From a phage: a DNA stretch of 64,000 bases. Positions within the stretch are counted from its first letter, which is position 1. The number at the start of each line of letters is the position of its first letter. The notes under the pieces are model-generated. The model did no database searches and had not been told where the DNA came from. It was given only the letters and a program-made list of their open reading frames with translations. The DNA lies in the sequence record PZ386959.1; one strand, given 5' to 3'. Position numbers and translations under genes: made by a program. Below are positions 1 to 64,000 of this stretch, piece by piece.

Positions 1-1602
1 ATGGACTTAAATGCTGTTAAGCAGAAGCGAGTGGAAGATGTTAGGAAAGTCCTAGCTGGAGAGTTGGGGCTTTCTGATGAAGTAAAAGAAATTATCAAAT
101 CATTCGGTAAAGACCCCTCTAAATTCCTTCCAACTCAAATTCTGACTTTATTAAGATACACACCAGACCAAGTGAGACTTATCTTCAAATTGATGACTGA
201 TAAGAATTATGTAGCCCCTCAACCGGGTTCTCAAGAGGTGTTTTTAAATACTAATGCTGACTTGGTTTTATATGGTGGTGCTGCTGGTGCTGGTAAAACT
301 GCTGCATTGTTAATGGACTCTTTAAGGTTTATTGAAGACCCTAACTATAATGCTGTATATTTCCGTCGAAATACAACACAGTTACAAGGTGGTTTATGGC
401 CTGCTGCAAAGAAACTATTTGGTAAGTTTGGTGGGGTTCCTCACGAGCAGAAGATGACTATCACATTCCCTTCTGGGGCAACTATCAAGTTTACCTACCT
501 AGAACTTGAAAAGCACGCTGAAGGTCATCAGGGTATTGAATACTCAGCTATTTACTTTGACGAAGGTACACACTTCTCTGCTTCACAGATTTCATACCTA
601 CAGACTCGTCTACGTTCTGGTGCTGAAGGTGACTCATACATGAAGATTTCCATGAACCCAGACAGAGACCACTTTATTTACGATTGGGTAGAGCCATTCT
701 TAGATGAAGAAGGCTATCCAGACCCTGAAAAATGTGGTCGTATTCGTTGGTATGTAATGAACGATGGTGTGATGGTTTCTGATTGGGAGAGAGACAAGAT
801 TCTTGAAATGTTCCCTCTTGAGATTCCTCAAACATACACCTTCATCTCTGGTACGATTGATGATAACCCAATTCTTGACTTCTTAGAACCAAAGTATCGC
901 GGTAAGCTTGAAAACAACACTCCTGTAAACGTTGCAAGACTTCGTTTCGGTAACTGGAAGGCTCGTGCAGAAGGTTCAAACTACTGGCAAAGACAATGGT
1001 GCGAGATTGTTGATTCACTCCCAGAAGATGTATTTGATGTTAGAGCATGGGACTTAGCAGCAACTTTACCATCTGAGGTTAACCCTAATCCAGACTGGAC
1101 AGCAGGTGTTAAGATGGGTAAATCTAAAAAAGACGGTTGCTATTATATCATTGATGTAGTAAGATTTAGAGATAGACCCTCTGGAGTCGAAACACAAATT
1201 AATTTGACTGCTGAAAGTGACGGTAAGCGAACTGGTATTTTTATCCCTCAAGACCCAGGCGCTGCTGGTAAATCCTACGCAACATCCCTCATCAGGAAAC
1301 TTGCCGAGAAAGGCTATCGTGCAAGAGCTAAACCAACAAATAAAGATAAAGTTACCCGATTTGCGGGGTTTTCTGCTGCTTCTGAAGCTGGACTTGTAAA
1401 AGTCTTGAGAGGTAGTTGGAATGAAGCTTACTTCCAAGAGCTTGAAGGCTTTTGTGGTGATGGTAAAACTAAAGATGACCAAGTGGATGCTACCAGTGAT
1501 GCTTTCAACAGTCTTAACGAAGTTAAATTATTCAAGCCACCATCAATGGGTGCTCACACAGACTTAGTGAGAGGAAACCCGTATGAGGGGCTTAGACGTT
1601 GA
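1..1602 (+). CDS. terminase large subunit (may be 5'-truncated at the window edge)
   Basis: 533-aa ORF with a P-loop-like GGAAGAGKT segment near the N-terminus; sits immediately upstream of the putative portal gene. Confidence 0.7.
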   Translation: MDLNAVKQKRVEDVRKVLAGELGLSDEVKEIIKSFGKDPSKFLPTQILTLLRYTPDQVRLIFKLMTDKNYVAPQPGSQEVFLNTNADLVLYGGAAGAGKTAALLMDSLRFIEDPNYNAVYFRRNTTQLQGGLWPAAKKLFGKFGGVPHEQKMTITFPSGATIKFTYLELEKHAEGHQGIEYSAIYFDEGTHFSASQISYLQTRLRSGAEGDSYMKISMNPDRDHFIYDWVEPFLDEEGYPDPEKCGRIRWYVMNDGVMVSDWERDKILEMFPLEIPQTYTFISGTIDDNPILDFLEPKYRGKLENNTPVNVARLRFGNWKARAEGSNYWQRQWCEIVDSLPEDVFDVRAWDLAATLPSEVNPNPDWTAGVKMGKSKKDGCYYIIDVVRFRDRPSGVETQINLTAESDGKRTGIFIPQDPGAAGKSYATSLIRKLAEKGYRARAKPTNKDKVTRFAGFSAASEAGLVKVLRGSWNEAYFQELEGFCGDGKTKDDQVDATSDAFNSLNEVKLFKPPSMGAHTDLVRGNPYEGLRR

Positions 1603-1619
1603 TAGCTAGGTGAAGAAGA

Positions 1620-3086
1620 ATGGCAGATATTACAGAAACACAAGAAAGCTTACCACCATTTAGAATGGGTGAAGTAGGTTCTTTGGGTCTGAAGGTTAAG
1701 AATGGAAGAATCTATGAAGAACCTCGTCAGGCACTAAGGTTCCCTGAAAGTATTAAAACTTTCCAATTAATGATGCGTGACCCTGCTGTAGCAGCATCTG
1801 TAAATATTATTAAGATGTTTGTCAGAAAAGTCAACTGGAGATTCGTACCTCCAAAGGGAAAAGAGCAAGACCCTAAAATGCTTGAGAGAGCAGACTTCTT
1901 TAATTCTTTAATGGATGACATGGAGCATGATTGGGCAGATTTTATTAACTCTGTAATGTCATTCTGCACTTATGGGTTCTGTGTTAACGAGAAAGTTTAT
2001 AAGAAGCGACAGGGTAAAAAAGGAAAGTACCAGTCAAAATTTGATGATGGTCTAATTGGATGGGCTAAATTACCAATCAGAAACCAATCAACACTTGATA
2101 AGTGGTATTTTGACGAAGACTTTAGAAAAGTTACTGGTGTTAGACAGAATCTGAGAAATGTTTCACATATTGCTGGAGCAATTAATCTTGGAGAAAGACC
2201 GCTAACAAGAAAACTTCCACGAGCTAAATTCATGCTGTTTAAGTATGACGATGAATATGGAAACCCAGAAGGTCGTTCACCATTACTTAATGCTTATGTA
2301 CCGTGGAAGTATAAAGTTCAGATTGAAGAGTACGAAGCTGTTGGCGTTTCAAGAGACTTGGTAGGTATGCCAAAGATTGGTTTACCACCAGATTATCTGG
2401 ATGAAAATGCAGAACCTGAAAAGAAAGCTTTCGTACAATACTGCAAAACTGTTGTTAACGATATGATTGCTAACGATAGAGCAGGTTTAATCTGGCCTAG
2501 ATATATCGACCCAGATACTAAAGAGGATATCTTTGAGTTCTCATTAGTTTCTAGACAGGGTGCTAAAGCATATGATACAGGTTCTATCATTGACAGATAT
2601 TCCAAGCAAATCATGATGGCATTTATGTCAGATGTTCTTGCTATGGGTCAGTCAAAATATGGTTCATTCTCTCTTGCAGATTCTAAGACAAGCTTACTAG
2701 CAATGTCAGTAGATATTCTGCTGAAGCAAATTAAGAACGTAATTAACCGTGATTTAGTTGCACAGACTTATGCTCTTAATATGTGGGACGATGAAGAACA
2801 TGTACAAATCACTTATGATGATATCGAAACTCCAGACCTTGAAGCAATTGGTTCTTATATCCAGAAGACTGTTGCAGTAGGTGCTTTGGAAGTTGACAAA
2901 GAGCTATCTAACAAGCTTAGAGAGCATATTGGTCTTCCTCCTGCTGATGAGTCTCAACCAGTATCTGAAAAGCTTTCTCCAAATAGCCAAAGCCGCTCAG
3001 GAGATGGTTATAAGACCGCTGGAGAAGGTACTGCAAAGACACCTTCAGCGAAAGACCCAAGCACAGCAAATAAGGCAAATAAATAA
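1620..3086 (+). CDS. portal protein (putative)
   Basis: 488-aa ORF directly after the terminase and before the prohead protease; call is from position and size only. Confidence 0.55.
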   Translation: MADITETQESLPPFRMGEVGSLGLKVKNGRIYEEPRQALRFPESIKTFQLMMRDPAVAASVNIIKMFVRKVNWRFVPPKGKEQDPKMLERADFFNSLMDDMEHDWADFINSVMSFCTYGFCVNEKVYKKRQGKKGKYQSKFDDGLIGWAKLPIRNQSTLDKWYFDEDFRKVTGVRQNLRNVSHIAGAINLGERPLTRKLPRAKFMLFKYDDEYGNPEGRSPLLNAYVPWKYKVQIEEYEAVGVSRDLVGMPKIGLPPDYLDENAEPEKKAFVQYCKTVVNDMIANDRAGLIWPRYIDPDTKEDIFEFSLVSRQGAKAYDTGSIIDRYSKQIMMAFMSDVLAMGQSKYGSFSLADSKTSLLAMSVDILLKQIKNVINRDLVAQTYALNMWDDEEHVQITYDDIETPDLEAIGSYIQKTVAVGALEVDKELSNKLREHIGLPPADESQPVSEKLSPNSQSRSGDGYKTAGEGTAKTPSAKDPSTANKANK

Positions 3087-3586
3087 TGGCTGAAGTTATC
3101 TCTATCTCAAATGCTACACGAGTGCATTCGTATAGGGGTGTCCTTATCATTACTGACAAGTTATCTGTAGAGGCTGGCTCAAGGGTCAGCCTTTCAGGTT
3201 ATGTTAGTGATGGTGGAATCTCTGACGTTTTCACTATTTGCAGGTTACTTGATGCACCAATGAGTGGAAAACCGTTTATTTCAGGAAATTGTAGTGAAAT
3301 TGTTAAAATTCCATTTGACAGTTCATGCCTTTTGGGTGTAAAGTTATATAACTGCGAGAATAAACGTGTCAATGTTAATAGCATTGAAGCCGCTTTCATT
3401 ACCCTCGATACTGCATTTCAATCTCCAATGACAGTTAATAAAGAAACAAACAGACTTGAATACATTTTTTCACAAAATGATTACAAAGTACTTGTCAAAG
3501 GTAAAGTATATGATATGATTGTAAATGTGGTAGATGAATCTGGTAACCATTCAACAGTCCTTAAACAAAAAGTAAGGTTTAATTAA
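3086..3586 (+). CDS. hypothetical head-module protein
   Basis: ORF whose start overlaps the portal stop; no motif recognised. Confidence 0.3.
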   Translation: MAEVISISNATRVHSYRGVLIITDKLSVEAGSRVSLSGYVSDGGISDVFTICRLLDAPMSGKPFISGNCSEIVKIPFDSSCLLGVKLYNCENKRVNVNSIEAAFITLDTAFQSPMTVNKETNRLEYIFSQNDYKVLVKGKVYDMIVNVVDESGNHSTVLKQKVRFN

Positions 3587-3918
3587 TGGGAACATTAACT
3601 ATTGATGGTAAGAATAAAATCCTCGCCACGCTAACCCCAACGACTATTATTTTACACAATGTAGACCCAACGGCAGACCCTACAGCAAATAAGGTTACTC
3701 AGCCAGTGGCTATTTATTTTTCTGAACCGGATAATGGCTTAATTGCCTCAGAAGACACAGTTAATATTACTGTCCCAGCTTCTGCAACGGTCTCACACTA
3801 TAGCTTGTGGGATGCTAACGATAAATGCGTGGCAACTGGTGCTCTTAGCAAACCTCAATTCTTTGCTGAAGAAGGTATCTATGTTATCTCTTCAGTCTCT
3901 GTAGATTTAAACAAATAG
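3586..3918 (+). CDS. hypothetical head-module protein
   Basis: ORF in the head module with an overlapping stop-start junction to the previous gene; no motif recognised. Confidence 0.3.
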   Translation: MGTLTIDGKNKILATLTPTTIILHNVDPTADPTANKVTQPVAIYFSEPDNGLIASEDTVNITVPASATVSHYSLWDANDKCVATGALSKPQFFAEEGIYVISSVSVDLNK

Positions 3919-3929
3919 GGTGAGTAAAA

Positions 3930-5276
3930 ATGAGTTCGAATATCTTCAGACTTGCTGATAGATTATTCAACCAACCTTTACTAGCCACTGAATCATTAGC
4001 TCACTCAGCAGCAACTTATGTGAATAACAGATTGCTGGGTGATGTCCAAGCAGCAGTAAACTTTGATAAACCCAAAGGTGAAGCAAGAAGTCTTTTAAAA
4101 GTAAAAGATGACATTGCTATTATCCCTATTATGGGTGGTTTAACCCATCGTATGACATTCATTGATGCAATGTGCACAGGTGGTTTAAGCTCTTATGAAG
4201 GTTTACGTAGAGGCTTTGACGAAGCTTTAGCAGATGAGTCAATTAAGACTATTGTTCTGCATATTGATTCTGGTGGTGGTGAAGCTTCAGGTTGCTTTGA
4301 ATTAGCACGTCACATTATGGCTTCAAGAGGCCAAAAGAAAATTATTGCTTATGTAGATGAGTTCGCTTGTTCCGCTGCATATGCTCTTGCATCTTCTGCT
4401 GAAGAAATTATTGCATCACCAGATGCAGATGTTGGTTCTATTGGTGTAATCATGGTTCATCAGGAATTAACTAAGGCATTTGAAAAGAATGGCGTAACAA
4501 TTAACGTCATCAAAGCTGGTGAGTTTAAAGGTATGGGTTCACCATTCCAAGCACTCTCAGAAGAAAGCAAAGAAAGACTTCAAAAGAGGATTAATGATAC
4601 CTACGCAACCTTTACAGGTTTTGTAGCCGAATCTCGTAATCTCTCTGAAGAAGCTGTAAAGAATACTGAGGCGAATGTTTATTCTGCTCAGGAAGCTCTT
4701 GAACTTGGTTTAATTAACTCAATCATGTCTCAAGATGATTTCTTAAATTACTTACAAGGTTCTGAAGAGGCTCCTGTAAGTTTAAACGTTAACAATTCAG
4801 GTGAAGAAATGACTGAACAAGAAAAGCAAGAACTAGAAGCTTTGCGTCTTCAGGTTGCTCAAATGAAAGCTAAAGAACAGGAAGCTGCTTTGTCAGATTT
4901 GACTAATAAGATTTCTGCTTCTGCTGAAGCTTTTGGATTTGATGCAAAAGAAGCTGCAACGACTATTTTAGGTGCTGGTCTTGATAACCCTCTGAGTGTT
5001 CTGTTTATGAATGCTATGGAAGGTGCTAACCAGAAACTTAATGAAACTATCGCGTCCCACGCTTCTGCAATGGAAGAAAAAGAATCAGAAATTACCAAGC
5101 TGAAAGAAACTGCTGGTGCTGTTCTTGAACATTCCAACGCTATGGAAGAAATGGGTAATGACGGCGAAGCTGATTTGGTTGAAGAAGAAAAAGAACCAGC
5201 TAAGAATGCTTCCGAAGACACCGCTGAACAACGCAAACTGGCTCTCCAGAATGCTCTAAAATCTCTTATTAAATAA
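3930..5276 (+). CDS. prohead protease of S49/SppA type with a C-terminal coiled-coil scaffold-like domain
   Basis: Segment HIDSGGGEASG...DEFACSAAYALASSAEEIIASPDADVGSIGV resembles the S49 peptidase core; the C-terminal third is Ala/Glu/Lys-rich and predicted coiled coil; sits between portal and capsid genes as lambda gpC/Nu3 does. Confidence 0.65.
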   Translation: MSSNIFRLADRLFNQPLLATESLAHSAATYVNNRLLGDVQAAVNFDKPKGEARSLLKVKDDIAIIPIMGGLTHRMTFIDAMCTGGLSSYEGLRRGFDEALADESIKTIVLHIDSGGGEASGCFELARHIMASRGQKKIIAYVDEFACSAAYALASSAEEIIASPDADVGSIGVIMVHQELTKAFEKNGVTINVIKAGEFKGMGSPFQALSEESKERLQKRINDTYATFTGFVAESRNLSEEAVKNTEANVYSAQEALELGLINSIMSQDDFLNYLQGSEEAPVSLNVNNSGEEMTEQEKQELEALRLQVAQMKAKEQEAALSDLTNKISASAEAFGFDAKEAATTILGAGLDNPLSVLFMNAMEGANQKLNETIASHASAMEEKESEITKLKETAGAVLEHSNAMEEMGNDGEADLVEEEKEPAKNASEDTAEQRKLALQNALKSLIK

Positions 5277-5287
5277 GGAACACAATA

Positions 5288-5665
5288 ATGGCATATGAAG
5301 GTTTTACTAAGCTAGGTAAAAGAGAACCTCTGAATGATATCATTCTTTGGGAACAGATTACCCCAACAGGCCACTCTCGTAAAGAGTACACTCCAGTTGC
5401 TTCAACAGAATACCGTGTAGGTGAAGTTTTGAAAGCAGATGGTACTAAAGTTGCAGCAGGGGAAGAAACTCAGGCTGATTCTGTATGTATCGTTAACTTT
5501 TATGCAGACCTGCAACTGTCTTACCACGGTCAGTTGAAAGTCGTTGGTATTTACCGCGACGCAGAACTGAAAGACCTGCTTACTCTTGAATCAGATGTTG
5601 ATGCTGCTGAGGTCAAGAAAGCTCTGGCTGCTAAAGGTATTGATTTCGTACCAACTGGCCTGTAA
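5288..5665 (+). CDS. head decoration protein-like
   Basis: 125-aa ORF immediately upstream of the major capsid gene, with the same high-expression codon usage (ctg/cgt/ggt); call is from position and size. Confidence 0.35.
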   Translation: MAYEGFTKLGKREPLNDIILWEQITPTGHSRKEYTPVASTEYRVGEVLKADGTKVAAGEETQADSVCIVNFYADLQLSYHGQLKVVGIYRDAELKDLLTLESDVDAAEVKKALAAKGIDFVPTGL

Positions 5666-5698
5666 TAACAATAATAAGACATTCTGGAGAATTTTACA

Positions 5699-6805
5699 AT
5701 GTTGACTAATTCTGAAAAAAGCAGATTTTTCCTTGCTGACCTGACTGGTGAAGTCCAGTCTATCCCAAATACTTATGGGTATATTTCCAACTTAGGTCTG
5801 TTCCGTTCAGCACCAATCACCCAAACTACTTTCCTTATGGACTTGACTGATTGGGATGTTAGCTTGCTTGATGCGGTAGACCGTGATAGCCGTAAAGCAG
5901 AGACTAGCGCACCTGAGCGTGTCCGTCAAATCAGCTTCCCAATGATGTACTTCAAAGAAGTTGAAAGCATCACTCCTGATGAAATTCAGGGTGTACGTCA
6001 GCCAGGCACTGCAAACGAACTGACTACTGAAGCAGTAGTACGTGCTAAGAAGCTGATGAAGATTCGTACCAAGTTCGATATTACTCGTGAGTTCCTGTTT
6101 ATGCAAGCTCTGAAGGGTAAAGTTGTTGATGCTCGTGGTACTCTGTACGCTGACCTGTACAAGCAGTTCGACGTTGAGAAGAAGACTGTTTACTTCGACC
6201 TTGACAACCCTAATGCTGACATCGACGCTTCTATTGAAGAACTGCGTATGCACATGGAAGACGAAGCTAAGACTGGCACTGTAATCAACGGTGAAGAAAT
6301 TCACGTAGTTGTTGACCGTGTGTTCTTCAGCAAACTGGTTAAGCATCCTAAGATTCGTGACGCTTATCTTGCACAGCAGACTCCACTGGCTTGGCAGCAG
6401 ATTACTGGTTCTCTGAGAACTGGTGGTACTGACGGCGTTCAGGCTCACATGAACACTTTCTACTACGGTGGTGTTAAGTTTGTCCAGTACAACGGTAAGT
6501 TCAAAGACAAGCGTGGTAAGGTTCACACTCTGGTGAGCATTGACAGCGTAGCAGACACTGTTGGTGTTGGTCATGCTTTCCCTAACGTTTCTATGCTGGG
6601 TGAAGCAAACAACATTTTCGAAGTTGCATATGGTCCATGTCCTAAGATGGGTTATGCAAATACACTTGGTCAGGAACTGTACGTATTCGAATACGAAAAA
6701 GACCGTGACGAAGGTATTGACTTTGAAGCTCACTCTTACATGCTGCCATACTGTACTCGTCCTCAGTTGCTGGTAGATGTTCGTGCTGACGCCAAAGGTG
6801 ACTGA
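5699..6805 (+). CDS. major capsid protein
   Basis: 368-aa ORF after the protease and decoration-like genes; strongly biased codon usage typical of highly expressed enterobacterial genes. Confidence 0.6.
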   Translation: MLTNSEKSRFFLADLTGEVQSIPNTYGYISNLGLFRSAPITQTTFLMDLTDWDVSLLDAVDRDSRKAETSAPERVRQISFPMMYFKEVESITPDEIQGVRQPGTANELTTEAVVRAKKLMKIRTKFDITREFLFMQALKGKVVDARGTLYADLYKQFDVEKKTVYFDLDNPNADIDASIEELRMHMEDEAKTGTVINGEEIHVVVDRVFFSKLVKHPKIRDAYLAQQTPLAWQQITGSLRTGGTDGVQAHMNTFYYGGVKFVQYNGKFKDKRGKVHTLVSIDSVADTVGVGHAFPNVSMLGEANNIFEVAYGPCPKMGYANTLGQELYVFEYEKDRDEGIDFEAHSYMLPYCTRPQLLVDVRADAKGD

Positions 6806-6825
6806 TAAATTTAGGAGGGTTATGA

Positions 6826-7275
6826 ATGTGTTATACAGGCGACCCAGCCAATAACCCTCTTGATAGAGTAAGAATCCTCTGCACAGACACTAATAATGAT
6901 GAAATCCTTATTGAGCAGTCTGTGCTAGAGTGGTTCTATCTAGAATCTGGAAAGGATGAAAAGAAAGCAGCCATCAAAGCTCTTAAATATTTACTCTTTC
7001 AAGTAGCCAAGATGGGAGATGAGAAGGTTGGTGGTGTTTATTTACGTAACTCTTCCAGATTCAAATCTCTGAAAGCTGTTTATGACGACCTTGTTAAAAG
7101 CTCTGTTTCAGGACTACCCTATGCAGGTGGTATTAATCAGTGTGATATTGACATGCGTCGTCAGAATCCTTGCTCTGTCAAGAAATACACAGAATATGGT
7201 GATGCTGCCAGATACGAAGGCAGAGATTACTGCAACCGTGTTAATGGCGTATTTATTATCGAGCGAGATGAATAA
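6826..7275 (+). CDS. head-tail joining protein (putative)
   Basis: ORF between capsid and tail genes; position only. Confidence 0.3.
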   Translation: MCYTGDPANNPLDRVRILCTDTNNDEILIEQSVLEWFYLESGKDEKKAAIKALKYLLFQVAKMGDEKVGGVYLRNSSRFKSLKAVYDDLVKSSVSGLPYAGGINQCDIDMRRQNPCSVKKYTEYGDAARYEGRDYCNRVNGVFIIERDE

Positions 7276-7757
7276 TGGTTAAAAGGGTTATTCACCCCGC
7301 TAGAGCAAAATTAGTCGGGGCTATGAAGAACTTGCAAACGGCTAATGCTCAAGTTGGGTATTTTCAAGAACAAGGTCAACATAGCTCTGGTTTTTCTTAT
7401 CCTGCTTTAATGTATTTACAAGAAGTTATTGGGGTTCCTTCAGCTTCTGGTAAAGTATATCGTAGGTTGTTTGAAATCACTATGATGCTAAACAAACAGA
7501 CCTTGTTAGAGCAGACTAAGAAGAATCTATATAAGCAACTTAGCAGTCTTAACACAGACCCTTCAAATACCTTAGAAGCATTTGCAAAGAATACTCAAAA
7601 GGCAATTAAAAGGGGTTTTGGTAATTCTGCTATCCTCCCTCCTAACGCACCTTCCACAGTCAAGAAAAAAGGCTTTAACGCACCTCTTGTTGAGACAGGT
7701 GACTTAAGAGATAACCTTGCTTATAAAATTTCTACTAAGAAGGGTATTAAGAAATGA
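7275..7757 (+). CDS. head-tail joining protein (putative)
   Basis: Start overlaps the previous stop; position only. Confidence 0.3.
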   Translation: MVKRVIHPARAKLVGAMKNLQTANAQVGYFQEQGQHSSGFSYPALMYLQEVIGVPSASGKVYRRLFEITMMLNKQTLLEQTKKNLYKQLSSLNTDPSNTLEAFAKNTQKAIKRGFGNSAILPPNAPSTVKKKGFNAPLVETGDLRDNLAYKISTKKGIKK

Positions 7758-8155
7758 GACTCTTAAACAGACACAGCTTTGTAGTAAAGCGTAAAGTCTC
7801 TGAAGATGGTTATTATAACGATGATGGTGATTGGGTATCTTCACAAGATATTGTGGAGGTTAACTGTAAAGGTAATATCCAGCCATATATCAAAGGTTCT
7901 GTAAAGAATGGTACACAGATTGCTTTACCGGAAGGTATTAGGCTCACCGATACAAGAATCCTGTACACCACATATAAGCTTAGAACTTCAGATGATGTAG
8001 AGTGGAATGAGTCTGACATTGTTATGATTGATGGTCATGAGTATGAAGTATTTATGACTATGGATTGGTCACAGCAATTAGCCCATACATCCCATTATGA
8101 ATATATCATTATTAGAAGGGATAAAATGAATGCAGTTAGAAACAGCAGAACTTGA
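7754..8155 (+). CDS. head-tail joining or tail completion protein (putative)
   Basis: Overlapping junctions with both neighbours; position only. Confidence 0.3.
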   Translation: MRLLNRHSFVVKRKVSEDGYYNDDGDWVSSQDIVEVNCKGNIQPYIKGSVKNGTQIALPEGIRLTDTRILYTTYKLRTSDDVEWNESDIVMIDGHEYEVFMTMDWSQQLAHTSHYEYIIIRRDKMNAVRNSRT

Positions 8156-8729
8156 AAAAGGTCTAGTTAGAACCTTAGTGGATGTTATTGGTCACAGATT
8201 AGCTCGTGATAAAAATAATAGACCAAACGTAATTAGAGCTTACCCTTCTGATAACTCAAATGACAAAGGTTTAAAACCTGACCAGCCATTTATTACCGTA
8301 TACTGTCAAGATGCTGCAACACCTTATGGTTGGGTTCTTGATAAGTTTGTTGAGGATGATGTAGTTTGCTACAGAATTGCTTTTCAGATTCCTGTATTAA
8401 TTACGGTGAATGGTAAAGGTGCTCACAGTATTATGCTTGAGCTTAAACAACGATTAGAGATGAGTTCAGTCAGAGATTTAATCCTTGAAGAAACAGGAGC
8501 TACAGTACTGGACACTGGAGCTATCCCGAATGACTATACTTATCTCAATACAGATTTCGAAAATTCTGCACCTCTTGTTGTAACTCTTGTAAAAAACTCA
8601 GTCCTGAAGGATGAACGTGGAAGTATTATTGAGCGTGTCATTGTTGATGGTGAGTTGGTTTATGAAGAAGGACAAGAGCCACCAGAATATACTATCCATC
8701 TAGATGTAGACTCCAAAGGGGTAAAATAA
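8130..8729 (+). CDS. tail completion protein (putative)
   Basis: ORF directly upstream of the putative sheath gene; position only. Confidence 0.3.
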   Translation: MQLETAELEKGLVRTLVDVIGHRLARDKNNRPNVIRAYPSDNSNDKGLKPDQPFITVYCQDAATPYGWVLDKFVEDDVVCYRIAFQIPVLITVNGKGAHSIMLELKQRLEMSSVRDLILEETGATVLDTGAIPNDYTYLNTDFENSAPLVVTLVKNSVLKDERGSIIERVIVDGELVYEEGQEPPEYTIHLDVDSKGVK

Positions 8730-10082
8730 ATGTGGAATCCAATTGTTAATGTAGATATTACATTGAACACCGCAGGAACTACAAGAGAAGGTTTTGGTTT
8801 GCCACTATTCTTAGCTTCAACAGATAATTTTGAAGAAAGAGTACGTGGTTACACTTCCTTAACTGAAGTTGCTGAAGATTTCGATGAAAATACTGCTGCA
8901 TATAAGGCTGCTAAACAACTTTGGAGTCAGACTCCTAAAGTAACTCAGCTTTATATTGGTAGACGCGCTATGCAGTACACTGTATCAATTCCTGATGCCG
9001 TTACTGAAAGCACAGACTACTCAATTACTGTAGCTGCTGGCGGTGGAATTTCTCAACCATACCAGTACACAGCACAAGATTCAGACACTGCTGAGGTAGT
9101 GTTGCAACAGTTTAAAACACAGATTGAAGCTGACCCAACAATCAAAGATAAGGTTTCTGTGAATGTAACTGGTAGCAATGGCTCTGCCACAATGATTATT
9201 ACCAAAGCTGGTGATAATGACTTTGTGAAAGTAACAACCACAGCACAGACTGTATATATTGCAAGTACAACTGCCGATACAGCATCAACTGCTCTGGCAG
9301 CTATCGAAGCTTATTCTACAGACTGGTATTTCATTGCAGCAGAAGACAGAACTCAACAGTTTGTCTTAGCAATGGCTTCTGAGATTCAGGCTCGCAAGAA
9401 AATCTTCTTTACAGCTAACTCCGATGTAACAGCCCTGCAAGGTACAGAATTAGCCAGTGCAAATGATGTTCCAGCACAGCTTGCTAAGAATATGTACACT
9501 CGTACAGTTTGCTTGTGGCATCACGCAGCAGCAGAAGACTATCCAGAGATGGCATACATTGCTTATGGTGCTCCATATGATGCAGGTTCAATTGCTTGGG
9601 GTAATGCTCAGCTAACTGGTGTAGCAGCTTCTCTACAACCATCTAATCAGAGACCTCTGACAAGTATTCAGAAGTCTGCTTTAGATGTACGTCACTGTAA
9701 CTTTATTGACCTTGATGGTGGTGTTCCAGTGGTTCGTAGAGGGATTACTTCTGGTGGGGAATGGATTGATATCGTCCGTGGCGTTGACTGGTTAGAATCA
9801 GACCTGAAAACTTCTCTGAGAGACTTGCTAATTAACCAGAAGGGTGGTAAGATTACTTATGATGATACTGGTATTACCCGTATTCGTCAAGTCATTGAAA
9901 CCTCTCTACAAAGAGCAGTCAACAGAAACTTCCTGTCATCTTACACAGTTAATGTTCCTAAAGCCTCTCAAGTTGCTTTGGCAGACAAGAAAGCTCGTAT
10001 CCTGAAAGACGTTACCTTCGCAGGTATCTTAGCAGGTGCTATCTTGGATGTTGACTTGAAAGGTACAGTGGCTTACGAATAA
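8730..10082 (+). CDS. tail sheath protein (putative)
   Basis: 450-aa ORF followed by a 148-aa tube-sized ORF, the chaperone pair and the tape measure; this is the canonical myovirus order. Confidence 0.45.
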   Translation: MWNPIVNVDITLNTAGTTREGFGLPLFLASTDNFEERVRGYTSLTEVAEDFDENTAAYKAAKQLWSQTPKVTQLYIGRRAMQYTVSIPDAVTESTDYSITVAAGGGISQPYQYTAQDSDTAEVVLQQFKTQIEADPTIKDKVSVNVTGSNGSATMIITKAGDNDFVKVTTTAQTVYIASTTADTASTALAAIEAYSTDWYFIAAEDRTQQFVLAMASEIQARKKIFFTANSDVTALQGTELASANDVPAQLAKNMYTRTVCLWHHAAAEDYPEMAYIAYGAPYDAGSIAWGNAQLTGVAASLQPSNQRPLTSIQKSALDVRHCNFIDLDGGVPVVRRGITSGGEWIDIVRGVDWLESDLKTSLRDLLINQKGGKITYDDTGITRIRQVIETSLQRAVNRNFLSSYTVNVPKASQVALADKKARILKDVTFAGILAGAILDVDLKGTVAYE

Positions 10083-10097
10083 TAGAGGTAAATTGGA

Positions 10098-10544
10098 ATG
10101 GCTATGTATCAGCAATATTCCCCTAAAGACGTTGTATGTAGCTGGAATGGTATTGCCATTGAAGGCTTTGCCCCAGATTCATTCTTGCGTCTACAGAGAA
10201 CATCACCGCTTGTGACACCAGTTGTTGGTGCAGGTGGTCAGGTTGCTCTGACAAGAAATGCAGACAAGACAGGTACTATTGAGATTGAGCTAATGCAGAC
10301 TTCTCTCTCTAACCAGATGCTTTCTGCAATTCAAGCTAAACAAGACAATATGGAACTTGAAGAAGATATCTCTTCTAACTTCGTAATCTACGACCCATCA
10401 GGCTCTGTTCTGGCAACTGGTATTAATGCTTGGTTGCAGGAATTACCGCAGATTGAACTTGGTCGTGACCAGAACTCTAAAACTTGGATTTTTGGTTGTG
10501 AGAAGCTAGACTACACTTCTACAATTCCAGCGTCAAGTGTTTAA
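10098..10544 (+). CDS. tail tube protein (putative)
   Basis: 148-aa ORF after the sheath candidate, followed by a strong terminator; position only. Confidence 0.45.
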   Translation: MAMYQQYSPKDVVCSWNGIAIEGFAPDSFLRLQRTSPLVTPVVGAGGQVALTRNADKTGTIEIELMQTSLSNQMLSAIQAKQDNMELEEDISSNFVIYDPSGSVLATGINAWLQELPQIELGRDQNSKTWIFGCEKLDYTSTIPASSV

Positions 10545-10554
10545 TAAATACTAT

Positions 10555-10588
10555 AAGGGGGAGACTTTAAAAGGTCTTCCCCTTTTTT
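10555..10588 (+). terminator. rho-independent terminator after the tail tube gene
   Basis: GC-rich stem GGGGGAGAC / GTCTTCCCC with loop TTTAAAAG, followed by TTTTTTGTTT. Confidence 0.6.
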
Positions 10589-10617
10589 GTTTCTTTTAAA
10601 AGTATTAAGGAATCACA

Positions 10618-11016
10618 ATGAAAACAGAATCTAGAGTAATTAATGGTAAGAAAGTAAATATCGTTCTGCTTGGGGCAAGAGATGGTATTAAGATGTCTAT
10701 GAAGTTGGGTAAAATTGTTGTTCCAACCTTTGCACAGATGCTATCAAGTCTGACTGACAAGGGTAAGAAGGAAGCTCCAATGGTTCCATTTAAAGAACTT
10801 GTTGAAGCTTGTTTTGACAGAATTGAAGAAATTAACCTTGAAGAGATGGCTACCCTGTTATTTCAAGGGGCAACTGTTGATAACTTCCCACTTAATATTG
10901 ATACATACTTCCAAGCAAACTATGGTGAATTTATTGATTACTTAGCATTTGCGCTGGAGGCAAACTTCGGAAGTTTTTTCGAAGCAAGCATTTTCAAAAG
11001 CCTAACTTCTCAGTAA
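10618..11016 (+). CDS. tail assembly chaperone (gpG-like)
   Basis: Lies immediately upstream of the tape measure gene; contains the slippery heptamer T_TTT_TTC at 10974-10980 near its 3' end. Confidence 0.5.
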   Translation: MKTESRVINGKKVNIVLLGARDGIKMSMKLGKIVVPTFAQMLSSLTDKGKKEAPMVPFKELVEACFDRIEEINLEEMATLLFQGATVDNFPLNIDTYFQANYGEFIDYLAFALEANFGSFFEASIFKSLTSQ

Positions 11017-11018
11017 AC

Positions 11019-11257
11019 ATGGGTAACACTCTACAGACACCACTAACTGATGCTGCTGTAGAGGCAACCTATGAAGAAGCAGACGAGATGAAATTTGTGC
11101 TTGCTATTTATGGTATGGAAGGGTGTAAAGAAACACTTGACCAACTCTTTGCTATGACATTCTCTGATTTATTATCATTGAGACAATTTCTTGAGATTCA
11201 GAGGTCGTATAAAGAGGAAATTGCTTACAACGAACTTAGAAGAGCAGGAAAAATGTA

Positions 11258-11258
<1 letters not shown>
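11019..11258 (+). CDS. tail assembly chaperone frameshift extension (gpGT-like)
   Basis: Its reading frame is -1 relative to the upstream chaperone and is open from 10938; no convincing Shine-Dalgarno before its own ATG; its stop overlaps the tape measure ATG. Confidence 0.45.
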
Positions 11259-19277
<8,019 letters not shown>

Positions 19278-19279
19278 TA

Positions 19280-20467
19280 ATGGCGGTAGGTGAAATTCAA
19301 ATTAGTGCCTTGCCTCAAGCAGCCTTACCAATTGACCTTAGTGATATCTTCCATCTTAAGCAGGGTATTGAGGATAAGAGATGTACTCTTGAGCAATTAC
19401 TTGCTCCACACTCAAGCCTAAGAAATAACCCTCATGGTGTTACTAAAACACAAATTGGTTTAGATAATGTTATTAATGCTCTTCAGTTAGTTGCTGCAAA
19501 TAACTTATCAGATGTTGTTAATGTAGCTGAGGCAAGAGCAAATCTACAGATTATGTCTTCAGAAGAGGTTAATAACCTTGTTCAACAGCATATTCAGGAC
19601 AAGAGCAACCCACACAATACAACTAAGGCACAGGTAGGGTTGAGCAATGTCCAGAACTGGACAACATCGAACCTTTATAACGAAGATGCAGATAAGTATG
19701 CTACAGCAAGAGCAGTAAATAACTTGTACAAGGCTGTTCAGGCTTCTTATCCAGTAGGTACTATCCATCTTTCTATGAACTCTGCAAACCCTTCTACATA
19801 CTTAATTTGTGGAGGAACTTGGGAGTTAGTTTCAAAAGGTAGAGCATTGGTTGGTTATGACTCTGACACAAGACCAGCAGGTTCTGTATTTGGTGCTTCA
19901 ACTGTTACTTTGTCAGTTAATAACATGCCTCAACATTCACACTCCGTGTCTCTTAGTGGTGGTGGTCATGCTCATAATGCAACTGTGTCAATTTCAGCTT
20001 TTGACTATGGAACTAAGACTACCAACTCTTTTGACTATGGAACTAAGACCACTAACACAACTGGTAACCATAACCATGTTGGTAGTGGGTCAACAAGTTC
20101 TGCTGGTGCTCATAACCACAGATTGACCTATGAATCAGGTGGTGGTTTATCGGAAAGACCTGCAATGGTTTGGTCTTCAAGGAATGACCAATCATGGTAT
20201 TCAGCAGATGCTGTCTGTGAAGTAGCTGGTGCACACACTCACTCTTTCAGTGTTACCACTAACACAACTGGTAACCACAACCATACGGTTGGTATTGGTG
20301 CTCACAGCCACACAGTTGGTATTGGTTCACATACACACAATGGTACTGTAACAGTTTCTTCTTCTGAGCATACGCATAGCGGGAACACTAATAGTGTTGG
20401 TGGTGGACAAGCTTTCAACATTGAGCAGCCATCCTTTGTACTGTATGTATGGCAGAGAACAGCTTAA
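19280..20467 (+). CDS. tail fibre protein with C-terminal His-rich collar-type domain
   Basis: C-terminal region has repeated HxH/HxHxH segments (HSHSVSLSGGGHAHNATVS, NHNHVGSG, AHTHSFSV, AHSHTVGIGSHTHNG) and the ending QAFNIEQPSFVLYVWQRTA typical of phage tail collar domains; contains a 30-nt tandem duplication. Confidence 0.65.
   Translation: MAVGEIQISALPQAALPIDLSDIFHLKQGIEDKRCTLEQLLAPHSSLRNNPHGVTKTQIGLDNVINALQLVAANNLSDVVNVAEARANLQIMSSEEVNNLVQQHIQDKSNPHNTTKAQVGLSNVQNWTTSNLYNEDADKYATARAVNNLYKAVQASYPVGTIHLSMNSANPSTYLICGGTWELVSKGRALVGYDSDTRPAGSVFGASTVTLSVNNMPQHSHSVSLSGGGHAHNATVSISAFDYGTKTTNSFDYGTKTTNTTGNHNHVGSGSTSSAGAHNHRLTYESGGGLSERPAMVWSSRNDQSWYSADAVCEVAGAHTHSFSVTTNTTGNHNHTVGIGAHSHTVGIGSHTHNGTVTVSSSEHTHSGNTNSVGGGQAFNIEQPSFVLYVWQRTA
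19999..20058 (+). repeat. 30-nt tandem duplication inside tail fibre 1
   Basis: TTTTGACTATGGAACTAAGACTACCAACTC followed by TTTTGACTATGGAACTAAGACCACTAACAC, encoding FDYGTKTTNS twice. Confidence 0.8.
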
Positions 20468-20476
20468 TTTCTTTAC

Positions 20477-20497
20477 AGGGGCTTGATAGCCCCTTTT
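20477..20497 (+). terminator. weak hairpin/terminator between the two tail fibre genes
   Basis: Stem GGGGCT / AGCCCC with loop TGAT followed by TTTT; short U-tract. Confidence 0.35.
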
Positions 20498-20513
20498 AAG
20501 AGGAAAATTTATA

Positions 20514-22901
20514 ATGGCAGATTACAAGTTGAGTGAATTAAACTCAATTGATACAATCCGTTCAGACGACCTTCTTCATGTCAGAGTTAAAAAGAGACCT
20601 GAAATGCTGGGTGATGAAGACCGTCGAATGACCTATCAAGACTTCTTAGCATCTTTTAAACTTGAAAGATTTGTTCAGATTGCTGGTAGTACTATGACGG
20701 ATGATTTAGGGATTGTTAAGCTACTTTATGGTGGTAAAGTAGTATTTAACCCAACAGGCTCTTCTGAGATTAATATTGGGGACGTTTTAAAGACTTTTAA
20801 AATTAACGCAAATGGTCTTAAGCTAACTGTTGCAGATGCTTCAAGGTCGGCAACTGTTTATCATACTCTGAATAAGCCAAGCCCTAGTGAGCTTGGGATG
20901 AGAACTAATGAAGAGAATGACACGAGATACTCAAGATTAGCTGCAAATAACACCTTTAGAGGTACTCAAGCTATTCTCTCTGACAATGAAGCCCTTATTG
21001 TTAAGAATATCACACAAGGGATGCCACTCTATATTCGTGGTCAAGATGCAGATGGCACCAACAGATGGTATCTAGGCAATGATAATAAAGGCACAGACAA
21101 CCTTGTTTTAAAAAACGTTAAATCTGGTGCATACGTAGCGATTTTAGCTAACCTAATCTCTGTGAATAAATCAATTCAAATCACTGGTCAAGTTCAACCT
21201 TCTGATTGGACTAACTTAGATGCTAGGTATTTTACTCAGACAGCAGCTAATCAGAGGTTTGCACAGTTAGCTGGTGATAATACCTTTAGAGGCGTGAATA
21301 CATTTAATCAAATCCTATCAATTGAGACGAATAGTGCAGCCTTAAGGTTAAAAAATACTGTAGCTAATGGTGCACTGTACATTAAAGGTGAAAGTAATGA
21401 TGGCTCTGGTAAGTGGTATGTAGGTAATGGTGATAATACACCTGCCGTATTAATTCACAACTATACATATGGGTCTAATCTTAGACTCGACAATGGTTAT
21501 GTTGAGGTTAATAAGCAACTTAAAGTCGTTGGTCAAGTTCAACCTTCTGATTGGACTAACATTGATTCTAGATACATTCCAGCGGCTACTTTGAGTAATC
21601 TTGCTAAACTAAGTGATGTAAACACTTTCAGGTCTGTACAGGTTATCAATCTGAATGGCTCATTATTACAGCTAAAGAACACTACACAAGACAGAGAGCT
21701 ATACTTTGCTGGTCATAATGCTGATGGTGTTAGAAGGTGGTACATTGGTAATGGGGAACCATCCAACCCAACAAGGTTTACTATCCGTAACGACAGAACT
21801 GCAACTACGCTTTATATGCAAGATGATTTCTTGTTGGATAAAAATGTCAGAATTACTGGTCAAGTTCAACCTTCAGATTTCTCTAACTTAGATGCTAGAT
21901 ATTTCTTGAAAACAAAACTATTAAACCAATCTTTAATGACAAGGACAGCTAATAGACTGGATGACCCATCATCATTCAACAAAGATTATTCAGGATTTGT
22001 AAGAAACAACGCTATTGAGCAGGGTCTGAAAGATTTAGCCATCCATGTAGCACATTCTGCTGGTATTGCTCATGCCAGAGGTATCGCTTTTACATATGGG
22101 TCTAAAGGTCTTGATGTCTTCACATACGCTTATGGGTCAGATGGAGCATATGTTGGAGAGGCACAGTTGTATTCAACGGTATTTAAACCAACCCCTTCAG
22201 ATATTGGTGCATACACTAAAGTAGAAACTGACCAGAAAATTGCAACAGCAATTAGTGACTCTACAGACCTTAATAAAATCTATCCAGTAGGCATTGTAAC
22301 GTGGTTTAACAGTAATGTTGACCCTAACACAGCGTTGCCTGGGTTAACTTGGACGTACCTGAACAATGGTGTTGGTAGAACTATCAGAATCGCAGCAGCT
22401 AACGGTTCAGATGTTGCTACAACTGGTGGTTCAGATTCTGTAACATTAGCTGTTGGTAACTTACCATCACACACTCACAGCTTCTCTGCTACCACTTCAT
22501 CTTTTGATTATGGTACGAAGAGCACTAATAGTACTGGTGGTCACACCCACACTGTAAGTGGTACAACAAGTGCTGCGGGTAACCATGCTCACCACTTAGG
22601 TCTGCTATTGGTTAATGGTGGTGATGCTCAGTACGGTTATACCACTATTGGTAACAATAAGACAAGAACTCTTGACTGGCTTGACAGAACTGATAACAAG
22701 TTCCCTAACACTAACACAACTGGTAACCATACACACACATGGTCTGGTACTACAAGCAACACTGGCGCTCACACCCACTCTGTAGGTATTGGTGCTCACA
22801 CCCATACAGTTAGTGGTAACACTGGTAGTACAGGTTCTGGTTCAGCATTTAGTGTTACTAACCAGTTCTATAAGTTAATGGCTTGGGTAAGAACTGCTTA
22901 A
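20514..22901 (+). CDS. tail fibre protein (long), with triplicated internal module and C-terminal His-rich collar-type domain
   Basis: Three copies of a module containing ITGQVQPSDWTNLDARYF / VVGQVQPSDWTNIDSRYI / ITGQVQPSDFSNLDARYF; C-terminus has HTHSFSATT, GGHTHTVSG, NHAHH, AHTHSVGIGAHTHTVSG and ends ...FYKLMAWVRTA. Confidence 0.65.
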   Translation: MADYKLSELNSIDTIRSDDLLHVRVKKRPEMLGDEDRRMTYQDFLASFKLERFVQIAGSTMTDDLGIVKLLYGGKVVFNPTGSSEINIGDVLKTFKINANGLKLTVADASRSATVYHTLNKPSPSELGMRTNEENDTRYSRLAANNTFRGTQAILSDNEALIVKNITQGMPLYIRGQDADGTNRWYLGNDNKGTDNLVLKNVKSGAYVAILANLISVNKSIQITGQVQPSDWTNLDARYFTQTAANQRFAQLAGDNTFRGVNTFNQILSIETNSAALRLKNTVANGALYIKGESNDGSGKWYVGNGDNTPAVLIHNYTYGSNLRLDNGYVEVNKQLKVVGQVQPSDWTNIDSRYIPAATLSNLAKLSDVNTFRSVQVINLNGSLLQLKNTTQDRELYFAGHNADGVRRWYIGNGEPSNPTRFTIRNDRTATTLYMQDDFLLDKNVRITGQVQPSDFSNLDARYFLKTKLLNQSLMTRTANRLDDPSSFNKDYSGFVRNNAIEQGLKDLAIHVAHSAGIAHARGIAFTYGSKGLDVFTYAYGSDGAYVGEAQLYSTVFKPTPSDIGAYTKVETDQKIATAISDSTDLNKIYPVGIVTWFNSNVDPNTALPGLTWTYLNNGVGRTIRIAAANGSDVATTGGSDSVTLAVGNLPSHTHSFSATTSSFDYGTKSTNSTGGHTHTVSGTTSAAGNHAHHLGLLLVNGGDAQYGYTTIGNNKTRTLDWLDRTDNKFPNTNTTGNHTHTWSGTTSNTGAHTHSVGIGAHTHTVSGNTGSTGSGSAFSVTNQFYKLMAWVRTA

Positions 22902-22908
22902 TCCCTTG

Positions 22909-22962
22909 TTGACTGATTGTTAAGATGGTGTTAATATTCTTTATGGGTATTCTCACCATCTT
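22909..22962 (+). promoter_or_regulatory. promoter-like site with a 9-bp inverted repeat spanning the -10 region
   Basis: -35 TTGACT (22909-22914), 17-nt spacer, -10 TAATAT (22932-22937); inverted repeat AAGATGGTG (22922-22930) / CACCATCTT (22954-22962). Confidence 0.35.
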
Positions 22963-22980
22963 GGCTGATGAGGTGATTAA

Positions 22981-23178
22981 ATGCCTACAATCCTAGCAAT
23001 TCTTCTAAAAAATCTAGGTAGCTTCTTCTGGAAACTCATTTTATCCCTTCTAAGTGAATACATGATTGAGAAAGTGTTCTTTAGGCTTGCAAGATACCTT
23101 GCGAGTAAAACAGACACACCTATTGATGATGAGTTCGTAGATAACTTAGAAAAAGCTTTTAAGGGGGAGAATAAATGA
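22981..23178 (+). CDS. small hydrophobic protein (possible membrane protein)
   Basis: 65-aa ORF with a hydrophobic N-terminal half (ILAILLKNLGSFFWKLILSLL); lies after the fibre genes behind a promoter-like site. Confidence 0.35.
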   Translation: MPTILAILLKNLGSFFWKLILSLLSEYMIEKVFFRLARYLASKTDTPIDDEFVDNLEKAFKGENK

Positions 23179-23546
23179 AGTGGCTAGAGGAAGCTTTTAA
23201 AAATAATATTGGTGCAATTGTAGTTGGTATTTTTAGTGTTATTGGGATGTATACCACGATGCAAGTTTCAAGTGGTAAACAAGAAGTGTCTGTCACAACA
23301 AAGTTACAGCAGCTAGATAATTATTCCAAAAGTAACTATTCAGCTATTCGTGATTTACAGTCTGACATGAGACTGATTCAGCTAGGGATGGAGAACCAGA
23401 AAGTTCAGTTAGAGAATGTTAAGGGTGAAAACGCAAAACTTACCAAAACTCTTGATAAATTCTCTGACAGTGTGAATAATCTGGCTCAATCAGTATCAGC
23501 CCTCCAAGCTATTACTGAGAAGAACACAAAGAATACTGAAAAATAA
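23175..23546 (+). CDS. single-pass membrane protein with coiled-coil domain
   Basis: 123-aa ORF with N-terminal transmembrane segment (IGAIVVGIFSVIGMY) followed by a heptad-like Q/L/N-rich region; followed by a bidirectional terminator. Confidence 0.35.
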   Translation: MKWLEEAFKNNIGAIVVGIFSVIGMYTTMQVSSGKQEVSVTTKLQQLDNYSKSNYSAIRDLQSDMRLIQLGMENQKVQLENVKGENAKLTKTLDKFSDSVNNLAQSVSALQAITEKNTKNTEK

Positions 23547-23552
23547 AATTTT

Positions 23553-23580
23553 AAGGCTCCTTTTGACGGGAGCCTTTTTT
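23553..23580. terminator. bidirectional rho-independent terminator between convergent blocks
   Basis: Stem AGGCTCC / GGAGCCT flanked by A-run upstream and TTTTTTGTTTT downstream, so functional in both orientations; sits between ORF 23175-23546 (+) and thyA (-). Confidence 0.65.
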
Positions 23581-23583
23581 GTT

Positions 23584-24483
23584 TTATTTACCTACTGACA
23601 AAGGTGCTTCAATCTTTCCTGCATGTTTGTAGTTGTTGATGCCACCAATAAAGTCACTTGCAGTAAGATGTTTTAAGTCACTTAAGGTGTTAAGTTGTAC
23701 ACCAATCTCAAAAGTAGGTGCATGGAACTCTTCATTGTTCATCAGTTCATAAACCTGCTTCATATGGTTCTGGTAAATCTGAGTATCCCCAAAGACACCT
23801 ATCAAGTATCGTGGAGTGTATCCAGTCATCTTACAAAGAACTTCCAGAATAAAACCATAAGACGCAATATTAAATGGAAGCCCTAAAAAGGTGTCTACAG
23901 AACGCTGATACCATTGCAAGTCAACTTCACCTTCGTTGGTGATATAAATCTGAAACAGAACATGACAAGGTGCTAAAGCCATTGAGTTTGCTGCAATATC
24001 TGCTGCATTCCAAGCATTAACAAGCATGTAACGGTCTGTGATATCACCTTTCATCTTCGTTACTAAGGTTTCTAACTGGTCTACAACACAACCATTATGA
24101 CCTTCAAAGTTTCTCCACTGAACCCCGTAGATTCTCCCACCTGCATCTTCTAACCAGTCTTGCTCAGAAGAATAGTTAGAGCTTAACCAACGTTTAAAAT
24201 CATCTGACCAGATAGTCCAACGTTCTCCATCATTTTCACCCCAAGTGCGATAACGGAGTTCACCAAGTTTATTCTCACCGTTCAGGAACCATAAAGCTTC
24301 CCCAATAACTTGCCGTGTAAACACCTGTTTAGATGTCAATAGTGGAAAACCAGTCCTCATATCAAAACGAAACTGAGGTGGAGCGAATGCAGAGATAACA
24401 TCTCCAGTTCGTGTAGTACGCAGTTCACCGACTGATAAAACATGGTTCAGGATATTTTTATAACTTGAATCTGCTTGTGACAT
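23584..24483 (-). CDS. thyA: thymidylate synthase
   Basis: Conserved ThyA segment ...AWNAADIAANSMALAPCHVLFQIYITNEGEVDLQWYQRSVDTFLGLPFNIASY... including the catalytic Cys motif. Confidence 0.9.
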   Translation of the reverse strand: MSQADSSYKNILNHVLSVGELRTTRTGDVISAFAPPQFRFDMRTGFPLLTSKQVFTRQVIGEALWFLNGENKLGELRYRTWGENDGERWTIWSDDFKRWLSSNYSSEQDWLEDAGGRIYGVQWRNFEGHNGCVVDQLETLVTKMKGDITDRYMLVNAWNAADIAANSMALAPCHVLFQIYITNEGEVDLQWYQRSVDTFLGLPFNIASYGFILEVLCKMTGYTPRYLIGVFGDTQIYQNHMKQVYELMNNEEFHAPTFEIGVQLNTLSDLKHLTASDFIGGINNYKHAGKIEAPLSVGK

Positions 24484-24484
24484 A

Positions 24485-25030
24485 TCAAAAGTGTCCTTTT
24501 ACTTGTGGAACATAAATTTCAAAGGTTGCTTTACCATCCTCTGATGGTTTTGACTGTACCTTTGTAAATACACGGTTATCATACAGCTTCTCAAAGAAGT
24601 TTTCAAAAGGTAAATGCACAGTGGCCTCTTCAGTAACTTTATGGAAGACTGTATGGAACACCACACCAGCATACGGTAAAGCATTGACAAGGACACCTGC
24701 ACCACCAATTACAAAGACATCTTCATCAATAGAGCTATCAAGATACTTCAAAAATGCTCCAAATGACTCTTTACTGGCTTTAGCATACATTACATCATCT
24801 TTGCCAAAGTCTATACCTAAGTATGGTACAGAATTTGTTAAGATGAGGTTTGCACGTTCTGGTAAAGGTTTACTACCCAGAGTCTTAAAAGTCTCATTAC
24901 CCATGACTACTAAGTTATTTTTAGTGAGTCTCTTAAACTCTTGCATGTCCTGTTTATGTCGAGGCCACGGCATACCAGTTGGAGTACCAAACTCTCCATT
25001 TTCACCGCTTGCAAAGATTAATTTAATCAT
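24485..25030 (-). CDS. frd: dihydrofolate reductase
   Basis: N-terminus MIKLIFASGENGEFGTPTGMPWPRHKQDMQEFKRLT resembles phage and bacterial DHFR; immediately upstream of thyA in the same operon. Confidence 0.8.
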   Translation of the reverse strand: MIKLIFASGENGEFGTPTGMPWPRHKQDMQEFKRLTKNNLVVMGNETFKTLGSKPLPERANLILTNSVPYLGIDFGKDDVMYAKASKESFGAFLKYLDSSIDEDVFVIGGAGVLVNALPYAGVVFHTVFHKVTEEATVHLPFENFFEKLYDNRVFTKVQSKPSEDGKATFEIYVPQVKGHF

Positions 25031-25287
25031 TTTGTAAATCCTCTCTTAATGAACCAGTTTATAACATTCTTCACAGCTTTATTACTATGGTAGATTAAGT
25101 GTGGTGTAGGTTGGTATGAACCATAAGCCCAGAATGATAGATGCTCACCGCAACCAACACATGTAGTACTCTCTTCAGCTATGTTCCCATTAACAATCAC
25201 ATGAACTTCACCTTGTAAGTCTGTACACCCACAATGTGGACAGCGGATAGGTGCTCCGTCAGGCTCATAGCAGTGTTCAATTTTCAT
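25027..25287 (-). CDS. small zinc-ribbon protein
   Basis: 86-aa ORF with CPHCGC ... CVGCGEH cysteine pairs. Confidence 0.4.
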   Translation of the reverse strand: MKIEHCYEPDGAPIRCPHCGCTDLQGEVHVIVNGNIAEESTTCVGCGEHLSFWAYGSYQPTPHLIYHSNKAVKNVINWFIKRGFTK

Positions 25288-25803
25288 CTATTTAACCTCA
25301 AAAACTGGCTCAAGAACTAATATAAAGTCTACACAGTCGTCTTCTTCATCCAGAATACCATCAAAATTCTTAGGAACGAAGTCGAAGAGGCTCATTGAGT
25401 AGCGGTCAGAAGTAACCCTGATAGCCCCTCCGATGTTCTCTACAGTTAATATTGTACGACTTTCTTTTACCTCATTCAGAAGATTACTCACAAAATCATC
25501 TAGGAAATACTTCATCAGTGACTTGAAACCTTTAGGGTAATCTGTACCAGAGTATGTTTCAATCTGCGGTACAAGCTTAACATTTATACTAGTCTTTGTT
25601 AAGAACGTTTTAGAGAACATACTATCAGGTAACTTACAAACAGTCTTTCCAGTACCTTCATGCTCAATCTCAACAAAACCAGCTTCATCGCCACATGTAA
25701 CTATTTTAAAAGATGCTTCATTCTCATACTGTGAAGCCATAAACTTTTTAAGCATCTCTTTAAGGAAATCTGCATGAGCATCTTGTAAGTAGATATCAAT
25801 CAT
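25288..25803 (-). CDS. hypothetical protein
   Basis: 171-aa ORF in the minus-strand early block; no motif recognised. Confidence 0.35.
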   Translation of the reverse strand: MIDIYLQDAHADFLKEMLKKFMASQYENEASFKIVTCGDEAGFVEIEHEGTGKTVCKLPDSMFSKTFLTKTSINVKLVPQIETYSGTDYPKGFKSLMKYFLDDFVSNLLNEVKESRTILTVENIGGAIRVTSDRYSMSLFDFVPKNFDGILDEEDDCVDFILVLEPVFEVK

Positions 25804-25816
25804 AGTTAATCACCTA

Positions 25817-26176
25817 TTATGGGAACAGACACTTAATGTCATCGTTTTTAAAAACAAAACTTGTGTAGTTGTGACCATCAACATCCAGCCAGACAGCCTG
25901 AACATCCACACCATCAAGATTGTGGTAAAGCTCTTTGATGAAGTGGTCTTTCACAATCTGACTGCTGGTTGTTTCTAGCTTAATGTTCGAGATTGCTGAA
26001 CCTACAGCCATATAGCCCATGACCCGTTTCTTCTCAGTATGCTTAATCTTACCATCTTTGTAAGCCATAATGAGATTGGAAAGAATTTTTACACCATAAT
26101 ACTTTTCAAGGTGAGTAGGTACACCATAAAAGCCTAATGCGAAGTTTTCAGAGTGGATAATGTTTTCACGTTTCAT
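25817..26176 (-). CDS. hypothetical protein
   Basis: 119-aa ORF; no motif recognised. Confidence 0.35.
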   Translation of the reverse strand: MKRENIIHSENFALGFYGVPTHLEKYYGVKILSNLIMAYKDGKIKHTEKKRVMGYMAVGSAISNIKLETTSSQIVKDHFIKELYHNLDGVDVQAVWLDVDGHNYTSFVFKNDDIKCLFP

Positions 26177-26177
26177 A

Positions 26178-26507
26178 TTAATCTGCCAACCTTAAATTGA
26201 AATTAACACCAAATTTTTCACATACTCCCAACATATACTCAAGGGAGACATTACCAGTGAGATGGATTATGTTGGATACACGAGCCTGAGAGATACCACA
26301 AATTTTAGCAACTTGCTCTTGAGAAAGACCTCTGGATTTAATCTCTCTCTTAAAACGATGTGCAACGAAGTCTCTCATTTCGTCTACATCCATTGGACAA
26401 ATATAACTCTCCATTTCAGCCTCTCTATCAGCCTCCCAATCATCTTGTGGGGCATAAGGGTCAAAAACCTCATTCATCTTTCTTCTTCCGTTTGCGTGAA
26501 GTGTCAA
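26178..26507 (-). CDS. helix-turn-helix DNA-binding protein (XRE-like HTH)
   Basis: C-terminal segment RGLSQEQVAKICGISQARVSNIIHLTGNVSLEYMLGVCEKFGV has the pattern of an XRE-family HTH. Confidence 0.5.
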   Translation of the reverse strand: MTLHANGRRKMNEVFDPYAPQDDWEADREAEMESYICPMDVDEMRDFVAHRFKREIKSRGLSQEQVAKICGISQARVSNIIHLTGNVSLEYMLGVCEKFGVNFNLRLAD

Positions 26508-26682
26508 TCAATGAATCTATGTTTGTAGCCCTAACCTTTTCACGTTCATCATTAAGATAATCATCAAGAGCCTTTTCAATCTGTGAATCATCTTGACAGA
26601 TGACTGTAAAGACTGTAAAGCCGTCTGTATCGTCAATTATCTTACCATAACCGCTTCTGGGATGTAACTTTTTAAGAGCCAT
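26470..26682 (-). CDS. hypothetical small protein
   Basis: 70-aa ORF whose 3' end overlaps the HTH gene start by about 38 nt; real status uncertain. Confidence 0.25.
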   Translation of the reverse strand: MALKKLHPRSGYGKIIDDTDGFTVFTVICQDDSQIEKALDDYLNDEREKVRATNIDSLIDTSRKRKKKDE

Positions 26683-26683
26683 A

Positions 26684-27067
26684 TCAAATACCTGTGCAGC
26701 TTCTGTTTTCTAAGAAATACTCCACACCATACATAGCTTTTTGCATCAAATCTTCTTTAAACTGGATACGATGATTGAGCATAGCCTGTACATCAATATC
26801 ATCAGGGTGCTTCTCTTTAATATTTGCAGATTGCAGGAAATACTCTGCAAGAACACGATACTGATAGTCAGTTACCTTATCAGTCATCTCTGTTAAAGAC
26901 TCTTCAGAGATTGGTTTAAGTAGTTCACCTTTAGATAGGGCAACACCTTTAACAATCTGGCAAGTGTCTTCTGGAACACCTGATAAGTCCACATTTGGAA
27001 GTTCTGTTGCATTGACTGGTAAATTCATTGCCATAACCATTGCAGCAGCTAATAAAATCTTTTTCAT
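26684..27067 (-). CDS. secreted (signal-peptide) protein of unknown function
   Basis: N-terminus MKKILLAAAMVMAMNLPVNA looks like a Sec signal peptide with an AxA-type cleavage site; first gene downstream of intergenic module R1. Confidence 0.45.
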   Translation of the reverse strand: MKKILLAAAMVMAMNLPVNATELPNVDLSGVPEDTCQIVKGVALSKGELLKPISEESLTEMTDKVTDYQYRVLAEYFLQSANIKEKHPDDIDVQAMLNHRIQFKEDLMQKAMYGVEYFLENRSCTGI

Positions 27068-27111
27068 AATGACCTCAAAGTTATATTAAATTTTGTATTA
27101 CATTGAGTATA

Positions 27112-27140
27112 AAAATAAGCTATAACACCTGACTTGTCAA
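27112..27140 (-). promoter_or_regulatory. candidate minus-strand promoter for the secreted-protein gene
   Basis: On the minus strand: -35 TTGACA (plus 27140-27135), 17-nt spacer, -10 TATTTT (plus 27117-27112), about 45 nt upstream of the ATG at 27067; lies in the leader segment shared by modules R1 and R2. Confidence 0.3.
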
Positions 27141-27242
27141 CAGATTTTATAGCTTATTTGGCAGATTTTTTATAAGGCTACTGCCATCCTTCCATACCAC
27201 ACCTCACCCAACCATACCATGCCTTACCAGACCGCACCTTGC

Positions 27243-27316
27243 CTTATTAAAAGACCCTGTTTAAAGACCTTTTAAAAAGGTGAGTCTCATTTTAATGTAG
27301 CTGAGACTAACTACCC
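27243..27316. repeat. conserved 74-nt box, copy 1 (contains hairpin AGTCTCA / TGAGACT)
   Basis: CTTATTAAAAGACCCTGTTTAAAGACCTTTTAAAAAGGTGAGTCTCATTTTAATGTAGCTGAGACTAACTACCC; 73/74 identical to copy 2; a degenerate third copy lies at 27519-27553. Confidence 0.85.
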
Positions 27317-27389
27317 ATACATTACCTCGCCTAACCGCACCCGAATCAACCGGACTAGACCAAGCCCCACTGCACATCACCGAACCAAG

Positions 27390-27428
27390 CATCACTTAAA
27401 AATCCTCTTAGAAGACTCTTAAGTGATG
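27390..27428. repeat. long hairpin, copy 1 (10-bp stem, 19-nt loop)
   Basis: CATCACTTAA-aaatcctcttagaagactc-TTAAGTGATG; the two arms are perfect reverse complements. Confidence 0.8.
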
Positions 27429-27541
27429 TAATCGAATTTTTATGTAGCTCCGATTAACTACCCGCACTTTACCAAACCTCACCCTACCCTACCAGACCTT
27501 ACCTAACCGCGCCGTACCTCATTAAAAGACCCTCTTAAAGA

Positions 27542-27569
27542 CCTTTTAAAAAGGAGCCTCCGAAGAGGC
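27542..27569 (-). terminator. minus-strand terminator after the two-gene cassette
   Basis: Plus-strand GGAGCCTCCGAAGAGGCT hairpin (stem AGCCTC/GAGGCT, loop CGAA) preceded by CCTTTTAAAAAGG, i.e. hairpin plus U-tract on the minus transcript, 13 nt after the stop of 27582-28022. Confidence 0.5.
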
Positions 27570-27581
27570 TACCTAGTCAAC

Positions 27582-28022
27582 TTAGAAAGGTTTTCTACGT
27601 TGCTTGTTAATGTTAGCTTTCATAGCAGCTAAATGGTTTTGCTGTTCAATTAGTCGTGAACGTTCTTGATGACTAAGTGCCATAGTGTTCACATTCTCAA
27701 TCGCTTGAGTGGCTTGCTTTAAAGCACGACCAATCTTACCAGACATTTTACGTTTTGCAATAGTTGCTTGATGCTTAGGTTCAACCACACGATAACCAAC
27801 ACCCATTGAAGCAACCAGATAAATCTTCTCTTCTTTAAGAAGCTTCTCAATAAACTTCTCAAGTCGGTTTAGACGTGTAAGCGCATAAGCCTTCATTTCA
27901 TCTTCGTACTTAACAATGTCACCTTGATAAGTTGGTTTCACAATACCTAAGAAGGTATCCATCTCAGAATGTGATACAGTGTCACCGTAACTAAACTTTG
28001 CTGCTAATGCTTTTGTATTCAT
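27582..28022 (-). CDS. hypothetical protein (cassette gene 2)
   Basis: 146-aa ORF with a basic, helical C-terminal half; its stop is followed on the minus strand by a hairpin/U-tract terminator. Confidence 0.4.
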   Translation of the reverse strand: MNTKALAAKFSYGDTVSHSEMDTFLGIVKPTYQGDIVKYEDEMKAYALTRLNRLEKFIEKLLKEEKIYLVASMGVGYRVVEPKHQATIAKRKMSGKIGRALKQATQAIENVNTMALSHQERSRLIEQQNHLAAMKANINKQRRKPF

Positions 28023-28024
28023 AA

Positions 28025-28630
<606 letters not shown>

Positions 28631-28710
28631 TTAGTTGATTGTTAAGTTGTTTGTAAAGAACCCTCAACAGAAGACTCTTTAGAAACTTGGTAGATTTTTA
28701 ACGTGGCTAC

Positions 28711-28900
28711 TACCATCCACCCATACCAGACCAGACCAAGCCAAGCCCAACACTACCGAACCGGACACGACCAGACCTTATTAAAAGACCCTGTTTAAAG
28801 ACCTTTTAAAAAGGTAAGTCTCATTTTAATGTAGCTGAGACTAACTACCCACACCAAACCATAGCATACATCGCATTACCGGACAGAACCATACTTTACC
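28711..28900. repeat. intergenic module R2: two arrays of 5-nt-phased NNACC pentamers (D 28711-28777, E 28841-28900)
   Basis: CC dinucleotides recur at 5-nt (occasionally 10-nt) spacing, for example 28722, 28727, 28732, 28737, 28742, 28747 and 28850, 28855, 28860, 28880, 28890, 28900. Confidence 0.8.
28777..28850. repeat. conserved 74-nt box, copy 2
   Basis: Identical to copy 1 except one G to A change (GGTGAGTC versus GGTAAGTC). Confidence 0.85.
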
Positions 28901-28903
28901 AAA

Positions 28904-28942
28904 CATCACTTAAAAACCCTCTTAAAAGACTCTTAAGTGATG
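28904..28942. repeat. long hairpin, copy 2 (10-bp stem, 19-nt loop)
   Basis: CATCACTTAA-aaaccctcttaaaagactc-TTAAGTGATG; stem identical to copy 1, loop differs at 2 positions. Confidence 0.8.
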
Positions 28943-29157
28943 CTGGTGAGTACCTGTTGGTTTATGCTGCTCAGTATACTCACCAAATTTTCTATGTCAA
29001 CAACTTTTTATAAAAAAGTTCTGATAGCTATATGTGTCACGAAACAAAAGATTGTAAACAAGACACCCATTGCAAAAGATGTGTCCAAAAGCTTACTTGC
29101 AACGTATGACAATACAAAGACAACCAGTATAAACAGAATGACTGTACTGAGCATAGT

Positions 29158-30294
29158 TTATTCATAATCCCTAATAACTAGCCCTACAGGGAACTGTAAA
29201 GACCCCTTACGAGTCATCTTCTGGAACTGAACCGTTAAAGGTTTCCCGATAAACTCTTCAGGATGTTCAGCAAGATACTGTTTCTTCTCGTGTGTAGTTT
29301 TCCATGAAACATCTACAAAGACGTTAGGAAGAGTCTCTACAACGAACTTACCATGACCACGCTTATCGGTCTTTACACCAGTCACTTTAAACTCTTCAGT
29401 GTGCATCTTCTTGTGCTTAATCAAGAAGTATGAACGGTGACAACACTCATAGAAGGAGTCTTCAGAGATTGAACGGTACATTGCACCTTCAAACTTAGCT
29501 TCAACCCACTTATCATGAGCTTCATCAAACTCTTCCCAAGAATTTACACGGATAGTCTGTACAGGAACCACTCTACAGGTATCCCCAAGCTCAACAATAG
29601 GTGAGTTATCAATAACTTCACGACGCTCAGGCCAAGATTTTGAATTGTCACAGATATCATACCAGTAGAATCTAAGAAGGTGACGGTCTGGATTGTCAGC
29701 ATTCTTAATCATAGATACAATATCTTCTAAGTCCCAACCATGAGCATAAATCTCTCCGTCAAAGTCTTCAACTTGCGGATGTAATTTAAGCAACAAAAGC
29801 AAATCTGGGATTAGTTCTGTTGGAACGTTGTAAACAGTATTCTCACGAGAATAAGCTGTGAAACTGACTGAATCAGCATCTCTTGAAATTCTACAACGGA
29901 CACCATCAAGTTTTGGTTGAGCATCAGCAGGGAACTTCAGATACTTTGCATGACTAACCTTTGCAGCATCATGAGCAAGCTGTACACCTACCTTCTCAGT
30001 ATTCTGTGCAGATTCTTTTGTGTAAGCATAACCTTTACGGTCAACTTGCTTTTTATACTTAGCAGCAACTTCAAAGAGAGCTTGCTGTTCAGCGTTACGC
30101 TCATTCTTTTTACCGATGTTTTTAGGTTCTGCTGTATACTCTTCAAACATCATCTTGCCATTTTCTTTACCGTAGGTTGTAATAACTTTGTCACCTACAG
30201 CAACACATGACCAGACGTTGAAGGAACCGTCTTTATTTTGTTTGTACAGAATTGTCATTTTTAACCTCTGAGTGATACCAAGTGTCGCAAGCAT
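29158..30294 (-). CDS. ATP-dependent DNA ligase
   Basis: Contains the adenylation motif I KLDGVRC (KxDGxR); size (378 aa) fits phage ATP-dependent ligases. Confidence 0.8.
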   Translation of the reverse strand: MLATLGITQRLKMTILYKQNKDGSFNVWSCVAVGDKVITTYGKENGKMMFEEYTAEPKNIGKKNERNAEQQALFEVAAKYKKQVDRKGYAYTKESAQNTEKVGVQLAHDAAKVSHAKYLKFPADAQPKLDGVRCRISRDADSVSFTAYSRENTVYNVPTELIPDLLLLLKLHPQVEDFDGEIYAHGWDLEDIVSMIKNADNPDRHLLRFYWYDICDNSKSWPERREVIDNSPIVELGDTCRVVPVQTIRVNSWEEFDEAHDKWVEAKFEGAMYRSISEDSFYECCHRSYFLIKHKKMHTEEFKVTGVKTDKRGHGKFVVETLPNVFVDVSWKTTHEKKQYLAEHPEEFIGKPLTVQFQKMTRKGSLQFPVGLVIRDYE

Positions 30295-30451
30295 TACATG
30301 CGTAAAGCTCTAAGTCGTTTTTATCTGGTTTATGGAAACAGTTTGACCCACAACGACACCGGAATAACTTACCATCAACACGAAGAATGAATGTTTCAAG
30401 CTCACCATCTTCTGTAAGAACTGCGTTCTGAAATTTATTATCTTTACCCAT
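30233..30451 (-). CDS. small zinc-binding protein
   Basis: 72-aa ORF with CRCGSNC ... CNAC cysteine pairs. Confidence 0.35.
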   Translation of the reverse strand: MGKDNKFQNAVLTEDGELETFILRVDGKLFRCRCGSNCFHKPDKNDLELYACNACDTWYHSEVKNDNSVQTK

Positions 30452-30607
30452 TTGTACTCTCGCCTGTGTCAGATTTCATATAATACCTATCACTACGTCT
30501 TTTAATGAAATGTACAACGCATTTTGGTGTATTTTTTGCATCTTTAATGTGCAACCTTTCGAAACTGTGTACTGTGAAGATTGCATCTGTCATTGTTTGC
30601 TTAGATT

Positions 30608-30913
30608 TCATTTTCTCTTACTGCCAATCTCTACGTCGATAACTTGAACATAACCAGCAACATCAAACTTATGAATGATGCTTTCCACAGTGTAAGTCCA
30701 ACCATCAATGCGAACCAACTCACCTTCTCGTGGGACGATGGGATTACGTTGAGCTAAGGTTGTAGTGGAGTGAACAACATCATAACAATAGATATAGTTT
30801 ACTAGGACTTCCATCGTGAAAACCTCACTCAATAACCGTAGTGTGTGATTGACCATTTTTGCCATAGCTATAAGATGTTGTTGTTTGGGAGTTTGGACAT
30901 CTGACAACAACAA
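30608..30913 (-). CDS. hypothetical protein
   Basis: ORF from the track; an internal Met start near 30814 would nearly remove the overlap with the upstream lipoprotein gene, so the 5' boundary is uncertain. Confidence 0.3.
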   Translation of the reverse strand: MLLSDVQTPKQQHLIAMAKMVNHTLRLLSEVFTMEVLVNYIYCYDVVHSTTTLAQRNPIVPREGELVRIDGWTYTVESIIHKFDVAGYVQVIDVEIGSKRK

Positions 30914-31094
30914 TATCTCTGCTTATAGCATCACCATGTAACTTGTATACTCTGCAATCTTGCATCTCTGGTGGGAGACTGTAAGAAGCATTTTTATCTT
31001 CATAAGAAGGGTTGCAGCCAGATAGAAAAACAACACCAAGCGCAATTACTGCTTTCCACATAATACTCCCCCAGAGACTGTACATTTTCTTCAT
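30825..31094 (-). CDS. putative lipoprotein
   Basis: N-terminal signal sequence ending in lipobox-like FLSGC (MKKMYSLWGSIMWKAVIALGVVFLSGC). Confidence 0.45.
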   Translation of the reverse strand: MKKMYSLWGSIMWKAVIALGVVFLSGCNPSYEDKNASYSLPPEMQDCRVYKLHGDAISRDIVVVRCPNSQTTTSYSYGKNGQSHTTVIE

Positions 31095-31324
31095 AGCAAC
31101 TCCAGAATATCAATACGTTCACCTTTGAGTACTCCAGTACGGTCTTTTGCAATCTTACCTTCAACAATAAGAATGTGTGCAGACCTTAAAGTGTCACTGT
31201 TAAAGGTTTTTACGAACCTACTAGGCATGACTACAATGCACATCTCCTGAATCAGCTCTGGAGTATAGCAGTTATCATGAAGTTGCTGAATAACGTCTGC
31301 AAGTGTCATTTTTGATGTCTCCAA
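31091..31324 (-). CDS. hypothetical protein
   Basis: 77-aa ORF, overlapping junctions with both neighbours. Confidence 0.3.
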   Translation of the reverse strand: METSKMTLADVIQQLHDNCYTPELIQEMCIVVMPSRFVKTFNSDTLRSAHILIVEGKIAKDRTGVLKGERIDILELL

Positions 31325-31515
31325 TATTCAATGTCTATAAGCTCTTGTGCAATGCTTTTCAGATTACCTTTCAAGAAAACCTTCTCAGAACCTGAAAGAG
31401 ATGAATTATCAATTAGCCTGTTCATTCTCTCAAACAACTTCTGCTTACGATTCTTGATGGTTTCCTTTGAAGCACCTTTCATCATTGCTGCATGAGTTCT
31501 TCCACGGTGGCTCAT
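31306..31515 (-). CDS. hypothetical small basic protein
   Basis: 69-aa ORF immediately downstream of the polymerase gene on the minus strand. Confidence 0.3.
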   Translation of the reverse strand: MSHRGRTHAAMMKGASKETIKNRKQKLFERMNRLIDNSSLSGSEKVFLKGNLKSIAQELIDIEYWRHQK

Positions 31516-31576
31516 AAGCCCTCCTATATAAGATACAGTATAAGGTACTCTTCCATGAGAACCTTGTCAATACTAA

Positions 31577-34276
31577 TCAGTGAACCTCAAGCCAACTCTT
31601 TCCAACCTTACCTGTACCAGTTACAAGTGTTTCTTTCTTAAGACCTAAGTTCTTAGAAGCTTGCCCGTAATACCAATCAGTAACTGCTTTTACTTCTGCC
31701 GTCATACTCTCTGGACATTCCCAGCTAGTCTCATCGTGATATGCGCACAATAAGCGAGCACCTATAGCTGGTTTACGCCCATTTAGCTTCATCAACCCTT
31801 CGTCAATCATGCGACGACAAGCAAGGTTAATTGCCTCATTTTGAATCTGGGCCTCTGAACCCATCAAAAGGTAGTTCAACAGTTTGTGTGGAGATTTACA
31901 CCACAACCAAGCTCCAGCAACCTTTACAAAACCCCCTTTAGAGATTGCAGCAGTCTTACCAAACACCTCTTCAAGTGCCTTTTTAGTTGCTTTGTAGTCA
32001 GCTTCCAAGTCATCTAGTAGCTTCTTAATTTTAGGCAAACGAATAAAGTAAGTTTGTTTAGTCAGTGCACCTTCCTGAGTAGTTGCAGCTTTAATCGTCT
32101 TAGCAAACTTCTCATCCCCTGCACCGAACAGCAGTGCATAGATACCATTCTTAGCTTTCTTACGGCCTTTGCTAATCTCATGAAGAAGGTTCTCATCCTG
32201 AGTAGCTCGACAAGTCAAGATGTCCTGCTCATCATTCAAGCTAAAGTAAATACTGTTCAGTGTATGTGCATCAGTCCCTGAATAGACAACGTACAGGTCA
32301 TTCTCAGAGTCATAGCGAAGGTACTTATCAATCTCTGGGTTGAGGTACTCATCAAAATGTTTGCAGTAATAGCGTCCATCTTCTTGACGAATAAACTCAA
32401 TCTCTTCTTTACCTTGCGTTACCGCTTTGGTGAACTCTTTATCACCCATAAAGTTACAAAGAAGAACTAGCTGGGCTGAGTTCATATCTACAGAGACAAC
32501 GTTAGTACCTTCCTCACAAATCCACACTGCCCTCATTGGTTCCCCATAGACAGCAGCACCAGACGGTACGTTTACAATACCATATTGTGTCATACGTCCA
32601 GTTGAAGTACCAAACACCATTGCGCCAGCACTAAGGCGACCATCAGGACGAATCTGGTTCAACCAACCTTTTTCATCATCCTTTGAGTTCTCAATAGTTC
32701 TGCGTCTGTGCATCAAAGTATAGTACTTAGCAATCTTCTGTCCAAGCTCACCTTCAATCGTATCATAAGATGATTCCGTAAGTTTTGGTGAAGTACGGAT
32801 TAAGCAAGGTTCAAGCAAATCTGTGTACTTCTTCACAGACCAGTTATGCTCGATGTACTGGACGCCTTCATGCTCGACATAACTCAATCCACACCGTTCT
32901 ACCATCTCCTGCCACTTAGGATGTTTTGTAATCATCTTTTTATTGTCTTTGAAACGACAAACTTTGACAGGGCGACCGTCTGAGTCTTTCTTGTAGTTCC
33001 AGTCATCTGGAATCCAACCAACTGATTTCAAGTAGTCTTTTACAACTGCTACCTGAGTCATACGAGAAACTTCAAACTCAATTGGTGTATATGGTGCATC
33101 AATCAATCCTGTGTAGCGACTTGACTCAAGTTCAAAGTGGTTAACAACGTGGCTGTTATAGTACTTCACAGTTTTGACTGTTTTTACTGGCTTCCAGTCT
33201 TTGCATTTCTTACCAATCTTTGCATTCAACTCATTGCAAATTGCACGAGCATCCTTCATTGCTACAAAGCCTTCCTTGTACTCTTCACCAGTTACAGAGT
33301 TGGTTGGTGTATAGCAATTTCTCTTTTCAATGTTAAAAATCTTTGTAGTTGGCTTACCAAATGGTTTGATTTCATAAGTCTGCATCTCACCATTACGCAC
33401 CTGCTGACGATACTTCGTCTTAGGGTACTTGGTAATTCTTTTCAGTCCATCTGCATGACCAAATGCTTCAACATACTCATTCCAAGCTTTTGCAAACTCT
33501 TCTCCAGTGACTTTACCTTTGGTCTTAATAGTTGGAGGTAGATGTGGTTCAACCTCTGAAGCAAGCTCATTAGTCAACTTGTCAAGTTCCTTTACATGGA
33601 ACTCCATAAGCTCTTTATCAGCTTTCCAACCATTGATAGCTTGTTGACTCATCCAGAAAGATGTTTCTTTAGCTCGCATATAGGTTTCATAAGTGTCTAT
33701 ACCACACTTCTTAAGCTTCAGGTATTCATTATCCAGTGCACGTTTAGTTTTGGCGTTAATACGGATATCTTCTACAACACGAGTGAAGATTTCTGCATTC
33801 CACACACCCCAATGTTCAATCTCTGGTTTACGGACACCAACACGAGCACCCCATGCAGCCAAGCCATGAGCACCTTTATAGCCTTTTGGAGTTGGTCTAT
33901 CCATCCACTGAACACGAGACTGGATAAGAGAATCCTGAAAGAAATTACTCCACGGTTTACACTTTGGATTATCAAAGTTCCACAAATCAGGTGCAATGTG
34001 ATTGAAAACCCACCAGTCATATCCTAGACCATTGTGGATGCAAAGTCGTTTTGCCTTTAACGCAAACTCAATACCTTCACGTAAGCCGCCCTTAATGTAC
34101 TTGGTATACTTGTGACCGAGGATAGGCTCATCTGTAAAGACCCATACAGGTGGCTCTTCATCGTCAGATTTATAGTCTGCGAAAGCCATTACGTGCACTT
34201 TAGTGAACTCAAGGAGTAAACCATCAGTTTCTGTATCACCAACTAAATGTAAGTTTTTAAAATCTACGTTTTCCAT
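31577..34276 (-). CDS. DNA polymerase, family A, with 3'-5' exonuclease domain
   Basis: Exo I motif DTETDGL near the N-terminus; motif B-like RKKAKNGIYALLFGAG and motif C-like YHDE; start moved to MENVDF (RBS GAGGGAG upstream) rather than the track start at 34306. Confidence 0.8.
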   Translation of the reverse strand: MENVDFKNLHLVGDTETDGLLLEFTKVHVMAFADYKSDDEEPPVWVFTDEPILGHKYTKYIKGGLREGIEFALKAKRLCIHNGLGYDWWVFNHIAPDLWNFDNPKCKPWSNFFQDSLIQSRVQWMDRPTPKGYKGAHGLAAWGARVGVRKPEIEHWGVWNAEIFTRVVEDIRINAKTKRALDNEYLKLKKCGIDTYETYMRAKETSFWMSQQAINGWKADKELMEFHVKELDKLTNELASEVEPHLPPTIKTKGKVTGEEFAKAWNEYVEAFGHADGLKRITKYPKTKYRQQVRNGEMQTYEIKPFGKPTTKIFNIEKRNCYTPTNSVTGEEYKEGFVAMKDARAICNELNAKIGKKCKDWKPVKTVKTVKYYNSHVVNHFELESSRYTGLIDAPYTPIEFEVSRMTQVAVVKDYLKSVGWIPDDWNYKKDSDGRPVKVCRFKDNKKMITKHPKWQEMVERCGLSYVEHEGVQYIEHNWSVKKYTDLLEPCLIRTSPKLTESSYDTIEGELGQKIAKYYTLMHRRRTIENSKDDEKGWLNQIRPDGRLSAGAMVFGTSTGRMTQYGIVNVPSGAAVYGEPMRAVWICEEGTNVVSVDMNSAQLVLLCNFMGDKEFTKAVTQGKEEIEFIRQEDGRYYCKHFDEYLNPEIDKYLRYDSENDLYVVYSGTDAHTLNSIYFSLNDEQDILTCRATQDENLLHEISKGRKKAKNGIYALLFGAGDEKFAKTIKAATTQEGALTKQTYFIRLPKIKKLLDDLEADYKATKKALEEVFGKTAAISKGGFVKVAGAWLWCKSPHKLLNYLLMGSEAQIQNEAINLACRRMIDEGLMKLNGRKPAIGARLLCAYHDETSWECPESMTAEVKAVTDWYYGQASKNLGLKKETLVTGTGKVGKSWLEVH

Positions 34277-34472
34277 TTTTACTCCCTCTAAAATCATTAA
34301 CCTCATACATTACTGCAAAAAATTATAAAAAGCAAGTTGACAATGTACTTGACAAGGTGTTAATCTTTGCGAAGTGGGTTTTTACTTAAAAGGTTACTTA
34401 ACAGTTTAACTATACAGATACTTTAAAACTCTTAAAAGATTATTTAATAGCTTTTAAAAAGCTTTAAAGTAT

Positions 34473-34489
34473 AACGTATAGAATACGTT
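34473..34489. promoter_or_regulatory. near-perfect palindrome (possible operator) in the divergent region between polymerase and rightward block
   Basis: AACGTAT-AGA-ATACGTT, 7-bp arms with a 3-nt spacer, in an AT-rich intergenic region rich in TTAAAAG-like motifs. Confidence 0.3.
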
Positions 34490-34533
34490 AAGATAAAAGA
34501 TTAAAACTTAATAGTTACTTAAAAGAGGCTTAC

Positions 34534-34956
34534 ATGCAGAAAATGTTTGTTCACCCAGACATAGCTGACTTTGTTAGAGCTTTGCAGAAGTTGGAAGAAC
34601 TTGACATTGCTGCTCAACGGGAATATGCTCACCATCACAGGAGAATGGTTGATATACAACATGAGATAGAGTTATCCGAAGACTATGAAGATGACTTAAA
34701 ATGTTCTGTATTTGAGCATATGAAAGATGTTGCTACAGCTAGACGTAAAGCTAAAGATACAGTTGCTTTACTAGATTCTCTTAAAAAGAGGTTGCAAAGT
34801 GGTACAGACCTGTGTAACCTAGCATCACTGATTAACGATGTTGAAACGTCTTGGGACAGGCATTACTATCCACGTTCTGAAAAGACACTTGACTTTTCTT
34901 CATCTGAAAACTTAAAATGTTCTAGAAAGAAACTTAACCAACTGAGAGAGAAATAA
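34534..34956 (+). CDS. hypothetical protein
   Basis: 140-aa ORF, first gene of the rightward block after the divergent regulatory region. Confidence 0.35.
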   Translation: MQKMFVHPDIADFVRALQKLEELDIAAQREYAHHHRRMVDIQHEIELSEDYEDDLKCSVFEHMKDVATARRKAKDTVALLDSLKKRLQSGTDLCNLASLINDVETSWDRHYYPRSEKTLDFSSSENLKCSRKKLNQLREK

Positions 34957-34957
34957 T

Positions 34958-35770
34958 ATGAACATGACTGTAGACCAAATGCTTAAAGAAAAAGGTATTG
35001 ATGAAGCATTTTTAATCAATGCTGTAGAAAGCATGGCTATGATTCTTCGTGGAAACAACTATACAGAACAGTTTATGCCAAAAAGCTATAACTTGCCTGA
35101 AGATAAAACTGATAACGGTGCTTTTGCAGAGCAGGTTAATATGATGCTGTGCGACAAAACACTTGCTTTAGCATCTATCGTTGTAGGTGTTGATGCTCTT
35201 GCAGAGTTCATTTTTTATGAAATGCAGAAAAATGACTATGTTGCCATGACCTCTGAAGAGAAAGACCTGCTACTACTCGCAGGTAATGATGAACTAATTA
35301 ACCTGTTAATTTCATCAACGAGTGCTGTAATGGCTGCTCTTGAGAAGCGCATGGAAGAGAAACTTTCACGATATGAAAAACTTGATTGGGGCGTAGAAGA
35401 ATTAAACCCACGAATCAAAGAGATTATCCAGCAAACTAAAGAGTCTTTGGAAAAAGCTGTTGAAAATGACTCTGTAGCTGATATAGAACCACTTCAGGTG
35501 AAAGTTGCACTGATGATTCCAGCTATCTCTACGATGATGAATATCGTTGCACTAATCCAACTTTCACAGATGATGGGTGTGAGTGTTGAGTTCATTGAGG
35601 AGATGACTGGTGGCGTTAGTATGCAAGCAATCAATGATGTTCTTATGAGCATCGGTGCATCAATTATTGAAGAGAAACTACGCATCAACTTTGGTGATGA
35701 GTTTGTGAAGCAAGTTGCAGAGATGGCTGAAAAAGAATCTTCTCAAGTGACTGCTAAACAATTGCACTAA
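34958..35770 (+). CDS. hypothetical acidic protein
   Basis: 270-aa ORF; no motif recognised; followed by a terminator. Confidence 0.35.
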   Translation: MNMTVDQMLKEKGIDEAFLINAVESMAMILRGNNYTEQFMPKSYNLPEDKTDNGAFAEQVNMMLCDKTLALASIVVGVDALAEFIFYEMQKNDYVAMTSEEKDLLLLAGNDELINLLISSTSAVMAALEKRMEEKLSRYEKLDWGVEELNPRIKEIIQQTKESLEKAVENDSVADIEPLQVKVALMIPAISTMMNIVALIQLSQMMGVSVEFIEEMTGGVSMQAINDVLMSIGASIIEEKLRINFGDEFVKQVAEMAEKESSQVTAKQLH

Positions 35771-35785
35771 TCATTTATAAACTTA

Positions 35786-35813
35786 CAAGCCTCCTTAGTT
35801 GGGGGCTTTTTAG
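35786..35813 (+). terminator. rho-independent terminator
   Basis: Stem AAGCCTCC / GGGGGCTT with loop TTAGTT, followed by TTTTAG. Confidence 0.5.
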
Positions 35814-35830
35814 TAATTGATGGAGATAAA

Positions 35831-36574
35831 ATGAGTAATATCATTGCATTTACTGGAAAGGCACGTTCTGGAAAGGACACCTCTTGTTCTATTGTGAAGG
35901 CTATTTTGGAAGATGAGTATGGTTACAATGTTGCAGTAATGGCCTTTGCAGATAACCTTAAGATATCTGCTTCCAAGATATTTGACCTTACTTGGAATGA
36001 CCTTTATGGTGAAACTAAAGAGACTCCACAAGTATTTGATTTATCATACCATGAACTTATGTTTAAAGTTGCGGAAGCTATGGAGTTCACCTTCAAAGAT
36101 GAGAGATACCATCTTGACTTTAAGCTTATGTCAGAATTAACCGGACGATTAATTATGGAGCTTAAAAAGGTTGCTAAACCAACTTTATTAACACGTCTGG
36201 GGTTTAGTAAAAAATATAAATTCTCATCAAGGCAAATCCAACAGATTTGGGGTACTGAAGTTATCCGTAAAGTTATGGGTGATAAATTCTGGTCTAAAGA
36301 CCTTGAAAAAAGGATGGTTAACTTCTTTGACGCTTGTGCAATAAGATATCAAGATGGTGTTGTTTTAATCAGTGATTTGAGGTTTGACTCTGAAGCTGAG
36401 TGGCTTGGAAGATTTCCACACCAAACTATTGAAGTAAAAAGAGACAATGTGGATAAGATTTCGTCACATGTTTCAGAAAATGGTATTTCCACCAAATATG
36501 AGCGTGACATTATTCATAATAATGGTACTCTTGCAGACCTTGAGAACAAGCTAAGAGCTATTCTGAAAATTTAA
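35831..36574 (+). CDS. deoxynucleoside monophosphate kinase
   Basis: N-terminus MSNIIAFTGKARSGKDTSCSIV closely resembles the T4 gp1 dNMP kinase N-terminus and P-loop (…SGVKRSGKDTT…), recalled from memory. Confidence 0.6.
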   Translation: MSNIIAFTGKARSGKDTSCSIVKAILEDEYGYNVAVMAFADNLKISASKIFDLTWNDLYGETKETPQVFDLSYHELMFKVAEAMEFTFKDERYHLDFKLMSELTGRLIMELKKVAKPTLLTRLGFSKKYKFSSRQIQQIWGTEVIRKVMGDKFWSKDLEKRMVNFFDACAIRYQDGVVLISDLRFDSEAEWLGRFPHQTIEVKRDNVDKISSHVSENGISTKYERDIIHNNGTLADLENKLRAILKI

Positions 36575-36582
36575 AAGAGAGA

Positions 36583-36783
36583 ATGAAGATGAGAGTAAAA
36601 GATAATTTTAAAGTTATTGACCATCGTTTAGTGGAACTCTCATCTCTTTCCAATGAAGTGATGTTTGAACGTCTTAAAAGAGTTGAATCACGAAGGAAAG
36701 AGATTGCAGATGAGATTTATGAACTGGACAAGATTGAGAATGGTTTAAAAGCAGAACTACAACGAAGAGGTGCTAATGTCTAA
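36583..36783 (+). CDS. hypothetical small coiled-coil protein
   Basis: 66-aa ORF; overlaps the primase-helicase start. Confidence 0.3.
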   Translation: MKMRVKDNFKVIDHRLVELSSLSNEVMFERLKRVESRRKEIADEIYELDKIENGLKAELQRRGANV

Positions 36784-38761
36784 AGGTCGTAAATTAAAAG
36801 AGGCTGGTCAGTTTGTAGGTCATTGTGCATGTCCACGTTGTGGTTCGTCAGATGCTGGTTCAATCTATCACCATGACGATGGCTCTTACTCAATGACTTG
36901 CTTTAGTTGTAACAAAGGTTTCCCAGAATGGGATTTTGATAAAGGACAAATCGTGAGCACTTATTCTACTGGTTCAGATAGCAAAAATCGTACATTCCGT
37001 GGGATGGATTTAGATGATGTAAAAGATAACCTTGAAGCTATGGACTTAAAAGACAGGAAGATTCCTGCAAAAGTCCTTGAGAGATTAGGTATCAAGGTTG
37101 ATATTGATAGTGATGGTGAAATTGATGCACACTTCTATCCAACTTACAAACGTAATGAAGATGGAAAGCTAGAGCATGTTGGTTACCGTGTTCGTCATCG
37201 TTATCCAGAAGACCACCCAAAAGAACACCTACGTGGTAAGTTAAAAGATTTTTCAGGTGGCGTTGGAGACATCAAAGGTGAACTGGCAATGTTTGGTTCA
37301 TGGATTGCTCCAGAAGGTGGTAATCGCCTATTTATCTGGGAAGGTGAGATGGAATGTGCTACAGCAATCTATATGACTTCTCTTGCGATTAAGGACAAAT
37401 CTCGTCGTAAGAATTACTGTCATGTGTCCGTTCCATCAGGTGCAAACATCAAGTCTATCAAAGATAATTATCAGTACATTACATCATTTGATGAAATTTA
37501 CTTGTGCTTTGATAACGATGAAGCAGGTGCTAAAGCTACTAAGGAGGCTGCTGGTATCTTACCTATTGAGAAGGTTCGTTTATTCCAGTATCCAGAGGGT
37601 GTAAAAGACCTTAACGAATGGTGGACAAAGTTCTATAAAGAGAAAGACACAGTTCTGGAAGGGTTTAAGCAGCGTATCTACAATGCACCTCGTTATTGCC
37701 CTGCTGGTATCAAGAACTTTGCAGATGGTTTTGAGGCAATGAAGAATCGTGGCCAGATTCCATTGATTCCTTTCCCAGAGTCTTTCGGGGATTTGAACAG
37801 ACTGACTTATGGTGGTTATGGTTTAGGTGAGATTACAACTATTGCAGCACCATCTTCAGTAGGTAAGTCAGCTTACACTCGTGAGATGATTTATTCAGCT
37901 TGGAAAGAAACTGATTATAATATCGGTGTAATTCCTGTAGAAGATACTTATGAAGAACTTATGGAAATGCTCTGTGCAATCCACCTAAGTAAGCAGATTT
38001 CTGAGATTCCTTATGACGAACGTGATTGGGATGAATTAAAAGGGGCACACGCAGAACTTTCAAAAGGTCGTCGTATCCACATCGTTGACCATCAAGGGGC
38101 AATTGACCAAGATAACTTACTGGAGTTTGTTGACTATCTGGTTAACAGCCTAGATTGTAAGATTATCATTCTTGACCCTATTACATTGGCTCTGTCACGT
38201 TCCGATACGGATGAAGAGGAAGTTTTGTCTGAGCTATTGCGTCGTTGCAAACGCTACCAGTATGCACAGGTAAACGTCTGTCACGTTCGTAAGAGTGCAG
38301 GTGGTCAGAAAGCTAACTCTGAAGGTGGAGATATCTCTGAAGAGGATATTAAAGGCTCTGGTGCGTATTTCCAGATTTCTATGAACAACATTCTGTTAAT
38401 GCGTAACAAGGTTGACCCAGACCCTGTTAAGAAAAACTTGACAAAAATCAAGTTAACTAAATGTCGTCGTCATGGTAAGTCAACGGGTATTGCTGGTCAT
38501 ACTTGGTACAATCCAGATACAGGACGTCTCATTAAAGCATCTGGTTGTGGAGTTGACATTGATGGTGCAGCAGAAAATATCCGTCAACAGTTTGGTATTG
38601 GTGAGGCTGAAGACCATTACGATGACTCTTTGCCACATTATGAGGATGAAGTGTTTGACCGTGAGACTGGTGAAGTCTATACTGATGAGCAGCGTCAAAG
38701 TTCAACAATTCCACCAGTCGTAAGTGAGGATGCAGATGACTGCCCGTTCGAAACTGAGTGA
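36770..38761 (+). CDS. DNA primase-helicase (T7 gp4-like)
   Basis: N-terminal zinc ribbon CACPRCGSSD...CFSCNKGF; central primase-type acidic region; C-terminal P-loop IAAPSSVGKSAYT of a DnaB-like helicase. Confidence 0.8.
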   Translation: MLMSKGRKLKEAGQFVGHCACPRCGSSDAGSIYHHDDGSYSMTCFSCNKGFPEWDFDKGQIVSTYSTGSDSKNRTFRGMDLDDVKDNLEAMDLKDRKIPAKVLERLGIKVDIDSDGEIDAHFYPTYKRNEDGKLEHVGYRVRHRYPEDHPKEHLRGKLKDFSGGVGDIKGELAMFGSWIAPEGGNRLFIWEGEMECATAIYMTSLAIKDKSRRKNYCHVSVPSGANIKSIKDNYQYITSFDEIYLCFDNDEAGAKATKEAAGILPIEKVRLFQYPEGVKDLNEWWTKFYKEKDTVLEGFKQRIYNAPRYCPAGIKNFADGFEAMKNRGQIPLIPFPESFGDLNRLTYGGYGLGEITTIAAPSSVGKSAYTREMIYSAWKETDYNIGVIPVEDTYEELMEMLCAIHLSKQISEIPYDERDWDELKGAHAELSKGRRIHIVDHQGAIDQDNLLEFVDYLVNSLDCKIIILDPITLALSRSDTDEEEVLSELLRRCKRYQYAQVNVCHVRKSAGGQKANSEGGDISEEDIKGSGAYFQISMNNILLMRNKVDPDPVKKNLTKIKLTKCRRHGKSTGIAGHTWYNPDTGRLIKASGCGVDIDGAAENIRQQFGIGEAEDHYDDSLPHYEDEVFDRETGEVYTDEQRQSSTIPPVVSEDADDCPFETE

Positions 38762-39017
38762 TAGCTATAAAAGAGAGGGGTTCATACCCTTCTTTGAAGA
38801 AAAAAGTTTAAATAAATTTCAGGAAGAGTGTTTGACAAAGGTTGATAGGTTCTATAGAATGCTCTACATGAAATGTGATGGGGGTGTCGAAGTAGAGAAA
38901 AAGTCCTATCACAATACTGTCACAGTCATCATCACTATACCTGAACATAATATTGGTTGGCTGTTTGTAATAAAAGAAAATGTGTTTGAATATCAAGTAT
39001 ATCGGAGAATATCATGA
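38724..39017 (+). CDS. hypothetical protein
   Basis: 97-aa ORF overlapping the primase-helicase 3' end; no motif recognised. Confidence 0.3.
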   Translation: MRMQMTARSKLSDSYKREGFIPFFEEKSLNKFQEECLTKVDRFYRMLYMKCDGGVEVEKKSYHNTVTVIITIPEHNIGWLFVIKENVFEYQVYRRIS

Positions 39018-39170
39018 AACACTCTAAAGCATTTGAAAAAGTTTTTGGGGATTCCTTAAAAGCCACTGCTGGAAAACCAGCAAAATACTATGAAGAGAAG
39101 CGTGTAAGAACTGGAAAAACTGCACGCAAAGCATCTTCTAAAGATAAGCACAACTTCCAGTAATTAATGT

Positions 39171-39199
39171 TTGACAATAGAGTATCAACAAATTAGAAT
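39171..39199 (+). promoter_or_regulatory. sigma70-like promoter upstream of the SSB-like gene
   Basis: -35 TTGACA (39171-39176), 17-nt spacer, -10 TAGAAT (39194-39199), about 37 nt upstream of the ATG at 39236. Confidence 0.5.
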
Positions 39200-39235
39200 T
39201 GGTACTCTTCATAAATTGAGATAGAGGTTTAAATA

Positions 39236-40093
39236 ATGTCTAAAGTTGTTAAAATGAAAGCTCCGGTAGAGAAGTACAACGGTACTGAACGTCAAACTCT
39301 GCGTTACCTTCTGAAAGATGTCTGGTTTTATTACCTGAACACTTCACCACGTCCGGGAAAAGGTAAGTCCATTGATAAGAAATTCCCAGGCAAAGACTGT
39401 AACTACAGCGTTTCAATTCTGGCAGAAGATGGTAACAAGCTGTTTAAAGAGTTTACTAAGTCTAAGAAAAACCCAGAAGGTTGGGATAAAGTTACTACTG
39501 AAGCAGTTGATGCAGATGACTTCGAAGAGAAGTTTGGTTGTAAACCACCTTTTGAAGCAGACACTTACTACATCTTGAAAGTAAGTCGTGCAGCAGCTTA
39601 TAAAGACGGTGCTGTGTGGACAGCTAAACAGTCATTCCCTGTGATGCTGATTGAAGAAGTAAATGGTAAGCGTGTAGCTGTTAAACAGCCGATGAAGAAA
39701 ATCAAAGCTCAAGCATCTGATAAACATGAAGATGACAAGAACTATGATGTAATTCATCCAGATATTGCAGTCGGTAACGGTTCTTTTGGTAGTGTGATTC
39801 TTTCTACTCACTTCTACACTTTTGAGAACAATGTTCTTACAAAACCTATTCAGGAACAGTTTATCATTGATACCCTTGTACCTTACACTGGTGGTAACGG
39901 TGCTAATGGTGAACCTGAACTGGATGAAGATGAACTGGCTATGCTTGGTCTTGATGGTGTTGAAGATAACGGTGAAATCACTGAAGAAGATGCAACAGAC
40001 CACAAACCTTCTAATGCCTCTGATGATGGCGATGACGAAGACTTGCCAGACCCAGATGACGAAGAAGATGAAGACTTCGATACAGAAGACTAA
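39236..40093 (+). CDS. single-stranded DNA-binding protein-like (acidic C-terminal tail)
   Basis: Extremely acidic C-terminus (DDGDDEDLPDPDDEEDEDFDTED) as in phage SSBs (T4 gp32, T7 gp2.5); high-expression codon usage; good promoter and RBS upstream. Confidence 0.45.
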   Translation: MSKVVKMKAPVEKYNGTERQTLRYLLKDVWFYYLNTSPRPGKGKSIDKKFPGKDCNYSVSILAEDGNKLFKEFTKSKKNPEGWDKVTTEAVDADDFEEKFGCKPPFEADTYYILKVSRAAAYKDGAVWTAKQSFPVMLIEEVNGKRVAVKQPMKKIKAQASDKHEDDKNYDVIHPDIAVGNGSFGSVILSTHFYTFENNVLTKPIQEQFIIDTLVPYTGGNGANGEPELDEDELAMLGLDGVEDNGEITEEDATDHKPSNASDDGDDEDLPDPDDEEDEDFDTED

Positions 40094-40110
40094 TCTCTAA
40101 AAAGTTACTT

Positions 40111-40142
40111 TAAAGCCCTGTACTTAGTATGGGGCTTTTTCA
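40111..40142 (+). terminator. rho-independent terminator after the SSB-like gene
   Basis: Stem AAGCCC / GGGCTT with a long loop, followed by TTTTTCAT. Confidence 0.45.
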
Positions 40143-40156
40143 TATGGAGAGCCATA

Positions 40157-41197
40157 ATGGAGAAGTACACATTAACAAAACTTCCAGATTCAGTTACACA
40201 TGTCTTTATTGACTCTGACAGCATTGCCTATAAAGGTGCTTGTGTAGTTGAGAAAGCAAAGTATAAATACGTTAATAAACTCACAGCAGAAGAATCTGAA
40301 CCATTTGATAATGCGAAAGATGCTGCAAGATGGTTAGCAGACCAGAGAATCCTTGTGGAAGAGCTTGGCCTGACATTTGATGAAGATGAATGGGAAAGAC
40401 AAACTTGGAAAGAAGCTAAGAGTGAAAAAGAAGCTATCATGGCTACTCAACAGGTGCTTCAGGAATGGCTTAAGATTGTTGGTAAAGAAAGAACTTGGGT
40501 AGGTTATTTAACAGAGAAGGGTGTGCATAAACATAAAGACATTAAAGGTCTTGAGCACCAATATCAAGGTAACCGTAAAGATGCCGTCACACCAACACAC
40601 TTAGTCGCTTGTCGTGAATACCTTTTATCCAGACCAGAGTTCAAGCTCTTAAAGGGGGGCTTCGAAGCCGATTCAATCGTAATTGCTAAAGCTGAAAATA
40701 TGGGTAAGAAGGCTGCTCTTATGAGTATTGACAAAGACCTTCGACAAGCTGAAGGAACTTATTGTATTGATATGACTTATGAAAAATCACCACTAATCTT
40801 TATTGCTGATAATAATGTTGGTGATATCTGGGATTGTCCTATCAAATCAAAACCAAAAGCTGCAAAAACAGTTGGTGTAGGTTTTAAATTCTTGTGCTAT
40901 CAGGCTGTTGCTGGAGATAATGCAGACAACTACTTCGGACTTAAAGGTGCTGGTAAAGTAGCTGTGATGAATGCTTTAGATGGTAAAGAGACCTACAAAG
41001 AGTGTCTTGATGCTATCTATGAACTTTATGCTAAAAAAGACTCTTATACCTATGTGTCATGGGATGGACAGACTGTTACAAAGACACCGTTAGAGTTAAT
41101 GGAACAGCATTTCTGGATAGCATATCAAGAGAGAAATCCAAAAGATAATTTCTCTTTTAAGAAATATAATTGGGAGCCGTGTATGAATGAAGATTAA
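40157..41197 (+). CDS. 5'-3' exonuclease / flap endonuclease
   Basis: N-terminal acidic motif VFIDSDSIAYKG and an H3TH-like segment VAGDNADNYFGLKGAGKVAVMNAL, both typical of FEN-family 5' nucleases. Confidence 0.6.
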   Translation: MEKYTLTKLPDSVTHVFIDSDSIAYKGACVVEKAKYKYVNKLTAEESEPFDNAKDAARWLADQRILVEELGLTFDEDEWERQTWKEAKSEKEAIMATQQVLQEWLKIVGKERTWVGYLTEKGVHKHKDIKGLEHQYQGNRKDAVTPTHLVACREYLLSRPEFKLLKGGFEADSIVIAKAENMGKKAALMSIDKDLRQAEGTYCIDMTYEKSPLIFIADNNVGDIWDCPIKSKPKAAKTVGVGFKFLCYQAVAGDNADNYFGLKGAGKVAVMNALDGKETYKECLDAIYELYAKKDSYTYVSWDGQTVTKTPLELMEQHFWIAYQERNPKDNFSFKKYNWEPCMNED

Positions 41198-41684
41198 AGG
41201 ATTTGGCAATTGCCCCACCTATGGTCATTGGGTATCTTTATGTGGGGAAGTTGACCCCACTAAACATTTTGGTTTTGTATATTTAGTATATTGTAAGAAA
41301 ACCAGACAATATTATATAGGGAAGAAACAGTTTAATAGCGTGACCAAAAGAAAAGTTGCTGGCAAGACTCGGAAGAAGGTAGTCACTAAGGAGAGTGATT
41401 GGATGACTTACGAGACTTCTTCTGAGTATATTAAAAAAGATATTGAGAGCTTTGGAAAAGAATTTTTTGACTTTTACATTATCCAAACCTACTACACGAA
41501 AGGTGGCCTAGTTTATGGTGAAGCAAACCTCCAACATAAATTCGATGTAATGACAAAAAGGATTGACTCTAAGCTCAGACTCTTCTACAATGCCAACATT
41601 GCAGCAATTAAGTTTATCACTAAAGAAACTTATGAGGATGCTGAAAAAAGAATCCATAAGGTAATGAAAGCAAATTGTGCTTGA
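41187..41684 (+). CDS. GIY-YIG-like nuclease (possible homing endonuclease)
   Basis: Segment FGFVYLVYCKKTRQYYIGKKQ resembles the GIY...YIG motif; small basic protein inserted among replication genes. Confidence 0.35.
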   Translation: MKIKGFGNCPTYGHWVSLCGEVDPTKHFGFVYLVYCKKTRQYYIGKKQFNSVTKRKVAGKTRKKVVTKESDWMTYETSSEYIKKDIESFGKEFFDFYIIQTYYTKGGLVYGEANLQHKFDVMTKRIDSKLRLFYNANIAAIKFITKETYEDAEKRIHKVMKANCA

Positions 41685-41690
41685 TAACTA

Positions 41691-41936
41691 TTGAGAGAGA
41701 ATAAAATGTTTAACAAAAGTAAAGCTGTGAGTCATGTAGCAAAAGTTGACAGCAAGATTGAAGAACTTGAGCGCATCCTTGCAAATGCCAGAGAGGCAAT
41801 AATTAAAGAAGTTGAAGCTGTTGAATCTCAAATGCAGCACCTAATGCTTAAACGTCAAGAGTTACGTGAGCATCTGGAATATATTGAAACACGAGAGCTA
41901 AAAGTTAACAGATTTTTAAGGAGTCCGAATGTTTAA
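41691..41936 (+). CDS. hypothetical coiled-coil protein
   Basis: 81-aa ORF; no motif recognised. Confidence 0.3.
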   Translation: MRENKMFNKSKAVSHVAKVDSKIEELERILANAREAIIKEVEAVESQMQHLMLKRQELREHLEYIETRELKVNRFLRSPNV

Positions 41937-42684
41937 CTCAAGAGAATCAGTAAAAAACTGGAATCTTCGTTGCGGAAACACCCAAAAGCAACCTTACAGT
42001 GATGAGTATTGGGAATCTTTGAAATCCCAGTCTCTGTGTATGCTTGAAGAAGCAAAAGAGCTTGTAAAAGCAATTGAAGAGAAAGACCCCATTGAGACAC
42101 TGGATGCTCAGGCAGATTTACAATATGTTCTTGACGGTTTGATTTACCTGTCACAACATGACCATAACGGTGCTATGGAAGCTGTTTGCCATAATAATGA
42201 CCTGAAGTACACAGATGACTATGAAGAAGCTTTAAAACGTCTTGCAGATATTGAGAAGCGTACTGGTCAAGAGTGTATTATCAGAATGTCAGTAGTTGAT
42301 GGTAAAGAATGGTATGCGATTGTTCGTGCAGCCGATGGGAAGATTATGAAGCAATCAAATCTCCCTAAAGTACAGCTTGGTGAATACATTGTAGAACTTG
42401 AAAGCCAAGAACTTTTTGTGGTAGTATCTGAGACATGCGTTATCTGCAAAGGTATTGTAGATAGCTTAAAGGATTTGGGTGTAGATGGTTTTGTAGAAGT
42501 TAATCCAATTACCTCTAAAGCAGATAAAGATTTCTGTAAAGAGAATGGACTATGGATTGCAGATATTGTCTACTATAATGGTGAGCAGTTCCATGTAACC
42601 TCATACCCGAAACTGAATTATGATGCTAATAACCTGAAGTGCTGGTTAAAAGGGGTTGGTTATAATGGATTCACAGAACATTAA
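41929..42684 (+). CDS. hypothetical protein with a possible MazG-like NTP pyrophosphohydrolase N-terminal domain
   Basis: N-terminal helical region with the EE..EL...E pattern (LEEAKELVKAIEEKDPIETLDAQADLQYVLDGL) loosely resembling MazG-type domains; weak call. Confidence 0.25.
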   Translation: MFNSRESVKNWNLRCGNTQKQPYSDEYWESLKSQSLCMLEEAKELVKAIEEKDPIETLDAQADLQYVLDGLIYLSQHDHNGAMEAVCHNNDLKYTDDYEEALKRLADIEKRTGQECIIRMSVVDGKEWYAIVRAADGKIMKQSNLPKVQLGEYIVELESQELFVVVSETCVICKGIVDSLKDLGVDGFVEVNPITSKADKDFCKENGLWIADIVYYNGEQFHVTSYPKLNYDANNLKCWLKGVGYNGFTEH

Positions 42685-42988
42685 TAAAGAAGGTGTGGCT
42701 CAGAAGAGCCACTTCTCAAACTACAATATTTCTATGACGGTGTTTATGAATGACCCGTTACTAGAAAAGTACGGAGAAACTCCAGATACACTTCTGGATA
42801 ATGAACAAGTTTTAAGAGCAGTTCTGTACAAATACGGGATTGATATTGAAAAAGAGTATTCTTTTGAAATTTGCCAACATAGAAATACTTTTGGTAAAGT
42901 TGTAGTCGCCCCCCTATTCATGGGTGTAGAAAGAACTGACTATGGTTGGTTGTATCTAAAAAGAAACTTGGAGAAATACCGTGTCTAA
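42656..42988 (+). CDS. hypothetical protein
   Basis: 110-aa ORF. Confidence 0.3.
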   Translation: MVIMDSQNINKEGVAQKSHFSNYNISMTVFMNDPLLEKYGETPDTLLDNEQVLRAVLYKYGIDIEKEYSFEICQHRNTFGKVVVAPLFMGVERTDYGWLYLKRNLEKYRV

Positions 42989-43316
42989 AACAAAAAAGCT
43001 ATCTTATGATGACATCATCTCAGGTGCTAAGTTAGGTGTTGACAGTATCGGACAAGATATCAAGCACGGGGACACAGTGATGTACTGTGATGACCGAAGA
43101 GGAAGAAGTGCAATCTTGTTTGGAAGAATTGTTTGCAAGATGCGAGGTAATTACGTTGTTGCAGACATGGATGAGAACACTACACAAGAGCTTGAAGCAA
43201 TTATGAATGGCAACACCTCATCGTGGTTCCTGAATTGTATGCACACTGCTTCAGTCACAAAGGTAAGTGATAAGTTTTACGACATGTGGCAGAATGAGCA
43301 AATTTTCAAGATTTAA
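42981..43316 (+). CDS. hypothetical protein
   Basis: 111-aa ORF followed by a strong terminator. Confidence 0.3.
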   Translation: MSKTKKLSYDDIISGAKLGVDSIGQDIKHGDTVMYCDDRRGRSAILFGRIVCKMRGNYVVADMDENTTQELEAIMNGNTSSWFLNCMHTASVTKVSDKFYDMWQNEQIFKI

Positions 43317-43320
43317 ACTA

Positions 43321-43345
43321 GGGAGCCTCTTCGGAGGCTCTTTTC
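43321..43345 (+). terminator. rho-independent terminator upstream of nrdA
   Basis: Stem GGAGCCTC / GAGGCTC with UUCG-type loop TTCG, followed by TTTTC. Confidence 0.65.
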
Positions 43346-43362
43346 ATCTGTAGGATTTAAAA

Positions 43363-45597
43363 ATGATTAAGACAATTAAAAAATCAAACGGTACAGTAGT
43401 AAGCTTTGACCCAGAAAGACTGAATAAGTGGGCATCATGGGCAGATAAACGTGGAATTATCTGGTCAGAAGTCACTATGGAAGCTATGAAACGTGTCTAT
43501 GAAGGTTGCACTACAAAAGAGATGCACCAAGCCATGATTGATGTTTGTGTTGATAAACAAACTCAAGAGTACTCAGATATGGCTGGACGGCTACTTCTGG
43601 GGATTATCTACAAAGAAGCCTTTGGAGGCTTTACTAAGGTTCCTACGCTGATTACCTTCGTTAAAAATATGGAGAGAGCAGGACTTTGGGAGAAGATGGA
43701 CTATTCACAGGAAGAGCTTGAATACCTGCAAGGTTACATCGTGCACTCAAAAGATATCTCCTACGGTTATGCAGTCTTGAAACAGTTCAGAGACAAGTAT
43801 GGCATCCGTGATATTAAAACGGGAAGACTTTTTGAGTCACCACAATTTATGTTCATGGGTATGGCTATGAAAGCCTTTGAGAAGCAACCAAAGCACCGTA
43901 GACTGCAAGATGTTATCAAGCTGTACACTTACCTATCTGACCTAAAGATTAACGCCCCTACACCTTATTTAAACGGTTTAAGAGCTACTAAATCAGGTTA
44001 TGCGTCATGTTGTTTGATTAAGGCGAACGATACTGCCGAATCACTTGGTATTGCTGCAAAGGTTGCTTATGACATGACTACAAAGCAAGCTGGTATCGGG
44101 ATGCTGATGGAGACTCGCACTATTGGTGATGGTATCCGTCAAAACACGATTGAGCACATGGGTAAGCTGCCTTATTATAAGCTTGTACGTTCATCTGTAG
44201 AGGCAAACAAACAGAAGAGTCGTGGTGGTTCAGCTAATAACTTCTACACTGCTCTAGACCCGCAGATTGAAGATTTACTGCGTTTGAAGCACCCGACAAC
44301 GGTTCCTTCTAAACGTATTAATGAGATGGACTACTCATTCGGCACAAACGATTATTTCTGGCAGTGTGTTCAGTATGATACAGACTGGTTGCTATTCTCT
44401 TACAAAGATGCACCAAAACTCTATGACATGTTCTACACAGCATCTGCTGATGAGTTTGCTATGGCAGTTGGTCACGCAGTACATTCAGGAGTCAAGCACA
44501 GACGAGTCAAGGCTCGTGAAATTGCTAAGCTGTTTATTCAACAGCGTTATGCTACAGGTCGTGTGTATCCATTCTTCACTAACAATGCAAACACACATAC
44601 ACCATTTAAAGAACCATTGAAGATGTCAAATCTTTGCATGGAAATTGTGTTGCCAGTGTATGGTTTTGAGAAAGAGACAGACCTTTACAGAGACGATGCT
44701 GTGAAAGAGGATGGTGAGGTGGCTCTTTGCTTCCTAGCTAGTTTGGTTGCAGGGAGAATTTCAGAAGATGAATACGCTGACGTTGCTTATTATGCTCTTG
44801 CAATGGTTGACTCCGTTATTGACCTTATGGATTATCCGTATCCGTCGATGCGTAACCATGTTCAGAAGCGTCGTTCTGTTGGGATTGGCCTTACAAATGT
44901 GGCTCATTACCTTGCGAAGAACTACGTGAACTACTCTTCACGAGCAGGTAAGACAAAGCTTCATGAGCTTGCTGAAATGCACTCTTACTATCTACATGAA
45001 GCCTCTCTGAGACTTGCTAAAGAGCGTGGAGTTCCAGAGTACATGAAGTTCACTAAGTACCCTGAAGGCTGGGTTCCTCCAAAGACAGCTAACAAGAAGA
45101 TTGATGAAAAGCATGATGCAAAACTACGATATGATTGGGATAACTTAGCACAACGTATCAAAGAAAATGGTGGAATCCGAAACTCTGTATTAGAAGCTTA
45201 CATGCCTAATGAGAGTTCTTCACTAGCAACTAATACGACAAATGGTTTGTACCCAATTCGTGACTTTATTTTAACTAAAAAGTCTGCAACTGGTAACGTA
45301 CTGTTTATTGTTCCAGATTATGAAGAGTTGAAGTATGTCTATGAAATTGCTTGGGATATCGACACCTTTGATATGATTGACTGTTATGCAATTGTTCAAA
45401 AGTTCACTGGTCAAGCTATCTCTTCAGACTTCTATGTTGACTATGCAAAGTCTAAGAAGGTATCATTGGCTCAAGCTCTGAAGTACATGATTTATGCCAA
45501 CTCGGTAGGTATGAAAACCATGTACTATCTGAACAGCCGTATCGGTGTAGGTAAATCTGCACTGCAAGATGCTTATTGCGAGGGTTGTGGTGTTTAG
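43363..45597 (+). CDS. nrdA: ribonucleotide reductase class Ia large subunit
   Basis: 744-aa ORF with an ATP-cone-like N-terminus, the RNR active-site region and a C-terminal Cys pair (CEGCGV); adjacent to nrdB. Confidence 0.85.
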   Translation: MIKTIKKSNGTVVSFDPERLNKWASWADKRGIIWSEVTMEAMKRVYEGCTTKEMHQAMIDVCVDKQTQEYSDMAGRLLLGIIYKEAFGGFTKVPTLITFVKNMERAGLWEKMDYSQEELEYLQGYIVHSKDISYGYAVLKQFRDKYGIRDIKTGRLFESPQFMFMGMAMKAFEKQPKHRRLQDVIKLYTYLSDLKINAPTPYLNGLRATKSGYASCCLIKANDTAESLGIAAKVAYDMTTKQAGIGMLMETRTIGDGIRQNTIEHMGKLPYYKLVRSSVEANKQKSRGGSANNFYTALDPQIEDLLRLKHPTTVPSKRINEMDYSFGTNDYFWQCVQYDTDWLLFSYKDAPKLYDMFYTASADEFAMAVGHAVHSGVKHRRVKAREIAKLFIQQRYATGRVYPFFTNNANTHTPFKEPLKMSNLCMEIVLPVYGFEKETDLYRDDAVKEDGEVALCFLASLVAGRISEDEYADVAYYALAMVDSVIDLMDYPYPSMRNHVQKRRSVGIGLTNVAHYLAKNYVNYSSRAGKTKLHELAEMHSYYLHEASLRLAKERGVPEYMKFTKYPEGWVPPKTANKKIDEKHDAKLRYDWDNLAQRIKENGGIRNSVLEAYMPNESSSLATNTTNGLYPIRDFILTKKSATGNVLFIVPDYEELKYVYEIAWDIDTFDMIDCYAIVQKFTGQAISSDFYVDYAKSKKVSLAQALKYMIYANSVGMKTMYYLNSRIGVGKSALQDAYCEGCGV

Positions 45598-45652
45598 TTT
45601 TAACAACTATGAGGGTCGTAAAAGACCCTCTAAAAATAACTTTGGAGAGAGT

Positions 45653-45910
45653 ATGAAGGACTTAATAGCAAATCATGAGTGGCCAATTTATCTGCTCTAC
45701 AAACCTCGGAAAACGTTGTACTATGTAAGTAGTACAGATATGATGATAAAACAAAATGATGACTCATGGGTCGATGGTGTGTCATACATCTCTACAGCAG
45801 ATGGTAAAATCTATGCAAGACCATATGAGATGTTCAATGAAGAAAATTGGGAAGTTCTAGACCGAAAACAAGCCTTAGAAATGATAAAGAAAGGAGAAAT
45901 CACACTATGA
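45653..45910 (+). CDS. hypothetical small protein
   Basis: Start moved to MKDLIANHEW (RBS GGAGAGAG upstream) because the track start at 45569 overlaps an intergenic hairpin; stop overlaps the nrdB start (ATGA). Confidence 0.35.
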   Translation: MKDLIANHEWPIYLLYKPRKTLYYVSSTDMMIKQNDDSWVDGVSYISTADGKIYARPYEMFNEENWEVLDRKQALEMIKKGEITL

Positions 45911-46980
45911 TTAACCAACACCCAATCTTTTTAGGTGGTGAGAGAAAGACATTTGACTCACTTAATAAACACTACCCAAAAATCTTTGAGCTTTATAAAC
46001 AACAAAAAGCACAAGATTGGTCAGAAGATGAGTTCCCTTTTGAACAATCACGTCTTGATTTTGAGAGTGTCCCAGCATCAATGTCAGGTGTAATGCTTGA
46101 GATTCTTAAGTGGCAGTGGGAAGCAGATACCCAAGTTGCTAAGAGCTTGGCATTCGCCTTTGCACCATTCATCTCTGATGACATCTATGCAACTGCAATT
46201 ATGAAGCAGTCTGAGATTGAAAACCTACATGCTCTTACTTACTCAGAGATTGTAAGGCAATGTATTAAAAACCCTGAAACAATTTTAGATGAGATTAACC
46301 AGAATGTTGCTGTACAAGACCGATTAAAAACTGTGAATCGTGTTCTTGAAGAATTACTGGATGAAGGTATAAACTACCGCCTGAGTTATGTCCGTGATTC
46401 ACTTCTGGACAAAGACCCTTTACACTTCCATAAAGTGATTCTGAAAGGGCTGTTTGCAGTGACTGCACTTGAAGGCATTTCCTTCATGGCATCCTTTGCA
46501 TGTACCTTTGCACTTGATGCTCAGGATAAATTTCAGGGTATTGCTCAAGCTGTCCAGAAAATTATGCTTGATGAAATCCTTCACACCAAAATTGATATTG
46601 AAGTTTTAAAAGAAACTTTAAGAGATGATGAGTGGCAGAAAGCTTTTCAACAAATTCTTCCAGAGATTAAAGTAATCTTAGATGAAGTAGTTGAAAGTGA
46701 AGAGAAATGGTCGTATTATATCTTCTCCGAAGGACGTGCTGTAGTTGGCTTAAACACAAAACTTCTTCATGAGTGGGTTTACTATAATGCTGCCCCACTG
46801 TATGATATGTTTGGCATTCCCAGAGATTTTGTAGCTCCTAAAGAACCACCTTTGAAGTATATGATTAAGAAGATGGAAATTGATAAAGAGCAGAATGCTA
46901 ATCAGGAGCAACAGAACGGTGCGTACCTGTTGAATACTGTTGTAGATGATTTGAATAGTGGATTTTTAGAGGTTCCTTAA
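45907..46980 (+). CDS. nrdB: ribonucleotide reductase class Ia small subunit
   Basis: Start set at MINQHPIF; iron-binding helical protein of the expected size directly after nrdA. Confidence 0.8.
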   Translation: MINQHPIFLGGERKTFDSLNKHYPKIFELYKQQKAQDWSEDEFPFEQSRLDFESVPASMSGVMLEILKWQWEADTQVAKSLAFAFAPFISDDIYATAIMKQSEIENLHALTYSEIVRQCIKNPETILDEINQNVAVQDRLKTVNRVLEELLDEGINYRLSYVRDSLLDKDPLHFHKVILKGLFAVTALEGISFMASFACTFALDAQDKFQGIAQAVQKIMLDEILHTKIDIEVLKETLRDDEWQKAFQQILPEIKVILDEVVESEEKWSYYIFSEGRAVVGLNTKLLHEWVYYNAAPLYDMFGIPRDFVAPKEPPLKYMIKKMEIDKEQNANQEQQNGAYLLNTVVDDLNSGFLEVP

Positions 46981-47222
46981 TGACTTATGTGATTTACTCC
47001 AAAACTGGATGCCCTCAGTGTGAGACTGCAAAGAATTTTGCAAAAGCTCGTGGTATTGACCATGTTGTGAGAATGTTAGGGCAGGATTATGAACTGTCAG
47101 ACCTGATGGATATTGCACAGATGCCAGTTCGTCAGATGCCATTCATCATGAAAACTGATGGACAAAACCTAAAACCTGTTGGAACGCTACAGAATTTTAT
47201 GGCAGAGGTGAATAATGCTTAA
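46980..47222 (+). CDS. glutaredoxin/thioredoxin-like redoxin (RNR electron donor)
   Basis: 80-aa ORF with CPQC active-site motif (MTYVIYSKTGCPQCETAK) immediately after nrdB. Confidence 0.7.
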   Translation: MTYVIYSKTGCPQCETAKNFAKARGIDHVVRMLGQDYELSDLMDIAQMPVRQMPFIMKTDGQNLKPVGTLQNFMAEVNNA

Positions 47223-47421
47223 ACGCCTTTGGGAAGGTCTGGTTGTTGATGCACCAGCCATTGTGATTGGTATGCTGATTGTTAACCTATTTACTGATTT
47301 TGAACAAGGTTCATTGTTTGGGGCCATGTTACTATGGGTTATCTTTGAAATATTAGAGATACAGTTAGGCATCACTGAAAAACTAAGAAAACTCGTTTCG
47401 AAGTTTTCTAAAAAGATTTAA
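47215..47421 (+). CDS. small membrane protein
   Basis: 68-aa ORF with two hydrophobic segments; followed by a terminator. Confidence 0.3.
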   Translation: MLKRLWEGLVVDAPAIVIGMLIVNLFTDFEQGSLFGAMLLWVIFEILEIQLGITEKLRKLVSKFSKKI

Positions 47422-47426
47422 AATGA

Positions 47427-47452
47427 AAGGGTCTCTTCGGAGACCTTTTTAG
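47427..47452 (+). terminator. rho-independent terminator upstream of nrdD
   Basis: Stem AAGGGTCTC / GAGACCTTT with loop TTCG, followed by TTTTTAG. Confidence 0.65.
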
Positions 47453-47469
47453 CATGTAAAGGGGCAATA

Positions 47470-49614
47470 ATGAACAAAGTACAGATTATTAAAAAGAATG
47501 GCTCACTCGAAGAACCTGATATCAAAAAAGTTTTAGCAGCAGTCACAAAGTCAGCTAATAGGGTTGGGTATAAAGAACTCCCACCAGATGTTACTCAAGC
47601 TCTTGAGTCAGCATTTATGAGGATTCTGGTAAAATCTACTAAACAGAATAATTTACTAATTTCGGTAAACGATATTCACAGTATTGTTGAAGGTGCTTTG
47701 GCAGAGGTCAATCACGAGATTTATGAGTCTTACTCAACATACAGAAATTACCGTAAAGAGGTTGCTCAAAATTGGGATGAACTTTACCAAAAGACTAGAG
47801 ACACACTCTTCTTAGGTGACCGTGAAAATGCTAACTTTGACAGCAGTTTAATTTCTACGAAAGGTTCAATTATCCGTGGTTACCTGACTAAAGAAATCTT
47901 TAAACAGTATCATCTAACACCAGAGGAACTTGAAGCCATTGAGAAAGGCTTTATCTATATCCATGATTTGAGAGACCTGATTTTTGGTGGTATTAACTGT
48001 TGCCTGTTTGACATTGGTAAAGTACTAAAAGGCGGCTTTGAAATGTCCGGCATTGAGTACTGTGAACCTAAATCTGTACTGTCAGCGTTGCAGGTTATTG
48101 GTGACGTAGTACTTTCAGCAACTGCACAGCAATTTGGTGGTTTTACTTTAGCAGAGATTGATAAGGTACTTGTACCGTATGCTAAGAAGTCTCTACGCTA
48201 TCATGCTGAGAAAGCATCATCTTATGGTATTCCTAAAGAGCATTACCACAATTATGTAATGGAGCAGTTACAAATTGAACTGACTCAAGGTTTTCAGTCA
48301 CTTGAGATGAAACTAAATACCGTACCTTGTAGCCGTGGTGATTTTGCATTCACAACTTTAACATTTGGTTTACTTGACTCAGATATGTCTAATGATGATA
48401 ATCGACTACAATACATGATTGCAAGTACTCTCCTAGATGTTCGTATGAATGGACAAGGCAAGAGCAAAAAACCTGTTGTATTCCCTAAACTGGTTTATAT
48501 TTATGACCAGAAGAGACATGATGAAAATATCTGTCAAGGTCACCTGTACAGTAAAGCTATTGAGTGTTGCTCTAAAGCAATGTACCCAGATTTCTTAAGT
48601 GTGTCTGGTCATGGTGCTGTAGCAGAGGCTTTTGAGCGTTCTGGTAAGGTAATTTCACCGATGGGTTGCAGAGCCTTTTTATCTCCATATCTTAATGAGG
48701 GTGGAGAAGAGTTCTACGTTGGTCGTGCTAACATTGGTGCTGTATCTTTGAACTTACCAATGATTTACCAGTATTCTAAAGAGAATGGCTTAGATTTCTG
48801 GAAAGAGCTTGATAAGTACCTAGAGATGATTCGTAGTTTCCATAAGAAACGCTACGAAATGATTGCTAATATGCCAGCAAGCTCTAACCCTCTTGCATTC
48901 ACACAAGGTGGTCTGTACAAAGGAACTAAGAAACCTACTGACAAGGTTGGTTGGGATATTGTGAAGTCCTTCACAGCTTCTTTTGGTGTTACTGCGCTTG
49001 ATGAGTTGTCTGTTCTTGCTGAAGGTAAACGACTGCATGAAGTTGGAAGCTATAGTTTTGCATATGATGTTCTGGCATACATTAACATGAAAACCGAAGA
49101 GTTTAAAAATGAAGATGGCTTCTTATATGCCGTCTATGGTACTCCAGCAGAATCACTTTGCGGAACTCAACTAAAACAGTTCAGAGATATGTTTGGCGTT
49201 ATCAAAGGCGTTTCTGACAAGGAATACTTTACAAACAGTTTCCATATGAATGTTGCAGCAGACATCTCACCATTTGAGAAGCAGGACTTAGAAGAACCAT
49301 TCTTCCATATCTGTAGAGGCGGTAGAATCCAGTATGTAAGAGTAGCTAACCCAGAAAACTTATCAGCACTTAAGAGCTGTATTACAAGAGGGATGTTGAA
49401 AGGTTTCTATCAGGGACTTAACTTTGACTTAGCAATCTGTGAGCATTGTGGTAACAGACCAAAATCAGATGTTGAAGAGTGTGAAGTTTGTCACTCACAT
49501 GATATCTCTGTGATTAACAGGGTGTGTGGGTATCTTGGGTGGACTAAGATTAAAGGTGAATCCCGAATGAACGATGCAAAAATCGCTGAGATTCGTGACA
49601 GAGTTTCTATGTAA
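47470..49614 (+). CDS. nrdD: anaerobic ribonucleoside-triphosphate reductase (class III)
   Basis: C-terminal glycine-radical motif NRVCGYLGW and a zinc ribbon CEHCGN...CEVCHSHD; 714 aa. Confidence 0.85.
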   Translation: MNKVQIIKKNGSLEEPDIKKVLAAVTKSANRVGYKELPPDVTQALESAFMRILVKSTKQNNLLISVNDIHSIVEGALAEVNHEIYESYSTYRNYRKEVAQNWDELYQKTRDTLFLGDRENANFDSSLISTKGSIIRGYLTKEIFKQYHLTPEELEAIEKGFIYIHDLRDLIFGGINCCLFDIGKVLKGGFEMSGIEYCEPKSVLSALQVIGDVVLSATAQQFGGFTLAEIDKVLVPYAKKSLRYHAEKASSYGIPKEHYHNYVMEQLQIELTQGFQSLEMKLNTVPCSRGDFAFTTLTFGLLDSDMSNDDNRLQYMIASTLLDVRMNGQGKSKKPVVFPKLVYIYDQKRHDENICQGHLYSKAIECCSKAMYPDFLSVSGHGAVAEAFERSGKVISPMGCRAFLSPYLNEGGEEFYVGRANIGAVSLNLPMIYQYSKENGLDFWKELDKYLEMIRSFHKKRYEMIANMPASSNPLAFTQGGLYKGTKKPTDKVGWDIVKSFTASFGVTALDELSVLAEGKRLHEVGSYSFAYDVLAYINMKTEEFKNEDGFLYAVYGTPAESLCGTQLKQFRDMFGVIKGVSDKEYFTNSFHMNVAADISPFEKQDLEEPFFHICRGGRIQYVRVANPENLSALKSCITRGMLKGFYQGLNFDLAICEHCGNRPKSDVEECEVCHSHDISVINRVCGYLGWTKIKGESRMNDAKIAEIRDRVSM

Positions 49615-49624
49615 AACTTGACAT

Positions 49625-49662
49625 GGTGGTGTGAGTCTTGATAGGCTTACATCACCTTTTTT
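49625..49662 (+). terminator. rho-independent terminator after nrdD
   Basis: 11-bp stem GGTGGTGTGAG / CTTACATCACC (two G-U wobbles) with 10-nt loop, followed by TTTTTT. Confidence 0.6.
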
Positions 49663-49676
49663 ATTGGAGTTGTATC

Positions 49677-50021
49677 ATGGACTTGTGGCTTTATGTAGCA
49701 GTTTGTGGCCTTGCATGTCTCATCATATTAATCATTATCGGTGTCATGCGTTTTAAAGACATTATTTGCTCAGATTTTTGGCCTGAGTTTATCTTTAAAG
49801 CTATGGTAGTGGTATTCCTTATATTTTGTGCTTTTGTTGTATATGATTCGTATAAGGTAATGGCATGGATGGATGCAAACAATTGTGTAAAAACCTCTCA
49901 AAACCGTGAGGTCACTTATTTTGTGAGCGTGCTTAGTGGGAGTACCACTATACTTGTTCCACAAACTTCTGTAGAATATCTTTACACATGTGATAATGGG
50001 AAAACTATATGGTGGAATTAA
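49677..50021 (+). CDS. membrane protein (two predicted TM helices)
   Basis: Start moved to MDLWLYVAVCGLACLIILIIIGV (RBS GGAG upstream) because the track start overlaps the nrdD terminator hairpin. Confidence 0.35.
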   Translation: MDLWLYVAVCGLACLIILIIIGVMRFKDIICSDFWPEFIFKAMVVVFLIFCAFVVYDSYKVMAWMDANNCVKTSQNREVTYFVSVLSGSTTILVPQTSVEYLYTCDNGKTIWWN

Positions 50022-50224
50022 TTATGTCTAAGCTTTTAAAGGTGTCGATACCCATACTGCATATAGCGGTATTCTTCATTGGGGTTAGTGTCACAGTATG
50101 GGGTTTCTCAGACCCACAATGGGAGTTTTCATATCAGGGTCAGATGGATTTGTGGTCATGCTTCAAACCATTTTTAGGGTTAACTATTGCATTTTCTGCA
50201 ATACCAACTAAGGTCAAATTATGA
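50009..50224 (+). CDS. small membrane protein
   Basis: 71-aa ORF with hydrophobic segments (IPILHIAVFFIGVSVTVWGF). Confidence 0.3.
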   Translation: MVELIMSKLLKVSIPILHIAVFFIGVSVTVWGFSDPQWEFSYQGQMDLWSCFKPFLGLTIAFSAIPTKVKL

Positions 50225-50616
50225 TTAAGTTAAGCCAAAAACAATTAGAGTGGATTAAAGATTACGCCTCAGAGTGTGGCTCTTGCGAAAAGAATCACGT
50301 AAAATACTCAACATTTCATACGACCTTCACATTGTATGTTGGTGACAACGTTCTAAGTGATTCCGTAGAAGATGGTGTAGCTTTGCCTAATGAATTACTT
50401 GACAAATTAGCTGTAGTCACTGGAACTTGGTCTGAAGAAGATGGTCACGGGCTATCTGACGATGTTGTCTTCTACAGTCTTGAAAATATTATGAATCCAG
50501 AGTACATTATGCTAATGACTTGTGCACAAGACTGTGTGCCATTACAAAACTTCATTAAAGAGCACTGCGAAGAGTTTATTACTAAACAGGTTCCTTGTCA
50601 GGTGGTGTTTGAATGA
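50221..50616 (+). CDS. hypothetical protein
   Basis: 131-aa ORF; Cys-containing; no motif recognised. Confidence 0.3.
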   Translation: MIKLSQKQLEWIKDYASECGSCEKNHVKYSTFHTTFTLYVGDNVLSDSVEDGVALPNELLDKLAVVTGTWSEEDGHGLSDDVVFYSLENIMNPEYIMLMTCAQDCVPLQNFIKEHCEEFITKQVPCQVVFE

Positions 50617-50912
50617 GTAAAACAATTCGAAGAAAAGGTTTGAAGAACGTTCATGGACTCTATGAGTGGAGAAATGAGGTACGTAACAGAGAAAATGCTT
50701 CAGATGTCTACTTCCATTCTGATATGATGTCCAGAAAAGGTGGCTCTTATGACTTCACAAGCCAGCCTTGTAGGGAGATTAAGAAGGCTACTAAACGTCT
50801 TACAAGAACACAAATCAGGCAGCTTTCTAAGACATCCTTCTTAGACGAAGACTTTGACATTGATAGTAAGTCTCCAAAGAAAGCCGCTAAGAACACTTAT
50901 ATGTATTGGTGA
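50613..50912 (+). CDS. hypothetical basic protein
   Basis: 99-aa ORF. Confidence 0.3.
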   Translation: MSKTIRRKGLKNVHGLYEWRNEVRNRENASDVYFHSDMMSRKGGSYDFTSQPCREIKKATKRLTRTQIRQLSKTSFLDEDFDIDSKSPKKAAKNTYMYW

Positions 50913-50921
50913 GGTAACTAG

Positions 50922-51407
50922 ATGAATTACATGGAGATTCGACCATTTGACACAGCTAATGGTGAAGGGGTTCGTGTAAGCCTCTTCGTAGCTGGTTGTA
51001 AGCATCACTGTGAAGGCTGCTTTAACAGGGAGTCTTGGAAGTTTAATGCTGGTAAAGTGTTTACTTATGCAAACCTCTACGGCATCATTAAATTAATGGA
51101 TGATGAGGCCATCAGTGGGTTGTCAATACTTGGTGGAGAGCCTCTGGATGATAGAAATATTCAAGAGGTTACCAACATATGCAAACGTATTAAAACAGTT
51201 TACCCAGAGAAGTCTATATGGCTCTGGACAGGTTTTCAACTACACGAAAAAATTCACTTAGATGTGATGAAATATGTTGACGTGGTGATTGATGGTAAGT
51301 ATGATTCATCTAAACCAACAGTCAAACCTTATCGTGGTTCTGATAACCAAAACCTCTGGAGAAAAGAGTATGGGTGGCAAGGTGATTGTCAATGGCGAGC
51401 AGAATAA
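50922..51407 (+). CDS. nrdG: anaerobic RNR activating protein (radical SAM)
   Basis: Radical-SAM cluster motif CKHHCEGC (Cx3Cx2C) near the N-terminus; 161 aa. Confidence 0.8.
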   Translation: MNYMEIRPFDTANGEGVRVSLFVAGCKHHCEGCFNRESWKFNAGKVFTYANLYGIIKLMDDEAISGLSILGGEPLDDRNIQEVTNICKRIKTVYPEKSIWLWTGFQLHEKIHLDVMKYVDVVIDGKYDSSKPTVKPYRGSDNQNLWRKEYGWQGDCQWRAE

Positions 51408-51488
51408 ATTTAAATGTTGGTGACAGTATTGTTGGTGTCACTGAAAAGAACTTAAAACATTTTGTGAAAAGATTGAGAGAGATATGAA

Positions 51489-51746
51489 ATGGGACTCTGG
51501 AATAGTTTTAAATCAAAAGTAAAAGCAGCACTAGCTTCATTAGGTATGCTCACTGGTGTTGATGTGGCTCATCTTATGCAGAACTTCAAGATGGATGAGA
51601 AGCTGGCTAATGAGATTATGAAAAGTATCTATGTAGGCCGTGGTAAAGGTGGTAAGAAACAAGCACATCGACCAACTGGTGCAGCAGCAATTAAACGTGC
51701 AGCTAAGAAAGCTCGTAACCGTAAACGTAACAAGAAGGCTAAATAA
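51489..51746 (+). CDS. small protein with highly basic C-terminal tail
   Basis: C-terminus GRGKGGKKQAHRPTGAAAIKRAAKKARNRKRNKKAK suggests nucleic-acid binding. Confidence 0.3.
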   Translation: MGLWNSFKSKVKAALASLGMLTGVDVAHLMQNFKMDEKLANEIMKSIYVGRGKGGKKQAHRPTGAAAIKRAAKKARNRKRNKKAK

Positions 51747-51748
51747 TC

Positions 51749-52069
51749 ATGAGCAAAGTTTATAACACTCGTAAATTACAGATTTTCGTACTGTGCCAGT
51801 TTATGGCTAAAGAGCATAACTACTACTATTGTGGTACAGGATTCATTAGTGATAATGACGGCTCATATCTACCATTCAAAGAGGCTGTAAAGCTCTTCAA
51901 TGAAGAGAAAAGCTCTAAGAAAGATATTGAAAAGGTTAAGCTAACCTACAGCAAGAAAGACAAGAAGATTATCTGCCTAGATAACTTTGTAAAAGTTACT
52001 GGAGAAGCAAAAGAGTTTATGGATGAGAGTGAGATTTCATTCACAAGCATCTTGAAAGTAGCTCAGTAA
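51749..52069 (+). CDS. hypothetical protein
   Basis: 106-aa ORF followed by a terminator. Confidence 0.3.
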   Translation: MSKVYNTRKLQIFVLCQFMAKEHNYYYCGTGFISDNDGSYLPFKEAVKLFNEEKSSKKDIEKVKLTYSKKDKKIICLDNFVKVTGEAKEFMDESEISFTSILKVAQ

Positions 52070-52082
52070 AAAGATACTATAA

Positions 52083-52108
52083 GGGGACTGTAAAGGTTCC
52101 CTTTTTAT
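52083..52108 (+). terminator. rho-independent terminator
   Basis: Stem GGGGAC / GTTCCC with loop TGTAAAG, followed by TTTTTATTTTT. Confidence 0.55.
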
Positions 52109-52123
52109 TTTTGTGGAGATACT

Positions 52124-52639
52124 ATGTACCTGTCAAACCTGAAACGTTCTGCTGCAATATCTGTTCTGAGACTAAGCTTTGAAGAGCGTCAAGAGTTCAT
52201 TGATTCTCACCAATATGACCCTTCCAATTCCAATCACATGATTCTCTGGAACCGTGATAACTTCCGTGAAAGAGCACTTGTCCGTTATTACCCACACTAC
52301 ACAATAGATAACCTGTATGAATGGTGTGTTGTGAAGAACACTATTGCAACACTTAACAATCTTTGCAGGTATACAGGCAAGCAAACATTTACACTAGGTC
52401 ACCACAAGCCTGTTACAAAAGGTGGTGAACATCACTGTGCAAACTGGTTTATCCAAACTAAAGCTGATAACCAGAAGCAAGGAGATAGACTCCTAAGCAT
52501 CCCTAAGATGACCTATGAAGAGCAAGAGAGATATATCAAAAATAATATGCCAGATGTGCTTGACAACAACTATACAGATTTGGCAATATCTCTCCTGTTG
52601 AAGTTCGAGACAGTTTATAGGGCAACTTACAATGGCTAA
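52124..52639 (+). CDS. HNH endonuclease-like protein
   Basis: Segment LGHHKPVTKGGEHHCANWFIQTKADNQKQG fits the HNH (His-Me finger) pattern H-H...N...H/N. Confidence 0.5.
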   Translation: MYLSNLKRSAAISVLRLSFEERQEFIDSHQYDPSNSNHMILWNRDNFRERALVRYYPHYTIDNLYEWCVVKNTIATLNNLCRYTGKQTFTLGHHKPVTKGGEHHCANWFIQTKADNQKQGDRLLSIPKMTYEEQERYIKNNMPDVLDNNYTDLAISLLLKFETVYRATYNG

Positions 52640-52910
52640 AGAGAAGTGGGAAATTTTACCATTAGTGAGTGAAGGCGGTAACGGTTGTGAGATGTACATG
52701 ATACGTGGTCATGTACCAGAACCAATTGCACTTGAGATGGTAAACAATTTTACAGATGGCTCTTACAAAGATTTAGGAGAGCCAACTATAAAGCATCAAT
52801 GGGTCAAACCTGTACCAGACAGCACAGGTAACTGTAGTGTACTTTATCACGTTGTAGACCCTGCAAAATGCAAATCTGCAATGGCAGTAACAAACGTAAC
52901 TTTTGATTGA
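52632..52910 (+). CDS. hypothetical protein
   Basis: 92-aa ORF overlapping both neighbours. Confidence 0.3.
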   Translation: MAKEKWEILPLVSEGGNGCEMYMIRGHVPEPIALEMVNNFTDGSYKDLGEPTIKHQWVKPVPDSTGNCSVLYHVVDPAKCKSAMAVTNVTFD

Positions 52911-53803
52911 GAGAGAAAACTATGAAAACTGTTATTGAAGTCGTTGTCACCGCACAAGAGAAATTCTTCCACACAGAAAAATTTAATATCATCCAATTCC
53001 CATCTGGAGAAATTGGTGGAAACTTCTCTGAAGAATTTGTTAAGTTTACTGAGCGTAATGCTGGTAAGATTGACAATGTTATACTTACTGTGCAGGGATA
53101 TGATAAAGATACTCTGTTTGCATTAGCTTTGGCTAAGGATGCCGTTGACAGTCTTGTTCCATATAAGTCAGCGATGAAAACCGTTGTTTTCGGGTTCTTA
53201 CCAAATGCTCGGTATGACCGCCATATGTTCAAAGGTGATTCAGCAGCACTGAAAGCTTTTGCCAACCTCGTTAATGCAATGGGTTTTGATGCAGTATGTG
53301 CTCTTGACCCTCACAGTAATGTTGCAGAAAACTTATTTAAGTGCTTTCAGAGCATGAAGCAAAAAGATGTAGCAGTACACTTTGCAAGTGACCCACGCAT
53401 TGATTTCTTGGTAGCCCCAGATGCAGGCGCAGCTAAGAAGACTGAAGAGGCTGCTAAAGAGGTGGATAAACCATATATCACAATGTCTAAAGTGCGCAAT
53501 CTTAAGACTGGAGAAATCACTGGTATGCGAATCCTTGACGATGTTGATTTGACCGATAAAACTGTCATGATTCTCGATGATATCTGTGATGGTGGTCGAA
53601 CCTTCATAGAGGCAGCTAAACATCTTCGTGAAGCAGGTGCAAAACGTGTGGAACTCTATGTAACTCATGGCATTTTCTCTAAAGGGGTTGAAAACTTACT
53701 TGACAATGGTATTGACCATATCTACACTACAAACTCTTTAGGAGAAGCTAAAGACCGTGGCTTAACACATTATGCCCAAGTTACTGTAATTACCATTGAT
53801 TGA
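52907..53803 (+). CDS. ribose-phosphate pyrophosphokinase (Prs) family protein
   Basis: Matches Prs blocks: FGFLPNARYDRH (cf. FGYARQDR), LDPHSN (cf. DLHA), and the PRPP-binding loop VMILDDICDGGRTFIEAAKHLREAGAKRVELYVTHGIFS (cf. VLVDDMIDTGGT...THPIFSG). Confidence 0.8.
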   Translation: MREKTMKTVIEVVVTAQEKFFHTEKFNIIQFPSGEIGGNFSEEFVKFTERNAGKIDNVILTVQGYDKDTLFALALAKDAVDSLVPYKSAMKTVVFGFLPNARYDRHMFKGDSAALKAFANLVNAMGFDAVCALDPHSNVAENLFKCFQSMKQKDVAVHFASDPRIDFLVAPDAGAAKKTEEAAKEVDKPYITMSKVRNLKTGEITGMRILDDVDLTDKTVMILDDICDGGRTFIEAAKHLREAGAKRVELYVTHGIFSKGVENLLDNGIDHIYTTNSLGEAKDRGLTHYAQVTVITID

Positions 53804-53849
53804 AACTTTATAGGGGCTTCAAAGCCCCATTTTGAGAGAGATTAAAAAG

Positions 53850-55631
53850 ATGACTAAATCACTTTATGCAGTACCAGCAGGTTTAAACGCAGATGCTTAC
53901 AAATCTGGTCACATTTACCAGTACCCTAGTGCAACAGAGTACTTGATGTTTAACCTGACACCACGTAGTGACAAATGGTTTAACAGTCCCTTAGCAATTG
54001 ATGGTGTGGTTGCTTTTGGTATTCAACGTTTTGTTAAAGATTACTTGATAGACCACTGGAACGCCACCTTCTTTGAACGTGACAAAAAAGAAGCAATTGA
54101 CGAAATCTTAGAAGTCATGAACGGTGTTCTGGGTAAAGATGCTATTGGTCGAGAACATTGGGAAGCACTCCATGACTTAGGTTATCTTCCAGTTGAAGTA
54201 TACGCTGTAGAAGAAGGCACAGTTGTCCCTATGCGTGTACCAATGATTGTCTTCCAGAACACTGTCTCAGGTTTCCATTGGGTAGCGGGGTATCTGGAAG
54301 ATGCTTTCTCTGCTGAGATTTGGAAGGCTTGTACCATTGCAACTATTGCATTGCACTACAAACGTATTTGTAAGAAGTGGTCTGACCTTACTTGTGACAA
54401 TGACTTACATTTGCCTTATCAGTGCCATGACTTTGCTATGCGTGGTATGTCTGGCTTTACTGATGACGCATTTAATGCTGTAGGTCACTTAACCAGCTTT
54501 AAAGGGACTGATAGCTTCCCTGCTGTATACACGGCTAAACGCATCTATGGGCAGTCCTACCCAATCTCTGATATTGGTAGTTCTGTACCAGCCACTGAAC
54601 ACTCTGTAATGTGTGCAAACATTGCTTGGGAAGGTGGTAATGAGTTGATTGAAGAAGAAAGACGCTTTAAAGGTGAGTTACAAACCTTCCGTCGTTTCTT
54701 AACAGAAACTTACCCAACTGGTATTGCAAGTGTTGTTTCAGATACTTATAACTTCTGGAGAACTGTATCAGTTATATTACCAGAACTTCGTAAAGAGATT
54801 ATGGAACGTGATGGTAAACTGGTAATTCGCCCTGACTCTGGAGACCCTGTACATATTGTCACAGGTTATAAAGCAATCCACTTAGAATGTGCTAAGAAGG
54901 CTTATTACGAGCACCTAAGCAAGCTGGAAGCTAGTGACACAATGTTGAATGCTGTTCTGAACATGAAGCTTGAAAACATCAACTATGGCATTGCTGGATG
55001 GCTACTGTCAGAAGGATACGAAATGGTTGTTGACAGAGAAGACTTTGAAGTTGCTGATACAGTGATGTTGAAAAATGCTTATATGGTTGGTTCTGCAAAC
55101 GTTGTAACACGTCCTGTAGCTGAGATTGATGGAGCTATTAAGACACTGTACAACATCTTTGGTGGAGCTATTAACTCTAAAGGGTTTAAGGTACTGGATG
55201 AGCATATCGGCCTTATCTATGGTGACTCTATCACTCTGGAACGTGCAAACGAAATCCTGAAGCGTCTGTATGAAATGGGTTTTGCAAGCTCTAACGTAGT
55301 GTTTGGTGTAGGCTCTTACACTTACCAGTACATGACTCGTGACACCTTTGCATTTGCTGTCAAAGCAACTCTTGCAAGCATTGGTGGTAAAGAGATTATG
55401 CTTGCAAAAGACCCTAAAACAGATAGTGGTGTTAAGAAATCTGCCTTTGGTGGTGTAGCACCTATGTGGGATGGTGATAAGCTGAAAGCTGTAGATGGCT
55501 ATGGATTCCAGAGTTTTGCAGATGTACTTGACCACCCAGCTTGTGCTTTACGTTTAGTCTTTAGTGACTCTGAGCAGTTTGGTTACACAACTCTTGGTGA
55601 TATTCGAAATAATATTGACAAGCAGCTTTAA
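53850..55631 (+). CDS. nadV: nicotinamide phosphoribosyltransferase (NadV/NAMPT) family protein
   Basis: N-terminal ADAYKSGHIYQYP matches the NAMPT TDSYKVTHYKQYP signature; about 593 aa; start set at the ATG (MTKSLY) rather than the upstream TTG used by the track. Confidence 0.8.
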   Translation: MTKSLYAVPAGLNADAYKSGHIYQYPSATEYLMFNLTPRSDKWFNSPLAIDGVVAFGIQRFVKDYLIDHWNATFFERDKKEAIDEILEVMNGVLGKDAIGREHWEALHDLGYLPVEVYAVEEGTVVPMRVPMIVFQNTVSGFHWVAGYLEDAFSAEIWKACTIATIALHYKRICKKWSDLTCDNDLHLPYQCHDFAMRGMSGFTDDAFNAVGHLTSFKGTDSFPAVYTAKRIYGQSYPISDIGSSVPATEHSVMCANIAWEGGNELIEEERRFKGELQTFRRFLTETYPTGIASVVSDTYNFWRTVSVILPELRKEIMERDGKLVIRPDSGDPVHIVTGYKAIHLECAKKAYYEHLSKLEASDTMLNAVLNMKLENINYGIAGWLLSEGYEMVVDREDFEVADTVMLKNAYMVGSANVVTRPVAEIDGAIKTLYNIFGGAINSKGFKVLDEHIGLIYGDSITLERANEILKRLYEMGFASSNVVFGVGSYTYQYMTRDTFAFAVKATLASIGGKEIMLAKDPKTDSGVKKSAFGGVAPMWDGDKLKAVDGYGFQSFADVLDHPACALRLVFSDSEQFGYTTLGDIRNNIDKQL

Positions 55632-55644
55632 AAGTATATGATAA

Positions 55645-55670
55645 GAGGCTCCTACGGGAGCCTTTTTAAT
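55645..55670 (+). terminator. rho-independent terminator after nadV
   Basis: Stem AGGCTCC / GGAGCCT with loop TACG, followed by TTTTTAATTT. Confidence 0.65.
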
Positions 55671-55684
55671 TTCTGGAGAAGACT

Positions 55685-56020
55685 ATGAAAATCAAAGAAA
55701 TGAACATCAACATTGTCTTAGAAGAACGTTGGGAGAACATCAAGAAGACTGAAGATGGTCATAAGTTCCTCAACAAAATTTTAGTAGCAGCTAAAGAAGA
55801 ACTGACTGGAAAGGTTGCAGCAGCAATCACAATAAAGGTTTGTGTAAAAGGTCTTCCACAACATCACCAGTTTGCGCTTGACGAGTTTAAAGAAAGCTTC
55901 TACAATCCAAACAAACAGATGCTTGAAAGTAACTTTGCAGTGTCTACAAGTATCGTCCATGACAGAAGCTTTATCCTTTACAAGAATATGAGAGGTGAGT
56001 CATGCAAGCATATTGGATAG
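55685..56020 (+). CDS. hypothetical protein
   Basis: 111-aa ORF after the nadV terminator. Confidence 0.3.
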   Translation: MKIKEMNINIVLEERWENIKKTEDGHKFLNKILVAAKEELTGKVAAAITIKVCVKGLPQHHQFALDEFKESFYNPNKQMLESNFAVSTSIVHDRSFILYKNMRGESCKHIG

Positions 56021-56178
56021 AAATTTTACTGTCACTTGGTAGTGTAGCAGTATTTGTCTACCTCCTTTGTAAGTACTTTGCAGAGCACAAAAAATGTGAC
56101 TACTGTAATGGAGAGGGGTACATAAGGGCAGGTTGTTGCCCTATGTGTGGTGGTTCTGGTAAAATGTTTAATAAGTAA
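56002..56178 (+). CDS. small membrane-anchored DnaJ-type zinc-finger protein (58 aa, absent from the ORF track)
   Basis: ATG at 56002 preceded by AGAGGTGA; translation MQAYWIEILLSLGSVAVFVYLLCKYFAEHKKCDYCNGEGYIRAGCCPMCGGSGKMFNK has one TM helix and two CxxCxGxG motifs. Confidence 0.45.
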   Translation: MQAYWIEILLSLGSVAVFVYLLCKYFAEHKKCDYCNGEGYIRAGCCPMCGGSGKMFNK

Positions 56179-56206
56179 TTTAACAGTAAACTAAGAGGAA
56201 AGTATT

Positions 56207-58573
56207 ATGCGCATGGTAAACGACCACGCAGAAGTGATTAAGAGTTCAACTTCTTTAGAGACGTCTCAAGCACAGATTACAATGACACCTGAAATGTTCA
56301 GCCTTTTGAGTTCCGGTGTATACACATTTAAAGAAAGGGCAGTGATTCGTGAACTGTCATGTAACGCAGTAGATGCTCAAAAAGAAGCTGGAAAAGAGAA
56401 CATCCCGTTCCATGTGCATTTACCTACTCGATTTGAGCCTTACTTTGAAGTCCGTGACTTTGGAACTGGTTTAACCCATGACAAAGTAATGAGTTTGTAT
56501 CTGAACTATGGGGCTTCTACGAAGAATGACTCTAATGACTACATTGGTGCAATGGGTATCGGCTCAAAGTCACCGTTTGCGATTGCTCAGTCATTCACAG
56601 TGTCTAGCTATGTTGATGGTGTTGTTAATAAGTACTCTGTTTACCTTGAGAATGGTATTCCTCAAGTAACTAAGCTTACTACTAACCAAACAAATGAACC
56701 TAATGGTTTAGCTGTACGTGTGGCAGTTGCTGACCACCGTATTTCAAAGTTCTTTGAAGAGGCTGGTAATGTATACTCATACTTTGCTGTAAAACCAGAG
56801 AGTAATGTGGAGTATAATGATATATTAGCAGATATGGATGTGATTGCTCGTGAAGAAGGTGTCTATGATGCCATGACTCATAAGCATAGCTGGCGTTCAA
56901 GCAGCAATAGAACAGAGTTTAACGTGGTTATGGGTAATATTGCCTACCCAGTTAATATGGAGGCATTACTTGGTGATGATTTCTTCAAAGTATTACCAGA
57001 ATTTTTCCGCAGGAGCATAGACCTTGTAAACATCTACATGCCTATTGGTTCAGTTGCTATTGCAGCTTCTCGTGAAGCATTGCAGATGAATGACACGACA
57101 AAAAATGTTATCATCGAGGCTACTAAAAAGATAACTGAAGCAATTACAAAGGATGTTATCAAGAAAGTTAATAGTCAACCTACACTCATGGATGCTGCAC
57201 AGGCTTATGCTGAGTTACGCTTGAACTCACGAGAGATGTTTAATGCTGTGTGTCCAAAGCTAGAGTGGGGAGGCGTTAAGCTTGATTCTCTGGAAGAAGA
57301 ATTACTAAACATTCGTCGTGGGATTATCTACGCAGAAGACGGCTCAGTCATTTATGAACGTGACGGCAAAGGCAATATTAAGGTTGACAGCAAAGGAAAC
57401 AATATCCCTAAAGTTGACTACCTATACAATCCAGTTGCTTATGTCAAGTTCAACTCTTTAGAGAGTAAGATTCGTGCAACAGCACTTTCCTACACTCAAG
57501 AGGCAAGTATGTTCAATATCTTTGGTGCAATGCGTAAAAGTCAAATTGAACAGTTTTTGTTTGTTATTAATGACCGTCGCAATAAAAACGGTACTGAGAA
57601 GACTGTAGGCCGCAATCAGATTCTGCGTGGTGCATGTCGAGACTACGCCAGTGAGTCCAGTCTGTTTCACAGATATAATGGCATTGTGTTTGTATTCTCG
57701 ACTGAAAAAGAGTTAGATGATTTAATCAATCTACACAAACTTGATAAAAGCTTGTTAAAGATTGTGAAAATGTCTGATAAGGAGCACCATTACCAGCGTA
57801 AAGAAGCTGTAAGGGGTGTTGTAAAACTCTGGAAAGCTGTTCCAGCAGAAGGTGTAGCTTCCTATAAAGAGGTTTCAGAGGACTTTGATACAATTGAAGA
57901 GCCTCAGCTTTACATTAAGGCAGTTGGCGACACAGTTGATGGCGAATGTTTTTGCTCATCTCCAGAAGATGTAGCCAAGTCAGTTGCTAATGTTACAGGG
58001 AAGACAGTCTATGTTTTCCGAAAAGCAAATTGGAAAAAGATACCAGAAGACTGGATTGAAGTAGATGAGAAACTCTTGAACGACAGCTTAACTGATGTTC
58101 ATTGGATTAATCATAACAGATATATGACACGCATCTACATGAATGGTGTTCTTGACCTGACAAGCAGTTGGATTATTGCCAGAAACTTTACGTTCAATAA
58201 CAGGAAGATTTCTCGTGGCTATTGCTATTCACGGGATACAAACAAAACTATCTTCCTAGAAGGAAATGAAGATGCTGTAGAGGCAATGTTTGGTAAAATC
58301 CAATACGTTGCTGCACCATTTGCATACACTTATACTATTAGTGTATTGAAAACTTTGAAAGACTGTCTTGACAATGATACAAAGCTTTACAAGAAAATTA
58401 AGAAAGCTGGTGACCGTATGGTCATTAAGGTGACAAACTACCTTTCAAAAAGAAAACAAGAAAACTTCTTGCTTTCTCATTTGGATTGGAATAAAGTGTC
58501 ACCCATCGAAGTGAGTAAGTTCTTAGGCTTTGATGTAAAATGTGTTCCAGAAGGGACTACAATTTACGATTAA
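56207..58573 (+). CDS. rIIA: rIIA-like protein (GHKL/Bergerat ATPase fold N-terminus)
   Basis: RAVIRELSCNAVDA, VRDFGTGLT and SNDYIGAMGIGSKSPF match the T4 rIIA N-terminal blocks as I recall them (RAVVRELITNMIDA, CRDFGPG, SNDFIGGFGLGSKSPF). Confidence 0.8.
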   Translation: MRMVNDHAEVIKSSTSLETSQAQITMTPEMFSLLSSGVYTFKERAVIRELSCNAVDAQKEAGKENIPFHVHLPTRFEPYFEVRDFGTGLTHDKVMSLYLNYGASTKNDSNDYIGAMGIGSKSPFAIAQSFTVSSYVDGVVNKYSVYLENGIPQVTKLTTNQTNEPNGLAVRVAVADHRISKFFEEAGNVYSYFAVKPESNVEYNDILADMDVIAREEGVYDAMTHKHSWRSSSNRTEFNVVMGNIAYPVNMEALLGDDFFKVLPEFFRRSIDLVNIYMPIGSVAIAASREALQMNDTTKNVIIEATKKITEAITKDVIKKVNSQPTLMDAAQAYAELRLNSREMFNAVCPKLEWGGVKLDSLEEELLNIRRGIIYAEDGSVIYERDGKGNIKVDSKGNNIPKVDYLYNPVAYVKFNSLESKIRATALSYTQEASMFNIFGAMRKSQIEQFLFVINDRRNKNGTEKTVGRNQILRGACRDYASESSLFHRYNGIVFVFSTEKELDDLINLHKLDKSLLKIVKMSDKEHHYQRKEAVRGVVKLWKAVPAEGVASYKEVSEDFDTIEEPQLYIKAVGDTVDGECFCSSPEDVAKSVANVTGKTVYVFRKANWKKIPEDWIEVDEKLLNDSLTDVHWINHNRYMTRIYMNGVLDLTSSWIIARNFTFNNRKISRGYCYSRDTNKTIFLEGNEDAVEAMFGKIQYVAAPFAYTYTISVLKTLKDCLDNDTKLYKKIKKAGDRMVIKVTNYLSKRKQENFLLSHLDWNKVSPIEVSKFLGFDVKCVPEGTTIYD

Positions 58574-58578
58574 AGTGT

Positions 58579-58608
58579 TTGACAAGGGGCTTCAAAGCCC
58601 CTTAAAAT
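58579..58608 (+). promoter_or_regulatory. promoter-like site upstream of rIIB with a GC hairpin in the spacer
   Basis: -35 TTGACA (58579-58584), about 18-nt spacer containing hairpin GGGGCTTCAAAGCCCC, -10 TAAAAT (58603-58608). Confidence 0.3.
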
Positions 58609-58652
58609 GGCATCACAAAATGATTTATTAACTAACAAGAGAGAGTAATAAG

Positions 58653-59762
58653 ATGACTACTAAAACTAAAGCACAGATTGACGCAGAAATTTACAAACTG
58701 GTTAAAGAGGGCAAGCTGACTAAAACCGCTATTGCACAGAAATTTAACACCTCAACCCGTTCAGTCGGTCGTGCTGTAGAGCGTCATGAAGCAACCTTAA
58801 AAGGGAATAAGAAGGTGACTTCTACACCAGCTACGAAGACTTTGAAGCAAGTTGCTAAGACCTTTAAAAAGAAAGCTGACAAACCAGTTGAAAAGGTTGT
58901 TAAAGATGCTGTACAGAAAGCTCCAGTAAATAAACTGCATGAAGCTATGCAGAAAGATGACAAGATTGAGTACATGATTACTGGTGACTCTGTAATTATG
59001 ACTTACGGTTCAGAGTCTGAAATTGTTGAATCTACTCATCCGAACTATCAAGAGATTGTAGTTCATGTTGTGAAAGGTGAGTTTAAGAAAGCCTTTGAAC
59101 TGATGAACATTCGTAAGTCTATCGAAAACTTCACTCAGGGTGCTATCACAATCAAAGGCGACAAACTATTCTACGGTGCTGTTGAGATGCGTTCTACTCT
59201 GGTTGACCGTATTCTTCACATGATGAAGACTGGAGATAAAGGTTTCGAACGCCTTGTGATGTTCTTCGAAAAACTGATGGAAAACCCATCTAAAGATTCC
59301 GTAGAACAACTTTGGGGCTTCGTATCTCACCTTGATGTTGAAATTGATGAAGAAGGCTACATCATTGGTTGGAAGAAAGTATCTACTCGTGAAGGCAAGC
59401 TGGTTGACTCCCACACCTACAGAGTACCTAATGATTTGGGTAACATTGTAGAAATGCCACGTTGGATGGTTGATAATAACCGTAACGTGACTTGCTCTCA
59501 AGGTCTTCATGTTGGTGCTTGGGATTATGTTCGTTGTTTCTCAGGTGATACAATTCTGAAGGTTCGTGTCCATCCACGAGACGTTGTATCCGTACCAACT
59601 GATTACAACGATATGAAGATGCGCTCGTCTCGTTATGAAGTTGCAGCAATCGTTGATAATCAACGTAAAGTGCTGAAAGCATGGGATGGCAAGACTGAAG
59701 CTTTACATGTCATCGTTGGTACTGCTGGAGAACTTATCTCCCAACGTAAACGTGAAATCTAA
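58653..59762 (+). CDS. rIIB: rIIB-like protein
   Basis: C-terminal VHPRDVVSVPTDYNDMKMR and CSQGLHV match recalled T4 rIIB blocks; immediately downstream of rIIA as in T4. Confidence 0.65.
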   Translation: MTTKTKAQIDAEIYKLVKEGKLTKTAIAQKFNTSTRSVGRAVERHEATLKGNKKVTSTPATKTLKQVAKTFKKKADKPVEKVVKDAVQKAPVNKLHEAMQKDDKIEYMITGDSVIMTYGSESEIVESTHPNYQEIVVHVVKGEFKKAFELMNIRKSIENFTQGAITIKGDKLFYGAVEMRSTLVDRILHMMKTGDKGFERLVMFFEKLMENPSKDSVEQLWGFVSHLDVEIDEEGYIIGWKKVSTREGKLVDSHTYRVPNDLGNIVEMPRWMVDNNRNVTCSQGLHVGAWDYVRCFSGDTILKVRVHPRDVVSVPTDYNDMKMRSSRYEVAAIVDNQRKVLKAWDGKTEALHVIVGTAGELISQRKREI

Positions 59763-59778
59763 TAAGTAATTTCTTAAA

Positions 59779-59808
59779 AGGCTGCTTCGGCGGCCTTTTT
59801 TATTTGTA
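59779..59808 (+). terminator. rho-independent terminator after rIIB
   Basis: Stem GGCTGC / GCGGCC with loop TTCG, followed by TTTTTTATTT. Confidence 0.6.
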
Positions 59809-59862
59809 TTTTGTGCAGAGTGCTGTATAATTGTTGTCACGATAAACTAAACAGGAGAACCA

Positions 59863-60411
59863 ATGAAGAAATTGATTCTAGGTTTGTGCTTAATGTTTAC
59901 AGCACACTTATCTTATGCAGTTGACTGCCCAGAGCTATCAATTAGCCAAAAAGTAAACATGTTAAAAGCTTACCAGTATGGTGAGAATAACATGGGTAAA
60001 GGTTGGGGTATCACTCTAGCTGCTATAGCCTTACAAGAGTCAGAGTTAGGTCTGAAGGTAGAGAATAAAAAGACACATGATTATGGTATTTTCCAGAATC
60101 ACTTGAAGACTGTTGTAAAGCGTAACAAAATTAGTCCTAATGTGGCTAAAAAGAAACTCTTAAGAGACTTTGACTATGCTGCAAAGGAAACGCACAAAGA
60201 ACTTGAATTTTGGACAAAGGTGCATGGTCAGCCAAAGTCAAAGAAAACTTTACAAAAAGTTTTAGCATCATATAATGCTGGGTATTCGTACAGAATCCCT
60301 AAAGCTAAAAAATATTCTCAAGATGTCTATAACAACATGAAAGTTATCGCTCAATGTGAATTTGCAACAAACATTTCTAAGGTAAATCATGAAAAAATTA
60401 AGAAAGTTTGA
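59863..60411 (+). CDS. secreted lytic transglycosylase (SLT domain); candidate endolysin or periplasmic murein hydrolase
   Basis: Signal peptide MKKLILGLCLMFTAHLSYA; SLT-like motifs AIALQESELG, DYGIFQ and AYNAG-like LASYNAGYSY. Confidence 0.55.
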   Translation: MKKLILGLCLMFTAHLSYAVDCPELSISQKVNMLKAYQYGENNMGKGWGITLAAIALQESELGLKVENKKTHDYGIFQNHLKTVVKRNKISPNVAKKKLLRDFDYAAKETHKELEFWTKVHGQPKSKKTLQKVLASYNAGYSYRIPKAKKYSQDVYNNMKVIAQCEFATNISKVNHEKIKKV

Positions 60412-61084
60412 TGAAGTACTGTGTCATGCTTATGACTTACATCCTCATGAGTTAGGTCTTGATTCCTGTGTATGGACTCCAGAACAGTGTAGGGATTTTG
60501 AAGACACTGCAAGAGAAGTTGTATGTTCACTTGAAGAGTTTCACACATCAGAGCCAATTGTGAATGTTGTAGATAAAGAGACTGGACAAACTATAGGGGT
60601 AAGTCGTGATAGTTTAGTCATAGTCAATAAAGACCTTGTAGAAAAAGGTAACCTCATCTTAGCAGATATTGATGGTGTTCTTACAAATTTTAATCACGAA
60701 GATTGCTCAACGGAATTGACTGATGGGTCATTCTCACAGTACACTAATCTTCTTGACTCTGTAAGAGCAAAACCAACGTATGTTTTTAGTATTATTGATG
60801 CAATTGCTAATCATGCTGCCATTGGACTCTTGACAGCGAGAGGTGAATCTCAGAGAATACCTACTGAGATGTTTTTAAGGCATAACATAGAGCATGATTA
60901 CTTGCTTTTTATGCGTGGTTTTGGAACTAACTCTATAAGTGCAGAAAGTTTGAAAGTGAGGATGATTCAGTCTTGCATTCTTCCTTACTTTAATATAGTA
61001 TGCTTTATAGAAGATACAGAGAAGAATGTTCAGAAGGTAAACAGAATCCTTCCACACATTAAAACTATGTTAGTTAAACATTGA
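60389..61084 (+). CDS. HAD-superfamily hydrolase-like protein
   Basis: Motif LILADIDGVLTNF resembles HAD motif I (DxDGT/V); otherwise unassigned. Confidence 0.35.
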   Translation: MKKLRKFDEVLCHAYDLHPHELGLDSCVWTPEQCRDFEDTAREVVCSLEEFHTSEPIVNVVDKETGQTIGVSRDSLVIVNKDLVEKGNLILADIDGVLTNFNHEDCSTELTDGSFSQYTNLLDSVRAKPTYVFSIIDAIANHAAIGLLTARGESQRIPTEMFLRHNIEHDYLLFMRGFGTNSISAESLKVRMIQSCILPYFNIVCFIEDTEKNVQKVNRILPHIKTMLVKH

Positions 61085-61560
61085 GAGAAGAACTTATGAA
61101 CAATATCATTACGGTAGCACTGGACGATACGGCAAACAAATCTGAAGTAGTTCGTAAAATGATTCAAGGTAACTTTGAAGGTAAAATTTTCCGTGCTGTT
61201 AATGTAAAAGCTGATGGTAGCATTCGCGAATATCGTGCATTGTTGAACGTTAAGAAGCACGTAAAAGGTGTTGGTTCAACGACTGCACACAAAGAAAACC
61301 TGATGACTATCTATGATATGGGTAAGGCTTCAGAGTTAGGTGCTGAAGGTATCGTTAAAGAAGGCGCTCCGTATCGCTCTTTCAATCTGGAAACTACTCT
61401 TATGCTTTCCTTTACAAGTGGTTCCAAAACAATCACTTATCTCTTTACTGATGCTGCAACGGTATCTGCTATTAAGGATAGTACTGTCAAAGCTGGCGTA
61501 GTTGCTGCTGCAAAAGCTTCTTCGATGGCTGCGAATATCCTTGCTAAAGTCCTCGGTTAA
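61081..61560 (+). CDS. hypothetical protein (highly expressed by codon usage)
   Basis: 159-aa ORF with strongly biased codons (cgt, ggt, ctg, gaa) similar to the capsid gene; strong terminator downstream. Confidence 0.4.
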   Translation: MREELMNNIITVALDDTANKSEVVRKMIQGNFEGKIFRAVNVKADGSIREYRALLNVKKHVKGVGSTTAHKENLMTIYDMGKASELGAEGIVKEGAPYRSFNLETTLMLSFTSGSKTITYLFTDAATVSAIKDSTVKAGVVAAAKASSMAANILAKVLG

Positions 61561-61571
61561 GGTTAAGATAC

Positions 61572-61600
61572 AGGCTCCTTCGGGAGCCTTTTTCATTTTA
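61572..61600 (+). terminator. rho-independent terminator
   Basis: Stem AGGCTCC / GGAGCCT with loop TTCG, followed by TTTTTCATTTT. Confidence 0.65.
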
Positions 61601-61612
61601 GGAGATTGTTAA

Positions 61613-61960
61613 ATGACATTTAAAGAGTTCTGTCAAGCTACTTTCATAATTGTTTTCTTAGTTGGGGCGGGTGTCTGGGGAGGGTACTCTTACAGAGACT
61701 ACCAAGTTGCTGAAACTGAGCTAAACAATCAAAAGCTCATAAGTGTTGCTAAAGATGCTTATCAGGAAGGATTAGTTACACTGAGCACCAATTACAAAAA
61801 TGATTTGAAAGATGTGCTTGCTAAGAATAAGCACACAAAAGAGGTACTAACATATGAAAAAACTAAGCCAGAGTTTTATAATGTTTGTGTTACTGATAAT
61901 TATGTCAGGGTGTTCAACGAACAAAGTGAACAGTACATTCAAAAACTCCCAAGTAAGTGA
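61613..61960 (+). CDS. i-spanin (Rz-like inner-membrane spanin)
   Basis: N-terminal TM helix (ATFIIVFLVGAGVWGG) then a charged helical periplasmic domain; an embedded out-of-frame lipoprotein gene starts within it. Confidence 0.5.
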   Translation: MTFKEFCQATFIIVFLVGAGVWGGYSYRDYQVAETELNNQKLISVAKDAYQEGLVTLSTNYKNDLKDVLAKNKHTKEVLTYEKTKPEFYNVCVTDNYVRVFNEQSEQYIQKLPSK

Positions 61961-62123
61961 GAGTGATAAGTACACTCAAGAAGAGTCAAGATTCACTGTC
62001 AAAGGTAATACTGGTAGTGATGTGGCAGCAGCCCTTGAGTTTTATCGTGATGGTTTTTACCAGTGCACAATTAAAGCTAATAACCTTATTGACATGATTT
62101 TATTAGGGAATAAGCAGCAATGA
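61854..62123 (+). CDS. o-spanin (Rz1-like outer-membrane lipoprotein)
   Basis: Signal peptide with lipobox LIIMSGC (MKKLSQSFIMFVLLIIMSGC); begins inside the i-spanin gene in another frame and extends past its stop. Confidence 0.5.
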   Translation: MKKLSQSFIMFVLLIIMSGCSTNKVNSTFKNSQVSESDKYTQEESRFTVKGNTGSDVAAALEFYRDGFYQCTIKANNLIDMILLGNKQQ

Positions 62124-62389
62124 CAGAGAATCAAGACACTTTCTATGTAGAAGGTTACTTACTGTTGCCACGACCAAAAGAAACTTATATGCGAATTGAT
62201 TTCTTACCAACCATTATGGATAATGTGATGTGCCATATCTTTATGCAAGGTGTCACAGCACAGCTTAAACATGTTGGTAAAGAGTGCAAAATAAAGGTTG
62301 ACACTCATCCAGAAATCAAAGAGAATCACTACACATGGTTCTTACCAGATTCTAAAGAAATCTTAGCAGTTCTTAAAACGAGGAAGTAA
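62120..62389 (+). CDS. hypothetical protein
   Basis: 89-aa ORF. Confidence 0.3.
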   Translation: MTENQDTFYVEGYLLLPRPKETYMRIDFLPTIMDNVMCHIFMQGVTAQLKHVGKECKIKVDTHPEIKENHYTWFLPDSKEILAVLKTRK

Positions 62390-62391
62390 CT

Positions 62392-62718
62392 ATGCAGATT
62401 AATGGAAGAGACTTTGTAGCCGTTTACTACGAGAAAGATAAAGAAGTTGGCGTAGCACAAGTGTCTTATGGCAATGGTAAGTGGCTATATGGAACAATCG
62501 CAGTAGTTGGAACAAGAAGTGATACAAAAACTTTTAAAGATTGTGTTGACCTTCTTGAAGAATCCATTCAGAATCATTGGTGTCTGATATGGATGACTGA
62601 CAATGAAGTGATAGAACGCTTCAAAAAGATTGATATCAACATTGATAGTATTGAGCATGTTGATTTATATGAGCTAACTGAGAAGGTAAACTATGAGAGT
62701 AATTCTAGCCAGAGATAA
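62392..62718 (+). CDS. hypothetical protein
   Basis: 108-aa ORF. Confidence 0.3.
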   Translation: MQINGRDFVAVYYEKDKEVGVAQVSYGNGKWLYGTIAVVGTRSDTKTFKDCVDLLEESIQNHWCLIWMTDNEVIERFKKIDINIDSIEHVDLYELTEKVNYESNSSQR

Positions 62719-62920
62719 AAAGACACGGAAACTCATCCGGTCAGCAGTATTCATTGGAAGAAATGAAGTCATCCCGTTTACAGCAAACGATGTGATAGCC
62801 TACAGGAAAAACTTAGTATTTAGTGATTGCTTGCGTGGCTTCATCTCCCAACCGTTGGAAGACTTTAAAAGCCGTTGTGGTAAAGGTATCATCATTCAAG
62901 AGGCAATTATCAATGGCTGA
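62693..62920 (+). CDS. hypothetical protein
   Basis: 75-aa ORF. Confidence 0.3.
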   Translation: MRVILARDKKTRKLIRSAVFIGRNEVIPFTANDVIAYRKNLVFSDCLRGFISQPLEDFKSRCGKGIIIQEAIING

Positions 62921-63113
62921 CTTCTGCAAAGACTGTTCTATAGAAATGTTTGGACGTGATACAGGTGACTTAAAAGGTCTTATCACTGAAGATGACTTTA
63001 AAGCTGGCTATGCAATGCCAGTAATCTGTGAAGGTTGTGGATGTATCTGGGTAGACCACGAAGGACAGCGTGTAAAACCTTCAGAAGATAAAGAGTCTTG
63101 GGAGAGATGTTAA
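62913..63113 (+). CDS. small zinc-binding protein
   Basis: Start set at MADFCKDCS; two Cys clusters (CKDC ... CEGCGC). Confidence 0.35.
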   Translation: MADFCKDCSIEMFGRDTGDLKGLITEDDFKAGYAMPVICEGCGCIWVDHEGQRVKPSEDKESWERC

Positions 63114-63899
63114 ATGGGTATTGTAAAAATCATCAATGGTGATATCTTTGCAGCATTTGATAAAGGTAAGTTTGATGTCATCGGTCACGGTTGCAACTGT
63201 ATGAATTTAATGGGTGCAGGTATCGCTGACAAGATTTCTAAACTTTACCCAAAAGCATATGAGACCGATACAGAAGTTTATCTATATGCAGGTGGTATAG
63301 GACATAAACCCTGTGAGGATTTACTAGGTAATATCTCTGTAGCACGTTTAGAACAAGGCCGTATAGCTAACCTCTACACTCAGCTTAAAACTGGTAAAGA
63401 TGCCAGATACAGTGCTTTAGAGTCATCTTTGAAGAAACTTAACAGGTACTGTGAAGTCAATCAGTTGAAGAAAGTTGGTTTACCTATGATTGGTGCAGGT
63501 ATCGGTGGACTTGACCCTCAAGCTGTCACCGTTATCATCAATCAGGTGATGAAGAGTGTAGATGTGTATCTATATGTCTATGAAGGAGAGATGTACCACA
63601 AGTTACGCTCAGGTTGGAAGAACTACTGTGAACCAGAATACTTTGCAGGTGTAGTTGTGTTCACGGATAATGCAGTTACCCTCTTCAGACGAAGAAAAGG
63701 TAAGATACATCAAAGTAACCCTCCGGTTGAGAAGATGTCTCTAAGTAACGCTCTAGTTACCCACCTGTCGAAGAGCAATCACAGAATTGCAGTAACATTT
63801 GGCAGTGATGCAGATGCTTATGCCTATGCAAGAACTGATGAGGATATTGAGTTAATCTTCTCTTCACCAGAGCTTACCTTCTTAGACGCAAAGAACTAA
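63114..63899 (+). CDS. macro-domain protein (ADP-ribose binding/processing) with C-terminal extension
   Basis: N-terminal IINGDIFAAFDKGKFDVIGHGCNCMNLMGAGIADKI and later GLPMIGAGIGGLDPQAV resemble the two conserved macro-domain blocks (GDIT...AIVNAAN..GGGV and ...P.I.TG..G). Confidence 0.5.
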   Translation: MGIVKIINGDIFAAFDKGKFDVIGHGCNCMNLMGAGIADKISKLYPKAYETDTEVYLYAGGIGHKPCEDLLGNISVARLEQGRIANLYTQLKTGKDARYSALESSLKKLNRYCEVNQLKKVGLPMIGAGIGGLDPQAVTVIINQVMKSVDVYLYVYEGEMYHKLRSGWKNYCEPEYFAGVVVFTDNAVTLFRRRKGKIHQSNPPVEKMSLSNALVTHLSKSNHRIAVTFGSDADAYAYARTDEDIELIFSSPELTFLDAKN

Positions 63900-64000
63900 G
63901 AAACTTCGTAGTATATTCACAATAGACTAAGCCTTTCTTATCTGGTAAATTTTTCAGGTAAGGAGGGCTTTTTCATTTCAGATTTGTGCAGGTAGAGTTC

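Follow-up and report, generated by a model that had tools for sequence, protein, structure and literature searches.

Phased GGYNN pentamer arrays beside a RAMP gene of a Felixounavirus very probably encode guide RNAs of a SUSP1-clade type II VIPR system

What function could be served by short arrays of degenerate pentamers that lie, in strict phase and in the same orientation, on both sides of a two-gene cassette in a phage genome? The question is raised by sequence record PZ386959.1, of which a stretch of 64,000 nucleotides (the window) was analysed, and in particular by the arrays D and E in the intergenic region R2 upstream of the cassette; the arrays C, B and A are found in region R1 downstream of it (Table 1). 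The original prediction on R2 named no function. We propose that a type II VIPR system of the SUSP1 clade is very probably present here, with two of its guide RNAs, vrRNAs E and D, encoded in the segment 28689-28942 and the genes of vrRNAs C, B and A following downstream in R1.

Table 1. Predicted features of the locus, listed in the sense direction of the minus strand (positions are those of the window)
Feature	Coordinates	Strand	Size or repeats	Description
Region R2			545 nt	Intergenic, between the DNA ligase gene and the two-gene cassette (28612..28025, 28022..27582)
Predicted sigma-70-type promoter	28973..29000	-		TTGACA-16-TATACT; 11/12 consensus matches
Long hairpin (LH), R2 copy	28904..28942	-	18-bp stem	Directly 5' of vrRNA E
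Putative vrRNA E guide (array E)	28900..28851	-	10 repeats	GGTAA AGTAT GGTTC TGTCC GGTAA TGCGA TGTAT GCTAT GGTTT GGTGT; NN = AA AT TC CC AA GA AT AT TT GT
Putative vrRNA E 3' tail, type 1	28817..28850	-		Pseudoknot GUAG/CUAC and 7-bp hairpin AGUCUCA/UGAGACU
Spacer (BOX)	28778..28816	-		U-run behind the tail, and a direct repeat, GGTCTTT(T)AA, in two copies; flanks vrRNA D on its 5' side
Putative vrRNA D guide (array D)	28777..28723	-	11 repeats	GGTCT GGTCG TGTCC GGTTC GGTAG TGTTG GGCTT GGCTT GGTCT GGTCT GGTAT; NN = CT CG CC TC AG TG TT TT CT CT AT
Putative vrRNA D 3' tail, type 2	28689..28722	-		Pseudoknot GUGG/CCAC and hairpin GGUAG/CUACC
vipr	28025..28612	-	195 aa	RAMP protein
vap accessory gene	27582..28022	-	146 aa	Directly downstream of vipr
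Region R1			514 nt	Intergenic, downstream of the vipr-vap cassette
Predicted intrinsic terminator	27555..27570	-		UUCG loop; closes the vipr-vap operon (terminator scan)
Putative vrRNA C	27430..27518	-	11 repeats	Repeats 27518..27464, type-1b tail 27463..27430
Long hairpin (LH), R1 copy	27428..27390	-		5' of vrRNA B
Putative vrRNA B	27283..27386	-	14 repeats	Repeats 27386..27317, type-1 tail 27316..27283
BOX, R1 copy	27281..27244	-		5' of vrRNA A
Putative vrRNA A	27160..27243	-	10 repeats	Repeats 27243..27194, type-2b tail 27193..27160
Predicted promoter of the next gene (27067..26684)	27112..27140	-		10/12 consensus matches; end of the VIPR locus

Both arrays of R2 keep a strict 5-nt phase. 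This phase had originally been described as one of ACC triplets, of which the period can be maintained whereas the strand cannot: the functional strand of the arrays is the minus strand, on which each unit reads GGYNN, and all genes around the arrays lie on that strand as well. All 11 pentamers of array D have G as their second and a pyrimidine as their third base. In array E nine of the ten pentamers are in register, the GCTAT repeat breaking the G at position 2, and position 1 is more degenerate than in D, with a non-canonical first base in half of the repeats. Composition-preserving shuffles of each array gave a null maximum of 7-8 in-phase units, against an observed count of 9 (p<=2e-4), and the predicted phasing of D and E is thereby borne out. 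Exactly five arrays of the GGYNN type were identified in a scan of the whole 64-kb window, each of them on the minus strand and within R1 or R2. None of the five arrays was called by Tandem Repeats Finder.

A pairwise alignment places R2 in colinear order with R1 over the 3' two thirds of the latter, and the arrays agree only in their GG-T columns. The elements between the arrays, in agreement with the original prediction, are nearly identical in the two regions: the 74-nt box, which comprises a tail and a spacer, differs at one or two positions, and the long hairpin LH at two of 39. In the sense direction, the order of elements in R2 is promoter, LH, array E, tail, U-run plus BOX, array D, tail, 5' UTR and the two genes; in R1 it is terminator, BOX, array C, tail, LH, array B, tail, BOX, array A, tail and promoter. 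The locus can thus be divided into five like units, in each of which a variable array of 10-14 repeats is preceded by LH or BOX as its 5' element and followed by a tail of 34 nt. The promoter upstream of R2 is identical in related phages and in phage SUSP2, and should drive the transcription of vrRNAs E and D together with the vipr-vap operon. The place of the terminator that follows this operon is taken elsewhere by a hairpin of a type-1 tail.

The structured elements point to a role at the RNA level. LH forms a perfect 18-bp stem only as sense-strand RNA, and several of its pairs are G.U pairs, which exist on the sense strand only; the folding energy of the R2 copy is -15.9 kcal/mol in sense (z -6.4) and -8.6 kcal/mol in antisense orientation, and that of the other copy is -21.1 and -9.9 kcal/mol, respectively. 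The 34-nt tails can be aligned without gaps and combine a 7-bp hairpin with a pseudoknot, in which the loop forms four base pairs with the 5' flank and for which the variants GUAG/CUAC, GUGG/CCAC and AAGG/CCUU occur. Among 13 distinct tails, 93.7% of the cells are paired and nine of the 11 pairs have changed on both sides; none of 500 shuffles reached the score, and sliding the partner by one column lowered the pairing to 31-38%. The type-2 tail of D fits this gapless 34-nt alignment with the other tail types and shows compensatory changes. The segment GGCTACYRCCATCC, which had been singled out earlier as a leader, is the reverse complement of the 5' half of this second tail type, and its Y/R difference between the regions is one half of a compensatory pair (GGCAG/CUGCC in R1, GGUAG/CUACC in R2). 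Both the sense-only stem of LH and the covariation of the tails indicate that the locus acts as RNA and not as DNA. LH is a candidate processing site. The BOX, which within the window is confined to R1 and R2 and which is conserved in related loci, is possibly a determinant of a 3' end or of a 5' end. A search of the window against Rfam (gathering thresholds) and a tRNA scan gave no match.

The region matches 259 phage records with 90-98% identity, nearly all of them from Felixounavirus (Felix O1-like myophages of Escherichia, Salmonella and Shigella). For comparison, 29 IMG/VR loci found through the conserved box and several GenBank records were combined into a set of 63 distinct arrays with 757 pentamers. 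Position 1 of these pentamers is G in 81%, T in 12% and A in 7%, but never C; a G occupies position 2 in 96%; T (87%) or C (12%) is found at position 3; and positions 4 and 5 are near random. Array lengths follow the rule 5n after a BOX and 5n+3 after LH in 61 of the 63 arrays. Phages that are 93-98% identical in the flanks have quite different NN content. The phase and GGY are strongly conserved, and NN is free or diversifying. Short homogeneous runs are present (e.g. four times GGTCA). The number of units upstream and downstream of the cassette is 2+3 here and 2+2 in SUSP2, and was reported as 1+3 for SUSP1 (discovery preprint, see below).

VIPR (Viral Interference Programmable Repeat) was reported in April-June 2026 in two preprints that have not yet been peer reviewed, and was proposed to predate CRISPR (bioRxiv 10.64898/2026.04.26.720920 and 10.64898/2026.04.26.720927). 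The discovery preprint describes the phage-encoded Vipr as an ancestral RAMP with an accessory vap gene, and the vrRNAs as RNAs of about 100 nt with 9-16 YNNGG repeats and a structured tail. [quoted passage not shown] For phage SUSP1 the evidence in that preprint consists of vrRNAs seen by small-RNA sequencing, a Vipr pull-down, and repression in GFP and lambda assays; within the SUSP1 clade, delimited by more than 90% identity to SUSP1 Vipr, targets were found for 20 of 41 vrRNAs, and 18 of the 20 assignable guides are directed to one E. coli satellite phage. According to the structural preprint, one protomer binds per repeat and sequesters G1, G2 and Y3 by named residues, N4 and N5 are exposed for pairing, an R-loop triplex is formed on the target, and target engagement starts near the 3' pseudoknot.

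The protein encoded by the first gene of the cassette is 98% identical over its full 195 residues to PDB entry 36pp, 'SUSP1 Vipr protein' (E 6e-128), the sole strong match in a profile search of solved structures. The contact residues named in the structural preprint were present in 13 of the 13 cases checked, including H17, K33, R39, K82, R138, D177, W178 and R179. An AF2 model of Vipr has a pLDDT of 94.7, and its nearest folds in an earlier copy of the PDB are the Csm3/Cas7 and Cas6 RAMPs. Pfam and PHROGs assign no function to either vipr or vap. The vap protein is 99% identical to that of the syntenic gene of phage SUSP2 and belongs to phrog_5926, with no match in Pfam; vap1 of SUSP1 enhances protection (VIPR discovery preprint, bioRxiv 2026). 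More than 500 homologues of Vipr were found in phages and prophages of Proteobacteria and Actinobacteria, without a Pfam domain or an informative name. When IMG/VR was scanned for runs of seven GGTNN units, at least 120 contigs were identified; among the matches listed, about half have degenerate, non-microsatellite arrays, and many of the contigs contain series of tandem units with short conserved punctuation (e.g. 18 units in contig L129). Degenerate GGYNN arrays adjoin a protein of about 180-210 residues in 34 of 52 unrelated viral loci, and these array-adjacent proteins are characterized by a C-terminal motif G-x-G-[DE]-W-R-P...G-x-F that is also present in the product of window gene 28612..28025.

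If the arrays are guides, their NN dinucleotides should match a target when one base is skipped after each pair. The five guides were scored in this way on about 124 kb of DNA from 11 copies of a satellite found in E. coli genomes, with 1000 order-shuffled guides and an equal amount of chromosomal flank as controls. The guide of vrRNA E matches at 20 of 20 positions (100%) inside the coding sequence of a satellite gene of 236 aa, a score reached by none of the 1000 shuffles; its predicted target site is AAgATgTCaCCaAAgGAaATcATcTTtGT. The match of vrRNA C (21/22, 95%; 0/1000 shuffles) lies 50-80 nt upstream of the same gene, and that of vrRNA A (18/20, 90%; 4/1000) about 120-150 nt upstream of it in satellites L167 and L168. 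vrRNA B matches the satellite recombinase gene of locus L155 (23/28, 82%; 0/1000). The best natural match of vrRNA D, in the gene of the large serine recombinase of the satellite, is marginal (18/22, 82%; 9/1000): its central seven NN are perfect, and the mismatches are found at both ends, including the tail-proximal one, from which target engagement proceeds according to the structural preprint. The equal amount of chromosomal flank DNA gave only 15-18 matches, and skip lengths of 0, 2 and 3 gave background scores. In the matches of both E and D it is the third base of each codon that is skipped. Self-targets of at least 80% were not found in the 64-kb window, in which the best matches were of 64-75%. 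At the level of the population, 24 of the 63 related guides match the satellites at 80% or more, as opposed to six of 315 shuffled guides, and these matches are scattered across most of the satellite genes.

Searches of larger collections gave a similar picture for E. In IMG/VR, tail-proximal 9-NN patterns identified the target of guide E in three contigs, each with 20/20 over the full guide; on two of these a match of guide C lies near the E site (21/22 in L153 and 17/22 in L155), both contigs being E. coli provirus fragments. For the full-length D pattern IMG/VR gave no exact match, and the JGI metagenomes likewise contained no exact target for it. The tail-proximal 9-NN pattern of D had a single, non-extending match in IMG/VR (L152, 19/22), which is at chance level, its 10-NN pattern a single non-extending match in the JGI metagenomes (L164), and the 9-NN pattern of A a single non-extending match (L163). 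An idealised D target, placed in the context of the recombinase gene, revealed no better variant among 169 E. coli genomes. vrRNA E can be considered a convincing predicted guide with a perfect natural target, albeit that its loading efficiency is uncertain, since half of its repeats start with a non-canonical base and one, GCTAT, is broken. D may be outdated, or its target may lie outside the data searched.

In complete E. coli genomes the sequence of the provirus fragments L153 and L155 is located in the satellite, an island of about 11-12 kb that is inserted at three different chromosomal sites and is carried, for example, by strains H22, FDAARGOS_1254 and FORC_043. Besides the gene of the large serine recombinase, which is present in 169 of 5,426 complete E. 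coli genomes, the island contains those of a tape-measure protein, a baseplate protein and an HTH protein, the 236-aa gene, several small genes, and a gene for either a Dam-type methyltransferase or a small recombinase. Its tape-measure protein is homologous to the product of window gene 11258-12826 (34-38% identity), and its baseplate protein to that of window gene 13507-14274 (63% identity). The island therefore fits a satellite of Felix O1-like helper phages. No GGYNN arrays were found in the fetched satellite copies, the only two calls being both in chromosomal DNA that flanks the island, and a BLAST search with R1 against the 5,426 E. coli genomes detected no vrRNA-like tails or boxes in the chromosomes.

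Taken together, the sequence features that distinguish the SUSP1 clade are found at this locus, i.e. Vipr, vap, the vrRNA repeats, the structured tail, targets in the satellite at a 1-nt skip, and absence of self-targets from the 64-kb window. We infer the mechanism, which is established for SUSP1, from the 98% identity of the proteins. Each vrRNA would be transcribed from the minus strand as 10-14 GGYNN repeats followed by the 34-nt tail, a hairpin capped by a 4-bp pseudoknot. As in SUSP1, Vipr would bind with one protomer per repeat, flip out and sequester G1, G2 and Y3, and leave N4 and N5 exposed, so that the filament would display the NN dinucleotides as a gapped guide. This guide would pair with double-stranded DNA as NNxNNx..., skipping every third base and starting at the tail-proximal end, and the resulting R-loop triplex would block transcription. 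In this scheme vrRNA E would pair within the coding sequence of the 236-aa gene, C and A just upstream of it, and B and, weakly, D within the large serine recombinase gene. Most likely, the vrRNAs serve the phage in silencing a satellite by which it would otherwise be parasitised.

This reading also clarifies what was correctly seen in the arrangement of the two regions. The same-orientation copies had been taken as a repeated functional unit rather than chance low complexity, and the units can now be understood as putative vrRNA genes that flank the vipr-vap operon. The suggestion that arrays and boxes are under different constraints is likewise upheld, with GGY as the protein-bound part, NN as the target specificity, and the boxes as tail plus spacers: binding by Vipr would hold GGY constant, and NN, in which the specificity resides, could vary freely. 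The second possibility raised in the original prediction, turnover of the arrays by slippage, holds for a minor part, as seen from length steps of five and from runs, but not as the main cause, since the NN dinucleotides match satellite genes, a content that slippage cannot produce.

Several other explanations were weighed. Slippage would be the sole driving force if the arrays were neutral, degenerate pentanucleotide microsatellites and the flanking boxes the only functional parts. We regard this as extremely improbable: the lengths in close relatives do differ by multiples of five, short homogeneous runs occur, and true (GGTTA)n and (GGTCG)n microsatellites exist in viral contigs, but slippage homogenises, whereas most pentamers within an array differ from each other, NN is near random in composition across the 63 arrays while GGY is kept, Tandem Repeats Finder calls no array, and the guide content matches satellite genes. 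A probability just as close to zero is assigned to a function as DNA, either by R-loop or G-quadruplex formation at a replication origin or by dense primase or recombination sites. The locus is a neighbour of the ligase gene in the module for replication and nucleotide metabolism, which would suit such a function, as would a G-rich transcript flanked by promoters, and the presence or absence of the cassette suggests recombination at repeats. G-richness, however, cannot account for the invariant pyrimidine at position 3, for the lack of C at position 1 and for indels in fives only; moreover, the hairpins have RNA-specific G.U pairs and compensatory changes, and in unrelated phages, too, arrays of this kind are found next to a RAMP protein. 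Slightly less remote, albeit still very improbable, is that the arrays form a cis-regulatory leader on which a TRAP-like oligomer would bind GGU triplets every 5 nt, without any target in trans. R2 sits between a strong predicted promoter and the start codon of vipr, the profile (G/U)G(Y)NN resembles a TRAP site, and the system does include a protein of which each subunit binds one repeat; yet units C, B and A are located beyond the terminator of the operon, NN matches satellite genes far above shuffles and at a 1-nt skip only, and trans-acting DNA targeting has been observed in the published experiments.

The remaining alternative accepts the locus as VIPR and concerns the state of its guides, in that D, and possibly E, would be a decaying or obsolete guide without silencing activity. 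For D, the match of only 18/22 with mismatches at the ends, the lack of a better variant in the 169 E. coli genomes with the recombinase gene, and the lack of an exact match in IMG/VR or metagenomes are in line with this view; for E the degenerate G1 positions and the one broken repeat can be mentioned, and for the clade as a whole the fact that the discovery preprint found targets for just 20 of the 41 vrRNAs. Against this, D retains G2 and Y3 in all of its 11 repeats and an intact tail, its partial site is in the wobble register of a gene that is also matched by guide B, and a nearly identical D array, with one NN base different, has been kept in phage L028, while E has a perfect 20/20 target. 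We therefore consider obsolete guides unlikely, and retain the reading of E and D as guides of a VIPR system.

Various other known elements were considered as well. A TRAP-like ring, an R-loop origin and a two-tier G-quadruplex each fail to explain the strict GGY profile and the RAMP association together, and this profile and association are also left unexplained by T7-type primase sites (GGGTC/TGGTC), Chi-like or RecA-preferred GT-rich hotspots, decoys for EcoP1I (AGACC) or BREX (GGTAAG), boxA-like nut sites, and rut sites on an antisense RNA. A TRAP-type attenuation leader was rejected in view of the triplet, which is GGY and not (G/U)AG, the three units that follow the operon, and the protein, which has a RAMP and not a TRAP fold. 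CRISPR-Cas was rejected as well, as a repeat search found no identical repeats of 25-40 nt with unique spacers, and Cas1 and Cas2 are lacking among the neighbours, which are the ligase gene and small genes of unknown function.

The vipr gene was found by tblastn (at least 90% identity) in 118 Ounavirinae records, compared to the 259 records that share the region; roughly half of the region-sharing Felix O1-like phages lack vipr. In these cassette-less loci the ligase gene is followed by a single region with one or two units and then by the next gene. Among the complete genomes, neither the classical typing phage Felix O1 (FO1a) nor phage BPS15S6 contains vipr or vap anywhere (tblastn E>0.3), and both retain promoter-driven orphan vrRNA units. 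In BPS15S6 the order is promoter-LH-array-tail-BOX-array-tail-promoter, the architecture expected for a remnant of recombination between two 74-nt tail-plus-BOX repeats. BPS15S6 and four other cassette-less loci have a perfect or near-perfect GGY phase in most units and intact tails, and seven of the ten guides of these five loci match satellites at 86-100% (0/300 shuffles); the orphan guide of FO1a had no match in the satellite. One could speculate that the orphan guides are functional and are loaded in trans by Vipr from a co-infecting VIPR-positive phage or another element, and that the 74-nt repeats serve as a recombination substrate by which the vipr-vap cassette is moved, an idea that we put forward tentatively and consider doubtful.

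The locus is a near-identical copy of the published SUSP1 system; it is already known in this sense and adds no new principle. Its value lies in an independent replication of the 1-nt-skip code and of satellite targeting, with other data and controls and with the guides of one Felixounavirus, and in a concrete target map, in which guides C and A are placed upstream of the 236-aa satellite gene, guide E within its coding sequence, and guides B and D in the satellite integrase. Beyond the preprints go the orphan vrRNAs in relatives without vipr and the conserved 18-bp hairpin and repeat box between the units; a term search of the main text of the discovery preprint found no mention of the hairpin, the box or the orphan units, and literature searches on repeats in Felix O1 yielded only unrelated direct repeats and a bare 'DR_4' annotation in phage wV8. 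These orphan vrRNAs and inter-unit elements are modest leads on guide biogenesis and on gain and loss of the cassette.

Of the known systems, type II VIPR of SUSP1 is the closest. [quoted passage not shown] The two differ in the phage genus, Suspvirus in the case of SUSP1 and Felixounavirus here, in the unit counts given above, and in their phage-specific guide sequences. The class 1 CRISPR-Cas systems, with their Cas7/Csm3 filaments, have the RAMP fold, the glycine-rich loop, the thumb, the polymerisation along a guide RNA and the periodic base flipping in common with VIPR, as well as a conserved structured handle that caps a variable guide. In VIPR, however, the period is 5 nt with three bases sequestered instead of 6 nt with one base, the guide is non-contiguous, Cas1/Cas2, a palindromic repeat-spacer array and a PAM are absent, and the system is encoded by a lytic phage.

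Vibrio phage ICP1 reportedly carries a CRISPR-Cas system directed against the PLE satellite. Here the common feature is a lytic phage with an RNA-guided system aimed at a chromosomal satellite that parasitises this phage, and in both cases the guide content differs between otherwise near-identical isolates. The ICP1 system is a complete type I-F CRISPR-Cas system with DNA degradation and spacer acquisition, whereas for VIPR repression of transcription has been reported and there is no known acquisition machinery. TRAP, finally, forms a closed 11-mer ring and acts in cis on its own operon by binding to the (G/U)AG repeats of the Bacillus trp leader, which are separated by uninformative spacers. 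It resembles VIPR in the binding of one triplet per protein subunit, the spacing of about 5 nt and the unconstrained bases of the RNA spacers, but in VIPR these 'spacers' are informative, and the complex works in trans, with DNA as its target.

The element matched by the guides is an integrative island of about 11–12 kb in E. coli chromosomes, which carries genes for a large serine recombinase, a tape-measure protein and a baseplate protein, and in which capsid and terminase genes are absent. It occupies three chromosomal insertion sites (yciI-tonB, a DUF72 gene and ymdF) and is often interrupted by IS elements. Among 5,426 complete E. coli genomes, 169 carry its recombinase gene. The tape-measure and baseplate genes of the satellite are homologous to those of the phage, with amino-acid identities of 34–38% and 63%, respectively. 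This similarity is likely to be the basis on which the satellite exploits the Felix O1-like phage family.

Variants of the satellite differ in which guides of one phage match them. Guide A matches the variants in loci L167 and L168, the latter being matched by guide C as well, and guide E matches neither; perfect matches of guide E are found in loci L153, L155 and L157. Such variant-specific matching would be expected if phage and satellite were engaged in escape and counter-escape. A further 20/20 match of guide E was found in an unrelated metagenomic viral contig (L154, 3504–3532), at a site that differs from the E. coli satellite site in most of the skipped (wobble) bases. Similarity between this contig and the satellites was not detectable, and the match could be due to chance in an AT-rich genome or could mark a distant homologue.

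Two complete Felixounavirus genomes, those of Salmonella phages BPS15S6 and FO1a, lack vipr and vap genome-wide and retain vrRNA units with their promoters. Matches of 86–100% to the E. coli satellite persist among the guides of five loci without the vipr-vap cassette.

Coordinates of the satellite islands, phage homologues, RNA elements and guide arrays
Feature	Location	Strand	Remark
Satellite island	L158 3100-14900; L156 15300-27000; also L160, L167, L168		L158, E. coli H22
Compared guide-match sites	L168 8270-8298 and 8331-8362; L157 9350-9378		Satellite variants
Phage tape-measure and baseplate genes	Window 11258-12826 and 13507-14274		Homologous to satellite genes
39-nt hairpin element	Window 28904-28942 and 27390-27428	minus	Immediately 5' of vrRNAs E and B
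BOX element	Window 28778-28816, 27244-27281, 27519-27555	minus	5' of vrRNAs D, A and C, respectively
Two vrRNA units, BPS15S6	MG646670.1, L170 32430-32849		Promoter-driven
One degenerate vrRNA unit, FO1a	L033 2323-2604; array at record positions 57656-57715		Promoter-driven
Arrays adjoining vipr homologues	L129 3233-4394; L053 2217-3406; L086 1845-2134 and 2950-3304; L043, some 450 bases between 4600 and 5050		Unrelated viral contigs

RNA folding predicts that the 39-nt element forms a perfect 18-bp hairpin in the sense RNA only, because G.U pairs are used, and it looks like a candidate RNase III-type processing site. The main text of the VIPR discovery preprint does not mention 'RNase', and its sole use of 'processing' refers to sonication time. 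In the BOX element, two GGTCTTT(T)AA direct repeats come after a U-run, and the element may be a 3' or 5' end determinant. An ordinary UUCG terminator after vap sits where other BOX copies have the tail hairpin.

Other array architectures were identified beside vipr homologues in the unrelated viral contigs, i.e. 18 tandem units with GGCAG plus TTNN as sole separator, 13 units that each have a GGAAT GGTTT end and a 14-nt spacer, and unbroken runs of 53 and 60 pentamers. These unbroken runs are far longer than the 9–16 repeats reported for single vrRNAs (VIPR discovery preprint).

Follow-up and report, generated by a model that had tools for sequence, protein, structure and literature searches.

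A predicted DUF4884-family lipoprotein encoded among the replication genes of a Felix O1-like phage

Introduction

What might a small lipoprotein do for a phage when its gene lies among those for DNA replication? The question is raised by an open reading frame in a 64,000-nt stretch of phage DNA (PZ386959.1; the window, below, is the whole of this stretch). A 4-kb query around the gene matches 264 phage records at 90-96% identity, mostly Felixounavirus, and by these matches the window is that of a Felix O1-like myovirus of this genus. Felix O1-type phages are used in biocontrol cocktails against Salmonella and E. coli, in which an exclusion factor could affect the compatibility of partner phages. 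At present the gene is a well-conserved one, catalogued in public databases as a DUF without an assigned function.

The gene, its neighbours and its start codons

An earlier note on this DNA had claimed a small ORF at 30825-31094 on the minus strand. We identified it there, and its translation, with the N-terminus MKKMYSLWGSIMWKAVIALGVVFLSGC, agrees with the one quoted earlier. The ORF (30825..31094, minus strand, stop codon included) encodes a lipoprotein precursor of DUF4884 / PHROG 902, with 89 aa from the ATG of Met1. It is part of a tightly packed, partly overlapping run of minus-strand genes in the order DNA polymerase (31577..34306, minus strand), two small ORFs, the lipoprotein, three small ORFs and ATP-dependent DNA ligase (29158..30294, minus strand). 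Genes for DHFR and thymidylate synthase lie farther downstream of the ligase. The polymerase and ligase genes thus flank the lipoprotein block, and the location that the note had given, in a minus-strand early block near the polymerase, is correct. In the window the polymerase gene is unbroken (909 aa); it is annotated as two pieces in phages 35FD and warpig. Immediately downstream of it, many relatives have an HNH homing-endonuclease gene, and no such gene is present in the window.

Translation could begin at either of two codons. Read from the sequence, a Shine-Dalgarno GGAG (31100..31103, minus strand) stands 5 nt from the ATG of Met1, which shares bases with the stop codon of the 73-aa gene upstream (ATGA). 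A second Shine-Dalgarno sequence, GGGGGAG (31066..31072, minus strand), is spaced 4 nt from the ATG of Met12 (31061..31059). The start equivalent to Met12 (MWK...) is found in most relatives, while others have a different short N-terminal extension, and the corresponding 78-aa form is annotated in Michonne and 35FD. The mature lipoprotein is identical from either start. Three different N-terminal forms occur within the genus, and some metagenomic gene calls are extended N-terminally to 124 aa. The Alf5 orthologue is annotated as similar to Felix01p170, and the warpig record (MN850637) has no CDS over the lipoprotein at 12001..12243.

A promoter and terminator scan of the window gave 15 predictions versus 13.8 in shuffles, which is no excess. 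The record of a relative, ASO1B, places a promoter before the polymerase gene and a terminator behind the gene for ligase. Since the scan does not differ from shuffles, the limits of the transcription unit rest on gene packing and on the annotations of relatives; the lipoprotein gene is probably co-transcribed with the replication genes. One related record, PV390658.1 (phage vB_EcoM_P54), carries a Straboviridae/Tequatrovirus taxonomy line, yet its 88-kb genome is collinear with Felixounavirus and it is probably mislabelled.

Features of the predicted lipoprotein

The lipobox that had been reported at the N-terminus is LSGC (L24-S25-G26-C27, 31014..31025, minus strand), with Cys27 as the predicted acylated first residue of the mature chain. 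The rule that we applied, of the PROSITE PS51257 type, calls for a positively charged n-region, a hydrophobic h-region and [LVI][ASTVI][GAS]C, with the Cys about 15-35 residues from the start. The protein satisfies it both from Met1 (Cys27) and from Met12 (Cys16), and the Cys is kept across the family, which bears out the earlier observation. The putative signal peptide from Met12 (MWKAVIALGVVFLSG; 31017..31061, minus strand) has Lys in its n-region, followed by a hydrophobic core, and the hydropathy maximum of the precursor is at residues 14-22. We consider it very likely, from sequence, that the product is a genuine DUF4884-family lipoprotein, for which lipidation is predicted.

The predicted mature chain (CNPSY...TVIE; 30828..31016, minus strand) has 63 aa, a mass of 7.06 kDa and a pI of 6.1. 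It contains two further cysteines, Cys47 (30954..30956, minus strand) in the motif LPxE[LM]xDC[KR]xY and Cys66 (30897..30899, minus strand), which probably form one disulfide. The most conserved motif of the family, VVRCPNSQTTT, is encoded at 30876..30908 (minus strand) and was also used as a search pattern.

In E. coli, sorting of lipoproteins follows the residue at position +2 (Lol avoidance). The Asn present here would have the protein delivered by Lol to the outer membrane, where it would sit in the inner leaflet and face the periplasm. The +2 residue is not constant across the family and is Asp in 21 of 150 members, so outer-membrane localisation may fail for some of them.

An AlphaFold model from a deep alignment (pLDDT 74, pTM 0.49) has about five short beta strands in the mature part and the signal peptide as a helix; a model from a shallow alignment was poorer (pLDDT 58). 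The mature 63-residue domain is thus modelled as beta-rich. A fold search of the model against the PDB gave no match to a characterised fold, and a search of the PDB with the sequence of the lipoprotein likewise gave no match.

Conservation of the gene

Could the ORF be a chance one, with a fortuitous lipobox and no function? In 20 shuffles of the window, lipobox-positive ORF/start combinations numbered 1.5 per 64 kb on average, versus two loci observed, so that the motif by itself is no more than chance expectation. The second locus is the o-spanin gene (61854..62123), the sole other lipobox ORF in the window. The expected background and the records that leave the gene unannotated would both fit a chance ORF. 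The conservation of the family does not. An exhaustive profile search recovered 659 clusters at 50% identity, all of 61-137 aa. The strict lipobox rule was passed by 150 of 161 sampled proteins (93%), most commonly in the form L[ASTV][GA]C, the median position of the lipid Cys being 17 and the mature part having about 67 aa. In an alignment of 146 sequences the lipid Cys and the second Cys (Cys47 here) are invariant and the third (Cys66) is kept in at least 90%; exactly two cysteines beyond the lipid Cys are present in 115 of 150 members. The consensus from this alignment is LxGC...YxLPxELxDCKxYxL...VVRCPNSxTTTxYxxGK. Rare variants occur at conserved residues (e.g., Tyr for Cys66 in one family member, and RCQNS for RCPNS in ASO1B).

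Substitution patterns agree. Pooled over 12 Ounavirinae genomes, dN/dS of the lipoprotein is 0.13, similar to that of the ligase (0.107) and thymidylate synthase (0.12). The value is 0.55 for the signal peptide, where hydrophobicity alone appears to be constrained, and 0.077 for the mature part. We conclude that the gene is real, because of its 659 clusters, the invariant lipid Cys with the conserved Cys pair, and the low dN/dS of the mature part. These data rule out the chance-ORF reading, to which we give practically no credence.

The DUF4884 / PHROG 902 family and its carriers

The protein matches PHROG 902 at E = 7e-17 (residues 11-87 against profile positions 7-87 of 118). It falls in a 340-member cluster at 90% identity, the representative of which is tagged PF16225 (DUF4884), and the same tag is carried by all 719 relatives found by profile search (719/719). 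These are named only 'hypothetical protein' or 'Lipoprotein', the latter being the UniProt name of some DUF4884 members, and their longest contigs are phage-sized (at most 128 kb). The PF16225 assignment comes from precomputed tags; a local Pfam-A hmmscan reports none in 146 members at E up to 10, perhaps because the local copy lacks this model. Pfam LPAM_1 matches six family members. Otherwise, Pfam, NCBIfam and PADLOC scans of the lipoprotein and its relatives gave nothing meaningful, and weak matches to SIR2_2, ThsA and an InsA zinc ribbon were dropped as far below cut-off. GenBank already holds copies that are identical or nearly so, under the name 'hypothetical protein'. By its profile match and cluster tag, the window gene is an ordinary member of a catalogued family. 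In the literature searched there was no functional paper on DUF4884, and a search on Felixounavirus lipoproteins, lipoboxes and superinfection exclusion (SE) found nothing on this gene. The name DUF4884 has also been given to Bacteroides thetaiotaomicron BT_3183 (PMC8931616).

The family is carried by 585 phage records in a tblastn search. Carriers include Felixounavirus and Mooglevirus, Vequintavirinae, Saclayvirus and other Acinetobacter phages, Eneladusvirus and Asteriusvirus jumbo phages, an Aeromonas Plateaulakevirus, and some 290 Vibrio phages of about 114 kb in which the replication genes are T5-like. Two T4-like Aeromonas phages, Aeh1 and phiAS5, are further carriers according to BFVD. 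The domain is thus common to phages of Enterobacteriaceae, Vibrio, Aeromonas and Acinetobacter and is under strong purifying selection.

The family is nearly absent from bacterial chromosomes and plasmids. A degenerate DNA motif scan of 185,579 species genomes returned three matches, two by chance and one a true copy. Among 72,556 plasmids, family members were found in two, both Acinetobacter elements of about 113 kb. The true chromosomal copy, recovered with the strict motif, is in Hylemonella gracilis ATCC 19624 (4568..4846, plus strand). Its neighbours, a truncated Mg-chelatase/ComM-like gene, an HTH repressor and an ABC-3C CTD10 protein, point to an island or integrated element. Acinetobacter baumannii records of about 111-115 kb with family members are deposited as plasmids; their size and the matching phage family suggest that they are phage-plasmids, or phage genomes recorded as plasmids.

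Genomic context and a possible role in host takeover

When eight unrelated backgrounds were compared, no homologous same-strand neighbour was found within 2.5 kb on either side of the family gene. In six other phage backgrounds the gene is again among small early genes, and an early accessory context was seen in Vibrio, Aeromonas, Vequintavirinae, Saclayvirus and jumbo phages and in a metagenomic phage. In the last of these, the lipoprotein gene is near Tad2-like and NAMPT/NAPRTase genes. The gene thus appears to be a stand-alone accessory module that is exchanged among many unrelated virulent phages of Gram-negative bacteria. Given that no neighbour gene is conserved, the target of the protein is probably a component of the host cell, as opposed to a phage protein dedicated to it.

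Phage SUSP1 (NC_028808) lacks the DUF4884 lipoprotein, from which it follows that the gene is dispensable in the subfamily. Its slot holds a 70-aa gene (31008..31220, minus strand) that is flanked by homologues of both neighbours and has a borderline match to the Tad2-like (anti-Thoeris) Pfam model (24.5 bits, the cut-off being 25). Accessory genes appear to be exchanged for one another at this site. As SUSP1 is without the gene, a published CRISPRi-ART genome-wide knock-down screen of this phage gives no fitness value for DUF4884.

This context would suit a factor for envelope takeover or counter-defence, acting apart from exclusion and keeping the cell intact and productive until lysis. Such a protein might inhibit a periplasmic enzyme of the host (e.g., a peptidoglycan hydrolase or protease), or interfere with an envelope-stress pathway, vesiculation or an abortive-infection trigger located in the envelope. 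The accessory slots are shared with, or filled instead by, genes of anti-defence type (Tad2-like, NAMPT/NAPRTase, and the SUSP1 gene), the gene is stand-alone and widely exchanged, and strong purifying selection is consistent with a conserved host target. However, neither PADLOC models nor known anti-defence families are matched, no known envelope defence is linked to this gene, and neighbourhood in the early region is weak evidence. We regard a takeover or counter-defence function, including the examples above, as possible and rather doubtful. Elsewhere in the window (63114..63899, plus strand) is a gene for a 261-aa protein with a Macro domain (Pfam 1.5e-7), which may process ADP-ribose and could be an anti-defence candidate.

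Lysis genes of the window

Small phage lipoproteins are most often o-spanins, and a role in lysis must therefore be weighed. The lipoprotein could serve as an additional o-spanin, as a unimolecular spanin or in the control of when lysis occurs. In this phage the lysis genes do not stand together, as a gene annotated as holin in several relatives (23175..23546, plus strand) immediately follows the tail-fibre genes, some 38 kb away from the spanins at 61.6 kb; a further lysis gene in another place would not be out of keeping with this.

We identified a complete spanin pair. The i-spanin gene (Rz-like; 61613..61960, plus strand) matches PHROG 1152 at 1e-41, and it is overlapped by the o-spanin gene (61854..62123, plus strand), which has the lipobox MSGC and matches PHROG 4180 and, more weakly, the Rz-like PHROG 456. 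The pair, at 61613..62123, is far from the lipoprotein gene, as the earlier note had indicated. No gene for an i-spanin-like membrane protein overlaps or adjoins the lipoprotein ORF, and with the true pair elsewhere we rejected the o-spanin reading. The u-spanin reading (T1 gp11-like) was also rejected, as there is no C-terminal transmembrane segment and no hydrophobic stretch past residue 27. Moreover, Pro accounts for only 4 of the 63 mature residues, no lysis PHROG is matched, and the gene is among replication genes, not late genes. A lysis-related function is very improbable on these grounds.

Just upstream of the spanin region, a gene at 59863..60411 (plus strand) encodes a 182-aa protein with an N-terminal signal peptide (MKKLILGLCLMFTAHLSYA). 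It belongs to PHROG 600 and has no Pfam match; a lytic-transglycosylase-like 'QESE' stretch was noticed by eye.

Receptor masking

The earlier note had proposed, by analogy with T5 Llp, a receptor-masking protein. On this reading the lipoprotein would bind the phage's own outer-membrane receptor from the periplasm and allosterically block adsorption of sister phages to infected cells or debris, as in SE of the Llp/Cor/Rtp45 type. The size class, the lipoprotein anchoring and the early expression are as in Llp and Rtp45. The exact receptor of Felix O1-type phages has been described as elusive (PMC8594841), which leaves room for a secondary protein receptor.

The analogy does not extend to the mature domain. 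An hhalign comparison with T5 Llp aligned 19 columns and one with Rtp45 aligned 22 columns at 42% probability, in both cases within the signal peptide only, with no homology between mature domains. The family profile searched against the PDB matched only the signal peptides of solved lipoproteins (e.g., FlgP and PqiC), and the fold search likewise offers no support. The proteins also belong to different PHROGs: 902 for the window lipoprotein, 1119 ('Cor superinfection exclusion protein') for Llp and 4281 for Rtp45.

The gene is also not where a receptor-masking gene would be expected. In T5, llp adjoins the RBP gene oad, and rtp45 is beside the tail-tip/RBP module of phage Rtp (rtp44/43). For small siphoviruses, the BASEL authors state that SE factors are encoded at the locus of the RBP (PMC11990801). 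In the window, the lipoprotein gene adjoins no RBP or tail-fibre gene; about 8 kb, with nucleotide-metabolism and ligase genes, separates it from the tail-fibre genes (19280..20467 and 20514..22901).

Co-variation with the fibres was examined with orthologues from 11 Ounavirinae loci and the window. Across both genera, every gene correlates with every other because of the genus split. Within the small sample of nine Felixounavirus genomes, divergence of the lipoprotein was not correlated with that of either fibre gene (Mantel rho -0.12, p = 0.73, and rho -0.03, p = 0.53; limited power at n = 9). In Salmonella phage 35FD the lipoprotein is 99% identical, yet the long fibre is lacking and the fibre set is different. 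The co-variation data are supportive against an Llp-type reading and, with this small sample, not decisive.

What is reported of receptors points the same way. Felix O1-type phages are described as targeting LPS and not protein receptors (PMC8594841), and the same lipoprotein family is found in Vibrio, Acinetobacter and Aeromonas phages with unrelated receptors. In the Drexlerviridae phage Henu8, a gene for a DUF4884 protein in the early arm and one for a Cor SE protein beside the tail genes are reported to occur together (PMC12210894), which also counts against the Llp-type reading. We found no DUF4884 gene in pSf-1, a relative of Henu8, and a tblastn search with the DUF4884 consensus listed no coliphage of roughly 50 kb. 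Thus the Llp-type analogy finds no backing in mature-domain homology, fold, tail-fibre adjacency or co-variation, and masking of the phage's own receptor is unlikely.

Proposed function

The function that we favour, tentatively, is receptor-independent exclusion or envelope protection, as opposed to masking of the phage's own receptor. Purifying selection, the lack of a phage partner gene, and carriers that differ in receptors and hosts together make a conserved component of the host envelope the most likely target. Signal peptidase II would cleave the precursor and leave the lipidated mature domain of 63 residues, and the Lol system would carry it to the outer membrane, with the domain in the periplasm. 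There it would bind a conserved envelope component from the periplasmic side; candidates are an outer-membrane machine and a peptidoglycan-associated or peptidoglycan-remodelling protein. Binding would render the infected cell refractory to further attack or to envelope damage.

There are precedents for such binding, as the non-spanin phage lipoproteins Llp and Rtp45 bind outer-membrane proteins from the periplasm (PMC12685063). The BASEL authors considered receptor masking to be probably futile for glycan receptors (PMC11990801). This weakens the case for exclusion at adsorption and leaves later steps unaffected; some form of exclusion is possible. A bolder proposal is that DUF4884 represents a new and widespread class for exclusion or envelope lock-down, in which a periplasmic domain of about 60 residues, unrelated to Llp, Cor and Rtp45, binds an essential envelope machine (e.g., LptDE, BAM, Tol-Pal or a peptidoglycan hydrolase) and protects the cell whatever the receptor. 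We consider this proposal rather unlikely to hold in full. The probability that remains falls to some other function.

If the protein does bind a conserved envelope component, the family would reveal a vulnerable point, common to Gram-negative envelopes, of which phages make use. The few characterised phage lipoproteins (Llp, Cor, Rtp45 and the spanins) would then be joined by one with a receptor-independent mechanism.

Comparison with known systems

Like Rz1-type o-spanins, the window protein is a small phage-encoded lipoprotein with Cys residues, predicted for the outer membrane. It differs from them in that it has no i-spanin partner, is not Pro-rich and is encoded in the replication block.

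The T4 protein Spackle (Sp) is a small early periplasmic protein of a virulent myovirus that inhibits the tail lysozyme of superinfecting phage and in this way protects the infected cell. It offers a lead for receptor-independent exclusion by functional analogy only, as Sp is helical and is not a lipoprotein.

T5 Llp resembles the window protein in being a small lipoprotein that a virulent phage makes early and whose mature chain has about 60 aa. The target of Llp is FhuA, bound from the periplasmic side (PMC12685063). The two proteins are unrelated in their mature domains, however, and llp is beside oad, whereas the window gene is away from RBP genes and the reported receptor is LPS.

Rtp45 is likewise a small lipoprotein, of about 6 kDa. 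It has no homology to the window protein, and its gene is beside a tail-tip/RBP module; the gene for the Rtp45-like gp84 of pSf-1 also adjoins tail genes. Rtp45 is an SE lipoprotein that binds LptDE, an essential and conserved outer-membrane machine (PMC12685063), and this is the kind of target that we propose for the DUF4884 lipoprotein.

Follow-up and report, generated by a model that had tools for sequence, protein, structure and literature searches.

In the phage DNA analyzed here (record PZ386959.1, from a Felixounavirus, a Felix O1-like phage of the Ounavirinae; the whole 64,000-nt stretch is referred to as the window), the gene that overlaps the 3' end of an exonuclease gene encodes a GIY-YIG-type DNA nuclease domain with its catalytic residues intact. 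Judged from sequence comparisons, it looks like a fixed, vertically inherited core gene of the Ounavirinae and not a mobile one. The explanation that we favor, and to which we give about even credence, is that of a retained, tail-less GIY-YIG nuclease of Seg descent that has been inherited vertically and is coupled to, and cooperates with, the exonuclease. The genes and signals of the locus are as follows:

40157..41197, + strand: 5'-3' exonuclease (T7 gp6/FEN-like), 346 aa, assigned by PHROG 107 and weak Pfam matches
41172..41176, + strand: GGGAG Shine-Dalgarno-like site within the exonuclease 3' end, 10 nt upstream of the GIY-YIG ATG, read from the sequence
41187..41684, + strand: GIY-YIG gene (SegE-type, PF19835; PHROG 447), ATG start, 165 aa, from the ORF list
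41187..41197, + strand: 11-nt overlap of the exonuclease and GIY-YIG genes, from the ORF coordinates and the sequence
41691-41936, + strand: coiled-coil ORF downstream of the GIY-YIG gene, 81 aa, from the ORF list and Pfam/PHROG searches
41929-42684, + strand: MazG-like pyrophosphatase, from the ORF list and Pfam/PHROG searches

The exonuclease ORF matches PHROG 107 ('exonuclease') with E=3.9e-63 and the Pfam 5_3_exonuc profiles weakly, and it ends with a TAA stop at 41195-41197. An initial sequence-only reading of this DNA had noted the 11-nt overlap with the exonuclease stop, which the ORF coordinates bear out, and had taken it for the pattern of a homing endonuclease, which it is not: short overlaps are ordinary translational coupling in phage operons. 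Through this overlap, the GIY-YIG gene is predicted to be translationally coupled to the upstream exonuclease. In Citrobacter phage Michonne, a ribosome-binding site is annotated at the position equivalent to 41172..41176. Scans for promoters and terminators around the GIY-YIG gene gave counts not above those in shuffled sequence. The gene is set in an early replication and nucleotide-metabolism block (MazG, RNR, dNMP kinase), and the replication module of the window is T7-like, with a primase-helicase, a PolA-type polymerase and an SSB-like protein with an acidic tail.

Residues 28-48 of the GIY-YIG protein (FGFVYLVYCKKTRQYYIGKKQ) are identical to the motif in which the sequence-only reading had recognized a GIY-YIG core, and this resemblance was confirmed far above chance. 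The Pfam family PF19835 (SegE_GIY-YIG; curated cut-off of 25 bits) matches residues 21-138 over profile positions 10-123 with 95.1 bits (E=4.9e-27), and PHROG 447 matches with E=1.3e-47. As a single query, the protein gave no meaningful sequence match in the PDB. Searches of NCBIfam and PADLOC gave no matches, and phmmer and family HMM searches across the window's ORFs of at least 50 aa recovered the gene itself and no paralogue. The elements of the protein were mapped onto the window:

41271..41327, + strand: GIY...YIG core, G29-F30-V31-Y32 and Y43-I44-G45-K46-K47, from the alignment of 164 members
41328..41396, + strand: basic insert forming a beta-hairpin (residues 48-70), preceded by the YIG motif and followed by the W72/Y75/S78 motif
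41520-41522, + strand: catalytic-type Glu112, invariant in 164 homologues and aligned with the E of T4 SegE/SegD
41586-41591, + strand: Tyr134-Asn135, with N135 invariant and aligned with the 'YYN' of T4 SegE/SegD
41625..41681, + strand: short C-terminal helix at the site of the first NUMOD3 repeats of long relatives, from the alignment

Among the 164 family members, short and long, G29, F30, Y32, Y43, G45 and K47 are invariant, and so are W72, Y75, S78, E112 and N135. In the family HMM alignment, 'FVYETTNLINGKKYIGK' of T4 SegE aligns with the core region. No invariant residue takes the place of the canonical GIY-YIG arginine (R27 of I-TevI), with R62 being R or N across the family; the same alignment shows that T4 SegD and SegE also do without the canonical Arg motif. 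The hairpin insert, with eight K/R residues versus one D/E and with strands E50-56 and E63-69 in the AF2 model, is kept in short and long forms and would be suited to binding DNA; the protein as a whole is lysine-rich, with a pI of 9.55. An N-terminal zinc site formed by C9, H14 and C19 was considered and rejected, as H14 and W15 are conserved but the cysteines are not.

The AF2 model has a pLDDT of 78.7, with residues 121-146, including N135, at pLDDT below 50. Its top three fold matches in the PDB are all the I-TevI catalytic domain and are weak (E of 0.19-0.49, TM of 0.54-0.58 on target length). The matches among the predicted structures of BFVD are strong, and all of them are Seg-like GIY-YIG proteins.

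No DNA-binding domain was found in the protein, with PF19835 being the sole Pfam match at E<=1. The closest well-known likeness is to T4 SegE and SegD, which belong to PF19835 as well and share the layout of GIY...YIGK followed by Y-x-G/S-S, then E, then YYN; the family HMM matches SegE at 2.5e-13 and SegD at 9e-11, and SegE itself fits PF19835 partially (36.5 bits, profile positions 60-120). Both T4 proteins are active enzymes. They are, however, 205 and 223 aa long with C-terminal DNA-binding regions, whereas the window protein has 165 aa and no tail, and the basic hairpin of about 23 residues present in the latter corresponds to a gap in SegE/SegD in the HMM alignment. SegE and SegD are also sporadic among T-even phages, unlike the GIY-YIG gene, which is universal in its subfamily.

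Long members of the family, such as P0016 and a 326-aa protein of Vibrio phage D482, have the same invariant residues as the window protein and share with it an N-terminal H-W motif and the basic hairpin, together an extended catalytic module; P0016 also occupies the same exo-GIY-MazG position. Past the core, all of the long relatives tested (10/10) continue into NUMOD3, NUMOD1 or HTH repeats, whereas the window protein has a single helix and stops about 25 residues beyond the core, where their NUMOD3 repeats start. This helix may possibly be what remains of a DNA-binding tail that was lost. Since a neighbor-joining tree does not separate short from long forms, the gene probably descends from a Seg-like mobile element. 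The downstream 81-aa ORF was considered as a split-off DNA-binding partner and rejected because of its weak coiled-coil-type Pfam matches and poor conservation (46-54% in Mooglevirus/Suspvirus, undetectable in Erwinia phage M7).

The gene had been read from sequence alone as an inserted, free-standing mobile homing endonuclease. This was not upheld: it is kept in 300/300 junction matches, is tail-less, is under purifying selection and has co-diverged with the exonuclease. The junction was surveyed using a 1.5-kb query that matched 300 phage records; the gene was missing from 0 of the 300 and no empty site was seen, and such strict conservation at the exact junction is what the sequence-only reading had itself named as evidence against mobility. 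At least 80% of the query was covered in 258 records, in which the gene must therefore be present. The 42 more distant records that were sampled still aligned mostly or wholly within the GIY-YIG gene. At an identity of at least 80%, the gene was found in 254 phage records versus 257 for the exonuclease.

The element that is truly present or absent among relatives at this junction is an HNH gene, not the GIY-YIG gene. This gene of about 490 bp is carried by some relatives, is missing from the window, and shows a sporadic pattern: no more than 27 records contain the allele in question at an identity of at least 80%. For the ORF at 52124-52639, previously proposed as a second mobile nuclease, the HNH likeness stands but is weak (PHROG 2214 'HNH endonuclease', E=2.9e-6; no Pfam HNH match; best PHROG 3500, of unknown function). 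The Felix O1 genome paper treats HNH genes only.

The GIY-YIG gene is under strong purifying selection, with a dN/dS of 0.035-0.066 in unsaturated pairs, and is among the slowest-evolving genes of its module. Its identity to the Erwinia phage M7 protein is 63%, compared with 70% for the primase-helicase, 57% for NrdA, 54% for the exonuclease and, at the lower end, 46% for the SSB-like protein and 38-39% for MazG. The divergence order of the lineages is identical for the exonuclease and the GIY-YIG gene. The dS of the gene (0.215) is similar to that of the flanking genes (0.11-0.18), which argues against a recent sweep. Base composition (GC of 35.3%, the 5th percentile of the window) was weighed as a hint of foreign origin and did not convince, given an ordinary GC3 and a lysine-rich protein. 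In phage EC6 the GIY-YIG ORF is split, probably through a sequencing artefact, since a neighboring ORF of that record is frameshifted too; the split is not taken as gene decay.

The adjacency of the exonuclease and GIY-YIG genes recurs in Erwinia phage M7, in a 90-kb contig at 50% identity, in one further contig and in roseophage DSS3_VP1 (Naomviridae). Contigs of about 70 kb carry a long homologue and are nevertheless arranged exo-GIY-MazG, the order that recurs in the unrelated contigs L026 and L027, and overlaps or tight junctions comparable to that of the window occur in Erwinia phage M7, DSS3_VP1, L014 and L026. Stand-alone relatives are found in hundreds of cyanomyovirus records; these homologues lie just after nrdA-nrdB, without an adjoining exonuclease. 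One metagenomic homologue is in the order dNMP kinase, MazG, GIY, and several metagenomic contigs are too short for gene context. The pairing is not obligatory, since many phages, among them Pakpunavirus and rV5-like ones, have the exonuclease but showed no homologue. As regards position, a homing endonuclease targeting the exonuclease gene would equally end up adjoining that replication gene.

Published data on phage SUSP1, whose orthologue (like that of SUSP2) is 87% identical to the window protein, bear on function. In a CRISPRi-ART screen, the SUSP1 orthologue was scored 'Not Fit', i.e. without a fitness defect, and the exonuclease agp055, the SSB-like gene and nrdA were scored 'Fit' (PMC11879866 supplement). 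The screen has false negatives, because the primase-helicase, too, was scored 'Not Fit' (PMC11879866 supplement). A debranching role, if the only one in the phage, would predict a knockdown phenotype, and none was seen for SUSP1 in CRISPRi-ART. In the explanation that we favor, the protein would bring a benefit large enough for strong purifying selection to maintain it, though it was dispensable in laboratory knockdown. Lysates of SUSP1 and SUSP2 contain largely intact host chromosome, with rpoS copies more than 30-fold above those in T4 lysates, and plasmids are largely intact after lysis (PMC5241400). For the Felixounavirus phage Bas63, a remarkable sensitivity to several restriction-modification systems has been described (PMC8594841). 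This suggests that its DNA is without protective modification and offers no obvious means of self/host discrimination. A literature search found no paper linking Felix O1 with GIY-YIG, and a 2006 paper on GIY-YIG phylogenomics leaves out the short subfamily to which the protein belongs.

We infer that the protein is enzymatically active, on what kind of DNA it would act, and that it cooperates with the exonuclease. Having no sequence-reading tail, the enzyme would bind DNA by its basic beta-hairpin and N-terminal extension, and would nick or cut DNA according to structure or context, e.g. at branched or nicked DNA or at recombination and replication intermediates; alternatively, its substrate may be the DNA of competing elements. 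The cuts would then give the partner exonuclease access to the DNA, in loose analogy to T7. There, endonuclease I (gp3) works with the exonuclease gp6, forming an endonuclease/5'-3' exonuclease pair as in the window, and gene 3 is important for growth. The likeness is one of function only: the fold of gp3 is unrelated to GIY-YIG and, unlike for T7 gene 3, no effect was measured when the SUSP1 orthologue was knocked down.

A bolder extension of this explanation, which we regard as rather unlikely, would make the exo/GIY pair an ancient two-nuclease module of Ounavirinae, Naomviridae and uncultured phages. The GIY-YIG protein would be a structure-selective nicking or debranching enzyme, the missing junction-resolving or recombination-initiating nuclease of phages without a recognizable resolvase gene, and would found a new functional class of homing-endonuclease descent. 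The annotation of a complete relative lists neither a resolvase nor any other non-HNH endonuclease.

Should the nuclease instead attack the DNA of phages infecting the same cell, of satellites or of plasmids, or act against host defense, much as ICP1 Odn is said to act against satellites, its strong conservation and its dispensability in a defense-poor laboratory host would form the usual signature of a conflict gene. Domestication of homing-endonuclease domains for conflict roles reportedly has precedent: ICP1 Odn is said to be a domesticated endonuclease-derived weapon against PLE satellites, and regulators encoded by PLE are likewise said to derive from endonucleases, with a nuclease domain of homing ancestry retained for the benefit of its carrier. 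HNH proteins of the HK97 gp74 type, which work with terminase, are likewise a case of a nuclease domain of homing-endonuclease ancestry kept for its carrier's benefit. The folds or partners in these systems (gp74, Odn and the PLE regulators) differ from those of the GIY-YIG protein, whose own partner and benefit are putative. Moreover, conflict genes are usually fast-evolving and strain-variable, whereas this gene is among the slowest of its module; the protein has neither a target-recognition domain nor a PADLOC match, and in several phage families its gene keeps a stable operon place next to the exonuclease, which speaks for housekeeping. We consider a conflict role unlikely.

We think it quite unlikely that the gene is an active free-standing homing endonuclease which has swept to fixation in the Ounavirinae and still excludes or converts rare endonuclease-less competitors. 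Its protein does share a Pfam family with Seg-type enzymes, its long relatives have classic homing-endonuclease DNA-binding modules and intermix with tail-less forms in the tree, and the gene adjoins a conserved replication gene, a typical location for homing endonucleases. The annotation 'GIY-YIG homing endonuclease' is given to it in several GenBank records, and the neutral knockdown in SUSP1 resembles that of the T4 seg genes. However, the protein has no target-reading DNA-binding domain, the empty site appears in none of the 300 related records, and the gene has remained under strong purifying selection over deep divergence, more similar to its Erwinia phage counterparts than NrdA is. Homing-cycle theory expects decay after fixation, and this conservation runs counter to it. 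A dS level with the flanks and a divergence congruent with that of the exonuclease also speak against homing, and the mobile HNH gene at the same junction shows the sporadic pattern that the GIY-YIG gene does not.

A further possibility, which we find distinctly doubtful, is an analogue of T4 endonuclease II (DenA), where nicking by the GIY-YIG protein would open host DNA to degradation by the exonuclease and so supply MazG, RNR and dNMP kinase with products to salvage. Like the window protein, DenA is a small stand-alone GIY-YIG enzyme without a DNA-binding domain or homing role, it is non-essential in the laboratory, and its gene lies beside nucleotide-metabolism genes, directly after nrdB in T4, a place matched by the cyanomyovirus homologues just after nrdA-nrdB; the metagenomic order dNMP kinase, MazG, GIY is also in keeping with salvage. 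Yet no sequence relationship beyond the superfamily was detectable, as the family HMM gave no meaningful match to DenA, and DenA matches PF01541, not PF19835. SUSP1 and SUSP2, with their closely similar orthologue, largely spare host and plasmid DNA (PMC5241400), and the restriction sensitivity of Bas63 suggests that there is no obvious marker telling phage from host DNA (PMC8594841).

It is very unlikely that cleavage has been lost and that the fold persists because it binds DNA or forms a structural or regulatory part of, for instance, the exonuclease or replisome, in spite of the missing invariant arginine, the high pI and the knockdown without phenotype. The invariant residues are of the catalytic type (Y32, Y43, E112 and N135) and are the same in long relatives that resemble working endonucleases, and T4 SegD/SegE dispense with the canonical Arg motif as well. 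The identity of an NAD synthetase, for which the evidence is the label given in many records by RefSeq, Pharokka and PHROG 447, is refuted with near certainty by the profile and fold results: there is no NAD-synthase domain, the fold and all structural neighbors are those of GIY-YIG nucleases, and 165 aa is too small for such an enzyme.

For the retained, tail-less nuclease that we favor, the annotation of many phages is at stake: in over 250 Felix O1-like genomes and in cyanophage genomes by the hundred, the gene is called 'NAD synthetase' or 'homing endonuclease'. The first of these labels is unsupported, and the second conflicts with the distribution and architecture of the gene. The junction offers a useful case of homing-endonuclease domestication, with two fates at one site: a fixed tail-less GIY-YIG gene and a mobile HNH gene. 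Felix O1-like phages are in diagnostic and therapeutic use, and the 'superspreader' phages among them are said to be without DNA-degrading endonucleases, a claim on which a conserved candidate nuclease beside the exonuclease bears. If the protein were indeed the debranching or recombination nuclease of Felix O1-like phages and marine cyanophages, a real gap would be filled.

The GIY-YIG gene belongs to a Felixounavirus genome (99.7% identical to Escherichia virus TH10 across 5 kb), in a neighbourhood that runs entirely on the plus strand: T7-type primase-helicase, 285-aa acidic-tail protein, exonuclease, GIY-YIG, 81-aa coiled-coil ORF, MazG-like pyrophosphatase, and NrdA.

Features discussed here, in window coordinates
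39236-40093, plus strand, 285-aa protein of unknown function (PHROG 3877), between the primase-helicase and the exonuclease
40157-41197, plus strand, exonuclease ORF, 346 aa (PHROG 107, E=3.9e-63; weak Pfam 5_3_exonuc matches)
41187-41684, plus strand, GIY-YIG ORF, ATG start, 165 aa
41929-42684, plus strand, MazG-like protein, 251 aa (Pfam PRA-PH match, residues 25-85 only)
52124-52639, plus strand, HNH-like gene of the sequence-only reading (PHROG 3500, unknown function)

The ORF, the motif quoted for it (within residues 28-48, FGFVYLVYCKKTRQYYIGKKQ), and the 11-nt overlap with the 3' end of the exonuclease ORF were found as described from the sequence alone. GGGAG lies 10 nt 5' of the ATG. 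A sigma-70-like site (TTGACT-17-TACAAT, 41563-41591, plus strand, 10/12 matches) falls within the 3' part of the gene, ~100 nt 5' of the 81-aa ORF; the total count of such sites around the gene was not above that in shuffled sequence. The C-terminal tail of the 285-aa protein is strongly acidic (…DDEEDEDFDTED), and the protein is a candidate for a single-strand DNA-binding protein like T7 gp2.5. The C-terminal ~160 residues of the MazG-like protein were assigned no domain.

Pfam returned a single match for the GIY-YIG protein, PF19835 (SegE_GIY-YIG; residues 21-138, E=4.9e-27), whose 95 bits against a cut-off of 25 bear out the GIY-YIG resemblance; the profile, motif, and Glu/Asn features of the family were all present. 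An AlphaFold2 model (pLDDT 78.7) had the I-TevI catalytic domain as its top three matches in the PDB, all weak (E 0.19-0.49, TM 0.54-0.58 on target length), and among predicted viral structures matched only Seg-like or GIY-YIG proteins. When 1.84 billion representative proteins were searched with a profile, 2,255 relatives emerged at E<=1e-3; the best 150 of them form two length classes, short (~130-200 aa, the class of the window protein) and long (~220-390 aa). In each of the ten long proteins examined, the nuclease core was followed by NUMOD3, NUMOD1 or HTH modules, the usual DNA-binding modules of homing endonucleases. The window protein stops ~25 residues past the core with a single helix, placed by alignment where the NUMOD3 region begins in the long forms; this helix may be what remains of a lost tail. 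Short and long forms were intermixed in a neighbour-joining tree (42 state changes against a shuffle mean of 56), which suggests that the family has lost or gained tails on many occasions.

Residues G29, F30, Y32, Y43, G45, K47, W72, Y75, S78, E112, Y134, and N135 are invariant in both classes; the canonical GIY-YIG arginine (R27 of I-TevI) has no invariant counterpart, and R62 is R or N across the family. The family HMM matched T4 SegE (2.5e-13) and SegD (9e-11), was marginal against I-TevI, and did not match T4 endonuclease II (DenA). Unlike SegE and SegD, the family has a basic beta-hairpin insert (residues 48-70, 8 K/R vs 1 D/E); it also has a conserved N-terminal H-W motif. PF19835 itself covers the short cyanophage proteins of P-TIM68 and S-SM1 end to end (E about 1e-55) and T4 SegE (L012, the T4 record, 12058-12675) partially (36.5 bits, profile positions 60-120); its SegE name misleads as to its real core membership.

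By tblastn at >=80% identity, the GIY-YIG protein was found in 254 phage records versus 257 for the exonuclease. A 1.5-kb query across the junction, from the exonuclease 3' end through the GIY-YIG gene into the sequence beyond, hit 300 records; 258 of them cover at least 80% of it and must therefore contain the gene. Distant phages of Erwinia, Hafnia, and Yersinia are among the other 42, and in those of the 42 that were sampled the DNA-alignable part lay mostly or wholly within the GIY-YIG gene. The sequence-only reading had regarded the gene as inserted and proposed comparing related phages at this junction; no empty site was found among the 300 matching records, which speaks against the insertion. 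Gene order is the same in Mooglevirus, Suspvirus, and Kolesnikvirus.

Identities to Erwinia phage M7 were 70% for the primase-helicase, 63% for GIY-YIG, 57% for NrdA, 54% for the exonuclease, 46% for the SSB-like protein, and 38-39% for MazG. The dN/dS of the GIY-YIG gene (0.035-0.066, unsaturated pairs) was as low as that of NrdA, and its dS against Salmonella phage SeKF_63 (0.215) was in line with the flanking genes (0.11-0.18), indicating no recent sweep. With 35.3% GC versus 39.2% for the window and ordinary GC3, its composition is not clearly foreign. Together these results are the outcome that the sequence-only reading had named as refuting it: strict conservation of the gene across the relatives found, free of presence/absence polymorphism. 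In Escherichia phage EC6 (L011 4495-4996) a frameshift divides the gene into two ORFs; a small ORF nearby in that record is also frameshifted, which makes sequencing error likelier than gene decay.

In roughly one in three of the Felixounavirus-type records sampled, the 1.5-kb junction region contains an insertion of ~490 bp. In SeKF_63 (record L002, 3489-4004) it is a clean insert directly 5' of the GIY-YIG start, which would fall at window ~41186, and encodes an HNH endonuclease (PF13392; PHROG 99, E=2e-70). Next to it the 3' end of the exonuclease gene shows visibly greater divergence, resembling a co-conversion or immunity tract. Only 27 records have this allele at >=80% identity, often with further copies at other places in the genome; the HNH gene may thus be a different one in other genomes with an insert. 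The window lacks this HNH gene. In this dataset it is the HNH gene that shows the pattern of a mobile homing endonuclease; the adjoining GIY-YIG gene does not. The HNH-like gene at 52124-52639, the other mobile-nuclease candidate proposed, is only weakly HNH-like: residues 58-123 of its product match PHROG 2214 'HNH endonuclease' weakly (E=2.9e-6), and Pfam, NCBIfam, and PADLOC gave no HNH match. SeKF_63 has an ORF of equal length (516 nt), annotated hypothetical, at the corresponding position, likened to it by length and position.

Exonuclease and GIY-YIG ORFs also overlap or abut in a metagenomic phage contig of 90 kb (GIY identity 50%), another contig, roseophage DSS3_VP1 (Naomviridae), and ~70-kb contigs in which the GIY homologue is long and NUMOD3-bearing, yet the order is exonuclease, GIY, MazG. 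Identities rank the same for both proteins, M7 > L014 (the 90-kb contig) > L026 (a ~70-kb contig) >= L013 (the other contig) > DSS3_VP1, which is consistent with long co-inheritance, and GIY-YIG is more conserved than the exonuclease in every comparison involving the window. The sequences thus fit an old, linked pair. The pairing is not universal, as many phages with related exonucleases show no GIY homologue. About 400 cyanomyovirus records have short homologues of 144-153 aa (T4-like gene cluster 213), among them P-TIM68 (L004 3944-4378) and S-SM1 (L005 3926-4387); in cyanomyoviruses these lie 3' of nrdA-nrdB, just downstream in P-TIM68.

The supplement of a genome-wide CRISPRi-ART screen of SUSP1 (PMC11879866) lists the orthologue agp056, 87% identical to the window protein, at 0.50 (p=0.48, "Not Fit"), and the SSB-like gene, exonuclease, and nrdA as "Fit". 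The primase-helicase is also entered there as "Not Fit", so false negatives occur in this screen. The highest value among the neighbours agp050-agp061 in the supplement is that of agp054, orthologue of the 285-aa protein (2.8, p=3e-7).

Our best explanation, to which we give roughly an even chance, is that the gene encodes a functional, non-mobile nuclease retained for the benefit of the phage; its specific substrate is proposed with less assurance. The protein would be a tail-less descendant of Seg-like GIY-YIG endonucleases, its gene fixed, selected, and vertically inherited in the replication and nucleotide-metabolism block, with translation probably coupled to that of the 5'-3' exonuclease. 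As it has no sequence-reading domain, it would most plausibly recognize DNA structure or context, through the basic hairpin, and may provide nicks or ends to the exonuclease, a role that would be helpful and not essential in laboratory culture. One complete PHROG-annotated relative, with many genes hypothetical, lists no resolvase, endonuclease VII, or RuvC-type enzyme.

Among the alternatives, a conflict nuclease is unlikely. Marginally less likely is a still-active homing endonuclease now at fixation: co-divergence with the exonuclease could also arise from repeated homing to a conserved exonuclease target, but the protein has no DNA-binding domain, and neither sporadic distribution nor signs of horizontal movement were found. 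The gene is best not classed with the free-standing homing endonucleases. The original observation stands, its interpretation only in part.

An EndoII-like nuclease acting on host DNA is rather improbable. The cyanomyovirus short homologues occupy the position of T4 denA (L012 37518-37952) after nrdA-nrdB and could be positional and functional analogues of DenA, or the match could be coincidence. However, after lysis by the "superspreader" phages SUSP1/SUSP2, plasmids are intact and chromosomal DNA of the host persists (rpoS copies >30-fold above those in T4 lysates), contrary to bulk degradation of the T4 EndoII type (PMC5241400). Moreover, Bas63, a Felixounavirus phage, shows remarkable sensitivity to several restriction-modification systems (PMC8594841), which suggests that phage DNA lacks protective modification and that an indiscriminate nuclease would endanger the phage itself. 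T4 EndoII would resemble the window protein only loosely, as a stand-alone, non-homing phage GIY-YIG nuclease; the two share no more than the superfamily, and the fate of host DNA is at odds with such a likeness. SUSP1/SUSP2 and Felix O1 were described as having no homologues of known hydrolytic endonucleases (PMC5241400); they do carry the conserved GIY-YIG nuclease-domain gene and several HNH genes, so that this claim merits re-examination, while the intact-host-DNA phenotype stands. A non-catalytic remnant is a distinctly poor candidate.

PHROGs places the protein in family 447 (E=1.3e-47), labelled "NAD synthetase", with weaker matches to two "homing endonuclease" families. We dismiss an NAD synthetase almost entirely: Pfam gave no NAD-synthase domain even at E<=1, NCBIfam had no match, and the fold matches were GIY-YIG. 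Through PHROG 447 this label has spread in RefSeq and Pharokka to Felix O1-like phages, Erwinia phages, DSS3_VP1, and hundreds of cyanophage genomes. Both common database labels, NAD synthetase and homing endonuclease, are wrong or unsupported. The gene itself is not new, being present in hundreds of public genomes under various annotations; modestly new are its reading as a tail-less core nuclease of the Seg clade with a link to the exonuclease, the difference between it and the mobile HNH gene found at this junction, and the evidence against both labels.

What the first reader, a model, noticed from the sequence alone, without database searches (positions are those of the whole stretch)
52124..52639. 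HNH endonuclease-like gene between nrdG and the Prs-like gene
The motif GHHKPVTKGGEHHCANWFIQTKADNQKQG fits an HNH His-Me finger. Its position between a radical-SAM activase and the NAD+ pair is typical of opportunistic homing-endonuclease insertions, and could mark a boundary of horizontally acquired DNA, with the NAD+ genes as possible cargo.
Basis: partly seen in the sequence, partly recalled or inferred. Interest (0 to 1): 0.35.

Follow-up and report, generated by a model that had tools for sequence, protein, structure and literature searches.

The report
Conserved HNH-like anti-retron gene, not homing
The 171-codon gene is real and does carry a divergent HNH nuclease core, but it is a fixed, conserved gene of Felix O1-like phages and the orthologue of Bas63 gp77, which has been shown to help the phage overcome the bacterial retron Ec67, so it is not a mobile homing endonuclease marking foreign DNA.

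Summary
The ORF (52124-52639, +, 171 aa) and its motif are exactly as described. The window is a Felixounavirus.

The protein has a divergent HNH (beta-beta-alpha-Me) core:
- H93, N107 and N116 are conserved with canonical spacing.
- AlphaFold2 (pLDDT 92) predicts beta-beta-alpha exactly there.
- The family profile aligns to a true Pfam HNH protein with 89.8% hhalign probability.
- It lacks the zinc-knuckle cysteines and the metal-binding acidic residue before the catalytic His (G92), and no Pfam HNH model reaches threshold.

- The gene occurs in about 247 records, against 253 for the neighbouring Prs-like gene.
- It holds the same slot in five Ounavirinae lineages and diverges in step with backbone enzymes.
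- dN/dS is 0.06-0.16, and GC content is flat.
- Genuine sporadic homing endonucleases (Pfam HNH_3+AP2, NUMOD3) do occur in relatives, but at neighbouring junctions.

The gene is 90% identical and syntenic to Bas63 gp77. In the PhageMaP knockout screen gp77 is dispensable on the other hosts seen but needed about 10-fold on retron Ec67 (Eco2). That paper's "GIY-YIG" label is unsupported. The downstream pair is the validated NARP1 system. The mechanism remains open.

The parts
52081..52103 (+). Terminator-like hairpin followed by a T-run, immediately upstream of the target. It closes the orf85-orf106 unit and marks the start of the target-orf92-adps-namat unit.
   Evidence: Pattern scan. Mordin's annotators placed a terminator at the equivalent position.
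52115..52118 (+). Shine-Dalgarno-like GGAG, 5 nt upstream of the ATG
   Evidence: Read directly from the sequence.
52124..52639 (+). Target CDS, 171 aa. It is the orthologue of Bas63 gp77 (bas63_0077) and belongs to phrog_3500 / VOG1451.
   Evidence: 90% identity with no gaps to bas63_0077, in the same slot. The PhageMaP gp77 cloning primers map to 52124-52151 and 52613-52639.
52388..52480 (+). HNH-like beta-beta-alpha-Me core (residues 89-119): predicted beta 89-93, loop with GG(100-101) and H103, beta 108-112, alpha 113-119. Putative catalytic His is H93 (52400-52402), structural Asn is N107 (52442-52444), putative metal-ligand Asn is N116 (52469-52471).
   Evidence: Family alignment A2, AlphaFold2 model with pLDDT 92, hhalign to a Pfam-true HNH.
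52632..52910 (+). orf92 (phrog_4726, function unknown). Its ATG overlaps the target's stop codon (ATGGCTAA), which suggests translational coupling. It is the orthologue of Bas63 gp78.
   Evidence: 99% identical to bas63_0078.
52922..53803 (+). Prs-like gene, the orthologue of Bas63 gp79 (Adps of NARP1). The likely true start is the ATG at 52922 (MKTVIE...), not the TTG at 52907 listed mechanically.
   Evidence: Pfam Pribosyltran/Pribosyl_synth. 95% identity to bas63_0079. The Bas63g79_F primer begins atgaaaactgttattgaa. NARP1 was shown experimentally in Bas63 genes 79-80.
53850..55631 (+). Nampt-like gene, the orthologue of Bas63 gp80 (Namat of NARP1). The likely start is the ATG at 53850 (MTKSLYAVP).
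   Evidence: Pfam NAPRTase/NAMPT_N. 98% identity to bas63_0080. Bas63g80_F primer. NARP1 paper.
55643..55666 (+). Terminator-like hairpin closing the four-gene unit
   Evidence: Pattern scan. Mordin has an annotated terminator at the equivalent place.
51749..52069 (+). orf106 (Pfam DUF7390). This is the ORF that Felix O1-lineage records label 'putative HNH endonuclease' or 'homing endonuclease', although no HNH evidence was found for it here.
   Evidence: Labels. Pfam gives DUF7390 only and PHROGs give phrog_4462 'unknown'. No NCBIfam hit.

Best explanation
The ORF is a vertically inherited, non-mobile accessory gene of Ounavirinae phages. It encodes a small helical protein built around a divergent HNH-superfamily (beta-beta-alpha-Me, 'HNN') core. 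It is the orthologue of Bas63 gp77, which is dispensable on the other hosts I could inspect but is needed for full plating on cells carrying retron Ec67 (Retron-Eco2). It most likely works as an anti-defence factor that uses its HNH-like nucleic-acid-binding or cleaving core on a nucleic-acid component of the retron pathway. It is transcribed in one terminator-bounded unit with orf92 and the NARP1 NAD+-reconstitution genes, so this stretch of the genome acts as a counter-defence cluster.

Shown here: the gene is real, conserved and under purifying selection; its position is fixed; it is homologous to HNH; it is orthologous to gp77.
Shown by others in the orthologue: the Ec67-specific fitness defect and its complementation in trans.
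Inferred: that this copy has the same role, and that the mechanism involves binding or cutting nucleic acid.

Later structural work shows that msDNA decay activates Eco2. I therefore think shielding of the msDNA cage, or destruction of the precursor RNA, is more likely than the originally proposed destruction of mature msDNA.
For: Orthology: 154/171 identical with no gaps to bas63_0077, with the same flanking genes. PhageMaP's gp77 cloning primers map to the first and last codons of the ORF.

Phenotype in the orthologue: gene 77 scores -0.29, -0.63 and -0.51 on the Ec67 host, against about +0.9 to +1.4 on the other hosts shown. Genes 78-80 are unaffected on Ec67. A clean deletion lowers plating 10-fold and is complemented in trans. 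Independently, Eco2 defends broadly against BASEL phages but not against Felixounavirus.

HNH core:
- H93, G100, G101, H103, N107 and Q111 are invariant and N116 is nearly invariant across 23 diverse members, with canonical spacing.
- The AlphaFold2 model (pLDDT 92.1, pTM 0.89) has beta 89-93, beta 108-112 and alpha 113-119.
- phrog_2214 'HNH endonuclease' matches at E=2.9e-6.
- The family profile hits a true Pfam HNH protein, P0051, at E=3e-4 in a library of 1.84 billion proteins.
- hhalign gives probability 89.8% (E=1.8e-6) to a 98-aa Pfam HNH (5.7e-17) protein.
- Pfam HNH is the commonest weak hit across the family.
- The Foldseek top lists are dominated by HNH domains, and the only NCBIfam hit is to the HNH region of IscB.

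Not mobile: it matches at >=60% identity in 247 records, against 253 for the Prs-like gene. It holds the same slot in Felixounavirus, Suspvirus, Mooglevirus, Kolesnikvirus and Wc4-1. Its identity tracks nrdD, nadV and prs. dN/dS is 0.06-0.16.

Operon: terminator-like hairpins sit at 52081-52103 and 55643-55666, and the target's stop overlaps the orf92 start.
Against: - The anti-Ec67 phenotype comes from one preprint, is modest (10-fold), and was measured in a 90%-identical orthologue, not in this phage.
- No biochemical activity is known for any member of the family.
- G92 occupies the position of the metal-ligand Asp/His that precedes the catalytic His in characterised HNH enzymes, so catalysis is uncertain.
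- The family is conserved far more deeply than is usual for anti-defence genes, across Ounavirinae, Stephanstirmvirinae and a Nanhuvirus. In Stephanstirmvirinae it sits beside a UvrD/Rep helicase and not beside NAD genes.
- BASEL Stephanstirmvirinae are reported as sensitive to Eco2, yet Bas62 carries a 42% identical homologue with the motif intact.
- msDNA degradation activates Eco2 and does not disarm it, which conflicts with the only published mechanistic proposal.
Confidence: 0.6

Rival explanations
1. A housekeeping DNA-metabolism nuclease or nickase (replication, recombination or repair, or host-DNA processing). Its effect on retron Ec67 would then be indirect, for example by changing which DNA ends, ssDNA or nucleases are present and so changing whether the retron is triggered.
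For: The gene is embedded in the nucleotide-metabolism and replication module. In Stephanstirmvirinae it lies one or two genes from a UvrD/Rep-family helicase and close to nrdD/nrdG. It is deeply conserved and diverges like the enzymes. Homologue-bearing Stephanstirmvirinae are still Eco2-sensitive. There is a weak PHROG hit to endonuclease VII (E=0.015).
Against: Knockout fitness is about 1 on the non-Ec67 hosts I could inspect, and the only validated phenotype is defence-specific. One natural isolate, ULIM3, carries a nonsense codon at position 117, which argues against an essential replication role. No solved recombination nuclease appears among the structural matches.
Confidence: 0.25
2. 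A catalytically dead HNH-like fold that acts only as a nucleic-acid or protein binder, for example a shield for the msDNA cage or an inhibitor of the triggering nuclease.
For: G92 replaces the canonical metal-ligand residue and the zinc-knuckle cysteines are absent. msDNA decay activates Eco2, so a protector would fit a counter-defence role better than a destroyer.
Against: H93, N107 and N116, the residues that matter for catalysis, are invariant or nearly invariant across the family at 33-50% identity. That is hard to explain if chemistry were lost. HNN variants without zinc knuckles can be active (general knowledge of I-HmuI and endonuclease VII-type enzymes, not tested here).
Confidence: 0.1
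3. A free-standing HNH homing endonuclease that inserted opportunistically between nrdG and the NAD+ genes.
For: The protein has an HNH-like motif. Felix O1-type genomes are known to carry several HNH homing endonucleases. Relatives carry sporadic endonuclease genes close by, after nrdD, at orf92|prs and at prs|nampt.
Against: It is present in essentially every relative at the same slot. It co-diverges with the backbone and dN/dS is 0.06-0.16. It has no NUMOD, AP2 or IENR-type DNA-binding module and no Pfam HNH hit, whereas the truly sporadic neighbours hit HNH_3 at 1e-19 plus AP2 or NUMOD3. GC content shows no discontinuity.
Confidence: 0.03
4. A GIY-YIG nuclease, as labelled in the PhageMaP gene table.
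For: The label 'GIY-YIG catalytic domain protein*' in the PhageMaP tables, which was assigned manually from a BLASTp best description.
Against: None of 23 family members matches any GIY-YIG Pfam model even at E<=10, while HNH is the top recurrent weak hit. PHROGs, NCBIfam, hhalign and Foldseek all point to HNH. The Tyr-rich stretch 55-66 is predicted to be helical, not a beta-hairpin.
Confidence: 0.02

Closest known systems
Bas63 (Escherichia phage JohannRWettstein) gp77, bas63_0077 / QXV81768.1: counter of retron Ec67 in the PhageMaP screen (bioRxiv 10.1101/2024.10.10.617714)
   Same: Same length (171 aa), 90% identical with no gaps, and an identical HNH-like core. Same position between the orf106 and orf92 orthologues, upstream of NARP1.
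   Different: It is a different phage isolate, with 17 substitutions that fall mostly outside the core. The phenotype has not been tested for this copy. The paper calls it GIY-YIG, which my analyses do not support.
Canonical small HNH / McrA-like nucleases (Pfam PF01844, PF14279), e.g. the 98-aa 'McrA protein' of Synechococcus phage S-SCSM2R
   Same: Same H-x2-P...GG...N...x8...N layout. hhalign probability 89.8% over 62 columns, 32% identity. Predicted beta-beta-alpha.
   Different: Gly replaces the Asp before the catalytic His. Thr and Asp replace the CxxC zinc-knuckle cysteines. The protein has an extra N-terminal four-helix region of about 85 aa and a C-terminal helical region of about 50 aa. 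It is below Pfam thresholds, and there is no significant whole-fold match in the PDB.
Free-standing HNH_3+AP2 and NUMOD3-type homing endonucleases of Felix O1-like phages (e.g. SUSP1 gp076, ULIM3 WPJ69737)
   Same: Same superfamily of catalytic motif and the same genomic neighbourhood.
   Different: Those genes are sporadic, sit at gene junctions, carry DNA-binding modules and hit Pfam HNH_3 at about 1e-19. The target is universal, has a fixed position, has no such module and is under purifying selection.
T5 Rad (retron anti-defence protein, 189 aa)
   Same: A small phage protein that neutralises retron Ec67, among other retrons. It is proposed to act on the retron's nucleic acid, the ncRNA precursor.
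   Different: Rad is described as primase/helicase-TOPRIM-like, not HNH. It is not detected as a homologue in any search here, and its phage distribution is different.
Accessory genes embedded in NARP1 loci (RyDEP glycosidase; Macro-domain phosphatases countering aRES)
   Same: A small gene co-located and probably co-transcribed with Adps/Namat in a counter-defence cluster.
   Different: There is no sequence relationship. The target's knockout phenotype is on a retron, and NARP1 genes show no defect on that host. Outside Ounavirinae the family is not next to NAD genes.

Membership tests
HNH / His-Me finger (beta-beta-alpha-Me) superfamily | Catalytic (general-base) His at the end of beta-1, in an H-x-x-P context | tested here: met
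   H93 is invariant in 23 diverse members. It aligns to the His of 'DH' in a Pfam-true HNH and lies at the end of predicted strand 89-93.
HNH / His-Me finger (beta-beta-alpha-Me) superfamily | Structural Asn before beta-2, and a C-terminal His/Asn metal ligand in the alpha-helix nine residues later | tested here: met
   N107 is invariant and N116 is >=90% conserved. The N-to-N spacing of 9 matches the aligned Pfam-true HNH.
HNH / His-Me finger (beta-beta-alpha-Me) superfamily | Acidic or His metal ligand immediately before the catalytic His (DH / HH / EH) | tested here: not met
   G92 is >=90% conserved and aligns to the Asp of 'DH'.
HNH / His-Me finger (beta-beta-alpha-Me) superfamily | Two CxxC zinc knuckles (typical of the PF01844 type, not universal in the superfamily) | tested here: not met
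   T112 and D115 replace the second pair. Only one upstream Cys (C81) is present and it is not conserved.
HNH / His-Me finger (beta-beta-alpha-Me) superfamily | Beta-beta-alpha secondary structure at the motif | tested here: met
   The AlphaFold2 model (pLDDT 92.1) has E89-93, E108-112 and H113-119.
HNH / His-Me finger (beta-beta-alpha-Me) superfamily | Significant profile match to curated HNH models | tested here: inconclusive
   No Pfam HNH model reaches its gathering score. The best match is E=0.0085 in 4 of 23 members. On the other side, phrog_2214 HNH matches at 2.9e-6, the family profile hits Pfam-true HNH P0051 at 3e-4 in the whole library, and hhalign gives 89.8% to a Pfam-true HNH.
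HNH / His-Me finger (beta-beta-alpha-Me) superfamily | Structural similarity to solved HNH domains | tested here: inconclusive
   The top 13 PDB hits are all HNH domains (Cas9 HNH, Gme HNH 4h9d, ScoMcrA), but E>=0.25 and TM is 0.22-0.30. In BFVD the best hit annotated as HNH outside the family is the Aeh1 HNH at E=8e-3, TM 0.52.
HNH / His-Me finger (beta-beta-alpha-Me) superfamily | Metal-dependent nuclease activity | not testable with these tools
   This needs purified protein and an H93A control.
Free-standing homing endonuclease gene | Sporadic presence or absence among close relatives, with empty-site alleles | tested here: not met
   247 records carry the target at >=60% identity, against 253 for the Prs-like neighbour. 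It was present in the same slot in all 11 Ounavirinae loci inspected. No empty site was seen.
Free-standing homing endonuclease gene | Evolution decoupled from the host genome (HGT, decay, relaxed selection) | tested here: not met
   Identity tracks nrdD, nadV and prs across genera. dN/dS is 0.06-0.16. GC content is flat. The only sign of decay is one nonsense allele in ULIM3.
Free-standing homing endonuclease gene | Nuclease core fused to a sequence-reading DNA-binding module (NUMOD, IENR1, AP2, HTH) | tested here: not met
   No such Pfam domain was found. The sporadic neighbours used as positive controls do have them.
GIY-YIG nuclease | Match to GIY-YIG profiles and an alpha/beta core with a GIY...YIG hairpin | tested here: not met
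   0 of 23 members match at E<=10. The Tyr-rich segment 55-66 is predicted to be helical.
Bas63 gp77 family (anti-retron Ec67 factor, PhageMaP) | Orthology: full-length high identity and conserved synteny | tested here: met
   90% identity over 171/171 residues, with flanking genes 95-99% identical in the same order. The cloning primers map to the ORF ends.
Bas63 gp77 family (anti-retron Ec67 factor, PhageMaP) | Deletion lowers plating on Ec67 cells and is complemented in trans | not testable with these tools
   Reported for Bas63 only.
NARP1 operon accessory gene | Co-transcription and a shared phenotype with Adps/Namat, and co-localisation wherever the family occurs | tested here: not met
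   The four genes are probably co-transcribed (terminators bracket them). However, genes 78-80 show no defect on Ec67 where gene 77 does. In Stephanstirmvirinae the homologue sits by a helicase, about 9.5 kb from the phosphoribosyltransferase/macrodomain genes.

The most novel reading that the evidence does not exclude
The gp77 family is a new kind of retron antagonist: an HNH-derived protein with a remodelled metal site (Gly in place of the ligand Asp). It would disarm Retron-Eco2 not by destroying msDNA, which is now known to activate Eco2, but by another route. Possible routes are binding and shielding the branched msDNA cage from phage- or host-nuclease-initiated decay, or selectively cutting the ncRNA precursor. 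In Ounavirinae it would have been recruited into a single counter-defence transcription unit with NARP1.
Probability: 0.25. Interest if true: 0.6.

Novelty: already known. Interest (0 to 1): 0.3.

Why it matters
For genome annotation there are four corrections:
- This ORF should not be called a homing endonuclease or used as a marker of acquired DNA.
- The 'HNH endonuclease' label that circulates in Felix O1-type records sits on the wrong neighbour (orf106).
- The 'GIY-YIG' label given to the experimentally studied orthologue is unsupported.
- The family (phrog_3500 / VOG1451, 'unknown function') is best described as a divergent HNH-like protein with a reported anti-retron phenotype.

For phage-defence biology there are two points. 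The only proposed mechanism, cleavage of Ec67 msDNA, conflicts with later structures showing that msDNA decay switches Eco2 on, so the mode of action of gp77 is an open and directly testable question. The conserved residues identified here (H93, H103, N107, N116 and the unusual G92) are the obvious mutagenesis targets.

Tried and rejected
- **Sequence search against PDB.** The single sequence and the family profile gave no HNH hit. They gave only a repeat-inflated similarity of residues 12-65 to the Staphylococcus protein A domain, with per-domain E about 1-8. I rejected this as a chance or helical-bias match.
- **Pfam on the target and on distant members.** No family reached threshold. DUF7167 (residues 128-152, E=0.007) and DUF7435 were too weak to use.
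- **Foldseek against PDB.** No individually significant hit, so I used it only as a qualitative enrichment for HNH.
- **hhalign against the triple-HNH protein P0051.** Probability was only 11.9%, because the template is a single sequence of repeats. I did not rely on it and used the McrA-like protein instead.
- **Functional link to NARP1.** I considered this because of the operon structure. The knockout data and the different context in Stephanstirmvirinae speak against it.
- **T5 Rad as a relative.** Rejected, because Rad has TOPRIM-like domains.
- **The orf106-target fusion protein P0002 as Rosetta-stone evidence.** It is a deletion variant on one 1.3-kb metagenomic contig, so I gave it no weight.
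- **Active-site geometry in the model.** I wanted to inspect it, but the coordinates are not exposed to scripts.
- **Guessed BASEL accessions.** Four probes (MZ501111, MZ501108, MZ501078, MZ501084) returned other BASEL phages before Bas63 was found at MZ501086. MZ501084 proved useful later as Bas62.
Full report
**1. Observation.** It starts at the ATG at 52124, stops at 52637-52639, lies on the + strand and encodes 171 aa. A GGAG sits 5 nt upstream of the start. Residues 92-120 read GHHKPVTKGGEHHCANWFIQTKADNQKQG. The local gene order is nrdG (50922-51407), orf85, orf106, the target, orf92, a Prs-like gene and a Nampt-like gene. So the target lies between nrdG and the Prs-like gene but is not adjacent to either. 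It is a real gene: it is a full-length match to phrog_3500, 'unknown function', at E=7.9e-92, and tblastn finds it in 430 phage records.

**2. Identity of the window.** The 3.1-kb region matches 258 phage records at 60-99% nucleotide identity, almost all of them Felixounavirus and related Ounavirinae of Escherichia, Salmonella, Shigella and Citrobacter. The window is therefore a Felix O1-like myovirus.

**3. Is it HNH?** Pfam gives no HNH hit for the target, but several independent lines of evidence agree.

- (a) In an alignment of 23 members down to 33% identity, H93, G100, G101, H103, N107 and Q111 are invariant and N116 is at least 90% conserved. The spacing H-x2-P...GG...N-x8-N is the canonical HNH layout.
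- (b) AlphaFold2 gives a confident model (pLDDT 92.1, pTM 0.89) with strand 89-93, strand 108-112 and helix 113-119. This places a beta-beta-alpha exactly on the motif, embedded in an otherwise helical protein.
- (c) PHROGs give phrog_2214 'HNH endonuclease' at E=2.9e-6, plus four weaker HNH families and endonuclease VII.
- (d) An exhaustive profile search of 1.84 billion representative proteins finds only 18 clusters, so the family is small. The most distant, P0051 (E=3e-4), is a true Pfam HNH/HNH_5 protein.
- (e) The family profile aligns to a 98-aa 'McrA' protein of Synechococcus phage S-SCSM2R, which is Pfam HNH at 5.7e-17, with hhalign probability 89.8% and E=1.8e-6. The alignment puts H93, N107 and N116 on that protein's H, N and N.
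- (f) Across the 23 members, Pfam HNH is the most frequent weak hit (4 members, plus 1 for HNH_5), and GIY-YIG is never hit even at E<=10.
- (g) Foldseek finds no individually significant PDB match (best E=0.25), but the first 13 hits are all HNH domains: Cas9 HNH, Gme HNH 4h9d and ScoMcrA. Most of the weaker BFVD hits outside the family are named HNH endonucleases.
- (h) The only NCBIfam hit is to the HNH region of IscB.

There are also real departures from the canonical family. G92, at least 90% conserved, occupies the place of the Asp/His/Glu metal ligand that precedes the catalytic His. The CxxC zinc-knuckle cysteines are replaced by T112 and D115, and only a non-conserved C81 lies upstream. 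I therefore call it a divergent HNH-superfamily ('HNN') core whose catalytic competence is unproven.

**4. Is it a homing endonuclease or an insertion?** No.

- *Distribution.* tblastn finds the target at >=60% identity in 247 records. The neighbouring Prs-like protein is found at >=60% in 253.
- *Position.* In every Ounavirinae locus inspected the gene occupies the same slot, upstream of orf92, prs-like and nampt-like. These loci are wV8, warpig, Pr103Blw, ULIM3 and Bas63 (Felixounavirus), SUSP1 (Suspvirus), Mordin and Sf17 (Mooglevirus), Roscha1 (Kolesnikvirus) and Pectobacterium phage Wc4-1. This holds even where the upstream genes differ.
- *Divergence.* Its identity tracks that of the backbone enzymes. 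It is 74-78% in Suspvirus and Mooglevirus, where nrdD is 77-78% and nadV 75-76%. It is 43% in Kolesnikvirus, where prs is 40% and nadV 46%. It is 39% in Wc4-1, where prs is 45% and nadV 50%.
- *Selection.* dN/dS against seven orthologues is 0.055-0.164, comparable to orf92.
- *Composition.* GC content is flat at 0.37-0.42 across 46-60 kb.

Genuinely sporadic genes do occur in this interval in relatives.
- A 163-aa ORF lies between prs and nampt in ULIM3 and SUSP1 (Pfam HNH_3 at about 1e-19, plus a sub-threshold AP2 match in ULIM3).
- A NUMOD3/colicin-DNase-like ORF lies after nrdD in SUSP1.
- Bas63's nrdD is interrupted by a homing-endonuclease gene.
- Two unannotated ORFs lie between orf92 and prs in Pr103Blw and Mordin.

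These serve as positive controls for what a homing endonuclease looks like in these genomes, and the target does not look like them. The one hint of dispensability in nature is a TAG at codon 117 in ULIM3.

**5. The 'boundary of acquired DNA' idea.** A mosaic tract does exist, but not at the target. Against most Felixounaviruses the window is 85-99% identical at the nucleotide level through the target and orf92. Identity then drops to 60-79% from about 52900 to about 53400, the 5' half of the prs-like gene, and returns to 90-99% afterwards. At the protein level Prs is 78-79% identical to the four Felixounavirus relatives compared, and about 200 records fall in the 60-90% bands. It is 95-99% identical to a minority of about 50 records that includes Bas63. 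This is an allelic replacement inside a resident gene. It starts at the orf92|prs junction, where other phages carry insertions. The prs/nampt pair itself is present in all lineages, so it is not cargo.

**6. What the gene is.** A literature search led to PhageMaP (bioRxiv 10.1101/2024.10.10.617714), a genome-wide knockout screen of the Felixounavirus Bas63 (JohannRWettstein).

[quoted passage not shown] This is the window's order.
- *Primers.* The paper's cloning primers for gp77 begin atgtatctgtcaaacctaaaacgttctg and end, after reverse complementing, gtttatagggcaacttacaatggctaa. They map to 52124-52151 with 2 mismatches and to 52613-52639 with 0 mismatches.
- *The Bas63 record.* I located it as MZ501086. 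bas63_0077 is a 171-aa 'hypothetical protein', 154/171 identical to the target with no gaps and an identical core. It is flanked by orthologues of orf106 (97%), orf92 (99%), Prs-like (95%) and Nampt-like (98%).
- *Screen values.* Gene 77 has fitness of about +0.9 to +1.4 on the other hosts shown but -0.29, -0.63 and -0.51 on cells carrying retron Ec67. Genes 78-80 are unaffected there.
- *Validation.* A clean deletion lowered plating 10-fold on Ec67 cells and was complemented in trans.
- *The label.* 'GIY-YIG' was assigned 'manually after BLASTp search' and is contradicted by the evidence in section 3.
- *Downstream genes.* Genes 79-80 of Bas63 are the experimentally established NARP1 pathway, Adps plus Namat. 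The 'NAD+ pair' in this window is therefore NARP1.
- *Neighbouring counter-defence genes.* PhageMaP also found that genes 84/85 counter qatABCD. Gene 84 corresponds to the rIIA-like ORF starting at 56207, whose start matches the Bas63g84_F primer. This part of the genome is therefore a counter-defence neighbourhood.

**7. Mechanism.** PhageMaP proposed that gp77 cleaves and inactivates Ec67 msDNA. Two later structural studies of Retron-Eco2 (Ec67) complicate this. They show that the msDNA cages the TOPRIM RNase domains in a trimer. Phage DenB, or DNase I, initiates msDNA decay, which activates TOPRIM to cut tRNAs. Simple destruction of mature msDNA should therefore trigger the system and not disarm it.

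The same study reports that Eco2 defends against many BASEL families, including Stephanstirmvirinae, but not against Felixounavirus. That fits a Felixounavirus-encoded counter. However, the Stephanstirmvirinae phage Bas62 carries a 42% identical homologue with the motif intact, next to an intein-containing UvrD/Rep helicase. So either the anti-Eco2 activity is lineage-specific or the family's primary role lies elsewhere.

The T5 anti-retron protein Rad, which lowers ncRNA and msDNA levels, is TOPRIM-like and unrelated to the target.

My best reading, with overall confidence 0.6, is that the target is a conserved accessory HNH-like protein that counteracts Retron-Eco2 by acting on a nucleic-acid component. 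Shielding of the cage or destruction of the precursor fits current knowledge better than destruction of mature msDNA. The main rival, at 0.25, is a DNA-metabolism nuclease whose effect on the retron is indirect.

**8. Expression context.** Terminator-like hairpins at 52081-52103 and 55643-55666 bracket target-orf92-adps-namat, and Mordin's annotators marked terminators at the equivalent sites. The target's stop codon overlaps the orf92 start (ATGGCTAA).

**9. Verdict.** The HNH assignment is supported in a qualified way. The gene is the orthologue of an already described anti-retron factor. What this analysis adds is the corrected fold assignment (HNH-like, not GIY-YIG), the unusual features of the active site, the evidence of deep vertical conservation, and the conflict between the published mechanistic proposal and the current Eco2 model. 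Interest is modest at 0.3. Within the literature I could search, no follow-up on gp77 exists.

Noticed in passing
window 52900-53400 (5' half of the Prs-like/Adps gene): There is a sharp allelic mosaic. Nucleotide identity to the four Felixounavirus relatives compared drops to 60-79% here, while flanks are 85-99%. The protein is 78-79% identical to those relatives and 95-99% identical to a minority of records, about 50, that includes Bas63 and AYO145A. The tract starts exactly at the orf92|prs junction, where Pr103Blw and Mordin carry about 1 kb of extra ORFs. This could be a co-conversion scar of past insertions.
   Followed up: partly
window 51749-52069 (orf106): This is the ORF that Felix O1, wV8, warpig, Sf17 and PhageMaP label 'putative HNH endonuclease' or 'homing endonuclease'. 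It matches only Pfam DUF7390 and phrog_4462 (function unknown), with no HNH signal. The label may have been displaced from the neighbouring gene, or it may simply be wrong.
   Followed up: partly
L004 (ULIM3) 2722-3237, equivalent to window 52472-52474: The ULIM3 orthologue has an in-frame TAG at codon 117, directly after the putative metal-ligand N116, and its annotators split the gene in two. This is either a natural loss-of-function allele or a sequencing error.
   Followed up: no
window 51409-51431, about 52918 and about 53800, relative to L001-L004 and L009-L010: There are three insertion and length-variation hot-spots in relatives. After nrdG there are indels of 30-224 bp. At orf92|prs there are two unannotated ORFs of about 150 aa in Pr103Blw and Mordin, with no Pfam hit. 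At prs|nampt there is a 163-aa HNH_3 homing endonuclease in ULIM3 and SUSP1, with a weak AP2 match in ULIM3.
   Followed up: partly
window 52124-52320 (residues 12-65 of the target): The N-terminal helices show a recurrent local similarity to the Staphylococcus protein A three-helix domain (LSFEERQEFIDSHQYDPSNSN against [22 protein letters not shown]). The whole-sequence E-value of 2e-10 is inflated by the repeats in the PDB constructs, and per-domain E is about 1-8. It is probably chance.
   Followed up: no
P0002 (ENA contig, 259 aa) and BFVD A0A653G1G4 (VpaE1_ev78, 261 aa): Some sequences encode a fusion of orf106 (residues 1-78) with the whole target, made by a deletion that removes the end of orf106 and half of the intervening terminator. 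The two ORFs are in the same reading frame in the window.
   Followed up: partly
window 56207-58573 and downstream: The 788-aa rIIA-like ORF is the orthologue of Bas63 gene 84 (its start matches the cloning primer). With gene 85 it was reported to counter the qatABCD defence system, so 52-60 kb of the window is a cluster of counter-defence genes.
   Followed up: no
window 47470-49614 compared with L018 8631-11517: nrdD is uninterrupted in this window (714 aa). In Bas63 it is a two-piece joined CDS that encloses a 'putative homing endonuclease' (bas63_0068). SUSP1 and warpig have an endonuclease gene just after nrdD.
   Followed up: no
one search hit list (GU169904.1, MG065645.1): Records named 'Staphylococcus phage SA1' (147 kb) and 'Campylobacter phage A145' carry close copies of this enterobacterial-phage gene, at 91% and 42% identity. 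This suggests mislabelled or chimeric database records.
   Followed up: no
L019 (Bas62) 11867-14082: In the Stephanstirmvirinae phage Bas62 a macrodomain protein, a phosphoribosyltransferase and a HAD-like protein form a cluster about 9.5 kb from the target's homologue. This may be relevant to the published NARP1, Macro-domain and aRES interplay.
   Followed up: no
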